NCBI RefSeq assembly: GCF_009914755.1
Contig: NC_060927.1
Direction: 5' to 3' (one strand)
DNA length: 64,000 nucleotides
Source: the human T2T-CHM13v2.0 reference genome, Homo sapiens
Positions 1 through 64,000 of this stretch are shown here, in pieces (positions within the stretch are counted from its first letter, which is position 1; the number at the start of each line of letters is the position of its first letter). The notes under the pieces were generated by a model. It had not been told where the DNA came from and did no database searches. It was given only the letters and a program-made list of their open reading frames with translations. Both the position numbers and the translations under genes were made by a program.

Positions 1-65
1 TTGAGAAGGGTATTGGCTTAAGAATAGGGCTAGCTTAGCCCTAGATTGGAGGTTTCCTGGACCTA

Positions 66-597
66 TGACACTGTGCCCCAAAGAGTTAAAGAAACTAATG
101 ACTGACAGAAATTCTTGAGTTTGTAGGATGATGGATGAGAAAAGAAACAACTTGTTAAAATGCTGAAACTCTCTCTGCTTTTGTAAGATAAAAAAACTGG
201 CTGAAATTGGCTGGGACCACTGTGGTCAACTGGAGCCTGGGCAAAACAAGGTTACTGATGTCACAGTATAAATTTCCACCACATGATTCATACTCACTTC
301 CCCCATATTTACACATACAATCCATAAAATAACATTTTTTGAAACTACACACGTCCAAAGACTTTCCAAACCTCCCCTTCCCTCCTACCAATCACCTACT
401 AATCCCAAAATCTACCCCCTAAACCTTTTCTAATAAAAAAACTTTGCCTTAAAGCCAGCACAGGGAGACAGATTTGAGCTTAACTTCTGTCACCTTGTTG
501 GTTGACTCACAGGAAAGGCTTTTCTTTTCTGAAAAAACCTGATGACATGGTGTTGGCTTCTCATACATCAGGTAGTGAGCTCTTTTGCTTGATAACA
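66..597 (+). mobile_element. ERV1-class solo LTR (MER67-like) interrupting an old L1 5' region
   Basis: TG...CA termini (tgacactgtgccccaaagagttaaagaaac ... gataaca); L1M-like sequence reads through on both sides. Confidence 0.6.
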
Positions 598-1020
598 CTA
601 CCATAACAAAATTTAAAAGCAAGTCCTGAAAGGATCAAACTGTTTCCAAGTAACTGTGTGCCAGAACAAAGCCCAACACTCTTCTGAGGAATAAAACAAA
701 ATCCAACACCCAACACGGTAAAATTCCCATTATCTAGCATCCAGTAGAAAATGACCAGGCATACAAAAGCGCAGGAGTATATGACTCATAACCAGGAGGA
801 AAAATAGAAGAAGTCCCAGCAACAGCAGAGATGATGGAACTAGCAAAAGTGGACATTAAAATAGCTATTATAAATCTCATAAATATATGAAAGGATACTC
901 AAGGAAAACACAAACTCAATTCTGAGAGAAGTAGAAGATATAAAAGAAAACTCAAATGGAACTTTTGGAGGTGGAGAATATAATATCTTAAAAAAAACAA
1001 AATTGAACAAAAATCATTAT
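598..1020 (+). mobile_element. Old L1M 5'UTR/ORF1 fragment (continues from 1-65)
   Basis: aaagcaagtcctgaaaggatcaaactgtttccaag and A-rich ORF1-like text. Confidence 0.6.
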
Positions 1021-1059
1021 CTCATTGATACTAGAACTCATTTTCAGGCTGTCAAGTGA

Positions 1060-1332
1060 TAATTGAATCATCACTTCCTTGGAGAAGCCTCACTGGCTGG
1101 AACAAACCTAATATTCTGGGCTGTCACAGTCTTCAGCCTCCTCTTCAAAGCACTTGTCATAGTCATAGTACTTCCATTATCTGTGGAACTATGCAACTCA
1201 TGTCTGTTTTCCCCACTACACCACAAGGTCTAAGAGAGCAAGAGCATGTTTTTGCCTACCTCTGTACCAGTGCCCAGCCAATGCCAAATATGAAGTAAGC
1301 ACTCCATAAATATATCTTGAATATATGAATGG
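1060..1332 (+). mobile_element. L2 3' end
   Basis: Degenerate L2 tail gtaagcactccataaatatatcttgaatatatgaatg. Confidence 0.55.
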
Positions 1333-1645
1333 ACTTCTATAATCAGCTTTGCAGTGTATTCTTTTGGCAACTCTTGTTTAATGCATCACGCCTGACTTCT
1401 TCCTTCCTTCTTCATCAGCATAGTGATGCTGGTTGACCATGAGGTCCAGCTCTCATATGGCCTCATAAAATGGGCTTCCTGCAGGCACTGTTGAATCCTG
1501 AATTAAGTGTGAACAGATGATTCACTAAGCGACCTGGAGCAAGTTGTTTAACCTCTCTGATCTTTGGGTTTTTCAGCTACTAAATAAGAATATTGAAACA
1601 GATTACCTCTAAGAACTCTCCCAGCTCTCATGTTCCAGGATGCTG

Positions 1646-2483
<838 letters not shown>

Positions 2484-2904
2484 CGGTACTGAAAGCTTAC
2501 CCTTCCTCATTCTTTAAAAACTTCTGCCGCAAAGAAAACACAAAAGTGTTGTATAAGCTGAATCCCCAAAACAGAAATCTTTCCTAACTTGGTCACCAAC
2601 TTGGATGCCTGGGATTTAACCTGAAAGTCTCAATACAAAAGCCCTCTTTGTTCATTTGGCACCCAAAGACCTGATGACACCCAATCTCCATTCTGCTCCT
2701 CCCTCTTTTCCTTCTTTTTCTCATCAGCCATGTTTCAGTCCTGTTTTAACAATTCTACTCCCATTCTGCTGCTGATTTCCTAGGTGCCCTGGGGACATGT
2801 TTCTTGCTCTTCTGAATGAGCTTTCCAAGTTCCATAATCAGTTTGAATATATTACAAGCACCTGTGGGCACTTGGCAGGTGCTGAACAAATATTATTTCC
2901 TGCC

Positions 2905-3410
2905 TTGGTCTAGGTCCTTCAGAAAGCAGAACCTGAGCAAGGATTGAGGTTCTAATTTGCTTAGAAGTTGCAAGCCCAGAGCAATGGAGATGAGGGGGCA
3001 GAAAATGAGGGAAGAGAAGTCATGAGAAGTAATGCAATGCACTACTGTGATGACCTATTTCACCCACCATAAGCTTGGATGGGACACCAGGTTGCATGTT
3101 TACTTAGTATAAAGAGTTCTCTGAAAAGGCTGCAGGAAGGATTAATGATGCAGAGGCACCCACAAGACAGAGTAGGATGGGGGAAGTTATCTGCCCTGCG
3201 CCCATCTGTCTTCTATCTCCTAGGTCAATGTCCACTTCCTGAATAGTTACTAACCTTGCATTATCCAGTCCCTGATGACTGCCCAAGAAACCAGATCCCA
3301 TGCCCCATGGTGAGGTGTTTCACCCAGTCCAAAAGTGGAGGGCATCCGGGAGTGAATGGGCACTATCCAGAAGAGGGTACGAAGCCATAGAGGGAACCTA
3401 AGAAGATATA
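2905..3410 (-). mobile_element. ERVL LTR (LTR33-like)
   Basis: gtctaggtccttcagaaagcagaacctgagcaaggattg resembles the reverse-complemented 3' end of LTR33/LTR16-class LTRs. Confidence 0.45.
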
Positions 3411-3944
3411 TAAGGTATGTCTCCTTATAGTTATCCTCTTGGTACTGTTTCCAAATTCTCAGACACTAATTTGCTAGCAAGCACAACTATAGAAAGACCT
3501 GGATTCTTGTTGCCTTGACTGTACCCGTTCCTCAAACTTGTAACGTGGGTGGAAGATAGAGTGAGGCTGCATATTTTTGTAAGCTGACCCTTGCAGGCTC
3601 CAAGACAGATGGACACACTCAAATCTTGGCATGTAAAATGCAAGACTCGCTCTTTCTTCAGGTGGCTAGAAGGGAGATCTTATCTGTCAGTTGAGGGGGT
3701 CTCTGAGACAGTAACATTCGCCCAGCAGTTTAAGAAAAATGTAATTTAATAGAGTAAAACCAAAGCTTTTGAGCAGTCATTGGGCTGATTTTGACGAAAA
3801 TTCCCCAAAGCTCTTGTTTTTTGCTAGGAACAGAAATGTTTCCTCCTAAGAGTTTTTCAAACCTCTACTTAAATTCAACAGTGGCAAAGTGGCTGTGCTC
3901 AACAGATGGTGGATGCAGGAGTCCCTCAGAATTCCAGTGTACAA

Positions 3945-4288
<344 letters not shown>

Positions 4289-5103
4289 TTACAGAGGAGG
4301 ATGGGTGGGTGGGTGGATGCTTGGGTGGATGAATAGATGAGGTAGCTGCTTAGTTTTGGATATTCAAGAGGTATTGTCTGCACCCAACCCCTTAAACAGG
4401 CAAACAAGAAAAAGCATCAGTGTGGGTTTTTACTGTCTTGAATCATTCTCTCTGACATGTATTTCTTGTCCCTGACACAGCTACCCCCTCCGATCCCCCA
4501 CCCTTCTGGTTTGTTATCAGCTCCATGCTGTCTCTTTGCATTAAAGTGACAAGAAGCAGCACAAAGCTGACGACAGGAGGCCAGAGCTGTAATTTGCACT
4601 GACATTCACTGGCGTTATCCACTTATTGCCTGGTAAGCCAAATAGGAGATTTGTCTGATTTTGATCCCAGGAAGAGAAATGACAACCCTGCTCCACTCTT
4701 GCCATTCTAAACAAGGCACCAAGCTGGTCCTCAGGTCTGAGTTCTGGCTGGCAGTGACCCCTCGCAAAATGTGGGTCTTCGCTATCATTCCTCCTTTCCT
4801 CCTCTGGCTGAAATTTCCTTTCAGGCCTGACATCCGGCAAACACTGAACTAGAGATTTTGGTTGCTGAAGAGTGAGTACTACTGTCATTTTCTCAGCTAG
4901 GGGTGGTACGGTTCACAGGTCACCATGAGGCCTCAAAAAACTATTTGGGGAAAGAGTCCTGACTTCCCCTTGGAAGTCAAACCCCAGCTGAAAAATACCT
5001 CAACAATTCTCTTTCTGCCTCCCAGACCCTGCCCAAGCTGTAAGAGAAACAAGGCTGAACAAGAGGCTCAAGAGAAGTGGCATGAAGGGAGTTAGCCTGC
5101 GAG

Positions 5104-6353
5104 CAGGGCTTGCTACATAATTGGCAAGGCCCAGTACAAAATAAAAAAGTAGGACCCTTGCTCAAAAAAGGGGGGGAAAGTGTTGTTAAAAGCACTAAAA
5201 TGTAAAGCTTTTGTCTTTCTTCTGTGATCTCTCTCTGATGTCATGACATTTTTAAAAATCTGTTATGTAATGTTGTTCTTAGTATAAATAAATTATTTGC
5301 ATGAATTCTACCATTAGTTTATATTATGCAATGCCAGTTTTAAATGCATGTATAAGAGTATGTAACTCAGATACACCAAAATGGCACAATCTGTATTTTT
5401 TTTTTTTTTTTTTGAGACGGAGTCTCACTCTGTTGCCCAGGCTGGAGTGCAGTGGTGCAATTGGCTCACTGCAACCTCCACCTCCTGGGTTCAAGCAATT
5501 CTCCTGCCTCAGCCTCCTGAGTAGCTGGGATTACAGGTGCGCGCCACCACGCCCAGCTAATTTTTGTATTTTTAGTAGAGACGGGGTTTCACCATGTTGG
5601 CCAGGATGGTCTTGATCTCTTGACTTCATGATCTCCCCACCTCGGCCTCCCAAAGTGCTGGGATTACAGATGTAAGCCACCACTCTAGGCCCACAATTTG
5701 TATCTTATAGCTCATATTTGCTTACATGTCTCCTTCCTACAAGGACAATGGAAATGCTGCATAAAACTAACTGTTCTTATTTCCTTTCCTGATACATGTA
5801 CATTCTACCAACTCTCTCCACCTTTATCTTACCGGTGAGTAAGGAAAGACTGAAAGGAAAAGGAACTGTGTTTGCCCTATTTTTTCCCTTTTCTTCTGCC
5901 ATCATTTTCAGTGTAAGTGGCTGGTTAATACAGGGAAGTAACATAAATAAGAACATGATAGGGCTCCATGGCTGTTCTTAGAACCCCACTGTCCTCTTTC
6001 TGCATTCAAGGCAAGTTCTGGTTGGATGGAAAGCATGGCCTCTCTGGGTTACCCGCAGCTGTCAGTTATAGGGTAACATGGTTCCCTTGTACTCATTTTG
6101 AGTTTCACTGAACTCCCTTGCATTGTGGATCCCCTGGAATTCTGTGCTCATGTGGCATCATCAAAAATGCTATACACAAATAAAGCTTGCACATCTCTGT
6201 TCATGTGCATGCTTTATTGTCTTATTGACTTCACTTGTAAAACATAAGTTCAAAGATAAAATTATTAAGAATTTCAAGATGATGACAGCAAAGCAGTAAG
6301 CCAAATATGGAGCCCTTCTGAGCCAGGGCCCTGTGTTCATGAATTAGGCCCCG
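5104..6353 (-). mobile_element. MER45B-like hAT-Tip100 DNA transposon, split by an Alu
   Basis: Both MER45 termini present (cagggcttgctacataatt... and ...aaattattaagaatttcaagatg...gcccttctgagc...ggccccg). Confidence 0.75.
5397..5691 (-). mobile_element. AluSc-like
   Basis: aggatggtcttgatctcttgac diagnostic; TSD cacaatctgtat/cacaatttgtat. Confidence 0.92.
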
Positions 6354-6373
6354 TCTGGGTGGTAGAATATGAG

Positions 6374-6625
6374 AGCTAATACTTAAGTAGCGTCTACAAT
6401 AACCAAGCACTAGTTTAAGTACTTTGTATGTATTATTCATTGAATCTTCCTGACAACCCAATACAGCAGGTAAGTTACTACCCCATTTTTCAGATATGAA
6501 ACTTGAGGTACTGGGAGATTAAATGTCTTGCCCGGGGTCACAGAACATGCCACTGGCAGGGCCAAGACACAGACCCAAGTAGTCTGGCCCCAAAGGCCAT
6601 GGCCCTAACCACTATGCTAAACTGC
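6374..6625 (-). mobile_element. MIR
   Basis: MIR core ccccatttttcagatatgaaacttgagg...cttgcccggggtcacag. Confidence 0.8.
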
Positions 6626-6816
6626 TTCTCAGGGGAAATCGAAGAAAGACTTGGCGGGGAGAGGGTGTCACACATTTCTCTTTCCCCTTGTGCCTGTGGT
6701 TAGGTCTACACATCAGAGCCTGGGATGCCTTTTCCTCATCATGGGGATCAATAACTTTACTTCTTTAAAGTGGTGACTTTGCTCAAGCCTAGGTCAAGGG
6801 GCTTAGAGACACCTTA

Positions 6817-7248
<432 letters not shown>

Positions 7249-8117
7249 TCAGCACAACTCAAAAGCATTCCCCACCCACTGGCCTGCAGAGGCATTGCCC
7301 ATCACCTTCACGGGGTCAAAAGAAAAGACTTCTTCATCCTGGACACTGGCCTGCCTACGTCAGCAGGGAGAAAGGATGATGGGGGCGGAGGGAAGTGAAG
7401 GTTCTGTATTGGCACTTGTGCAGGCAGGAGACAGAAAGGGAGGCAGGGAGGAAGGAGGGCCACGGAAGGGATTGGAGGGCTTGGAGAGGGCACAGAGGAG
7501 GAGACTACGACAGCAGATAAGCACTTGATGCAAGGCTCCCAGGAAAGGAATGGATCCACGCATTTTACATTGACCCTGAACAGTTTATTATCCATCACCA
7601 AACAATCCAGTCCTATTCAGTCACGTTTATGATGGACTCACTGGCAGTGCACGCCCTCTGATTAGCCATGCAAACATGGGTAATGTTAAATAGGAGCTGT
7701 GTCTTCCTCAGCATGAAGGTTATGGGCAGACACCCCCGTCTCACCTACCAGAAAGACTTCTGTGCCATGGTGGATCAAAACAACAGTTTAAAGGGGTTTT
7801 GTTGTTCCTCATAAATATCCCCCCCTACACACATACAACTGAGACAGAAGACTGAAATATCTCATCATTTAGGATTTAAGAACAAAAAATATGACATGAG
7901 TCGGTAGTGACTACTCCAGATTGGATGCCTGGACACGAGGAAAGGACGGCCATGAAGGCAGGCAATGGCTTCAGGCCGTTGTTTTTATCATTCCGATAGC
8001 AGCAATTGCAGCTTCTCCCCATGGTTGTTTTTCCTTTTCCCAGAGCACAGAAGGCTTTTTCTGCTTTTCTCCAGCTTCCGTGGTACAGTGCCTTTAGGGG
8101 AGCTTTATTGATCAGCA

Positions 8118-8131
8118 ACAGCAGGGGGCAG
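8118..8131 (+). promoter_or_regulatory. Candidate CTCF motif
   Basis: ACAGCAGGGGGCAG matches 13/14 of CCASYAGRKGGCRS, in locally CpG-enriched non-repeat DNA. Confidence 0.5.
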
Positions 8132-9661
8132 AGCTCCTTCTCCTCGCCCGCCTTTTTTGGGTCGTAATGCTCTACTTCTCTCTGGACAAATCATTTGGAA
8201 ACCAACAGGCGTGTACTTGATGCATGACGCAAATGTCATATGGTGTTGCTAATGTCACACCGTTGACAAAAGAAGAAAAGGAAAAGGATCCCAGCAGATG
8301 GATGGGTTTTACATTTCATATAACACACTGTTGATTCCTGACAGCCCAGAGCAAACAGCAGCCGCATCGTTGTGAAAAGATGCAAAGTTTTATGTCATCT
8401 CCAGCAAGAATTGCCCCAATGGCTGTTTTGGGGCCCTTAATCCTCTTCTCAGAGAATTTTCTTTATGATGGTTCTTTTTTTCTCTCAAAAATATTGCTGG
8501 TCCCAGTGCATGGGGACAAAAACATGGCTACTCCCTTGGGTCCTTTGCTACAAAGTGGGTTTTGTGGCCCAGATAAAGCTCTGGAGACATGATTGGCTAA
8601 AGAGCAGTGGAAAATAAGGCGTTCCCCAAATGTCACATTTGGCCACTTTGAGGGAAGGAGGCTCACGGGCGTAAGAGTATCCAAAACCACATAATATAGT
8701 CTCTTACCTGTCTTTTTATTGACAGACAAAGGAGATCCCAAACTGCCAGCCAACCCTGAACCAAGAGGGGAACTTCAGTCAAAACTTAGACATTTTTCTT
8801 CCTTGGGTCATAGTTTCCTGATAATAAAATATTTTAAGTCTCCAGTAAAAATTCGTATACTATAATGATACAATTTATGTTGGAGATAGAGAACCTACTT
8901 TAGTCCTGGATCTCAGAGTTCCAGATTTCTTCTGGCTTTAACACAGAAGGGCTGAGGTGTTGAATGCAAAACAGTTGGAGGTTGACCCCTGGCTGGCTGA
9001 TCCCAACTCTGAGTTAATCATTGCCTGCCACCAATCAGGTAGGAAATATCACTTTACTGTATGGCCACCGAGAACCATTACTTTCAAATTGTTGTGGGTT
9101 GCCACGGAAACAAGGACATCTTAATGTTAAGAATAATTTACTCTGTAATGAAAATGGTCTATCTCTAAAGGAAAGTTAACTTGGAAACCTTTTGAGTCAT
9201 CCCCAGTTGCTGTCCCCTCCCCACCCCCACCCTACTTTCTTCTGCTTGCCTAGAGGCCTTAATTTTGATGATCTATGAGGTGTCAGCCAGAAGGTCTTGT
9301 GCTCTGCCGCAAAGCACTATAAAAAGGCAGATGTATGACTGTGTCATCCACAAATACCCTAGAAAGTTAAGTGTTAAACCAGTGTTAATAATACATGTTT
9401 TCCTCTGAAGTAGGTTATAGAAGGATCACTGGGGCCCCTTAAAATATTACAAACCAATAAAATCTCAGGGAGCTCAGGGACACCTAACCCTGCCATCACC
9501 CTTTTAGTACTGTCAGAAAAGTTATTAAATGCCATTCCATCTTGTCTTCCTAAAACCCCTGGATGGAGACAGGGAAACAGCCCCTCCAAACAACTGAACT
9601 CGGTCTCTACAAATCGGAAGTCTTGGGACCAGAAAGACCCAGGGAATGCAGAAATTACTCT

Positions 9662-9798
9662 TTAAAATGTTTGAGGTGGTGGATATGCTAATTACTGTGA
9701 TGTGATCATTATATGGTGTGTACCTGCATTGAAATACCATTCTGTATCCCATAAATGTGTAAAATTATTGGGTGTCAACTAAAAATAAAATGAAAAAA
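9662..9798 (+). mobile_element. L1MA 3' terminal fragment
   Basis: aatgtttgaggtggtggatatgctaattac...ataaatgtgtaaaattattgggtgtcaactaaaaataaaa. Confidence 0.8.
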
Positions 9799-10344
9799 GT
9801 TGAATTGAATTTAAACAAATGTTTAAAGTCTTCCCAGGAAACATAGTGACGGGCCATTGCCATTGACTCAGTGTCCCGCCCCCACCATTTTGCTACCAAG
9901 CTCCCTGATCTGAATAAGAGGAAGCAAAAAAAACACTCTGATCCAGGTCCTGCCTGGCCTCCCATCAAAGAGCCCTCCCTCCATCTCTCAATCATCCCCA
10001 TTGACTTCTGGTCCTTGCAGGGAGGTTTCTTAAGGCTCTCCCACCCCTTCGAGGGGAGCCTGTAAGAAGGGCTGCTGGCTTGTGTGCATAAGAATTTGAA
10101 GCTTACTTGACAGCAATCCATGGCTGTGCTGTCTTTGCTGAAGAAAATTCCATTTTGAAACTCTATAGAATTGTCCTGGTAGATATATAAAGTCCTGATT
10201 GTTCCTTGTCTTCTATTGCTTCTCACCCAATAGTAAGATTGGTTGTTGTTGTTTTCCATTGGAAGGTCCTTCCTCTTGCAGGAAAAAGAGTCAGCATGAT
10301 TGGAAATATGAGCCATGGTCAAGAAATCCAAATGCACCCATTTT

Positions 10345-10674
<330 letters not shown>

Positions 10675-10699
10675 ATCCAAATGCCCCCATTTCAATCAA

Positions 10700-11125
10700 G
10701 CTAGGTTCCGAGAAGCAGACCCTGAGAGAAGATTCTGGTGCAGGTGACTCACTAGGACGTATTCTCAAGGAAATCCTAAGTAGAGTGGGGAAAGGAGACT
10801 GAGAAGGGTAGGAAAACAAACAAAGGTTATGATGCCAAGCTGAGTCCCCTGAAGGATGATGTTGGCACAATCTCTCAGAGGGCACACCCAAGTGTCCCCA
10901 TCAGGGATGAGGGAGAATTTCTGTCCCTGCATCCCCCAGCCATTGGTTCAGGTCTGCATCCCATGGTGCATGCAGGCAAAGGGGTTCTGGTAGCTGCTGG
11001 CCATCCTCCAACAAAGAAAGGCAGGTGCAGCTGGGGAGGAGGCACAGGGGAGCTGATGTGCCCAGAAGGGGCGAAAGGATCTGAGGATATAGGGACATGG
11101 GGCTGACAGCATCCTGCCTCACACT
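10700..11125 (-). mobile_element. ERVL LTR (LTR16-like)
   Basis: aggttccgagaagcagaccctgagagaagattctggtgcaggtgact matches the LTR16 3' end, reverse complement. Confidence 0.6.
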
Positions 11126-12020
11126 CCACCCACAAGAATATAAAGGAAAGAAGGAACCCAGAGTTTTCTTCCAGGTCCATCTATTTGTTCATCACTCATC
11201 CATTGATTTAAGCAAACATATACTCAGCACTGGTCATGTTCCAGTTATTGTGCTAAATACTGAGGGTTTCTAAAAAAAAAAACATGGTCAAGTGTGGGGA
11301 AGCCAGTACTAATCTTATACTTGAGAGGCTAGCACTCCAAAAAGGTGGGGTGGGGAATATGTACCCAAATGTCTATCACCCAGGTCAGGTTTGGACTTAA
11401 ATATTTCTAACTTCTGTCTAGGTCTCTTCCATGAAGGGCCAAGCCTTCGATCTCAGAAAAAAAACCAAAACTCTCTGTACAATTATGTAATCCAAAGGTT
11501 CTAAGGCTATGCTGCCAAATGTTAATAAAGCACCTAGAGATCCCTGGATGAAAAGCACAACATGAGTGCAAGGTATTATTAGTAATCAAAGTGGTATTTA
11601 GTAATACCAAAATAAATAAGTTGACCCAGAAGTTTTGCTCCGCATTCAAGGGAGCGTTCTGGGTATCCTAGGCCCTTTATCTAAGAATCAAATGCTCCCA
11701 CAGCTATAACACATTCCTGCCCTGGTTTGTCTTATGAACTGAGCATTTTGCTGGCATCACACTTTGGTAAGTACCCTGCTGATTCCAAGGGCAGCATTTC
11801 AGCAGCAGCCCTGGCAGGCGGGTTACTTAAGGTCACGTCCATCTATTGCCCATGACCCACATGCCAGGACCAGGAGAGAGTGAGAAGGGGCTGGAGTGAG
11901 TGGAGACTAATAGCAAAACATTCTCATTTGTAGGGTAAAACAGGTTAGGAAAAGTGCAGGTAGTCTTCCTGTTCCTCCTAGGGCCACAGACTGGCAGATA
12001 GGAGGGTGTGCCCAAGACTA

Positions 12021-12214
12021 CGGCTGCTGGATTAAATAGGGGCCACACAGTTAAATCTGGACTGCAGATAAATAACACATACTCTTTTTTTAGTATGAGT
12101 ATGTCCCAAACATCTCATGGGACATACTTACAGTGAAACTTTTTTTGTTGCTTATCTGAAATTCAAATGTAACTGGGCACCGTGTATTTTTATTTGCTAG
12201 CTCTGGCAAGCCTA
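12021..12214. mobile_element. MER53 palindromic DNA element
   Basis: Central inverted repeat agtatgtccca...tgggacatact and arms cagttaaatctggactgcagataa / ttatctgaaattcaaatgtaactg. Confidence 0.85.
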
Positions 12215-12999
12215 CCCCAAGGACTTCACCACAAGGACTTTTCTCCTTTAATTCCCTGCTCAGGTCAGAAGTGGGAGGCCAGATAGCTAAAGAGGACTTC
12301 ATATCAGGCTGGATAGGGAGTTCGGATCTCCCTAAGCAAGCTATTGATCTGATGTCAAATAAAATTGCTTTTTAAGGTCTTCCCCTAACTGTCCCTGGGA
12401 AGTGTGTTCATGGGGCAGGAAATGAAGGCAAAAAAATGACCAAGGAAAGAATCCCTTGGCAGAGCCTCAAATTCTAGAATTCCTTTTTCCAATGTAACTC
12501 CTTAGATTTTTAGTCTGTCATGAACTTGCCTTAAGCTTATGAAGAAGTTAAACAACACTTTGCTTTTTAAACCACAACAAGAATGGAGAATTCGTCTAAA
12601 ATTAAATGCCATGTGCAGATTTTAAAGCCATGGAGATGTACAAGCAGCCCAAAACTCAAATTTGCCCCACAGCTTTTTCCTAGCAGAGCACTTTCCCAGC
12701 AGCTACTGCCTTTGGGCCTTGACATAGCCTTGGGGATGGGCAACACAAATGTTATCCAACCCGTTGGCAGGTGAGGCAGGTCAGGCCAACACAAGTTGAG
12801 GGGCCCGTCCAGAGCAACAGGTGTGGGGACAGAAGCCTCACCTATGACCCTGGCTCTTCCCATCTGAACAAGTTGTTAGGAAGTGAACCTGGAGCCTGAT
12901 CCTGGATTTCCGAGTCAAGATCTGGGGTATGTTATTTAAGCATTTCAGACCCTGCCTTCCATGGTATATCTGGCAGAGCCTACAAGTGTATTCTATAAA

Positions 13000-13460
13000 T
13001 CTTAATGGAACATGTGCAATGTGCCAGGCATGTTCGAGATGCTGGGGCCACAGCTGAGGAAGGCAGACAAGGTTCCTGCCTTCGTGGGGCTCACATTCTG
13101 GAGGGGACAGGCGGGCAGATCATAAACAAGTAAACAGATTAGTAAGCATGTAGCAGATGGTGACAAGTACTGGGAAGCTAGGGACAGAAGGTACAGGTGG
13201 AAGGCGGGGCTGCTTTATGGAGGGTGAACTGAAGCTCTTTCTGGAGAGGAGATGCCTGAACAGCCAGCCTAGTGTCCCATGTGGGGTTCCAGCTTTTAGG
13301 CGGAGCAGCTGCGGTGCTCCAAGATGGGACAAGCCTGGTTTTTGAGGGACAGCAGTGAAGTTGACCAGTTGGAGAGCAGGGATGGTCAGAGCGCCAGGCA
13401 CCCTCAGGGCATGGTAAGGAGTTCAGATTTTATTTAACGTGTGATGATGATGCTGGTGGA
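13000..13460 (-). mobile_element. L2
   Basis: atgtgccaggcatgttcgagatgctgggg...cctgccttcgtggggctcacattctg. Confidence 0.7.
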
Positions 13461-13956
13461 AAGCAAGTCTTAGCCTAGGTTCTCAGCTTCTTCTATGAAG
13501 ATCGAGGTCACAGACTGGGCAGAATGCAGAGGACACAGAGGCCCTCATGGACTACCATGAGCTGGGCCATCTCTTGAATGAGCTCTGGAAGGGGTCAGGT
13601 GAGACACCTGGCCACTGCCTTATATACAAAGTTGGGGTCCTAGAGCTTGGATTTTTCTCAGGATATAAAATTCTATCTTCCTTCAACTTTATGTGCTTCT
13701 ATGGGAAGCTACTGAATACCCTGATAAGGTTTCAGACCCTGCAACAGTGATTTGCAGGCCCTGAAGGCCGTCTAACTCAGGCTTGGATGGCCCAGTCTAC
13801 TTATGCCTTCCTGCCAAGAAAAGATAGCCCAGTCCTGACATGGGGATGAGCAGAGCTGGGCCCTGGCACAGTGGCCGAATATTCTATATACCTATTTTCT
13901 TGGATTTGGAAGGTCAGTCTGGCACCTTGTTCAGGGCCAGATGAAAACATTTGGAC

Positions 13957-14117
13957 CAGTGGTTTTCAAACTGTGGTCCCAGGCCAGCAGCCACAGCACC
14001 AAGTGGGAACTTGTTAGAAATGATAAAATTAGAAACTTAGGGGTTTGAACTCAGCTCTCTGTGTCTTAACAAGCCCTCCAGGTGATTCTGATTCTCAAGA
14101 AAGTTTGAGGACCACTG
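13957..14117. mobile_element. MER5A (hAT-Charlie)
   Basis: TIRs cagtggttttcaaact / agtttgaggaccactg; ttaacaagccctccaggtgattctgat. Confidence 0.85.
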
Positions 14118-15189
14118 CGTTAGAAGAAAGCTGGGCAGGTGGTTAAAACAAAATCCTCCTTTTGATGAGACTTGGCTCTCAGTGCAAAGTCAAAGCAGGG
14201 CAAAAACAGAAAAACTCTTCAGGGCACCAGGATGCGTGATGCACTGTCTGCCAAATACCTGACCAACCACAGAACCTGATATCTGAGGTGTAACTTTTCC
14301 ATCCAGCAAAACTCTGTGGTGAAACAGATTGATAAAGAATAAACTTTGGCTGTTTCTCCCAACTAGATGCTGAGGCCCTCGTTTACTCTTGGTGTACTCT
14401 AGATGCTACTGTGTCATTCATTCATTCTCACACTCATATCTGTTGAAGACACAGAGATAATAAAATCCTATCTCCACTCTCAAGTAGCTTGTATCAAGAG
14501 GAGGAGTGTAACTTGTGAATGAAAAAAGTGACAACGCAGGGGAATAAGCGATTGCAAGCGAACTCTGGTTTGGAGTTGAGGAGTCATGGGGAAGGAGAGA
14601 GGGGGTGTCAGCCATGCCTAGAGGAACAGAAACACAGGAGTGTGGCAGGGGCTAGTCTAGTTCAACCAGCTTGGTGGCTGAGTCATTTCACAACATCACC
14701 AGGTGGGAAAACTTGAGTTCACATTCCCACATCCTCCCTGAGAACAGACTTGCCTGTAGGTCCAAATACACCTGATGGTTCCCCATGGACCTCCACGAAC
14801 TCTGGAGGTGCTACCACTGGCAGCCCCGGTCCCCAAAGAGCTGACCAGGGGCTTTTTTCCCAGCTCCTCTTTTGACGGGGGCTCTTACTGACTGATTGGC
14901 CAACTCCAAAGCCCAGCATCCCCTTCTCAGTCCTGTCTCACTTCTACATCAGAATTTTGTCCATCTGAAAGTACTTTCCATTGAGCAAGGCAGGACTGGG
15001 AATAAACTCCTGCCCATAAAGTCAACACTTGAACCATTCCAGTCCTTAGCATCTAGACTTAGCAATTCTATTCAAACCTGCAGCATGGCCACCTTTGATA
15101 ATTCAATCATTCAAAGCTATTTATTAGCCAGGGCCTGACCCAAATGTCCCTCTGAGTCATCCTGTTACTGATGGTTAATAATTATGCTG

Positions 15190-15890
15190 GAATTTTTAGC
15201 CTCACTAGTAATCAACAATGCAACAAAGAGCTACTCTTTTTCACCTGTCAAATTAGCAGTGCTTTTTTTTCCGGAGAATACTCAATGCCAGCCAGGAGGC
15301 TGTGAGATGGGTTCCTTCAACACTACCATTAGTAAAATAAATGGGACATCCTTTCTGGAAAGCAATTCAACAATATGTATCAAAAACTGCTTAAATATTA
15401 AAACTTATTAACTCTGCAAATTCATCTAAAAGTTTAAAGGAAATAGTCAGGGATTTAGGCAAATATTTATACTGCTACCATTTATTACGCTGAAGGGAGT
15501 ACACCATGTGCCAAGCACTTAATACATAAATTATCTCCCACACCAACAAAGATGTCCACAAAAGCATTGTTTTTAATAGTAAAAAATCATAAACAAGCTA
15601 CATTTACAAAAATAGAGAATGCTAACACAACTTAGAATTAGTCCATAGAACATAATACTACACATTAGAAACTAGGTCTTTAAAGAATGTTAAATGCCAT
15701 GGGGAAAGTGCTTTTATATACAACATAATTCTAACTTATGAAAGATATATAACAAATATACATGCATTAAAATAAAGAGAAATAAATAAAAACACTAGTA
15801 GGTAGTATAGGACTTTTTCAATGCTTTCTACATTTTCCTATTTTTCTACGATTGACATACATCCCCTTTCATGATGAAAAAGTTATAAAA
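15190..15890 (+). mobile_element. L1ME ORF2-end/3'UTR fragment
   Basis: Degenerate L1 motifs cacctgtcaaattagca and ctttctggaaagcaatt. Confidence 0.55.
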
Positions 15891-16284
15891 ATGAAAACAC
15901 GCACACACAAATGTGACTTCCCCCTGGGTGTAAGGAACTCCTTTATCTCATTCTCCCTTCAGACAGCTGCCTCCTCATCCAGCCCTGGTGAATCCCTCAC
16001 TTTGTCTGAGTGTTTCATTTTCTCTTTGCGAAATGGGCACAATAATCCTGGCCTCTCTACCGCCTAAGACAGTTGTATGTCACAGTGACCTTCTGCTAAT
16101 AAAACTCCAGGTAAACACTAATTACCGTTGCTACTAACACACTAATGCTTTCTGGGAGTGGTGAGTCACACTAGGCTCTCATAAGGAAGGAATGGTCTCC
16201 GGGGACAGGATTTGACATGAAGACTCCTCTTGCCAGAAGACTTCTGCCTGTATAGATATCCAAGAGAGACTGGAAGGTAGAGTG

Positions 16285-16721
16285 GTGTCTCCATCAGCTA
16301 TTACTGAGCACCAAACAACCCAAAACCTCAGTAGCATACCCCTGAGCATTTGTTACTTGCTCACACATCACAGATCAGTGGGTATTTGGCTGATCTTGGC
16401 TTGGATCAGCAGGGTTGTGCCCCAGGCTGCAGTTTGGTCCAGATCTGTTCCACATGCTTGTCATCCTCCGAGGACCAGCAAGCTAGCTGGGGCATGCTCT
16501 TCTCATGGCAATGGCAGAGGTAGAAGAGGACACACACAGTCCCACAAGCACATTTCAACCCCTCTGTGCGTCACTTCTGCTAATATTCCATGGTCAAGCC
16601 CAAAGTCAAAGGGTGGGGAAGTATTCTTCCAAAGTTGTGAAAGGATCAGCAAAGTTCCATGGCAAAGGGTGTGGATGCAGCAAAATATGAAGAATTGCGG
16701 CCAAGAACTCAATGTATCACA
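16285..16721 (-). mobile_element. MaLR LTR (MLT1I/J-like)
   Basis: cagctattactg...caaaacctcagt; catgctcttctcatggcaatggcagagg; ends tcaatgtatcaca. Confidence 0.7.
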
Positions 16722-17829
16722 AGGAGGGTGGAGAAGGTAACATGAGCCACAAACCTGTTATCTGACTATCCAGACCAAAGGAAAGGAGGAAAAGAGATGG
16801 AGAAGGGATGGGCTATGACCTGTTGGAGGCAGCTGGGAAATTTCTTCTGTAGGTTCATTCACTCATGCAGCCAACAGACATGTATTGGGGTTTGGGCTTA
16901 GAGCTTGGTGGGGCTCTAAGTGATACAGGTGAGAATGAAGGCAGGACTCTATTCCCTCTAATTGTTTTCCTAAAAAACTATATTTCCAAACCTGTAGCCT
17001 ACAGCTATATTTAAATGCACTTTAGTTTTCAGCCTTCTTGTCTCTTGTGTTGCTATGGTTTTAAAAGGTTGAGTGTATTTTTATAATCTCAAGACCATAT
17101 CTCAAGCACTTCTTCCATATGTAAATATCTTTATGATCTGAGTTCTCTCTGAGAAGAAAAAAAGGATGTGTCCCCAGTCTGGACCACAAGGAGGCATCTG
17201 ACAGTGCTGTAGACTGGGATGGTGGGTTTGCTGAGTGCCTGGGTCCACTTACCAGGACAGCCCCTAAGGAAGGTGGCGGGTAGCAATCCTACAGATGTGC
17301 ACATGCAGGAGTAACTGAGGAGATGCCTCTGCAAAGACAGCAGAAAAAAACAAGAAAGGTTACAGAGACAGCATCAAGGGTCCGGAGCTGGGAGGCAGCT
17401 AGCCATGTGCATGCTGCAGGCTGTCGCTCTGGGTTAAGTGGGGTAAGACAAAGGCATGAGGAAGAGTTGCTTACCAGGAAGCAAGTAGAACCAGATGACA
17501 GATAAGTGGGTAGGGCAGAGCCCTACAGTGCCGAGCCCCCAACAGTGTTCCTTTTACATTTTGCTGTGCCAGGGCCCAGTTTTAACAGGGATGAATGAAC
17601 AGGGCCAGCCTAGGGCCGCGAAGGAGCTGAATGCAACCTGCAATCCTGAAATATGGAGGCTAACATAGACCAAGGGCCCTTTTGCCTCATAACAGCTGGA
17701 GAGTCTGTGTTAAGATTATTCTTTTTAAATGGAACCGGATGACCCAGAACAACTACAGAACAGGAATCTCTTTCTTCCTCCAAAAAGAAACAAGTATGTA
17801 AAACAACAACAAAAAAACAAAACTAGTGT

Positions 17830-18279
17830 GGAATTTTGCATTATACCCATCAAGAATCAAGGATTGAACCCCAGTCTAATCATGAGAAAAAGTCATCAGA
17901 CACATTCCCAGACACCTGACCATCACTCCTCAAAATCATCAAGGTCATCAAAAACAAGGAAAGTTGGAGAAACTGTCACGGCCAAGAGAAGCCCAAGGAC
18001 AAATTATGATTAAATGTAATGTTGAATCCTGGATCGGATCCTGGAACAGAAAAAAACAGAAAAAAAGAATTAGGTAAAAATTAAGGAAATCCAAATGAAC
18101 TATGGACTTTGGTTAATAATAGTTCATCAATAGTGCTTCATTAATTGTAACAAATGTGCCATACTAACATAAGATGTTTATAATAGCATAAACTAGGTAA
18201 GGAATATATTGGAACTCTCAATAGTGTCTTCTTAATTTTCTATAAATCTGTTCTAAAAAATAAAGTCTATTTTAAAAAA
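17830..18279 (+). mobile_element. L1MD 3' end
   Basis: ccagtctaatcatgagaaaa...tcctggatcggatcctggaacagaaaaa...aaataaagtctattttaaaaaa. Confidence 0.8.
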
Positions 18280-18289
18280 TCTAAGTCAA

Positions 18290-18510
18290 GGGTCAAGAGC
18301 ATAGATTTGGAAGCCAGGTTGCCTAGAGTCCAATCTCAGCTCCTCCTCATCAGTTGTATAACTGTGGGGACCAGTCACTCAACCGTTCTGTGCCTCCGTT
18401 TCCTCACAGTGCAATGGGAATAACCATACTAACTACTTCCGACTGTCATAGGGACTAAATGAGTTAAAACTTATGAAACTCTGGAAGAGTGCCTGGCGCC
18501 AAATAAATAC
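18290..18510 (+). mobile_element. MIR
   Basis: ggtcaagagcatagatttggaagccag...ctgtgcctccgtttcctca. Confidence 0.75.
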
Positions 18511-21500
18511 ATGTGTTTATTTCATATGTAAATGAAACTAAAGGTACAGGTTCACTTCAAATATTCTGTAAAACAGGAGGAAGTAAACATTAGCTGAGGT
18601 TTTTTTTTTTTCTTTCTCTCTCTCTCTTCTTTAAAAAAAAGGAGAATGCTTAGGGCTTGGTGTGGTCTCCACTGTGCTACAACTCCCCCAGCTCTGCCCT
18701 CCTCCCTTCAGCTTAGCCTGAGTTCCTCTCTTCCTGTGCTTTCTACGCTTTCTTCTTAAGGATTCTCATTCTCTGCTAGGGTCAGAGGAGATGACGCAGC
18801 CTGGAATCCTCTTGCCAGAGACCATATTAGCACAAGTAGATCTACTGCCTTCTCCCCGAGAGCATCTTTCCAAATCTAGGATCCAGCAATAACCCCCAGA
18901 TACCTCCAATCCCACCATCTTCCTCCAGATGCCTAACCCCAGGCCTCAGACCATTCATCTGCCTCTCCTGCCTGCACTGACACCCTTTCAGCTGGAAGCA
19001 CCTTGGTAAGGAAGGGAACGTTACCACCCAACAGGATGCTTGGGAAATGCACATGTTCCTCATTGCTCAGGAAGAGGTTCTCCCTAAAGAACAATCCTGA
19101 AACTTGCCCAAGTGGCCGAAAGCTTGACATGGGTCATCTCCCTGTGAACATCTGGAAAAGAGCCTCCATGCAGAATCTGACTAAGGCATCTGCGGTTTCC
19201 TTCAGGCAAGACCTTGAATTCCTGGAGCATTTCCTTTTGCTACTCCTACCGCACCCCCTTTCTGGGGTTGCTGGGTAAAATAAAAGCCAAACACTGCAAC
19301 ATGTGTCAGCAACTGAAAACCTAAAGCTACAGGATAAAGCTGAGTCTACCAACACTATTCCTCGCTGGCCGCCCCCCTTCTTCTAAAGAAGCATATTGTC
19401 AAAAATTCTAAAACACTAGTGAAGGAGGTCATTCTTATGACCCTCATTTTACAGGTGGGGAAACCAAGTCCTTCTTGGTTTCAAGACAAAAAAGAAAAGA
19501 GATTTCAGGTGTGTTTCTTATTTGGAGAATGGGGTTGCACTTCCTCATCCATGCTCTATCTGGGGTTATTGTGTTTGCTTTGTTTTTCTTTACTTTTCAT
19601 CAGGCCAGTACTTGGCAATGACCTACATAGACCACATGCTTAATAATAATTCAAGCTTTATTAGCACCCAACCTTCAAGGGCCTCTGGGGATTTGGCAAA
19701 GAGCAATATTTATGAAATAATCTCCTTGTTGCAAACCAACATTCATGCCTCTGGGGTGGCCTTTGAAGAGAAGAAACTGCAGGCTGAGAATGTTTGACAT
19801 GGCAGTCACATGTCTGGCTTTTTTTTCTTTTTCATTTTTGATATGGAAATGTCTGAGACTACAGCACATTTTCACAGGTTGATATTTAAGATTTATATCA
19901 ACTAGTATGGCTCAGGTATCAACCAATTAAAAGAATGTTGGTCAGGGTACCCAATCAAAGCCCCACTGGCATCCTCCCACCCCCAGTTGGCCAGGCATTG
20001 CCCCTTAAGTTGCAGGATTAAGGGAAGGTCCAGAGAGTTCTGAGGAAGGGTCTAGGTGGTCATGGTGGTGGGAAGATGGCTATACCAAGTGATATGGAAA
20101 TAATTCAGTATCTACCTAGCTATCAACCTCAAATTCATACATATTCTCAATTCCTACAAAGTACAGATCCACAGCACATGGCTGAACACAGACTTGTCCC
20201 TAGGTGTACATGATGGTTAACTGTGGCAGGTGTGTTTGGATTCAGGAGACTTGAAGATGTCGTTTTGCTACATCTCACCTCCCTTCTGGGCCGCTGGAAC
20301 TGGAAATGAAACTACAGGTGGGTCAGGTGAGTGGATAATTGAAATGAACAGATGTAGGAAGAACAAGAGAGTAGGTGCAAGTCACAAATGACAGCCTGAA
20401 ATGGTCCAAGCTGGGGAAGCCCAAGAGGGTCTACAAGCCCAAAGAATGAGTGAGGAATCAGACCTAAGAGATAGGGCAAAAAAAACAGGGCAGTTGCTGG
20501 CAAGATCCTAAGACAAGAGAGTTGAGAAGACCAGAGCACAGTGAAACAAGTGGGTCTAAAGCCACTGCTTCAAAAGCCCTACCATAGCATTGCCATGGGA
20601 AGTTTGGTTATGATTGAAAGTTATAGGGCTGGAGTAGAGTAGGGCTGGAGCTCCTCAATGCCTGTTCAGCTCTTAGAACCTCCTTGTGAAAAGATTTCCC
20701 CAAGTGTTTGCAGTTCACACAGCAAGTTCTTTCTAGAAAAAGTGTCCCAGATGCCAACACTGATGCTTCAGAAGGACCTTCATCATTTGAAGGGCTGCTC
20801 CTTACTGGGAACAAGCATGATTTGGGTGAGTGGCCTTTTCAATCACGGAGTCCCAATTCTCTAGGACTTTGGCTATCTCACGGCAGAGTAGCTTATAAAT
20901 TTTTGCCAACGCAGTAATTTTAACAGTCATTTTCAAAGCAGGCTTCAAAGCACTGGTGGGATACAAGAATTCTCCTGATGAGTGCAAACTGCTTTCCAAA
21001 GAGGTAAATTCCCTCTGCTCCTCTGAGTGAATGCCACACAGTCCTCCAACTGTCGCTTTTATGGAGAGTTCATTGCTTCTTACTAGTAACCTATTAAGAG
21101 AATCAGTAAGGATGGGTGAATTTGGAATTTGTGAACCAAAAGCACTGTGTGACCTGAATACTTTAATTCAGGCTTCTACTCCAAATTCTGTCATCCGTGC
21201 AGCAAGCGGCAACCAACAAAATTTCTGCTGTGCATCCATACCTGTAGATGTCTGGAAGTCCCACACTTAGAAGGAAGCAAAGTTTGTTCTCTCACTCATC
21301 AGTGGCTACTGCTGTGCTATCCACATAGCTGATTGCAGATAATCTGCTCTCCCTTGCAATGTTTAGGTTTCTACATTTACCACATCAGTATTAGGGTCTT
21401 CTAATTTTCTAATTAGATTGAAAGATATGCATCCATTGTGGTTCAAATAGGAATCACCAATACTCTTCATGCAAAAGCAAATGTTACACAATACCACTCC

Positions 21501-22369
21501 CTCCCAAAAGAGCCCTGCTCACACAGCAACATTTTGTTATTATACACAAGTCTCATGGTTTTTCCATAAGAATGTGTAAAAGGGTAGACTAGATGAACAT
21601 TGAGTCTTTTGCTCCACTTAAGTGGGTGAAAGTAAAAAATATTTAAGGATTATTTTTCTTCTCAAGGAAAAATTTTTAGATGTAATTTTTTATTTTTTGA
21701 ATAGCTTACATATTCTTACAATTCAAAAGTCAAAATAATATCAAAAGGAATCATTGAGAAGTTTTTCTCCACTGCTACCCTAGTCTATCAGGATCCTCGC
21801 CTCCATCCCCTGGAGGTCACCACTTTATTAGTTTCCCGTATATCCTTCCAGTGTTTCTTTATGCAAATAGAGATGTATTTCACTAATGCATAGAGCTCCC
21901 CTGCCCCCACATTAGCAGGTAAAGCTGAAAAAGGTAGATAAAAGCATAAGTGACCTCAGAAGACTGAAATTGCATCTGAAGTCTATCTCCCTATGATCCT
22001 CAGCAGCACAGGTATTTTTTTTTCTACACCTGATTCTTGGGAAAATGATGGAATAAAAAGAGTCTTTTTCCATCTCCCTAGCTCTGCTTTTATACTCTTC
22101 TGCCCCCTCCCATGTCAACACCCCATAAAGATCTCTGACAAAGTTTCGCTTTCTGTTCTACAATCCACCCCTACCTCCAATAAACACACCTGTTAAGGGT
22201 CCCATCACATCAGTGCCTGTGGGGATGGGCAAATGGATTCTAATGTATATGGTATTCAAGGAGGAGGTGGCTGGCTCATTCAAATCAAGGTGTCTTCCCA
22301 CTGTAAATAGTCTTTCAAAATGGATCTCATGGGGAAACTTCATACTGGAGGATATCCCAAACATGCAAT

Positions 22370-22650
22370 GTTCAACATATGTATGGAGTGCTTATGTGCC
22401 AGGTGCTATGGCCAAGTGCCAGGTGGAAGGGTGAATGGGACACAGATCCCACACTCGCAGACCTCACAGCCTCATGAGGAGAGTTACAACACGTTGTAAT
22501 AAGAGTCATGAGGAAGCACAGAAGAAGGGCCCCTAACCGGGGTGGAGAGCTTGGAGAAGGCTTTGCAGGGGATGCCTCATTAAAGCTGAGGCCAGAGAGG
22601 TCAGCAGGATTCAGCCAGTCCGTGAGTGGGGCTCTGAGGCAGATTATGCA
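22370..22650 (-). mobile_element. L2 3' end
   Basis: ttcaacatatgtatggagtgcttatgtgccaggtgct. Confidence 0.65.
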
Positions 22651-23029
22651 CAAAGACCTTGGGTTGAGCAAGCTGTGGCTCATTCCTTTTCTCTTACAAC
22701 TTTCTCTTCGACTGGCAGAGGACCTTCTGGAGATAATTCAGGTAATCAACAGAGTGACTTTAATAAAGGGATAACAGCAGCAGGAGTTGGAGCTTCTTGG
22801 GAGTGGGTGGAGGTGTGGAATCCCTCATATCACAACACATGGATGTGGGCCTCGCTCTGTGTATGGTCAGGTTGGGGGTGCTACCAGGCAAGACTCAGAA
22901 AATTAGAGGCCTTCTCTCCTCAGGCCCCCCACATTTATTCTAGATACCATGCATGGCTTGGAAACCTCGGGAAAGCTCATGGCAATGGGAACTTCAGGGG
23001 GAAGGCCTTGAAATGTTAGTGAGTCAGGA

Positions 23030-23460
23030 AGTAAATCAATCAGATTCCCAATAGAAAACAGATGGCACGCTCAACATAGGATGACCTGGGGAGGGAATAG
23101 TTACAAAAGTGCAGGTGGGTAGGGGCACAACAAATAGTGCAGTTGCTAGGCACTTACCGTCCTTACATCTAAAGGAGGGAGGTAAGGGACAGTAAGCAGA
23201 GCGCGACAGGAGACTGCGTCTCATTAGGCTCCTGAGTCTCGAGAGGAGCAGTGATCTGCAACAAGGTGACCTTGCAGGGAGGGAGGCAGAGGAACAATTT
23301 CACTGACTTTACTCTCATTCCTTCTGCCAGGCCTTCCAAGTAGCCAAACCCAGTCATACAAGAGGGCACAGGGCCTGCTGATGAGGCTGCAGGCACAGAG
23401 CAGCACAGGGCATGGATCTGGAGGGCACGGGAGGCAAAAATACAGAAGGCAGCCCACCAA
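23030..23460 (-). mobile_element. ERVL LTR (LTR33/LTR41-like)
   Basis: cagattcccaatagaaaacagatggcacgctcaa resembles the reverse-complemented LTR 3' end. Confidence 0.45.
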
Positions 23461-26025
23461 GTCCTCACTGTAACTCAGGGTGGTGGGAGACCAGACAAGC
23501 TTTCTTTTCTTCTTTATGCTTTTCTTCATTTTTCTAATCTTCTCAATCTTCTAATCTTCTCACACATATAACTCCTAGAATTGGAGAAAATATTGTTTAT
23601 AAATTAAAAAGGAAAACAAACAAACAACAACAATAACATCAACAAAGAATATGCATCAAGGAGGTACCCCAGGGCAGTACAAAAGCCTTCAATAACAAGA
23701 GTGGGAAAAGGAGGCCTCAAAAAATTTTGTTCCACTCTGAATAACCAGCCAACCTTTTTCCACAGGACACTGACAACAACAAAGGCAAATGCAACTGGCA
23801 ATCTCAACTAAGTTCTTGGGAAGAAGAATCATTGGGGCATAAGGAAAGTGGTGCCCAAGCCCCTCTTGTTTCTCTGAAGTGAATCTTGTGGGGAAGGAGG
23901 TAATCAGAGGGAAAGACACTCAGCATTCCAGGGGCATCTGTTCAAGTCCCAGCTCAGCCACTTCATCAAGGTGAAACCTCAAGCACATCACTTGCAGACT
24001 CTTGAAATCACTGTGAGGGTCCATGGTCCTGTAAACAATTAGACACTCTACAAGTCTTCCTTGTGAGTGTCAGAAGGGAGTGCACAAAAGATCAAAACCA
24101 CCACAAAAGGCACTGAAAAACACCGCAACAGGCCTCCTCTGTTGCAGCCCGTAGCACCTGGAAAGCCTGTAGCACCGCCACTCCTTGAAGCAAAAGAAAA
24201 CAGTCTTGGGTTAAACTGAGCAAAACACACATGGAGGGCCAGAGGCAGGTGTGATCAATTTCTCTATTTCCCATTTGATGGCTTCCGTCTCTAGAGTTCT
24301 CCTTTTTTTCTGCCTTTTCCATGCCTCAGCTCCCTGAGTTCCCTGTGCGTGGGACATGGCCAGGAATCTCTCATGGGGGTCTCTTCTTACTTAGAGGGTG
24401 GAGGTACACTCTCAGGTTTAGGAATTCCAGTGATTTTGAAGGTGCGTTTACTTAATGAGTTGTAGCTGGGTCTAGGGAGGCTAGAATTCCAGGGCTAGAA
24501 GTGACCTTCACACATTCAAGCATCCATTTATCCCACATGTTTGGGCATCCACTATGTTCTAGGTATTGTGTTAAGAACAAGCGACACCGAAGGAAGTAAA
24601 AGCAGACATCATAGAGAACATAGAGTCTGTCAGGAGACAGGCATTAACCAAATAATCATGCAATAGGGGACTAGTTGAATAAATTGTAGTAGGTCTACAT
24701 ATTGAAGTAAGGTTAAATAGAAACTCTGTGATTTGAAATTTGAATTGGAAATAGAGTATGAAATTACAATATTTCCCTCTAAAAAATATTTATTTGTAGT
24801 GCTATCCACTGAAAAAGTCTGATGATGACAAGCACCCCTAGTGCCCAGATTGTGGTCTCTAAATACCATTTCTCAATATAAGAGGCAGAGCTCCTTGGAG
24901 AGATGACTGACTCCAAGGGTGAGTAGGAAATGTACAAGATGAGCCTGGTACATCTTGTGCCAGAAAAAAAAAAAAAAACTATAAAAAACTATGAAGACTA
25001 TGTAAAAGATACCCAGAGGTCAACCTGAAAGGTTTCCATTCCAGAAGGCTGGAAATTCTTAGCAACAACAACAAAAAAAAATAGAACAGTAGATTAAAAC
25101 AGCAATATAAAAATCCATGAGCTCGAAATAATACTTTAAAAAAAGAAAAGAAAGGAGAAGATCATGGTTCTCCACTAGAGGTTGCTAGGGCTTCAGCTCA
25201 TTACTTCAAAAATTGGTAAATAGGAAAAAACATTTATTTTAACTTTCTAGTCTGTATAACTGTATTTCTGGATAATTGAATTGTTTCTGGAGAAATTTCT
25301 TTGTAGAAAAATTTCCACTATTAAATGCAGGAGGAATTATATAATTCCATCTGTGACTTTAGTGGAATAATTAATTTAGGAAACAATCATTAGTGGATGC
25401 TGAAAACCTTAGGGGAAATGTTGATGGGGAATTTCATAACAGAGCAGTGAGGCTGACACCATCTAAACCCACTGATCTATCACTATTAGTGAGATAACCA
25501 TGCTTTATGTGTCTACCCAGGTGAGGCAACATGAAATATATAACACTAACGATGACACATTCTTGCCTTTGAAAAATTAATCCTGAATTTTAAAAAACCT
25601 CTAGATCTCTTACCAGTGTACAGGAAATATAGGGTACCGAAGAACAAATTAAGCAACACTGCAAAAAAGCAATCAGCCCAATCTAGATTGTGGGACATTC
25701 TACAAGATAAATGACCAAGTTTCATCAACAAATCAATAACATGAAAAAGAAACAAAAAGGAATGAGAACTGTTTTGGTTTTTAATAAAAATTGTGTACAT
25801 TTAAAGTGTGCAATGTGATGTTTTGATATATATATATAATAAAATGATTACTACAGTCAAGCTAATTAACATATCCATCACTCTACATAGTTGTGTGTGT
25901 GTGTGTAGAACACTCAATGTTCTACTCTCTTAGCAATATACAATACAGTATTATTAACTACAGCTACCCTGCTGTACATCCTACTTTCATCTCCCCATTT
26001 CCTTTGCTGCACTCCCTATCCGTGG

Positions 26026-26349
26026 TGTTAAAAGGTAAACTTAGGCGCATTAAAATTTTAAAGAGTTTATTTGAGCAGACAGAAATTCATTAATCAGGCA
26101 GCTCCAGACCACAGGTGGTTTGGGGACTCCCCTGCAGGAGCACAAAAGGAAGACGTTTATAGGATGAGCACGAAAGTAAGGCAAAGAAAATACTTGATTG
26201 GTTAAAGTGGAGCAGTAGCCTTATTTCAGTGGAAAATCCCTAATTAGAGATTTGTTGGCAGTTTCTGTTTGGTTAAGATTAGGTAAGACCCAAGGCCTTA
26301 CCTCCTTAGCCTAATGACCTCCCAACTAACTATTTTAACTATTTTAACA
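26026..26349 (-). mobile_element. MER93-like ERV1 solo LTR
   Basis: TGTTAAAA...TTTTAACA termini; tttatt polyA signal (minus); 4-bp TSD gtgg/ctgg; ttagcctaatgacctcccaac. Confidence 0.7.
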
Positions 26350-26967
26350 CTGGTAACCACCATTCTTCTTTGGTTCTATGAATTTGACTTTTTAAATTCC
26401 ACAATAAAGTGAGATCATGCAATATTTTTGTGTGTGTCTGGCTTATTTCACTTAAGATAACATCCTCTGGGTTTATCCATGTTGGGACAAATGGCAGGAT
26501 TTTCTTCTTTTATGGCTGAATAGTATTCCATTGTGTATATTTACCACATTTTCTTAATGCATTCATCTGTTAACAAACACTTAAGTTGATCCCATATCTT
26601 GGTTATTATGAATAATACTTTCATGAACATGGAAGTCCAGATATGTCTTCAACATGCTAAATTTATTTCCTTTGGATATGTACACTGAAGTGAGATTGCT
26701 AAATCATATGGTAGTTCCATTTTTAATTTTTTGAGAAAACTCCCACTGTTTCTTCATAATGAGTGTATCAATTTTTATTCCCACTAACAGTGTCCAAGGT
26801 CCCCTTTTCTCTACATCCTCACCAGCACTTATCTTTTGTCTTTTTGATAATAATCATCCTAACAGGTGTGAGACGATCTCTCACTGTGGTTTTAATTTGC
26901 ATTTCCCTGATGATGTGTGATGTTGGGCACATTTCATGTACCTGCTAACCACTTGTGTGTCCTTTTT

Positions 26968-27259
26968 TTTTTTTTTTTTGAGACGGAGTCTCGCTGTCGC
27001 CCAGGCTGGAGTGCAGTGGCGCAATCTCGGCTCACTGCAGGCTCCGCCCCCTGGGGTTCACGCCATTCTCCTGCCTCAGCCTCCCGAGTAGCTGGGACTA
27101 CAGGCGCCCGCCACCTCGCCCAGCTAATTTTTTGTATTTTTAGTAGAGACGGGGTTTCACCGTGTTAGCCAGGATGGTCTCGATCTCCTGACCTCGTGAT
27201 CCGCCCGCCTCGGCCTCCCAAAGTGCTGGGATTACAGGCGTGAGCCACCGCGCCCGGCC
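26968..27259 (-). mobile_element. AluY, AluYe5-like
   Basis: CpGs almost all intact; diagnostics gtctcgctgtcgccc (2-bp deletion), gcaggctccgcccc, gccacctcgcc; perfect 15-bp TSD ttgtgtgtccttttt. Confidence 0.93.
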
Positions 27260-28075
27260 TTGTGTGTCCTTTTTGGGAAAATGTCTATTCAGGTCCTTTG
27301 CCCATTTTTTAATCAGGTTGTTTTTGTTTGCTATAGAGTTGTATGAGTCCCTTATATATTTTGGATATTAATCCCTGATGAGATATATGTTTCACAAATA
27401 TTTTCTCTGAATCCCACAGGTTGTCTTTTCATTTTGTTGATTGTTTCCTTTGCTGTGCAGAAGCTTTTCAGTTTGATGTAGTCAGAATTGGGAACTATTA
27501 GAGAAAAGAGACTTAAACATACGACAATTGAATGAAATGAATGAGCCTTGTTTGGATTCTGACTTTAAAAAAAATCCTAAAGAGATATCTTTGAGAGAAC
27601 TAATCTAATATTAAGGAATAATTGTTAACTTTGTTAGGGTGGATAATGGCATGGTGGTTACATTTCTAAAAAGTCCTTATAAATCTCAGATACGCATAAG
27701 GGATGGAATGGCAGGATGTTTGGGATTCAAAGGCAAGGAGTAATGGGAGGCAGTATTATCACTGTTGAGTGGGGTGATGAGTGTCTGAGGTTTCATTATA
27801 CTCTTCTGTCTATATCATGTACATCTGAAAGTTTTCATAAAAAATTTCAAAATATCAACAAATATATGACTATAAATTGTGTGAGGTGCTGAATCAGACA
27901 CCTCTGTTGTGTGACTTCAGCATCTGTCAGGCTTACCTATGCTTGCATCCATAGCTGGGGTGGATAGTTCCATGAAGGTTTTGATCATCCTCATTCCAGA
28001 GTGAGTCACATGTCGCTGATTTGTGGCATTGGATGCTAACTAGGGACTGCCCAGGACCTTGCCACCACCACATAT

Positions 28076-28320
28076 GCTTCTACACAGCAAAGGACACAAT
28101 CGACACAATGAAAAGGCAAGCTATGGATTCAGAGAAAATATTTGCAAACCATATATACTGTATGTTTGATAAGGGGTTAATACCCAAAATATATAAGGAA
28201 CTCATGCAACTCAATAACAACAAAACACAAATAATCTGATTTTAAAATGTGCAAAAGACCTGAACAGACATTTTTCCAAAAAGGACATACAAATGGTCAG
28301 CAGGTATATGAAAAGGTGCA
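28076..28320 (+). mobile_element. L1MA ORF2-end fragment, inverted relative to the neighbouring L1MA9
   Basis: gcttctacacagcaaagg...gacctgaacagacatttttcc. Confidence 0.8.
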
Positions 28321-30267
28321 CTGCCATGAGGAGCTCACAGTGTAGGGAAGTTAATGCCCAATGGGATAGTAAGCACAAGTGTCTTGTTTTAAAGGTGTAT
28401 AAACTAAGACTCCTTCATCAACTGGTTGATGAAAGAGCTGGACTAGGGCTTCTGCCTTGATGCCTTCTGCAGAACTCAGCAGAGGGCTTTGCTCAAAGTG
28501 GGCCCCCAATGAGGATGTTTTGCATGATTAAGTAAATGCCTGAGCAAAAGCAGAGAGACCATAAAAACACAACACAATTAACAATGGAGAGTTCTAAAAA
28601 TAGGTCTAATGAATAGACATTTCTCAAAAGAAGATATACGAATAGCCAACAAACATGGAAAAAAATGCTTAACATCACTAATCATCAAGGAAATGTAAAT
28701 TGAAACCACAAATCGATACTACCTCACTCCTACAGGAATGGCTATAATTAGAAAGTCAAAAAACAATAGATATTGGCATTAATGTGGTAAAAAGGGAATA
28801 CTTTTACACTGCTGGTAGAAATGTAAATTAGTACAACTTATATGGAAAATAGTATGGGGATTCCTTAAAGAACTGAAAGTAGATCTTCCATTTGATCCAG
28901 CAATCCCACTGCTAGGTATCTACCCAAAGGAAAAGAAGTCATTATATGAGCTATTCCAAACAATTGAAAAGGAGGGACTCCTCCCTAACTCATTTGATGA
29001 GACCAGCATCATCCTGATACCAAAACCTGGCAGAGCTATAACAAAAAAAGAAAACTTCAGGCCAATATCACTGATGAACATCAATGTAAAAATCCTCAGT
29101 AAAATACTGGCAAACGAAATCCAGCAGCACATCAGAAAGCCTATCCACCATGATCAAGTAGGCTTCATCCCTGGAATGCAAGGCTGGTTCAACATACACA
29201 AACCAATGAATGTAATTCATCACATAAACAGAACTAAAGACAAAAACCAAATGATTATCTCAATAGACACAGAAAAGGCCTTCAGTAAAATTCAACACCC
29301 CTTCATGTTAAAAACTCTCAATAAACTAGTATTGAAGGAACATACCTCAAAATAATGAGAGCCATTTATGACAAACCCACAGCCAATATCATACTGAATG
29401 GGCAAAAACCTGGAAGCATTCCCCTTGAACACCAGCAGAAGACAAGGATGCCCTCTCTCACCACTCCTATTGAACATAGTATTGGAAGTTCAGGCCAGGG
29501 CAATCAGGCAAGAGAAAGAAATAAAGCGTACTCAAATAGGAACAGAGGAAGTCAAATTGTCTTTGTTTGCAGATGACATGATCCTATATCTAGAAAACCT
29601 CATTACCTCAGCCCCAAAGCTTCTTAAGCTGATAAGCAACTTCAGCAAAGTCTCAGGATGCAAAATCAATGTGCAAAAATAACAAGCATTCCTATACACC
29701 AACAATAGACAAGCAGCCAAATCATGAATGAACTCCCATTCACAATTGCTACAAAGAGAATAAAATACCTAGGAATACAGCTAACAAGGGAAGTGAAGGA
29801 CCTCTTCAAGGAGAAATAGAAACCATTGCTCAAGAAAATCAGAGAGGACACAAACAATGGAGAAACATTTCATGTTCATGGATAGAAAGAACTAATATCA
29901 TGAAAATGGCCACACTGACCAAAGTAATTTATAGATTCAATGCTATTTTCTTCAAACTACTATTGACATCCATCACAAAATTAGAAAAAAATATTTTATA
30001 ATTCATATGGAACCAAAAAAGAGCCCATATAGCCGAGAAAATCCTAAGCAAAAAGAACAAAGCTGGAGACATCATGCTACCTGACTTCAAACTATACTAC
30101 AAGGCTACAGTAACCAAAACAGCAAGGTACTGCTACAAAAACAGACACCTAGACCAATGGAGCAGAATAAAGAACTCAGAAATAAGACCACACATCTACA
30201 ACCATCTGATCTTTGACAAATCTGACAAAAACAAGCAATGGGGAAAGGATTCCTTATTAATAAATGA

Positions 30268-30369
<102 letters not shown>

Positions 30370-30637
30370 TAACCCAAAACTATAAAAACCCTCAAAGAAA
30401 ACCTAGGCGATACCATTCAAGATATAGACACAGGCAAAGATTTCATGATGAAAACATCAAAAGCAATTGCAACAAAAGCAAAAATTGACAAACGGGATCT
30501 AATTAAACTAAAGAAAGAGCTTCTGCACAGCAAAATAAACTATCATCAGAGTGAATAGACAACCTACAGAACCAGAGAAAATTTTTGTAACCTATCTATC
30601 TGAGAAAGGTCTAATATCCAGAGTCTACAAGGAACTT

Positions 30638-30836
30638 CTATTCTAGTTCTTGCTTGTAAGCATGGGGGAAAGGATTAATGTGGAATTTGGTCTGATATGT
30701 ACTATGGACACTCAAGCAATTATAGTACTATGTAATATTCATGGTGGCTAGCAGTAATGCACGATATACATGGAATTGTCGTAGGGGGGTGGGTCGATAC
30801 TTGGGTAGTACCCAAAATTGCCTCCTCATGAAAATA
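30638..30836 (-). other. Mitochondrial control-region (HVS1/ETAS) fragment within the NUMT
   Basis: Reverse complement contains tttgggtactacccaagtat, cattactgctagccaccatgaatatt and ccccatgcttacaagcaag, near-identical to conserved human HVS1 blocks. Confidence 0.93.
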
Positions 30837-30904
30837 CAGAGAGTAGTTTAAATTAGAATCTTAGCTTTGGGCGCTGATGGTAAAGTCAAGTACTTTTTCT
30901 CTGA
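30837..30904 (+). pseudogene. MT-TP: Nuclear pseudo-copy of mitochondrial tRNA-Pro (TGG)
   Basis: cagagagtagtttaaattagaatcttagctttgggcgctgatggtaaagtcaagtactttttctctga; 68 nt; anticodon TGG at 30868-30870. Confidence 0.93.
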
Positions 30905-30906
30905 GT

Positions 30907-30972
30907 TGCCCTTGGAAGGAGGTCTTCATTTCTGGCTTATAAGGCCGGTGTATTGGTTTATACTACAAGGGC
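30907..30972 (-). pseudogene. MT-TT: Nuclear pseudo-copy of mitochondrial tRNA-Thr, anticodon changed TGT>TAT
   Basis: Reverse complement gcccttgtagtataaaccaatacaccggccttataagccagaaatgaagacctccttccaagggca; 66 nt; acceptor stem GCCCTTG/CAAGGGC. Confidence 0.93.
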
Positions 30973-31051
30973 AGGTTCATTTGAGTATCTTATTTTCGAT
31001 TAAGGAGGCGGTTGGTATGAGGATTAGAATTGTAGTAAAGTATAATACGGA
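30973..31051 (-). pseudogene. MT-CYB: Nuclear fragment of the mitochondrial cytochrome b 3' end
   Basis: Vertebrate mitochondrial code gives [26 protein letters not shown] followed by the incomplete T stop abutting tRNA-Thr. Confidence 0.95.
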
Positions 31052-33728
31052 AACAAATTTACAAGAAAAAAAAACCCCATTAAAAAGAGGGCAAAGGACA
31101 TGAACAGACACATCTCAAAAGACATTTATGTGACCAACAAACATTTGAAAAAAAGCTCAACATCACTGATCATTAGAGAAATGCAAATCAAAACCATAAT
31201 GAGATACCACCTCACACCAGTCAGAAAGGTGATTATTAAAAAGTTATGAAACAACAGATACTGGCGAGGCTACAGAGAGATAGGAATGCTTTCACATTGT
31301 TGGTGGGAATGTAAATTAGTTCAACCATTGTGGAAGATGGGGTGATGATTCATCAAAGACCTAGAACCAGAAATACCATTTGACCCAGCAATCTCATTAC
31401 TGGGCATATACCCAAAGGAATATAAATCAATCTATTATAAAGATACATGCATGTGCATGTTCATTACAGCACTATTCGCAATAGCAGATATATGGAATCA
31501 ACCCAAATGCCCACCAACGTGATAGACGGGATAAAGAAAATGTGGTACATATACACCATGGAATACTAGGCAGCCATGAAAAAAATGAGATCATGTCTTT
31601 TGCAGGGACATGGATGGAACTAGAAGCCATTATCCTCAGCAAACTAATGCAGGAACAGAAAACCAAACTCATAGGTGGGAGTTAAACAATGAGAACACAT
31701 GGACACAGGGAGGGGAACAACACACACTCGGGCCTGTTGGCGGGGGAGTGGGGAAAGGGAGAGCATCAGGAAAAATAGCTAATGCATGCTGGACTTAATA
31801 CTTAGGTGATGGGTGGATAGGTACAGCAAATCACCATGGCACACATTTACCTATGTAACAAACCTGCACTTCCTACACATGTATCCTGCAACTTAAAATA
31901 AAATTATAATTAAAGTTATAAAAGAAGTCATTATGTAAAAAAGACACACGCACACGCATGTGTATAGCAGCACAATTCACATTGCAAAGATATGGAACCA
32001 ACGTAAGTGCACATCAACCAATGAGCAGATAAAGAAAATGTGGTATATATATATACCATGGAATACTACTGAGCTAAAAAATGAGTGAAATAATGTCTTT
32101 TGCAACAACTTGGATGGAGCTGGAGGCCATTATTCTAAGTGAAGTAACTCAGGAATGAAAAACCAAATACCATATGTTCTCACTTATAAATGGGAGCTAA
32201 GCTAAGAGGACACAAAGACATATAGAGTGATACAATGAACTTTGGAGATTCAGGGTTGGGAGAGGTTGCAGGGGAAGGGATAAAAGACTACACACTGGGT
32301 ACAATGTACATTGTTCTAGTGACGGTGCATTAAAATCTCAGAATTCACCACCATAGAATCCATCCATGTAACCAAAACCCACTTGTACCCTAAGAGCTAC
32401 TGACATTTAAAAAAATAAATAAATAAAAATATGTCTAATTTGTTTCCTGTGACTGATTTTGAGATCCCAAAAAAGCATATGAGAAAATATGTAACTATAA
32501 AAGAAGATAGTCCTTCATCCCATAGCAATAAACTTCCACATAAGTGTTAAGATACAAATCTTACTGTCTTATAGCTCTGCCTTCAACATGATGGAACACA
32601 AGTGTCCTGGCACATTGATGTGCATGCAGACAGGTGTATGTGCTCCATATTGTTGCAGATAAAAATAGCTCACAAGCTTGGAAAAACAATCTGCTTTAAT
32701 CCTTGGATTTTGGAAAAACACTTGTAGCCAAGAGCAGAATCTCATTTTTGAAGATAATTGGCATTTCCCCCTCAACCACAAATATTTCAAATATTTAAAT
32801 AAGCTTGATAGCATGCAGAGACAACTCCTCAGGCCCAAGTCCTTGTGACCATGGGAATTCGATCTTTCTCCTTTATCTCTTTCTACCCTCTCAGAGCTTT
32901 CGGGTGCTGTGATAGAATCTGTAGGATTATCAAGATTTAAAAAAAATAAGCTACTTAGCTATCAGGCAAAAAAAAAAGTCATTATGCCTTCTTTTTTGAG
33001 GTAAAGAGCAAGATAGGAAATATTTTTTATTAAAAAACTGGCAAGAGGAAAGCTAGTTGACTGATGAAGTTTCCAACCGTGTGGGTAACCTGTTTAGCTA
33101 GGACCAGATGGTTGAGAGAGCTGATAATGAAATACAATGTCTTCTCTATCTAGGTCAGCACTGAATCCAGCCTAGGTCACAAATAACAGACAGTTGTTTG
33201 GCCAGATGCGTGTTCAGAGGCTGATGGAAATGAAAGGATGTCCTGGAACACGGACATATCTGAATTTGGTTCTAATTTGGCTCCTTTTTTGGCAGCCTTC
33301 GGTTCTGAGTTCTCAGATGGAGTTGTAGTGGAAGAAAAGCTTTCTGTACAGGACAGGTCTATAATTGTGGTTCTGTTCCAAAAGATTATAGCATATCATT
33401 GACTTTCCAGAAATTTGAAGAAAAACATAGTGTCCACCATGAACTAGAATGTAGGGAATCCCCTCAGATACAGTAGACAAGAGTGTAAGTTATTACAACT
33501 TTTCTATAGGTTATTTGACCATATATATCAAAAACTTCTAAAAACTTGCAAAGCATTTGCCTAGTATTCTACTTCTAGGAGTTTATTCTAAGGCAATAAT
33601 CAAGAATGTGCCATAAGATCTTGTTTTTAACAATCATTTAAAAACTAGAGCAGCATATTAATCTTATCGCTCAATAAGAGGGGATTTTTTTAAAAATGGT
33701 GATGCAATGGGATATCTTCAGCCATTAA

Positions 33729-34113
<385 letters not shown>

Positions 34114-34984
34114 GACTTCTCCTTTTAAAAAAAGCTTTATATACACACATATGTATATATATAATACATATATATAGTGCTTAAAAAATAAATTAAAAGT
34201 TAGCCACGATTAACCCTGGGAAATAGAAAAACAGGCAATTTTTGTTTCCTTTTAAAAATTATCTATTTTCTAAACTTTTTATAGCAAACAAGTGTTTACT
34301 TGTATGTTTTTTGTTGAAATGATATTTAAAAACAGAAATTAAGAGTTTTTCAGAAGGATTTGACTTAGCAGCCAAAAGGCAAGACGGTGGAGGTGTAGTT
34401 CAGGGAAGAAAGGAGGTCTGTGAAAGGAAGAGGTGACCAAGATTCTGTCCTCTCTCACGGGAACTGTGCTTCTAAGGAAGTCAGCCCCAAACTCCCATGG
34501 AATGACTTTGCTGTGGAATTAAGAAGCCTCTATGGTCTTTCCACAGCAACACAGAGACATCTGTGTTTTCAGAACTTCCAGGCTGCTCTCAGCCGGCTCC
34601 CTAAGGAGAAACCTTCCCCTCTGAGTGTTGGGGTGGAGTGAGCAGCTCCCAGGCAGGAACAAAATCAGGCCACCTGTCCCTTTTTAAAAATGCTCTTCTT
34701 GGCTTATTTCTCATCCTCAGTGATTTAAACATTAAATTTTCTAATCCCCCAAGAAGGTTCTTTGAAAATATGAAAAGAACCCATATAATCTGTCAAGAGA
34801 GAATAGATCCAGTAAAAGGAGACTTCTTCTCAGCTTTGTTGGTTTCAGGTATTATCTCCTGACAACAGATGTCTCAGACTGGGGGGCTAGGCATGGCAGG
34901 GGAGCAGGTGTGTGGGGTTGGACAGGACCCAGCTCTGTGGCTGATGCCCCTTTTCCTCTTTGGTCCTCTGAGGCCTGCAATAAA

Positions 34985-34986
<2 letters not shown>

Positions 34987-35040
<54 letters not shown>
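34987..35040 (+). repeat. Compound microsatellite (TC)18(AC)9
   Basis: Read directly from the sequence. Confidence 0.95.
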
Positions 35041-35045
<5 letters not shown>

Positions 35046-35639
35046 AGCACAAGCATGTTCTCAAAAGAGAGTGCAGCAGTCAAACCGAGAATGAGTAAGT
35101 CCACTCCAGAATGCTAACATCAGCTCAAAACCCAAGTAAGCCAGCAGCCCAGCCTTGGTTTTCAAGACACCCAGGTAAAAGGAGAGCTGAGATGATGTAC
35201 ATAGTTTCCGTGCAACAGGCTCCTGGCCTCCTCCATGGCAGAGTGTGGAGTCAAGAAGACATATGTGTTTAGAGGTGACCATGCCTACAGCTGAGAGACC
35301 TACAATAGACCAATGCAGCTGTCCCCTGGCCAGACTCTGCTTACCACCTCTTGGTGCCACAGGGAAAGGGGCTTTGGGAACACACAGGGCTGATCCTAAA
35401 GAACTTAGAGGCCAATAGCACACTTTATGGAGCTGCTTTGGATTCAGTTACATAAATTCTTGGAATCTTAGTGCTTTGTTTGTAAAGTGGAAATGAGACC
35501 ATAAACCCAGGGAAGTTGTAAGGATTAACTGAAGCGATTCAGCCAGAGCATCTAGAAGTGTCTCATGTAAAAGGTTTACAGTACTTGGACTGAAAAAGAC
35601 TTTCGGAGTCCTATCTTCTGACCTAACTTTCCAGTGCCG

Positions 35640-36060
35640 AAGATTGCAAATCCTCTATCCCAATATTAGTTTTCCCTATCTAAACTGGGTAAACAGCTCC
35701 CTGGAATAAAGACCACGTTTTCTAGCCTCTCTTGTAGTTAGGTATGGCCATGAGACTATGTTCTGGCCACTGGGATATAAATGGGAGTGCCAATATACAG
35801 CTTCTGTTACTGGAAAGAGTGGGCCTCCTCACTCCTCCTCTTTCCCCAGGGCCAGAATATAACTTGATGGCCAAAGCTTAAATAGTCAAATAGTCACATT
35901 GACCCACGAAGTGAGAATGACAGAACAACAAGACAGAAGGACAGAAGGAGGCCGAGTTCCTGACAACTTCACCATTGCCACATCATTCCCTACCTCTGGA
36001 TTCTGTTACATGAAGAAAACATAAACTTCTGTGTTTTTAAAGCCACTGTTGTTTTGAATT
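35640..36060 (+). mobile_element. MaLR LTR (MLT1J-like)
   Basis: tagcctctcttgtagttaggtatggccatgagactatgttctggcc; ataaacttctgtgtttttaaagccactg. Confidence 0.7.
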
Positions 36061-36899
36061 TTCACCTCATTTAAACATCACTCATGCTGTATTTAAAGCT
36101 GACTTTTTTTGGTCTCACTGTCTGTGAAAACAATGACTAGCAGCTTACCATCCTGATAGCCCACTTTCATATTTGTGAAATCTCCTGCCAAATGCCTCCT
36201 CCCACTTGCAGCATCATATATTACACAGTCTCCCCTGCTCCCCATCTTGTCTGTCTCCATCTTGTTTATAGCAAGTCCTGCCCACCCTAAAGTATTTCCC
36301 TGCTGAAACAGGGATCTTCTGCTGGGCACTCACCAGAGTCACCAAATCTATTTGAACATTCAAAAAAGATTAAGTTTATAAGAGAGGAAGTAAATGCACA
36401 CTTCAGGGAGTGGGGAATGGAGATGGTATTCTAAGGTCTTTAAACTGCAACATTTCAGAGATGTTTTTAAAGATCCAGAAAGATTTGTTTGTAAACTTTT
36501 GGGAATGATTTTTTTCCTTTAAATAGAAGATTAATTTTAGTCTCCCATTTCCTGTTTCTTTCTGTTTATTTTATGATGAGTGACCCTGATATGATGTTTG
36601 TTTTGTACTAATTTTATTTCCTAAAGATTTTTATCTCTGACAGTGTTTTGCACCCCAAAAAAAGTTATTTTATTGGCTATGATTTCTTTGGGGCAGTTTA
36701 TTTCCTTGCTAGAAAAAATATCTCATGATTTGTTTTGGTGGTTGCTGATGGTATGTGGCTGAATGTGTAAGTGTGTGTGTCAAAAGATGTATATGTATTT
36801 TTATATATAGAGGGAGAGATATATAAAGCATTATATATATATTTTATGTGCCAAGTGACAGTTGTCATGATATATATATAAAACATAAAATATACATAT

Positions 36900-37465
36900 A
36901 AAACAAAATTTATCATTTTCAAGTGTAGAGTTCAGTGGTATTTACACTCATATTGTTGTATAACCATTACCACCATCCACCTCCAGAACTTTTCTATCTT
37001 CCCCAACTGATACTCCATACCCATTAAAAAATAACTCTTCATTCTTCACTCCTCCAGTTCCCAGCAACCATCATTCTACTTTTTGTCTCTGTGAATTTGT
37101 GTATTCTAGGTACCTCATAAAAGTGTAATAATATGGTATTTGTCCCTTTTGGATTGGCTTATTTCACTTAGCATAATGTCCTCAGGGCTCACCCATGTTG
37201 TAGCATGTGTCAAAATTTCCTATCTTTTTAAGGCTGAATAGTATTCCATTGTATGTATATACCACATTTTATTTATCTCTTCATCCATTGACAGTCACTT
37301 GAGTTGCTTTCTACATTTTGGCTATTGTGAATAATGCTGTTATGGGTGTACAAGTATCTCTTTGAGACCCTGCTTTAAATTCTTTTAGGTATGTACCTAG
37401 AAATGGAATTGCTGAATCACATGACAACTCTACATTTAATTTTTTGATGATACCTCATATTGTTA
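36900..37465 (-). mobile_element. L1MB 3' fragment
   Basis: ccatccacctccagaactttt; ggcttatttcacttagcataatgtcctc. Confidence 0.85.
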
Positions 37466-38851
37466 AGGATTACTTCAGAGTTAGAGCGAGTGAGTCAGAG
37501 TCAGAGTCACTTCAGAGTCAGAGTGAGGGTACACTTATTCCAGTAGTGAGTAAAACAATGGTTCCAAAACCAAATTATGCAACAGAATTACTTGGGAACT
37601 CTTAAATACAAATCCTTGAATGCCCCACTCCCCACTATCCAGTGAGATTATCTGTGGAGGAGCTTGGCATTTGGAACTTTAACAAGTTTTCCATGCCACT
37701 CATCTGTGGCGTGTCCTTTGGGCCCATTGAGGAGAAGAAGAAGGGTTCTAGCTGCCCTGTATGTCTCCTATACACACTGACACAGAGAAAAGCTTTGTGT
37801 AGACACTGGGTCACACTCTGTCAAGATCGCTATGCATTGTAGAATTTTTTTGTAAGAGCGTGAAGGAGCAAGGAAAGCCTTCTCTGTGGCTTTGTGGAGA
37901 ACCACAATAATACCTCTCACCTTTGGAGATTCACAGTTGCTTAAGGGCTGGTTGTCCTTGTTAATCTCTCAGGGGTGGACAGAGATGCTTCCTCAGGGAG
38001 TTTTTTACATGCACAATTCCTGATCGATCCTGTTTGTCACTCTCCAGTATCAAAGGCTTCTATCTGACAATGCCTTGGGTCAAGACTTGTCATAGGTGAT
38101 TGGCCTTCCTTCTACCCAGCCTACTGGAGCTTTTACCTCTAACAGGATTTCCTGGTTCAACGGATTATGGCAAGGGTGTCAGGGTCACTTGGCACAAAGC
38201 ATGACAACTCTGTGCAAGATGGAAGATCTGTGTCTGCCTATATCCCCACAGCCTGAGCTTATGGGAATGCTTATAAACCTCTGTGGATTCTCCAGGACAG
38301 ACACCATTCACAAGGAGTGTGCACCAGGGTATTTTCTTTAAATAAGATATTTTTTAAAGTTTTGTTTTATAGTTTGGTATTGGTATAAAGTCATTCATAT
38401 GGAGCTTAATTTGGAAATGATGAAAAATAAAATCATTCCAAACCCACTCCCAGACTCTGCCATTTTAGTGAATTTCCTTCTTGTCTTTTTCTCTGCATAG
38501 TTTTTTGTTTGCTGACTTACTATATCATAAGTTTCTCCCCATGTTATTATAGACTCACAAGCACATTTCAGTGGGTACATGGATCTGCCATAATTTACTT
38601 AACTGTTTCCCTAATGTTTAACATTTTTCCATTGTTTCCAAATTTTCTGTACTGAAAATAGTACTGGAATGCACATGTTCAGGCAGAAAGCCTTTTACAA
38701 ATTGTTTTCTTGGGGCAGAGTCTAAGAAGTGGAATTATTAAGTCAAGGTCATGAACATATTAAGGTCTTTGATATGTAGCCCATCTAATTTATGAAAGGA
38801 TTGGTGTCCAGTTGTACCCATTAGCAATGTATAAAAGTGGACAGCATTATA

Positions 38852-39035
38852 TGGATTTTAAATCAGCAATTTTGCCCTCAGGGAATATTTGGCAATGTTT
38901 GGAGGCATTTTCAGTTTTGCAGCTAGAGGTATACTGTTGGCATCTGGCGGGCAGATCCTGCAATGCACATTACAGTTATACACAGAAAGAATTATCCGTC
39001 CCTGAATGTCAACAGTACCAAGGTTGAGAAACTCT
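38852..39035 (+). mobile_element. MER20
   Basis: attttgccctcagggaatatttggcaatgtttggaggcatttt...ccaaggttgagaaactctg. Confidence 0.8.
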
Positions 39036-39509
39036 GCTCTAACTATTAGTTGGCTCACAATCCTCTTTAAAAAATAGAGAATCTTAGTCTAATTTCAGGG
39101 CTCAGTTGTCACTTATTTCTTCCCTCAGTGTCATATGATGTCAATGTTGAACACTGGCATAGCACCAGCTTAATGTGTTCTTGTTCAGAATTGGCACTCT
39201 GTTCCAGAATCCAATCTCCCATTGACCAGCCCAAGGTACCACTAAAGCATCCCTTCTTCTGATACCCTGGGAGTTCTCACCAGTCAGCTGTCAGTGGCTC
39301 TCAGTCCACACCACTTGCACCCATCAGAAATGTCCTAACACAATTGCACTTCAAAAAGGGGGATCCAGGTGTCCAGATTTTGAGAAGTGTTCTGGAATCC
39401 AATGTAAATTTGTCCACATGTCCGCCATCCCAAACCTACAGTAGCCCCTGTACAACATACTGAAACCCTAGGATTTTGAGAACAAAATTTAAAAATCACT
39501 GCTTTAATC

Positions 39510-39970
39510 TGTGGTAGTAACAGCTAGCTCCTCCCAATGTCTATACTCCCTTTCCTCCATGGTAACTGAATCCTCAATTTTTAGCTGATCAATAGCATCT
39601 CAGAGTATATATCTCAATTTCCAGATTCTCTGGCAGCTATCCAGTGGATTATAAGTGAAGGTGTTGAGTGTGACTCTGATGGTACCTTTTCAGAGAGGAG
39701 ACATGCCCTTTTTCACTAAAAGCAGAAATGTTGGCTTCATGGCTTGAGCTAGAGTGACCATCTTAGACCAGGAAGTGGAAGCCATGTTTGGAAGATGGCA
39801 GAGCAACAAGATAGAGGGAGCTTGGGTCCTTGATGATCATGGAGTAACTGTACCAGCCCTGCATGGTTTACCACCAGGCTTCACTTATGTGAGAGGGAAA
39901 TAACCCTAGGCTTAATTTAAGTCACTGTTATTTTGGTTCTGTTACGATTGAGCCTAATCCTAATTCATAC
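39510..39970 (+). mobile_element. MaLR LTR (MLT1J/K-like)
   Basis: gatggcagagcaacaagatagagggagcttgggtccttgatga; atttaagtcactgttattttgg. Confidence 0.7.
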
Positions 39971-41556
39971 ATAATCCAACTCCCTCATTTGAAAGATAAA
40001 AATGGAGGCTGGAATTGACTATATCAGGCTTGGTTCATGGTACCTTTTCTATCAGCTCTCTTGGAGTTTGCTGAATAGGTTAAAAAATGTGTGAATCGTT
40101 TAAAGAAAATGGTGTATTTTGAGATATCTTAATACAAAGACTAGAATTTGGAGTAAAGCATAGGTTTCAGAATACATGCGGTGAAATTTGGGGCACAATC
40201 AAGAAAGAGAAAATAAAACATCAGCACTCATTTTTCAGGCTTAGATCTTCTGAATCTGGGAGTAGTTATAGCTCTAACGACACCCTTAGTGATGTAATGA
40301 TCCATTTTTAGCAATTGGCATGTCTGAACACAGAGACTGTTTATAGAGCTGCGTAATTAGTAGATACTTCATGGAAATGATTGTTGTTGGTTCAATTATT
40401 CTTTAATAGATTGGATAGATCAAGAGACTGCTCTAGAAGGAGAATCAACCTTTCTTTTCTCCTCATCAGGATAAGAGAACAATCATAATTTATTAAGATT
40501 ATCTCCTCGGTTTCATTTTGCTCACAAAGGAAATATATGCGCCTTCTTAAAATATACAGATTTCTTTCCCTGAGGGTCTAGCAGGTAAAGAAAAAAGATA
40601 CTTGGCATTCCATTGAGTTAGAAAAAAGCTGTCTGCACATCGCCTAAGCAACCAGTCACTCAGGACAATTCTGCCAAAACACTAGATTCTGTGAAAAATT
40701 CATCAGCCTGGTGATTTGACATCCATGGCCTTCTGCTTGCACCTCCCAATTGAGTAACTGAATTTCTCCTTTTCTACTGCCTGTGTTAGCTTTCTATAGA
40801 TCCTGCTGCAGGTAAAGCTTTGATTTCATAGAGGAAGTCATCTATCTTTAAAACTCCCCACTGGGTGTCTTGACTCATCATCATCAGAAAATTCTCTGCA
40901 GAAATGAGGTTCAATTGCCTAGTGGAGCCTGGAAGGCCAGACAAAACCCAGTCCATTGGATGAGAAGAAAGAATTTGAAAGATGATCATTAATTGGCATT
41001 CTCCGTTTACTTCTTTCCAGTGCCTAGAAAATGGTTTTTCTTGGCTCTAAGACTAAATGGAGTGAACACCTGGTCCAGATTTGCTTGAGCCTTCTTCTCT
41101 AAGCTACTAATTCCCAACAGAAAATATGCTCACACCACATAGCCTTACACCAAAGGGAAGGAAAAGCTTCCATTTATCCTGTCTCTTTGATTTCATTTCA
41201 GCCTCTGGGAGGCCAAGTCAGTCCACACAAGCCTCATCAGGTGATTCATAGCAGCAGAAAACACTTTGGCCTGAATGACTGCACCATTATCAAAGTGCAA
41301 CAGAACGGTGGCAGCAGCCTTTTGAGTAGGTCTCTGTGTTTCTGAAGGATATTTGCGTTGTACAAGAGAAACTCAGAGCTGCACCAAGATTCAACCTGCA
41401 GAACGTGGCCTTTCTATGCCAAGTTACTCTTCTCATCTGGGACTGGCCTACTTTCATACTGCCTCCTCTTCTCATACCCGCTAATCTAGCTAGTTCCAAT
41501 TTCTCATAAGCTGCCACACCCTGATTCTATCTGTTGGTTTAATCCCTCACTTCAAT

Positions 41557-41761
41557 CAGTGGTGTGTTAGAGCCAGCTCTTACCAGCTCAAGATAGTCAA
41601 TTATGCATATCTCTTCCCAACAACACGTTCAATAGCATCACTTTGGTAGCATGAAATTGGGCAGGGTGAGTGTAGTTACACCACAGAAATGAGCAAATCC
41701 TGCAAATAGGGCTTTTTCCCTCTAGAGAGCCAGTTTTTAAACATTTGCCACCAGGCCACTG
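41557..41761 (+). mobile_element. MER63A (hAT-Blackjack)
   Basis: TIRs cagtggtgtg / ccactg; tctcttcccaac, ttggtagcatgaaattgg, tttttaaacattt. Confidence 0.8.
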
Positions 41762-42048
41762 GATTTACTTCTTTTCAAAAGGTAAATCTAATTAGGACTG
41801 ACTTTATGTTGATAAGTGTTTAACTCTAATTTCAGCCTTAGAATAACAAAAAAGGAATACCAATTCTGAGCAAAACTGTAACATATGCCCTATGCACTCC
41901 TGCATAGTTTTCTTCAGAACTCTTTCCTCCAGATTGTTCCTCCTCCCCTCCTTCACTCTCATCTATCCCCACGCCAGCCCTTCTCCAGCAAGACTGGGCT
42001 TCCTGGACCTTTCCTGACCAATCCTTCCTTTCAAAATTTACCTGACCA

Positions 42049-42198
42049 GGCCAGGCACGGTGGCTCACTCCTGTAATCCCACCACTTTGAGAGGCTGAGG
42101 TGGGAGGATTGCTTGAGCCCAGGAATTCAAGACCAGCCTGGGCAACATAGCAACACCCCATCTCAAAAATAAATAAATAAATAAAAATAAAAAATAAA
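42049..42198 (+). mobile_element. FLAM_C monomer
   Basis: Single Alu left monomer with (AAAT)n tail; 13-bp TSD aaaatttacctga. Confidence 0.9.
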
Positions 42199-42452
42199 AA
42201 AATTTACCTGATTGATGTTCCATTCACCCGGGCCAGGTGGATAAACATCTTCTAACTGGAATTGGCTCCATATTTTATTTCTATTAAAGGAGTATATTTT
42301 TAACATAAGGCATTCAATGTCTTAGCTTTAAGCAGTAAGATTGGGGAAATTTCAGTCATATTGGCAAAGCTAGCAAATATTTGGACAGCAGTAAAACCAA
42401 TTGCTGTCTCTTAAATAGACCCTACATACTTATTTCAATAAAGAATGATAAA

Positions 42453-42745
42453 GGCCAGGTGTGGTGGCTCACGCCTGTAATCCCAACATTTTGGAAGACC
42501 AAGGTGGGTAAATCACTTAGGCCTAGGAGTTTGAGACCAGCCTGGGCAACATGGCAAAACTGCACCCCTAAAAAAAAAAAAAATTAGCTGAGCACAGTGG
42601 TGCATGCCTATAGTCCCAGCTACTCAGGAGGCTGAAGTGGGAGGATCACCTGAGCCCAGGGAGGTGGAGGCTACAGTGAGCTGTGACCACACCACTGCAC
42701 TCCAGCCTGGTAACAGAGTGTCTCAAAAATCATCATAATAATAAT
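42453..42745 (+). mobile_element. AluJ
   Basis: Diverged dimeric Alu with gggaggatcacctgagcccagg right arm. Confidence 0.9.
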
Positions 42746-42759
42746 TGTTATTATACAAT

Positions 42760-43365
42760 AATGCCACTTTGGAAAACAGCTTGACATTTCCTCAAAATGT
42801 TAAATGTACAATTACCATATGACTTAGAAATTCTATTCCTAAGTATACACTCAAGAGAACTGAAAATATACACTAAAAAAAGTATATGAATGTTCATAGC
42901 CACATTATTCATAATAGCCAGAAAGTGGAAACAACCCTAGTCAAATGTCCATCAGCTAGTAAATGAATACACAAAATGTGATTTATCCAGACAATGGAAT
43001 ATTATTTAGCCATAGAGGAGTGAAATACCAGTACATACAACATAGACAAATCCTGAAAACATTACACAAAGTGAAAGAAACCAGGCACAAAAGATTATAT
43101 ATTGTATAATTCCATTTATATGAAATGTCCAAAATAGGTAAATCCATAGAGACAAAAAGTAGATAAGTAGTTGACAGAGGTTGATGTAAGGAGGAAATGT
43201 GGAGTGACTGCTAATGGGTATAGGATTCTTTTTGTGGGTGTGTTGAAAATATTCTTAAATTGGATAGCAGTGATGGCTGCACAATTCTGTGAACATAGTA
43301 AAAACCACTGAATTACACACTTTAAAAGGGTGAATTATATCAATAAAGCTATTTTTAAAAAAAAT
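42760..43365 (+). mobile_element. L1MB/ME 3' end
   Basis: ttccatttatatgaaatgtccaaaataggtaaatccatagagaca; aaaaccactgaattacacactttaaaagggtgaatt. Confidence 0.85.
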
Positions 43366-43679
43366 AGATGTACACTAAATATGTGTTAGATAATATCCTT
43401 CTATCATAGTCAATATAAATAACTTTACCACATTAAAAAAATAAAAACTAAGAATTTCAGGTTAATTTTGATAGGATTATGGTTAGAGTAAATGAGCTGT
43501 AAAAAGACATTTATTTCATCAGTGTCTTTTTGAAACATTAATTTAACACCAATTAATTGAGTACTTTACTTAATACTCCTTAAATAAAAATACATATTTT
43601 AATACCAATTGCAGGGCAACTTTGATTAGATTCTGCTTTAAACAAATTAAATATAAAAATACACTTGGAAATTTTTAGG

Positions 43680-43920
43680 AAAAAACATCTAATATCATAC
43701 TTAATGGGGAAACCTGAAACTTTGTCACCAAGACCAGGAACATGGCAAGAATGTTCCCTCTTACCACTTCTTTTCAACATTGTACTGGAAGTCTTAGCTA
43801 ATGCAATAAGATAAGAAAAGGAAATAAAGGTATACAGATTAGGAAGAAATAAAATGGTCTTTGTTTGCAGATGGCACGATTGTCTATGAATTGGCCAAAA
43901 AACTTCTGGAACTAATAATT
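43680..43920 (+). mobile_element. L1 ORF2 (RT) fragment
   Basis: tactggaagtcttagctaatgcaataaga...tttgtttgcagatggcacgattgtctat. Confidence 0.8.
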
Positions 43921-44689
43921 CCTGGGAGGGGATTACCCTGTAAGCTCTCATAAGAACCCTCCATGTGCAGCCACATCAGAGAAAACTCAGGGGCACAGCA
44001 TAATCTAGTGGAGGGCATTTGGCTTCTATGTTATGTGAAAGATACCCCTCACTGTCCCCATGTGCCCTCTTAGGGGACAAGGAAACTGAATTGAGAGACA
44101 TTGGATCTGCCAAGGGACCTTGGTGAGAGGTAGTGTGGCCCCAGAGCAGAGGATATGGGGGCAGAAACTCAGAAGGGTCTGTAGTGCCAGCAGAAGCCAT
44201 GGTGGACCAAGTCAGCCTGAGAGAGGCCAGTCTGTGAGTTACACCAGCAGCAGAAGACAGCAGGAACACCAGGAGGGCACCTAGACCCGTGGTCACCACC
44301 CATGCAGCAATCCCAGCCAGCTGTTCCACAGCAGAGACTAGCAAGGAACTGATAGACCTCACATCTACCTAAGAACCCCAACTTCCCTCTAACATCATAG
44401 GGTCATGGCAAAAATAGCCATCTCCCTTATACTTACATGTCACCTTAGAGAAGCAGAGGTCAAGTGGAGCATTGTCCTGAAAAGATCTAGAAAGACCGTT
44501 TAAATGACTGGATCTAATCAAGCACATTGGACCTAACCAAATAGAGTTACTCCTACCCCCGCCAAGCCCCTCCCCCATTACAGGGTGGGCTCTGATGAGG
44601 AAGATTAGACCAATTTGGGAAAAATGAAGGAGCTACATTTTCTTTGCTCATATGAATGTAATATGAGAAGATCTGAATCATCTATAGAC

Positions 44690-44960
44690 AAATTGTTCTA
44701 CAGAACACCCTTCTCCCAAGATGCTCATGTGTCAAGGGTCCCATGGCCAAATAAATCTGGGAACAGCTGCATCCTGAATGCCCCTCCTGGAACTGCACAG
44801 CACACCCTGGCATATTAAAGGGTCTGAATGATCCATGGTGAAAAGCTTGCTGAATTTGTGTTTAACCTACCACCATGCTTGGCCCTGTAGCCTTCCTTCA
44901 CATAACTCCTGTTAACGTTCTAAAGAACTCATGCTCTGGGGAATACACTTGGAAACCTTG
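44690..44960. mobile_element. hAT-Charlie relic (Charlie4/MER113-like)
   Basis: gggtcccatggccaaataaatctgggaa; gcatattaaagggtctga. Confidence 0.5.
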
Positions 44961-47900
44961 GCTAATTGAAAAGAAAGCTATGAAAGCTGAGTCATGGATC
45001 TAGCAGGCAGGGGAGTTACCCCCACTTACCTCCTCACAGAAGAAATGAAGCATTCCCCCAACCAGAGATTCTCCATCCCTAGGTGGCTCAGGCACATGAT
45101 GCAGACACTTTCCAGCATTTCTGGCCCCTTTCCATCATTTTGGGCACATCTGTGTGATTACAATCATATTCTTCACACAAGACTTTATTCTAGCTGATTC
45201 ACTGTTTTCACTTTGCTGCCAGAAATGAGTTGTTACGATGCACACACATTTTTGGTTTCCTACGCAAACCATTTACTGAAGTGGAGAAAGCACTAGACTA
45301 AAGAATCCAGAAAAACCTGGATTTGAGGTTCTCCCTACCCATCAGTAGATTACCAGCCCCAATTTGAGTATCGACAAACCATCAAAGGCAAATGGAAGCA
45401 GAGTCTTGGGCCCTTCACTAAAGTCCTACCACAACAGGATGTGGGCTTCACCCATTCCTTGGTTATCTCTGAAGATCACTCCAGTGACCTCCTTGCCATC
45501 TCAACCATCCCTTCTCAGCCTCATTTTGTACTTGCCCCTCAGATCATAAGACCAATGCAGCCCTGAATTGTATGAAGGGTGTTTCTGACCCTTGATTCAG
45601 GACCTTCTAGGGGCGAATGTCTCCAACTCCCATCCTCTTCCCCTTAGCTACTGGCACAGAACTTCTTCCTTCTCTCTTGCTGTGGTCTGATGGCTTGAAG
45701 AGAACCACAAAGCTGACACAGGACAGACTGTAGTCTTGGACACCCTGCAGAGCCTTGTTTCATTCCGTAATGAGATTAATAAAAGCTGTCTGTTTTATCT
45801 GCTTTACAGAGCTGTTGTGAGGATCAAAAAAATGAAAGTCTACCCAAATCTGAGGTTTGCTATAAAGCCCATTATAAGTGTTCCTTGGTATTATCTATTT
45901 TTATACAATTGAATGTTTAATGTTAGACAGTATCCTTAGTGACTCTTCAAACAGCCCAATGTTATTTCCTTTCTCATAAAAAATGAGGATTAATGCAATA
46001 TGTTTCCACCCAGAAAAATCTTAACTAAGAGGAGGGGTAGCAATCAGTGTCCTCAAATATATCCATGAAATGGTCCTGTAAAGAGGATTCTCAGGCCCAT
46101 ATAAATGGATATGTGGCTCCTAGACCATGTTCCTGCTCTGGTCATTAGCTACAGATCTGGCTTTTGCTCATTTGGGAACTGCTGACATTGACTTTTCATT
46201 GGTTTTGATTTTTTCTTGGCCTTCATTACTTCCTTTCTTTCTTCCTCCCTCCCTGGCTTCCTAAACTTTTGTGATGTTCAAACTTTTGGCACAAAGGACT
46301 GCTGATGTACCTTTTGTACAACAAGCTGTCATGCTTTACTTTTATAAGAAGACACAATCAAATGTTGTTTTTTAAAGCTTCTAGGAACCTTTTGAGAACA
46401 GATTTTGTCCAGTTCTGTTCATATTTTGAACAGAAACAGTTCAGGTCTTCCTACTTCCCCGCCTACTGGTGGAACACCCACTCCAGGTTCAAGTGTCAAC
46501 AAAACCATCAAAGGCAAATGGAAGCTGAGGCTTGGATCCTTCACCAAAAATGTCTGTCAACAGAATGCAGGATCAGATATTGGGCACCAGTTATATTTCT
46601 TGTGGTGCCACCAAAACTCCCAACCTAAAATCATCTTGGGAGAGTGGAAGTTGGGGCCAAAACCCTGGAGAACTGCTATTAAAGCACTGCGGGTGAAAGG
46701 GATCCCTTTTAATACCCCCAAGAAACTTCCCTCTTGATTAGTTCTGGGCCAAATAAATCATAGCTGTATTGAACTTTCACCTGAATCAATTTCCTCATGC
46801 GAGCCTCTCAATCCTCAGAGAGACATCAACCAACAGAAACGATTCCAGGATGGGGCCAAGCTATTAATAGGTCTTCAGCACGTTGGCAGATGAGGAGCTC
46901 TCTAAGGTGGAATCAGAGGCTGAACTAGATCTGCAAACCTCCATAGTTCCTAATATTTGGTCACCTTCTTGTCCCTGCGTTATAATAAGATTTAGATTCA
47001 ATTTGTCAAAGCCTGTCATTTAGTCCACCTTGGAATTTTCATCTGCAGAACATAGGCAATCACAAATCTTCACCTCCCTCCTTTCCAAGAGGTGAGATTT
47101 TGAAATCCTGGTCAATTCACATGTGTGGTAAGTGCTCAGGTGTAATAACAATCATCTGCCTTTAGATCCATTCTCTCACTAAAACCTCACTAAATGCCAG
47201 GAGGCTAAGGCAAGTACTACCAGAGTCCCTTTTTATAGTTGAAGCAACTGAGATTCAGAGAGTTGGAGGGGATTTCTCCAAGGTCCTACTGTTGGTAAAC
47301 AACAGAGCTACATCTCAGCCCTACATGTGTCTAAGTCTTATGCAGTTTCTTTGCATTCAGAGGGTTAACCTAGAGTTGTTGGGCTGGCCTCAGGAGATTG
47401 CCTAAAAGAATATATATGTATAGCACATGTATTTTTCTACAAAGGGAGTCCAGAGCTGTCCTGGAATTTTCAGAGATGCAAGACTAAAACATTGTTAAGA
47501 ACTTTCTGCCTGCTTCATCTGGCATAGAGTATGCATTCAACATTTGTATGCTGAATTGAGGATTCATTGTGAGGGAGCAACAGGAAGATGTGGGTCTCAG
47601 GGGGATAACACTATTTATTCAGAAGAGACCCAGTGGAGAATGACCCCCAGGCGGCAGCAGCTGAGGTTCTGGCCGTGGTTACCTAGAGAGCACGTGCAGT
47701 GTGCTATGGGTAAACTGGTGGACGGCTAGGCAAATTTTATGATGGATATTTAGTCTGAAACCCAGGACCAATCCAATTCACTTGGAGAGGACACATCACT
47801 GTAGAAGTCTATAGAAAGAACCCTGTTGAAAGAGAGAAATTTCTTGCCCCTTTCTGTACTTGGAGTGTAATGACGAGTTTAGGGGTTCCTGAGTCTTCCC

Positions 47901-49849
47901 TGGATGAAGAGACCCTCTGGTGCTTTTTAAGAAGCAAAGAAACAAAACCTTCCTGGGGAGATACCCTTCACTGGCTGCCCAAGCCTCATCCCAGAGTGAG
48001 ATAAAGGGGAAGGTTGAACCTCTTGGCCTTATGCAGAGAAGATAAATGAATATGAGGCTTTGGCAATAGAGCTGGAACAAATGTGTTGATCAAGGAGGAT
48101 CATTGTCAAGCCAGTTTTCATCTCAGCAACTGGACTAGCATTAGAGACACTCATTTGAACACCTTAAAGAACTCGACATGTATGATGGTGTGGCATCCCA
48201 TCAGAGATGTGAAGTACAATCAGGACATTTTTATCCTAATGACAGAATATTATGTCCTCCCCTCTTGGTTAACAGGACACATGCTGCTAGAATGTGTAAA
48301 ATCTGATTCACTTGGGCAGTAAGAAACAAGCATAACAACCCCAAGTCAGGCTGCTAGTTTTGGATGGTTTGGGTCTTTGTGTTTGACAGGATGTGTTTAG
48401 AGGAGAGATTTCCGTAGCCACTGAAGCACAGAGCAACCTGGTGCCCAAAGAAGAATGAGAGGAAGCAAGAGCTGTGTGTGTCTCATGGTAAACAATGAGG
48501 CCGGAAGCATCCATCTGGAATGCAGTCAAAAACAAAAAACCCTGGCCACTCAGATGCTGGAGCACCAATGCAGCTTTTTGGCAAAACTTTGACAGATGTC
48601 AGATATTAAAGAATGCATGTGTGGAAATGAGTTATATGGGGAGAAGTTAGGAACAAGAATTATTAGTAACCAAATAGTGTATGTTTGTGCATGAAAGGTG
48701 GGGAGGGCGTCAAAAAGAAGCCCAGAGTCTGTTGCTGGAAATATCCTAAGTTTAAAATTCAGCCCACAATCCATCTCAGTCCCTTTCAGTAGAGTCCTGG
48801 CACTGGGCTTGGCTCCTGGCAGCTCTTTGGGGGACCCCAAGAATAATAGCATGGGAAGAAATTTATGACATGTTTCAAGATCGTTGAATGCTTCTTAATC
48901 AAGTTATAGTGAGGAGGAGAGGTTCAAGCAGCAGTACTGGCATTATTTTAATTCACCAAGTGGGAAATTATTGAAGCATATTTTATATAATTAGGGTCAA
49001 GAATGGATTTGGTGTCATTTAAGGCAAATGTCCTGAACACAAAGCCGATTCAGCTGGCATGATTTCTAGCCTTGAGAACAGCAAGTCTGGCAACAATTAA
49101 TCAGGCCAGAGGAAACAGTACAGAGACCACTGTTTGGCCACCCTCTGCACAAACCAGGGCAAGGAATTATGGAACTCCAGCAGCTAGCAATAGAAAGGGC
49201 CCTCTGGAATACAGCAAAATGTTGTAGGTAATGGCTTGTGTCCGGAACATCTCAGGAAGTTTTATGAATGTTAATTTAATTGTGCAATAGGCAAGGAAAG
49301 TCAGTAGTCCTTGTTTTACAAGTGCTAAGCATGCTAAGAGCTAGGTCTCCTTAGGGCTCACCAGGTGTCCTGGAGTGAATTGTCCTGGGGGTGAATTGCT
49401 GAGAGATCAAAACAAAAAAAGAAAGAAAGAAAGAAAAAAAGAAACCAACATTATTAACAACACAGCTGATGAGCAGAAACAGGACTTGGAGCAGAACCAT
49501 GATGCTTAGCACAGATGCATCCATTCAGGACCAAAAAATGTTGTCCTGAGCCTCAAAGCTGTCAAGCTGTGTGCAAGAAAGAATGACAATGAACCCCCCC
49601 AAGCAGCCTCATGGCATTCTTGGACTATAAGCCTCTGAGGAGACTGGCTCCCAGCATGCGGAAGTCTGAGGTTCAAGTGTGGTAACAGCTTGCTAGTGGA
49701 TGCTATGGAGCCAGAGCCAAAAGACACACCTGCCACTCACTGTTTATTGCTTTGCTTTTCCCCTTTGGCCACTCCCTGTAGATGCCTCGGGGATAAGACC
49801 AGCAGACTTGTCTCCAGGCATATTCCAAGGAAAATGTTGGGAAGCAGAG

Positions 49850-50330
49850 CACCAAGTTCTATTACATACAACAGAGCAGATAAACAGATGAATGGAGAAC
49901 GGAAACCTCATAGACACAGGTGACATAGTGTAAGAAGACTCACAATTTCAATGACTCAGACAAGATGGAAGTTGCTTCTCTCTCAGGTAACAACCTGGAC
50001 ATAAATAGTCTTGGGGAAGTATAATGGCTTTATGGTGAAGGGACCCAGACTCCTTCAATCTTGTTTCTCCTCTGTGCCTAGGGCATTGCCCTCATCTAAA
50101 TGGTCCAAGATAACTCATGACCATCATGGCCACATTCCGATAGGAAAGGAGAAGGAGAGGGCACTCCTGTATCTGGTATGAGAACAACCTGGAAGTTGTA
50201 CACATCACTTCTACTCACATCCCATTGGTTCGGAAATAGTCATCTGATCACACCCAACTGTAGAGGAGGCTGGGAAATGTAATCTCTTTTTTTTTTCTGG
50301 GTAGCCAAGTGCTTAGCTAAGAATTATATT
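49850..50330 (-). mobile_element. MaLR LTR (MLT1K-like)
   Basis: catcacttctactcacatcccattgg...aactgtagaggaggctgggaaatgtaatct. Confidence 0.7.
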
Positions 50331-50902
50331 TCTATGAGAGCAGGAGAGAGGCAGTCTGAAGGAGCAAAGTGTGATGGCAGCCAAGTCTTTGGCTGTCTGT
50401 TGGAAGTCTCCCACCCCACACTCCTTCATCAGTTACTCCTCCCTTTCCTCCCTCTGGTACACAACACTCCCTTTCCTGAGCTCCACACAGCGCCTCCAGG
50501 CCTGCTCTTTGCCAGTACTCTGCTACCCAGATTCCATGATCCTGCTAGCACTCACTTCTTATCCTGCGCTTTTCACATTCTCTTTTTCCCTCAGATCAAA
50601 GCAACTTAAAAATAAGGAAGAAAATGTTGCAACTTGCATGAATATCTGAGGAACACTTTTGCCTGGTTATAACTCCTTGTATTAATTATCTTGACACTTT
50701 AAACCATCACCTCCCTAAATGCAATGGGAGCCTTCTGTTCATAGAAAGTGGCTCTAGCATTTTTCTGTACTATGTGTGCTCAAAAACATCAAAGATATAA
50801 TTTCAAACACACAAGTCAAGATTCACTTTGCCCTGGGTAATGGTGATACATACATATATATATATGTATGTATGACTCAATATGCAAATATATGTATATA
50901 TG

Positions 50903-51380
50903 TGTAGATGACTAAATATGCAAATATGTACATATGAGACTAAATATGCAAATGAACAATGACCAGACCATATATGACAATAGAATTCAGACTCACATAA
51001 GAAGCCCAGAAAGCCAAATCACAGTCTCTGAAGCAATTGGCACAGGTCAGGACTTGGTCAATGACTGCCAGCTTCCCTACATTTGGGCCCTACTTTTCCA
51101 ACTCAGAACCAAACAGAAAAAAACAAATATGATGCCCTAACAATCACATAGGATGCCCCCCCCCCCCTTGTTGTTAGCCCACCTCCAGCTTCCCCCATGC
51201 TATCAGCCTCCAATCAGGGCACACCTGAAGTCTTCCCATTTTTCTGCCATAAAGTTTTCCCACTCCTGCTTGCCTTTGAGTCCCTGCCAATGAGAAGTGA
51301 TGACGCTGATTCCCTTGCTATAGCAAGTTCTGAATAAATAACCTCTTATTTTCATTTGGGTGGTCTTTGTCTATTTTCAC
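50903..51380 (+). mobile_element. ERV1 solo LTR (MER90/MER110-like) with an expanded C12 run
   Basis: cagcctccaatcagggcacacctgaag, tcccttgctatagcaagttctgaataaa; C12 at 51156-51167. Confidence 0.7.
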
Positions 51381-51474
51381 CCTTGCAAAAAACTCACTGA
51401 GCTGAATATTTAAGATCAATGCTCTTTATACTAATTACTGTATATATCTCATCCATCAGAAATATCTTGGAACC

Positions 51475-51600
51475 TGCCTGGTGAGGTGATGTGCACCTGT
51501 AATCCCAGCTACTTGGGAGGCTGAGGCAAGAGGATTGCTTGAGCCCAAGAGTTTGAGACCAACCTGGGCAACATAGCAAGACCCATCTCTAAAAAAAATA
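51475..51600 (+). mobile_element. FLAM_A-like monomer
   Basis: cacctgtaatcccagctacttgggagg...gagaccaacctgggcaacatagcaagaccc plus A tail. Confidence 0.85.
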
Positions 51601-54600
51601 TTAAAATCTTTATTTTGCTCAGCTGTCTGATGAAGAAGTTAATAATAAGGACTAGTAAAGGAAAAGTAAAGTCAATGGTAAGATAAAGTAAGTACTGCCA
51701 GTTTCCATAGGCAGCGACAGAACTAACAACTTCTCATTGCCTGTTCATTTGAAATGTCAAAAGCAGACTTAGGGATGTCTCCTTCATTTTATGGAGACAC
51801 TATACTCACTGTGTTGAAAAGGAAGATTAGAATAAAACATCCAGAGAAATTGTGTGTCCAGAGTTTCTGGGGCACTGTTCCATTCCCTAGCATCTGCATG
51901 GGGGGGTTAAGGGAGAGACAGCCCAGGATATAGCTGACCCTAAGTATTCAAACTTTACCAACAAACCCATACACACAGCATGTTTTTTGCTCCCTACCTC
52001 TACCCTAGTGACGCAGCTCTCTGTAGGAATCCATTTCATCTTAATATATAACTTATGCTGGCCAATGCCTCCCTGAGACCCACCATAAGGATGGCAGAAC
52101 CATCTTTCATCCCCTAAACCAGCTCCCCAGGAGACCTCAGAGCACAATAAGGAATGTTCTTCAGTGCTCTCCAAATGGGCAGTAGAGCACAGCTTGCATA
52201 TTAAACCCAGACAATTAGAATATAAAGAACTCCCCTACCAACAAACTGACTTTTTAAATATATATATATTTAAGAATGTAATTATGATTTAAGAATTTAT
52301 TAATTATAAATTTATATATGTATATATAAGAATTTAATTATGTGTAGTTCTAGAAACAAAGTGGAACTTTCCCCCATTGTTTTGGCTGAGATTCTGACAT
52401 AAATTTTAATGCATTAAATATTCAAAAAAATCAAATATAAAAAGAGTGACACCTAGGATTAGGGTTGAGCATCACTAAAGTCACAGTCAACAATGCTATT
52501 TGTTACAATAACACAGGCCTGTTCTTCCAAATTCCAAAGCTGAATGTCAAATGTAAAGGACAAGCTCTTCAGTTTGTACTCCAGCATGAGTGGAGAAATG
52601 TGAGTAGAATCTACCAAAATAAAACATTATATATTGACGACTGACACCAAGCAAAAGATCCCTGGGGATCCTAACTCATGGTTTACACCAGGGACATAAA
52701 AAGATAATAAATGAAGGGAAAGATAGCTAACAACAGACAGTAGGTGTGAGAGTCAACTTAGCAATGCTAATTCGTTACAAAGCAGCAGAGACAGGACATT
52801 AAATACGAATGCCAGGAACAAACTGATTATACCCAAGTCCTGAATGCAGCATAGGCTTCTCACCTTCCAGACAGAACATTACCTGTTACATGTTACCGAG
52901 CCCTTCCATGCTTTCTTAATTAATCCCCTGAAGCTCTGGGAGGGAGTTCTAATTTTCTTTCAGTTAGAACTGTCTACAGATGTCCTTATTCTGGCACCAA
53001 ATGTGGTGGTAGGAAAACCCCAACCACCACCTCTTCCCTGACGCTGTCTCAGCATTCTCCCTGCCCAGGACCCACCGACAGGGATTCTCGCCACTGAGGC
53101 CCTTAGCCCTCCTTGCTGCTCATATCCATCCCTTTCTCTCCCGTTTCTCCTGCCTTCCACTGACCAGGCTTTTGTGTAGGCTCTGCTGGACCCTTGTCCT
53201 GGCCCCTGAGCGGATAGCCTTGTGACCCAGTCTCTCTCTGCTCCTGCTGACAACCTTATAGCTGTTCCCCATTGCCTTCCAAACTAAACCACATTCTGAC
53301 AACCCTGCCTGACATTCTAAGTCCTCCTCCTTCCAGCTCAGCCCTTAACCTGACTTCCCTGACAATCCTTCAGACACCCTCTTGTCTAGCCTTATTCTTT
53401 CTGGCCAATATTGCTTTTTTTCTCTTCTTTATAAAAAAATATTTTTTTGTTATGAGATATCAAAATTCCTCTTAGGATGTAGAAAGCCACAAGAGAACAA
53501 CATTCCTACTCTAGTCATGTGAAAATCTAGATAATCTACAAAATCATAAATTTTCTTGAACCCGTTAGAGAGCTAAGATCACAAAGAAACCCAAGTGAAC
53601 TAAATTCCAAAGATGACAAACCCCTTCAAGGAGATATGAGACACAAGAATTGTTTCCCCTTTGACAGATTGTGGAAGGAAGAGGTAGCTGTGGGCCAGTA
53701 CAAGACATAAACATATAAAAGTACATAGAACAGGTCTACAAAGCTTCATGAATTATTGGAGATCAAATACCTGTATAATCACCACCCAGGTCAAGAGACA
53801 CCTCCCAGTATTCCTCCTCCTTCTGCCTCGTCTTTATGGTAAAGATGCCTTGCTTCTCTTTAACCCTTTTACTGCTAAATGTGAGTCTCTAATCACTACA
53901 GTGCAGTTTGTCTTCTTTAAAACTTTATAAAATGGAATCCTACAATCAATAGATCCTCTTCAGCAACTGGCATCTTTCACTCAACATTGTGTGTGTGAAG
54001 TCCCACCATGTTGCACAGAGCTATAATTTAAGCCCGTTCATCTTTGCTTCTGACTTCTCCCTCCTAAAATGTCTGTCCCCACCATCCCAGGCAATCCCAA
54101 TATCCACCTACCAAATTATCATCCATCCTGGATTCAATGCAAATGCTCCTCTTCCTCCAAGGCCTCCATATAACCCCTTGGAAGCTGCAATACCTGCATG
54201 TAGCTCCTCCACTTGGAATGTCTCTTGTACTCTACCTCTTTGCCATTTTTTTGCTCTGCACGATGGTTAATTGTGTGTGTTTTAACATGTAGAGTGTGTC
54301 CTCCAAACCAAACATCTGGACTATTTTATTTATGTGGGATCCTGCAGAGTGCTTAGCACTGTTCAATGAATTCAATAAATGAATGTTTAACAATGTTCAA
54401 CGAATTGCTTAGCAATGTTCAATGAATTCAATAAACGAATGTGTCTACTTACCAAACTCTGCCTGCATGACACAAAAGTATCATGGACTCCAGTAGGCCA
54501 GAGCCTGGCAGTCCCTGGAAGTTTTTCTTCTTATTAATGTTTGAATGTCTCATGTGGTCCTGTAGATGGTGGAGTGTCAGGGACTAGAAGTAAGACTGCA

Positions 54601-55592
54601 GCTTGATCTTGGAATTGCTTTGGGAACTAATTCCTCAATTCAAACTATTTCCATTTTATCTGCCTGTTTCTCAGAGGAGTGACATGCAGAACATCGTCTG
54701 GCTTTTTGAGCTTCCTTATTTGGATTTTGGGCAAACAGGCATTTCGTTTTTGGCTCTCTCAGATTAAACAAGTTGGTATATTATTTCAGTTTGAATGAAA
54801 ACAGAGCAATGTCTCTGACATTTGCATTTCGAAAAATGGAAACTGTAGAGACGATCTTAGTGCATCTTGGGTGACCCATGGCAGGGAAAGAAATGGTTGA
54901 GAAATCCTAGCAAACCTGCCTCTTTGCTCTGGAAAGGGACCTGAGGTTGTAGAGGGAAATGTGGGAAGCAGAGCAGCTGAACAGGACCCCAAAGCACCAG
55001 GTCCCATGACAATAACCATGAGGACTGAGGCTCTTGCCTGCACCTTAAGGGGCCCGTTGTCTGGTAGGAACACTGCATAGGATGTGAGTCCTTGATCTCT
55101 ATTATTATTTGCACTCTATGGAGTCTGGAAGTTGAAAACAAGTGTAAGCTGGGAGCAGGAGGAACAACACTTCTCCCTCAAAAAGGCAAACAAAACAAAA
55201 GAACAGTGATTACCAAACTATTAACAGTGGCTGCTACTGGCAGATGAACTTATGGTGGGGAGTAAAGGGAGGTGTTCTTCTTTCTGTATTGTTCCTTTTG
55301 GAATTGTTTGTAATTCTTTAGAAAAATCAAAATATTTTATAAATGAAACACAGGAACAAAGTATAATATTGGTCTCTTTGCAAATGTGAAGACATTTACC
55401 TCCAGACTCCCCCACCCCCCCTTCAGTTTCCCATACCCCATCCCAGACAGGTATCAAATGCCTTCCTCCCACTGGCAGCTTCCCTCTGGTTGGCTATCTT
55501 CCTCCCTTTTCCTCCCCTCTTTGCAGTCCTCTGCAAGAAACCCCTGGCTTGCCAGGCCTGGGAGATAAAGCTCTTATCCTCCCCAGACTTGC

Positions 55593-56007
55593 TGATATGG
55601 TTTGGATGTTTGTCCCCTCCAAATCTCATGTTGAAATGTGATACCCAATGTTGGGGATGGGACCTGATAGGAGGTGCTTGGGTCATGGGGGTGGATTCCT
55701 CATGAATGACTTGGTGCCCTCCTCGAGATAATGAGTTCTCATTCTGAGTTCATGTGACATCTGGTTGTTTGAAAAGAGTATGGCTCCTCTTCCCTCTCTC
55801 TTGTGTTCCCAAGCTCACCATGTGGCACACCTGCTCCCCCTTTACCATCCACCATGAGTAAAAGTTTCCCAGGCATCACCAGAAGCTGAGCAGATGCTGG
55901 TGCCATGCTTTTACAGCTTACAGAACCGTGAGCCAAATAAACTTCTTTTATTTATAAATTACCCAGCCTTGGGTATTCCTTTACAGCAACACAAAAGGAC
56001 TTGAACA
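55593..56007 (+). mobile_element. MSTB solo LTR (MaLR)
   Basis: tgatatggtttggatgtttgtcccctccaaatctcatgttgaaatg...aataaa...aca; 5-bp TSD cttgc/attgc. Confidence 0.9.
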
Positions 56008-56224
56008 ATTGCCAACACCATATTCCATTCCTTCAGCTGGTAGCCTGCCTCAGCTGGCTTATATTTGATCAATTAACTCATAATGAAGTATTAATGCCCA
56101 GACTAATGCCTAAATTTCCCACACCAAGAAACATTTTCTAAGAGTTACATACATGTTCCACCATTTTATCTAATAATCCCATTTCTTGAAATAAATATAT
56201 TCCAAAGAAATCATCAAAAGATTG

Positions 56225-56594
56225 TGTAGTGGATTCTGTTGATGCCCCACTAGCCCCTCTCTGCTGAGAGTGTTAGCTGCAAACAGTGCTCAGCTGATCC
56301 CTTCTCTGGAGGAAGTTACATGCACTTCCCAACTACCCACAATGGGCAGCCCATAGCTGATGACTGACTAAAGTTCTTCTGCCTCAAGGTAGGATCAACT
56401 TCGGTGCAATTCAAGTCCAGAGCTCCACATGTGGACAGGCCAAAGCCACCTCCAGCTGAGACCCCATCCTTCTGTAGCTCCTTCCCTGCCCCAGCCTGCT
56501 TCCCGTTCCCGTCCTCCTCTGCCCCTGCCTCAATAAATCACATGCACCTGAATCCTTCTCAGGCTCTACGTGTGGACAACCTTATCTAAGACAC
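56225..56594 (+). mobile_element. LTR16C-like ERVL LTR
   Basis: cctcaataaatcacatgcacctgaatccttctcaggctct...ctaagaca. Confidence 0.75.
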
Positions 56595-58779
56595 AGGGAA
56601 ACATTAGACTCGTGAAAAAGGTTTATTACAGAGTAATAGAAATAGAGAAAAACTAAGCAGACATTGATAAGAGAGATTGCCTTGAAAGGGTGGAACTGGG
56701 GTAGGAGACTGTTGCTTTTCACCATAAGCTTCCTCTCCCCTCTGACTTTAATTCCTCACCAGGTGTTTGTATTACTATGATTAAAATATTTGAAATTTAA
56801 AAATAAAAAACACCCACGTCTCTTCCAAATGAAGTGATGCTCCTGCATTTAACGGCTTTAATTTTGGAAAGTAAATCCAGAAAATTCAATAAGTTCCATT
56901 GGGCCTACAACAAAATCTATATTCTGGGAGAATTTTATCTCTATATATGTATATTATTTTCTGCTGGAACTGAAAGTAACCAAATCCCAAATCACGATAG
57001 AGTGAAAAAAAAAATGGAGTCCCAACTATTTGTTACTAAACCACAGGACATTTCAATTATCTTAAACTACCCAGTGTTGATACCCAGGGTTGAATCTAAA
57101 ACCCTAATGTGGTTTTAGATTAAATGAAGAGGAAGGAGAATTTGAGGAACAGGATAGACAGCTAAGCAGAAACTCTGAAAGGCATTGGCCCTAGCAGAAC
57201 TGACCCAAAAGGACAGCAGCTCCTGCCTTTGTGTGGGGTAAGGCTCTTTGGGGAGGAGGGCCGGTCCTCACTGTGGTGGAGAGGGGACATGGAGGTAGGG
57301 AGCTGAGCTTGGCCAGGTGACTGAGTTGGCCTCATTGAGGTGTGAGGCAGAAGTGCCAGCTGCAAGAAGCCTGGGGGAAGGATATGGCCCACAGGCATCC
57401 ATGCAACAGCTGCTGGTGCCCCCTCTGTGCCAGGCACTGTGAGGGGGCTGGGGACACTGGAGAGCAATGAGGAGAAGTAGAGAGTAACAGTCAAGGACAT
57501 TTGATTGCAGGCAGCAGAAACAGATTTTGTTTAACAGCAGCAAAACTGAGCTTATTGAAAGGATAATGAGCCACAAAAGTACAAGAAAGTTGTAGAACCA
57601 ACTTGGAAACAGGCATGAAAGAAGGCAGTTCAAGGTGGAGGGGCTAAGAAGAAGGAACCACAGGAATGGTCTGAGGGCAGTTGTAGTCAGTGTTAACAGC
57701 ATGAAAGGCCGGCAGCCATTTCTTCCATCTGGTATGTTCCAGAAGAAAGCATCGCAGTGGCTAAGCATAGGCTACACATCTGTCCTTGGCTGTGTGGGGA
57801 TGATCAAAGGAGGAGTCAGCCTCCCACATTTGTGACTGGTGGGGCTCTATTGGAGTTACTGTCCTAAAAAGACCACATACCATGGTGGATTCCCCACAAG
57901 GAAATTGAGGTGCTGAGAATGTGAATGAAAAGACTTTCTGGGGGAGCTGAGATCTAAGGTGTGATGTGAAGGATCAGTGTGAGCTGACCCAGCAGAGGGG
58001 AGCAGGCAGCCGAGGAATGATTTGGGCAGAGCACACTGCCAGTGGCTGGATGCTGGAGAGCCTGGAGCAGTTTTGGAGATGGTAAAGACTGTATTTCCCC
58101 ATTTTACATGGTTCCTTATTCTTATAGGAGTGATTCAGTTGATGGTGCAACCTCAGGTAATGATGCAACTTCAGCTAATGAGGCCTGGGATTGGGGGACA
58201 TCAGCATCTCCTTGGGCTGGATGCATAGCATGAGTTGGGTATGGCAGGAGAAGGGCCTGAAGAGGTCAGCAAGGCCACTCATGAAGGGTGCTCAGCGTTA
58301 AGCAGCTCCAGGAGGAGAGAAATGGAAAGAATCCTTCCTGCAGTGGGTAGAAGATTGCAGAGCTAGAGGCAGGCTGAGAGTGAGAGGCTGTTGCTGTAAT
58401 CTGTTATAGCAGAGACAAGAGCTGAAGGTGCAGGACACCAAGGGCAGTGAGCAGCAAGCAATGGCAGGCTTTGTCATAGCATAAAAGGGGTCCCCAAGGA
58501 CAGTCTCTGCATGTACACAAAGTTGCAAAGCCTCTGGGTTTCCTGTTGACATTCTAGCCACAATTAGGACACCCAGGGTTAGGTCAGGTCACAGGTTCAG
58601 AATGGATCTTAAAGGTGGAAGGACTGGGTTTCAGACTCATGTCTGCCACTTTCCTGCTGGGTGGCCCTGGAGACAACACTTCATCTCTCTGGGTCATGGA
58701 GAATAGTTTCCCCATGTGGTTTGACTCCTCAGTATCTGCTCCCTCTTCATCTAGTAAGACCTTTGATTTTTGTTTGGGG

Positions 58780-59150
58780 ATCTGCCCTGTCTTCATTCTC
58801 CAGGAGTGGAGCTTATCCCATGGGCAACAATGATTGGTTCTGGGATGGCCACACACCCTAAGCCAGTCCAATAAGAATGAATCTTGGGAATTTCTGTGGA
58901 CGCCCTGAGATTTTTACTCTTTCCTACTGAGCTCAACCCTGAAGTTAGTCATTCTGCAGCCATCTAGCCTTCAACATGGAGAGAGCCACAACATGGAGTT
59001 CAAGAATGGCAGAGCTGAGAGACCAAGAGAAAATGAGTCCTGGTGGTACTCTCAGCCCTGGAGCAATCTAGACCTGAAGCCAGAAAAATACTCCTGACTT
59101 TTCCAGTGCTTGTGACTTCCTGTACAAGTTGCTGAGATTATCCAATAAAA
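58780..59150 (+). mobile_element. MaLR LTR (MLT1K/L-like)
   Basis: tgattggttctgggatggccacac...agcaatctagacctgaagccag. Confidence 0.6.
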
Positions 59151-59604
59151 CAATAGAAATAAACAAGCTCTACAGTGCCAAGCTCTCAAATCATTACCTT
59201 GACACCAAGGCCAGTTTGGCTGGTGATGTTTTTCAGATGAAGTAGGTCTTCTGAAGCAACTGCCCCTGTGGGCAGTGTGTTCATTTGTTAAGGACATACT
59301 CAGACATATGCATGTTGGCCTGCTGCAGTTGGCAGTGAGGACACAGGGGCAGGCCCTGCTCACTGAAGTGGGAGCTGCGTGGGAGGGTGCACAGGCAGGT
59401 GGTGCCTAGCTCAGCTCTGGGAAAACTGGCAAGTGTGATTTGCCATCTCTGTACCAGCACACCGTGCACTACAACCACTTCTCAAAGAAGTGTTCCTCCA
59501 AAGGAAGTGCAATGAAACTTGTGATGCAGCCAGGAAGGACATGGGAGGCCCCAGGAAAGGAGTCTGATCGCAGCAGAATCCAGTGATGGAGACAGCAAGA
59601 CCTC

Positions 59605-60566
59605 TGAAGGGGTGGGTTGCCCCTCCACACCTGTGGGTGTTTCTCGCCAGGTGCAACGAGAGACTTGGAAAAGAAAGAGACACAGGGACAAAGTATAGAG
59701 AAAGAAAAGGGGGACCCAGGGGACCGGTGTTCAGCATACGGAGGATCCCGCCGACCTCTGAGTTCCCTTAGTATTTATTGATCATTATTGGGTGTTTCTC
59801 GGAGAGGGGGATGTGGCAGGATCATAGGATAATAGTGGAGAGAAGGTCAGCAGGTAAACACGTGAACAAAGATCTCTGCATCATAAACAAGGTAAAGAAT
59901 TAAGTGCTGTGCTTTGGATATGTATACACATAAACATCTCAATGTCTTAAAGAGCGGTATTGCTGCCCGCATGTCCCACCTCCACCCCTAAGGTGGTTTT
60001 CCCCTATCTCAGTAGATGGAATATACAATCGGGTTTTACACCGAGACATTCCATTGCCCAGGGACGAGCAGGAGACAGATGCCTTCCTCTTGTCTCAACT
60101 GCAACGAGGCGTTCCTTCCTCTTTTACTAATCCTCCTCAGCACAGACCCTTTACGGGTGTCGGGCTTGGTCAGGTCTTTCCCTTCCCACGAGGCCATATC
60201 TCAGGCTATCATATGGGGAGAAACCTTGGACAATACCTGGCTTTCCTATGCAGTGGTCCCTGCGGCCTTCCGCAGTGTTTTGTGTCCCTGGGTACTTGAG
60301 ATTAGGGAGTGGTGATGACTCTTAACAAGCATGCTGCCTTCAAGCATTTGTTTAACAAAGTACACCTTGCACAGCCCTTAATCCATTTAACCCTGAATTG
60401 ACACAGCACATGTTTCAGGGAGCACAGGATTGGGGGTAGGGTTATAGATTAACAGCATCTCAAGGCAGAAGACTTCTTCTTAGTACAGAACAAAATGGAG
60501 TCTCCTATGTCTACTTCTTTCTACACAGACACAGTAACAATCTGATCTCTCTTTCTTTTACCCACA
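59605..60566 (-). mobile_element. HERV-K(HML-2) solo LTR, LTR5A/LTR5B type (not LTR5_Hs)
   Basis: Complete 962-bp LTR (tgaaggggtgggttgcccctccacacc ... ctgatctctctttcttttacccaca); perfect 5-bp TSD acctc; AATAAA (minus) at 59774-59779. Confidence 0.95.
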
Positions 60567-60779
60567 ACCTCCCCGTTTGGGGTCATAATAAAAGGTGTGG
60601 AACTTGGTGTGTGTTTAGGGTAATTCTACCAGCCCCTTCCCAAAGAAGCTCATGTTCTCCTCACAGGATCTCCATCATAATAGTGATCACAGCACTGACA
60701 ATAGATGCTTCCCTTGCTGAAGTGGCGATAGAGGGTGTCACAGGGCTTTGGCCTGCACTATGCATTTCTCAGTGGCACA

Positions 60780-60980
60780 TAGTGTGCAGGTGTTGGAGCC
60801 AGGGGGCTGGGTTTGAATACTGGCAGCTGCGTAAGCATGGAGAAGTGGCTTGACCTCCATGCTTTAGTGTCCTCTCTATAAAGTACAGTTAATAATAGAG
60901 TTGGCTTTATGAGTTGTTGTGAGAATTAAATGAATATATCTAGGGAGTTAGGACAGGGCCTGGCCTGTAGTAAGGGCTCT
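60780..60980 (+). mobile_element. MIR
   Basis: gttgttgtgagaattaaatga...acagggcctggcctgtagtaagg. Confidence 0.7.
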
Positions 60981-61923
60981 GAGTCTGTGGAGTAAGTATT
61001 ATAAAGAAACCTGTCTTTAGCTGACTGGCAAGTCTAGACCTTGAATCAGGGCTTCTGACTCCGGGATCCACTTCTGACTCAGCCGGGAACAGAAGGGTGA
61101 TGTTCAAAAGCCCCAGGGTGGTTCATGTGGGCACATCCACACCCTCAGAACATAGAAGCCTCCAGCAGAATCCCTGTCAGGTGCTCCCTCTGAGTCAGTG
61201 GCACACTGGGCACATTGTCATTAATTATACTCAGAGCAAGGATGTGTCAATGTTCCCATACTCCACTTCTGCAGCTGCAAACAGCTGGGGAAACTGAACA
61301 GAAACCCATGGCATTTTTATCAATGTTCATATGCTATTCCTGCCTTCTTAGCCTCCCAACTGCTGACTACTTTGGTATTTAAGGACAATAGGCAACTAGG
61401 GATTCAGTTGAACATCTGACCTGACGTTCATGGTGGCAAAACTTGAATCTTCTCCCCTTACCTGGTGTGAGTGAGGTGGTTCTTGGACATGTGACTCCTA
61501 GGAGCTGGAGATCCTGGGTCTGGTGAACACACAATGTTTACATAACAAGCTCCAGGACCTACCGGAGATGAAATGAGATTCTTCCTACTAGGTGGGATGC
61601 CCAGATTCGCTAGTTTATGATTTTGAGGGGACTCCTATCTCCCAAATTGGGCTGGGAGGACATCGGGACTGAGGTGAAACATTGGTCACCCGGAATATTC
61701 TCCACTCAGCTTTCCACAAAACAAAGGGGGACAATTCCTCTGTTGTGACCACAGACTCTTTGCTTGGCAGTTTCAATCATCTTCTAACTGATCGCTAGCC
61801 TTCTGTTATGCCCCTTCTGATCCATCCTCAAGTGGCCACAAGGAGAACTCTGTGAAATACAAATATGGATATGTCATTTCCTTGCATAAAATTCTCTCAC
61901 AGTCCCCCTCCTGTGGTCTAGAC

Positions 61924-62166
61924 CAGCACTGTTCCATAGGACTTCCTATGATGGTAGAAATGTCCTATATCTGCTCTGCCCAATAGCCATATTGGACAGC
62001 TGGGTGGCTGTATGGCTACTGGACAGAGCAGATATAGAACCCTTACTCACAAGTGGCTACTGAGCACTTGAAATGTGGGTGCTTGTCTGAAGAATGGGAT
62101 TTTTAATTGTATTTCATTTTAGCCAATTTAAATTGTCACATATGGCTACCATATTGAACTGCACAG
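61924..62166 (+). mobile_element. MER3 (hAT-Charlie) with an internal inverted duplication
   Basis: gtggctactgagcacttgaaatgtgg; 8-bp NTCTAGAN-type TSD gtctagac/gtctagag. Confidence 0.85.
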
Positions 62167-63584
62167 GTCTAGAGAATAAAATCCGAAGTCTCAGGCACAA
62201 CCCAGTTCTCCCTATCTGAGCAGCCTAAATTTTTTGCCAGAATTCATTCAAGTTGGGAATTCCAGCCCTAACAAATGGCTTACAACTCCTTAAACATTGT
62301 GCCTACTTCACACCTCCATGCATTTGCATCTGCTGTTCTCTCTGCCTGGAATGTTCTCATACCTTGCCTAAACTCACAAGCTGCCTGTTTCAACAACCCA
62401 CTTTCATTAAGTAATAAGTAACTCCAGTGTTACCTCTACTATCAAGGTTTACCAACCACCCCTGCCCATCTCCCCAAATCAGAATTAATCGCACCTTTGC
62501 GCATCCAGCACAGACATGCTTAGAGGCCCTTCCAGCACTTATAGCACCGATGTGTCTCCCATCTGCTCCCTCCAAGGGTAAAGGCAGGCTCCTGAAGAGA
62601 CAGTCCTGTGTCTATTCCCCTTTGGGTTTCCACTGCCTAGGATTGATTTTAATCATATAAAGCAGTCATTGGATGATGGCTGAAGAAATAAAATTATCAT
62701 AGCAGACATATGTCACAGTATGGGTTGTCTTGCATCCAACTTCCTGCCTTATTCTACCTCTGGGACACCCTGGGACATCTCTTTATGTGTGGCCTTGAGA
62801 TTTAGGGGAAGTCAAAAAGAAGATCCTCCTCTCACTGCCCTAGTCAATTCTTCCAGGGACTGATGGAACCATGAGAGATGCAGTAATGCCAGAGCAAATA
62901 TAGCATTTCTGGGCCTTAGCATTTCTGTTGCCCAATTTGCCAGCAGCTCTAAGATTGGGTCTCCAGTCTCTTGTCAAGCATGCCCTGATGGGCTTCCAAA
63001 GATTTCCTGAGATAGTCAGCTACCTCCTGGTAGTTGGCTACCAAGTGACCTTCATCAGCAGTTATGCAGATAAAGATTCCAGGTCAACGGGGTCCTGCAA
63101 GAGGGGAGGGTATGTCATCCTGTAAGGAGATTTGATGGATGATGGGGTGAACTACTACAATGCACACAGCTGCAGTCGAAGCTAGAGCAAAAGACCCCCA
63201 GCATGCTGGGGAGGACACACCTGAAACTGGAGGGAGGTGAAACTGACGATGCCAGGGGCCTGGCCCATGCCAGCAGGGCAGAGCACCATCCACTCCAGCC
63301 AGGGTGGCTGGGTTAGCTGGGTGACTACATGCTGGGCCATAGTTTGGGCTGAGGGAAAGAAGGTAGGTTACCTTGGAGGTTCCAAATAATGCTGAAAGAT
63401 TGTTTTGATAGGAATTGGGAGACCGGGGGTCATGGTGGGGATCTGGGGTCCTATTGGCAAGTATTTTTGGTTGGATTTCTAGTGTCTTAAATAAACATAC
63501 CTTCAAATACATTGTAAACTGAGAGCTTCGTTCATCTGTTCAACAAAGTTTGTGAAAAGCCTCTTTGTACGAGGGACCATGCAT

Positions 63585-63955
63585 GCCAGCACTCTTTCCC
63601 ACCTCCAGCCTTTGCCCAAATTGTGTCGTCTTCCTGGGTTGCTCTTTTTGCCTTGTCTTAGCAGCTCCTACCCATTAGTCACACTCAGCTTAAATGTCAT
63701 TTCCCCACAGAAACCTTCCTTGACACCCAGATTAGATCAGCTGGACCAGATTAAGTCTCCTGGTAGCTCACTTTATAGCACTTACCATAGCTGTAGTTGT
63801 ATAGTTATTCGTGGGGTCATTTGAAGAAAGCCTCTCCTCCTTGCTAGATGGCAGGCTCCACAAAGGCAGGGATGGTGCCTGTCCTGTTAACAGATACATC
63901 CTCAGCACCTCATAGCACAGTGCCTAACACTCAAACATTTGTTGAGTGATGAACA
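63585..63955 (+). mobile_element. L2 3' end
   Basis: ctcagcttaaatgtcatttccccacagaaaccttccttgac...agcacagtgcctaacactcaaacatttgttgagtga. Confidence 0.75.
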
Positions 63956-64000
63956 AAGGAGAAATGGTACAGAGGAAAGGAAGGAGGGAAGGGAGGGAGG

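What the first reader, a model, noticed from the sequence alone, without database searches (positions are those of the whole stretch)
30638..31050. 413-bp CYTB-tRNA-Thr-tRNA-Pro-D-loop NUMT that looks like a fossil of an ancestral primate mtDNA
Seen: the reverse complement gives the CYTB C-terminus ([26 protein letters not shown] in mitochondrial code), tRNA-Thr, tRNA-Pro and about 200 bp of control region in mitochondrial order. Against human mtDNA as I recall it, the 79-nt CYTB piece has about 14 differences, of which about 11 are synonymous (including TGG>TGA Trp) and only two residues change. Inference: most divergence arose under mitochondrial purifying selection, not by neutral nuclear decay, so the insert preserves an ancestral hominoid/catarrhine mtDNA including HVS1. 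It may already be in NUMT catalogues; I cannot check that.
Basis: partly seen in the sequence, partly recalled or inferred. Interest (0 to 1): 0.8.

Follow-up and report, generated by a model that had tools for sequence, protein, structure and literature searches.

The report
Catalogued mitochondrial DNA insert in L1
This is a genuine 413-base piece of ancient mitochondrial DNA pasted cleanly into an old L1 repeat on human chromosome 3, but it is already listed and dated in published catalogues, so it is an ordinary example of a well-known kind.

Summary
Window 30638-31050 (minus strand) is a 413-bp NUMT holding the last 26 CYTB codons, tRNA-Thr, tRNA-Pro and 199 bp of control region in mitochondrial order. 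It sits inside an L1 ORF2 with no target base lost or duplicated.

It is already catalogued. Tsuji et al. 2012 list it as hg18 chr3:43245822-43246227, mt 15810-16213. Torres-Gonzalez et al. 2026 list it as CHM13 chr3:43244645-43245051, 406 bp, 79.6% identical to chrM.

Tsuji's age class is "d": inserted after the orangutan split and before the gorilla split.

My tree of 18 human NUMT copies of this mtDNA segment agrees in relative terms. This copy is one of the two youngest rungs, younger than copies scored as shared with orangutans.

The "fossil" idea holds and is textbook:
- It keeps Ala where human CYTB has Ile.
- Both tRNAs still fold.
- Compensatory stem changes mark mitochondrial-era evolution.
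- A mutated tRNA-Thr anticodon marks nuclear decay.

Low interest; already known.

The parts
30638..31050 (-). Whole NUMT, 413 bp, corresponding to human mtDNA about 15810-16213 as published
   Evidence: Boundaries come from L1 empty-site paralogs.
30973..31050 (-). CYTB 3' end: 26 codons plus the T of the incomplete stop. The first T of the first codon (31051) is also the L1 base, giving a 1-nt overlap at the junction
   Evidence: Translation under code 2. Matches human cytochrome b residues 355-379 in PDB, 24 of 25 identical.
30907..30972 (-). tRNA-Thr pseudogene. The cloverleaf is intact but the anticodon is TAT instead of TGT (G to A at 30940)
   Evidence: Rfam RF00005 39.7 bits; ARAGORN mt mode; single-sequence fold -18.5 kcal/mol with a 7-bp acceptor stem.
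30837..30904 (+). tRNA-Pro (opposite strand, as in mtDNA), anticodon TGG
   Evidence: Rfam RF00005 34.1 bits; ARAGORN mt mode.
30638..30836 (-). 5' part of the control region (199 bp), including the conserved structure A at 30729-30836
   Evidence: Rfam RF01853 91.5 bits, E 8.8e-15. Aligns with the control-region parts of other NUMTs.
28819..30637 (+). Host L1, ORF2 part upstream of the insert in L1 sense (RT domain and beyond)
   Evidence: Pfam RVT_1 E 2.5e-18 and 1.1e-12. Window 30002-30286 matches human L1 ORF2p residues 847-932, E 1.8e-39.
31051..31685 (+). Host L1 continuing after the insert (ORF2 C-terminal part). Its 3' limit was not determined here
   Evidence: Colinear with 10 of 11 L1 paralogs across the junction. 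Open frame 31485-31685; I recognised it as the ORF2 C-terminus from memory only, and Pfam gave no hit.

Best explanation
This is a fixed, non-functional nuclear copy of mitochondrial DNA (NUMT). A roughly 413-bp fragment of mtDNA spanning the CYTB end, tRNA-Thr, tRNA-Pro and the start of the control region was captured at a double-strand break inside an already resident, already dead L1 ORF2. It was ligated by end joining with at most 1 nt of overlap, no target-site duplication and no deletion. According to published dating this happened in the common ancestor of human, chimpanzee, bonobo and gorilla after the orangutan lineage split off. Since then the copy has drifted at the slow nuclear rate while the real mtDNA went on evolving fast, so the copy is a partial snapshot of stem-hominine mtDNA. 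Shown here: mitochondrial identity, gene order, exact boundaries, clean junctions, L1 host, relative age among human NUMTs, and signs of both mitochondrial-era and nuclear-era substitutions. Taken from the literature: presence in Pan and Gorilla, absence in orangutan, and 79.6% identity to chrM. Inferred: the end-joining mechanism and the absence of any function.
For: Identity and order. Boundaries and clean insertion: 10 of 11 L1 paralogs are uninterrupted exactly between the bases matching 30637 and 31051, and an older L1 copy in the window shows the same within 1 base. Host L1 on the plus strand. Independent insertion: the flanks of this copy match no other NUMT locus across the junction; of 30 loci only its own locus matched, plus one 84-bp L1 match in L004. 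Tsuji lists it as 'unique'. Catalogued: Tsuji 2012 supplementary file 2 row 'chr3 43245822 43246227 15810 16213 - d -- unique'; Torres-Gonzalez 2026 Supplemental Data 1 (406 bp, 79.607%) and Data 2 (bonobo 1, chimpanzee 1, human 1, gorilla 1, both orangutans 0), with a 412-bp chimpanzee entry in the syntenic order showing the same pattern. Age class d is defined, and the hand-check of ages b-f described, in Tsuji's main text. Relative age: the ML tree of 18 NUMT copies is a ladder ending in L005 > L004 > L002 > (L003, this copy), with support 100/99 and 100/98. L005 (chr8:36.55 Mb) is scored present in both orangutans. Of all copies, this one's peptide is closest to human CYTB. Mitochondrial-era changes: tRNA-Thr T-stem pair G-C to A-T is shared with L003, and anticodon-stem pair 26:40 goes T-A (L002) > C.A (this copy) > C-G (L003). 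Nuclear-era change: the private anticodon G>A.
Against: The orangutan zeros in the 2026 presence/absence table are not trustworthy on their own. Every listed chr3 NUMT from 12 to 101 Mb has the same 1,1,1,1,0,0 pattern except two scored human-only. One of them (chr3:40.27 Mb) is dated by Tsuji as older than the rhesus split. A 77%-identity chr4 NUMT is scored human-only. The upper age bound therefore rests on Tsuji's class alone. I saw that row without its header; the column meaning is inferred from the main text and from matching neighbouring rows. I could not inspect any ape genome or any mtDNA myself. At 79.6% identity this copy looks old at first sight, and the L1 host (best paralogs 88-89% identical) is old enough to allow a much earlier insertion. 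My tree has only 425 columns and no true mtDNA tip.
Confidence: 0.85

Rival explanations
1. One reading: the insert is much older, from a hominoid or catarrhine ancestor, and preserves mtDNA of that depth.
For: Only 79.6% identity to chrM. The host L1 is old: its best paralogs are 88-89% identical over 638 bp, with 40 scored of 13663 first-look candidates. So the L1 does not forbid an early date. The orangutan zeros in the 2026 table are unreliable.
Against: Tsuji's age class d came from a tree with gibbon, rhesus and squirrel-monkey mtDNAs and was hand-checked in genome alignments. About half of the insert is fast-evolving control region, which lowers identity. In the ladder it is younger than copies scored as shared with orangutans. 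Its CYTB peptide differs from human at 1 of 25 aligned residues, fewer than any other copy.
Confidence: 0.08
2. The donor was not on the direct maternal line to modern human mtDNA. It came from a well-diverged side lineage (deep ancestral polymorphism or hybridisation), as Popadin et al. argue for the hominine-shared NUMT ps5.
For: The private branch of this copy (0.044 per site; 16 substitutions) seems longer than nuclear decay alone would give for its published age; that expectation comes from my recalled rates, not from a call. Several private changes look selected. Both CYTB changes are third-position synonymous. The tRNA-Thr pair 29:37 changed T-A to C-G on both sides, yet the younger L003 still has T-A. 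An acceptor-stem position is paired here but mismatched in L002, L003 and L004. It has the same phyletic pattern as ps5 (passages).
Against: The numbers are tiny (9 private changes in 212 coding and tRNA bases). 'Private' is judged against other NUMTs, not against real mtDNAs. A private stretch of this size is within what ordinary ancestral polymorphism gives (my estimate, not computed). Thirteen transitions to three transversions is not decisive.
Confidence: 0.06
3. It is a secondary copy, made by segmental duplication or carried along with the L1, rather than a primary insertion.
For: None found. There are 34 other places in the genome that match it.
Against: The closest other copies are only 85-89% identical and have unrelated flanks. 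Ten of 11 close L1 paralogs lack the insert. Tsuji marks it 'unique'.
Confidence: 0.01

Closest known systems
Human reference NUMTs as catalogued by Tsuji et al. 2012 (NAR, PMC3467031) and Torres-Gonzalez et al. 2026 (Genome Res, PMC13629686)
   Same: It is one of their entries: hg18 chr3:43245822-43246227, and CHM13 chr3:43244645-43245051 (CHM13_numt155). It fits Tsuji's general findings that NUMTs lie next to or inside retrotransposons that were there first (passages).
   Different: Nothing of substance. Their ends are 7-8 bp short at the control-region end. The L1 empty-site comparison here puts the ends at 30638 and 31050.
ps5, the ~9-kb chromosome 5 NUMT shared by human, chimpanzee and gorilla (Popadin et al. 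2022, PMC9140377; abstract and passages read)
   Same: Same published phyletic pattern (hominines yes, orangutan no).
   Different: ps5 is long enough for a significant synonymous/non-synonymous test and has a long shared stem. This insert has only 78 coding bases, and its orthologues and the mtDNAs could not be compared here.
Numt capture at double-strand breaks by non-homologous end joining (Hazkani-Covo & Covo 2008, PMC2567098; seen only as a search listing and abstract start)
   Same: Junctions without target-site duplication, with 0-1 nt overlap and no loss of target sequence.
   Different: The mechanism is inferred from the scar only; nothing here tests it.

Membership tests
NUMT (nuclear sequence of mitochondrial origin) | Sequence homologous to mtDNA, with genes colinear with the mitochondrial order | tested here: met
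   CYTB end, then tRNA-Thr, tRNA-Pro (opposite strand), then control-region structure A.
NUMT (nuclear sequence of mitochondrial origin) | Embedded in nuclear chromosomal DNA with definable junctions | tested here: met
   Both flanks are one L1 ORF2 that is continuous in 10 of 11 paralogs.
NUMT (nuclear sequence of mitochondrial origin) | Not a working mitochondrial gene set: truncated, unreadable in the nuclear code, or mutated | tested here: met
   Only 26 CYTB codons are present. TGA and ATA need code 2. The tRNA-Thr anticodon is changed to TAT.
NUMT (nuclear sequence of mitochondrial origin) | Similarity to the species' own modern mtDNA at nucleotide level | not testable with these tools
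   chrM is not in the genome held and no mtDNA turned up in the collections. The published value is 79.607% over 406 bp.
Tsuji age class d (inserted after the orangutan split, before the gorilla split) | Present at the orthologous site in gorilla and chimpanzee | not testable with these tools
   Literature only: 1,1,1,1 for bonobo, chimpanzee, human and gorilla, plus a 412-bp chimpanzee entry in syntenic order.
Tsuji age class d (inserted after the orangutan split, before the gorilla split) | Absent at the orthologous site in orangutan and more distant primates | not testable with these tools
   Literature only: Tsuji class d with the stated hand-check. The 2026 table's orangutan zeros are regionally unreliable.
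Tsuji age class d (inserted after the orangutan split, before the gorilla split) | Branches from the human mtDNA line later than NUMTs shared with orangutans | tested here: met
   In the ladder tree this copy and L003 are the last rungs, after L005, which is scored present in orangutans. No true mtDNA tip was included in the tree.
ps5-type NUMT with a long 'mitochondrial' stem (Popadin et al. 2022) | A long pre-insertion stem rich in synonymous or compensatory changes, shared by the human, chimpanzee and gorilla orthologues | tested here: inconclusive
   Private changes number 16. Of the 9 in coding or tRNA sequence, several are synonymous or pair-preserving. No orthologues or mtDNAs were available to split stem from nuclear branch.

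The most novel reading that the evidence does not exclude
The donor mitochondrial genome was not an ancestor of living human mtDNA. It came from a side lineage that had already evolved separately for on the order of a million years or more, under mitochondrial selection, before the fragment entered the nucleus. That would make this a second small witness, besides ps5, ps11 and ps7, for deep maternal structure or hybridisation among stem hominines, and one that carries control-region sequence.
Probability: 0.06. Interest if true: 0.5.

Novelty: already known. Interest (0 to 1): 0.1.

Why it matters
It matters little beyond bookkeeping. The insert can confound PCR or read mapping for the CYTB / HVS1 region, and it is one more dated snapshot of ancestral hominine mtDNA. 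Read as a series, the human NUMT copies of this segment show stepwise compensatory evolution in tRNA-Thr, a small illustration of how NUMT ladders record mitochondrial history. If the private, selection-like changes proved to lie on a long pre-insertion stem, the locus would add a data point to the debate on ancient hybridisation. It is too short to carry that argument alone.

Tried and rejected
- **Modern human or primate mtDNA.** The held genome lacks chrM. Exact-word scans of viral contigs and genome contigs with a conserved tRNA-Pro word gave 0 loci each.
- **ARAGORN in default bacterial mode.** It found no tRNA. Mitochondrial mode did.
- **Supplement of the T2T NUMT paper PMC10671835.** There were 0 occurrences of the coordinate prefixes in the one file held, about 4 million characters and possibly cut. 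This is no evidence that the paper omits the locus.
- **Supplements of Gherman et al. 2007 (PMC1925129).** I made no further supplement look-ups. I therefore never saw the header of Tsuji's table or the age classes of the other NUMT loci (L002, L003), nor the UCSC NumtS / RHNumtS tables.
- **Gunbin et al. 2017 (PMC5491396).** The outline shows it covers only NUMTs of 0-6 Myr, so it is not relevant.
- **The search of earlier findings.** It was not open.
- **get_proteins.** It did not accept PDB identifiers, so the last CYTB residue of the human chain was not compared.
- **Naming the L1 subfamily.** No repeat library is on hand. I report only that the best paralogs are 88-89% identical, and I built no L1 consensus.
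- **First junction script.** It ignored locus orientation and misaligned 6 of 11 paralogs. It was redone with both orientations.
- **Secondary duplication.** I considered this and rejected it.

Full report
**What is there**

Read on the minus strand, window 31051-30638 begins with 26 sense codons that under the vertebrate mitochondrial code give [26 protein letters not shown]. Rfam then finds:
- a tRNA at 30907-30972 (-), 39.7 bits;
- a tRNA on the other strand at 30837-30904 (+), 34.1 bits;
- the control-region family RF01853 at 30729-30836 (-), 91.5 bits against a gathering score of 40, E 8.8e-15.

ARAGORN in mammalian-mitochondrial mode calls the second tRNA Pro (tgg). It calls the first a cloverleaf with anticodon tat; bacterial mode had found nothing. 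The peptide matches the C-terminus of human cytochrome b in solved structures (9cg3_J, 5xte_J; E 6e-9 and 1.4e-8). Of 25 aligned residues 24 are identical, and the one difference is Ala here against Ile in human. This cannot be chance, and the order (CYTB, tRNA-Thr, tRNA-Pro on the opposite strand, control region) is the mitochondrial one.

**Boundaries and host**

The flanks are an L1 in sense on the plus strand:
- Pfam RVT_1 hits at 28819-29355 and 29398-29682.
- Window 30002-30286 equals human ORF2p residues 847-932, E 1.8e-39.

I fetched 11 close L1 paralogs, the best of 40 scored at 88-89% identity over 638 bp. In 10 of the 11, the base matching window 30637 is directly followed by the base matching 31051. 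The 11th has a small deletion of its own there. A first script had ignored orientation. An older L1 fragment at 27230-27420 in the window shows the same within one base.

No target base was lost or duplicated. One base (31051) could belong to either partner. This scar fits capture of an mtDNA fragment at a double-strand break by end joining; that mechanism is an inference from established knowledge and was not tested.

**Is it known?**

Yes.
- Torres-Gonzalez et al. 2026 (PMC13629686; I read the outline, sections 5 and 21, and parts of Supplemental Data 1 and 2) list CHM13 chr3 43244645-43245051, 406 bp, 79.607% identical to chrM. As CHM13_numt155 it is scored bonobo 1, chimpanzee 1, human 1, gorilla 1, and 0 for both orangutans. 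A 412-bp chimpanzee entry in the matching order has the same pattern.
- Tsuji et al. 2012 (PMC3467031; supplement passages and main-text passages) have the row 'chr3 43245822 43246227 15810 16213 - d -- unique'. I did not see the table header. That this row is the same locus follows from the equal length and from neighbouring rows that match the CHM13 list in order and length.

The main text defines age d as after the orangutan split and before the gorilla split. It says all 120 NUMTs of ages b-f were checked by hand in genome alignments: 108 behaved exactly as predicted, and none was best explained by a dating error.

**A caveat against my own reading**

The orangutan zeros in the 2026 table are not independent support.
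- Every listed chr3 NUMT between 12 and 101 Mb has the same 1,1,1,1,0,0 pattern except two scored human-only.
- One of them (chr3:40.27 Mb) is age 'a' in Tsuji, meaning older than the rhesus split.
- A chr4 NUMT only 77% identical to chrM is scored human-only.

The method used BLAT of 500-bp flanks, and here both flanks are L1. The upper age bound therefore rests on Tsuji's class.

**My own relative dating**

The genome held is CHM13 without chrM, so I used the other human NUMT copies of this segment as a time series. A genome search gave 35 matches including this copy itself. For the tree I used this copy plus 17 of the 30 fetched loci. I left out L008/L023 (split hits) and L013, L017, L020 and L024-L030 (hits under about 200 bp).

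The ML tree (18 rows, 425 columns, GTR+F+G4) is a ladder: an old cluster, then L006/L007, then L005, L004, L002 (chr17:23.21 Mb), and last the pair L003 (chr5:95.05 Mb) plus this copy. Support is 100/99 and 100/98 for the last two forks and 85/77 for the L004 fork. This copy has a short end branch (0.044) and L003 a longer one (0.118).

Raw differences are as follows:

| Comparison with this copy | Differences |
|---|---|
| L003 | 42/325 |
| L002 | 61/411 |
| L004 | 89/407 |

L005 (chr8:36.55 Mb) is scored present in both orangutans and L012 in all six apes. L003 is scored present in human and gorilla. This copy is therefore younger than copies shared with orangutans and about as old as, or older than, one shared with gorilla. 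That fits class d. There is no true mtDNA tip in this tree, so it orders the copies but does not date them.

**Fossil quality**

Three observations support the ladder order and show that differences between rungs arose in working mitochondria.
- Where human CYTB has Ile, this copy and the older L002 and L004 have Ala (GCC), as does bovine CYTB. L003 has Thr (ACC), one step from each.
- In tRNA-Thr, T-stem pair 47:59 is A-T in this copy and L003 but G-C in all 9 older copies shown. That is a change on both sides which keeps the pair.
- Anticodon-stem pair 26:40 reads T-A in L002, C.A in this copy and C-G in L003.

I judged a change private to this copy when it differed from L003 and L002 where those agree, or from L002 and L004 beyond the end of L003. 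By that rule I count 16 private substitutions:

| Region | Private substitutions |
|---|---|
| CYTB | 2, both third-position and synonymous |
| tRNA-Thr | 5 |
| tRNA-Pro | 2 |
| Control region | 7 |

Thirteen are transitions and three transversions. Four further 'gap' rows in that output are only the overhang of the other sequences. Among the tRNA-Thr changes, one destroys the anticodon (TGT to TAT at 30940), which is plainly nuclear decay. Two others turn pair 29:37 from T-A into C-G, a compensated change that the younger L003 does not carry.

This is the pattern Popadin et al. 2022 use for ps5 (PMC9140377, abstract and passages). With 9 private changes in 212 coding and tRNA bases, and no orthologues or mtDNAs, I cannot separate it from ordinary ancestral polymorphism.

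The low identity (79.6%) reflects that about half of the insert is fast-evolving control region. The host L1 is old (paralogs 88-89% identical), so it does not exclude an early date. Tsuji's dating, the ladder position and the near-human peptide all point to a stem-hominine insertion rather than a hominoid or catarrhine one.

**Verdict**

This is a real, precisely delimited, already catalogued and already dated NUMT with no sign of function, in an intergenic L1. It is ordinary for its kind. What remains open is a direct nucleotide comparison with ape mitogenomes and orthologous sites, which these tools could not give. Supplements I could not see may hold further dates: Gherman 2007, the rest of Tsuji's tables, and the RHNumtS/UCSC tables.

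Noticed in passing
window 30940 (minus strand, tRNA-Thr anticodon): The middle anticodon base is A instead of G, so ARAGORN labels the gene Met (tat). All other NUMT copies with a call at this position have tgt, or tct in one. This is a clear post-insertion mutation.
   Followed up: yes
PMC13629686 Supplemental Data 2, rows for chr1, chr3 12-101 Mb and chr4 46-81 Mb: The presence/absence calls come in long regional runs: all human-only, or all lacking orangutans. They include NUMTs of 77-80% identity and one that Tsuji 2012 dates before the rhesus split. This suggests a method artefact rather than biology.
   Followed up: partly
loci L002-L021 with window 30907-30972: Read in tree order, the human NUMT copies of tRNA-Thr show stepwise compensatory stem evolution: pair 47:59 G-C to A-T, and pair 26:40 T-A, C.A, C-G.
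   Followed up: partly
window 26840-27468 (+): A second, more diverged L1 ORF2 fragment (74-84% identical to the host L1 flanks) lies about 3 kb from the NUMT.
   Followed up: no
window 33830-33977: Sub-threshold Rfam hits to Metazoa_SRP, mir-3135 and mir-1268 overlap one another. This looks like an Alu element rather than any RNA gene.
   Followed up: no
L003 = G000:C5:95051476-95054939: The closest relative of this insert is a 3463-bp chr5 NUMT, 87.3% identical to chrM and scored present in human and gorilla but not Pan. I did not establish whether it relates to the published ps5.
   Followed up: no
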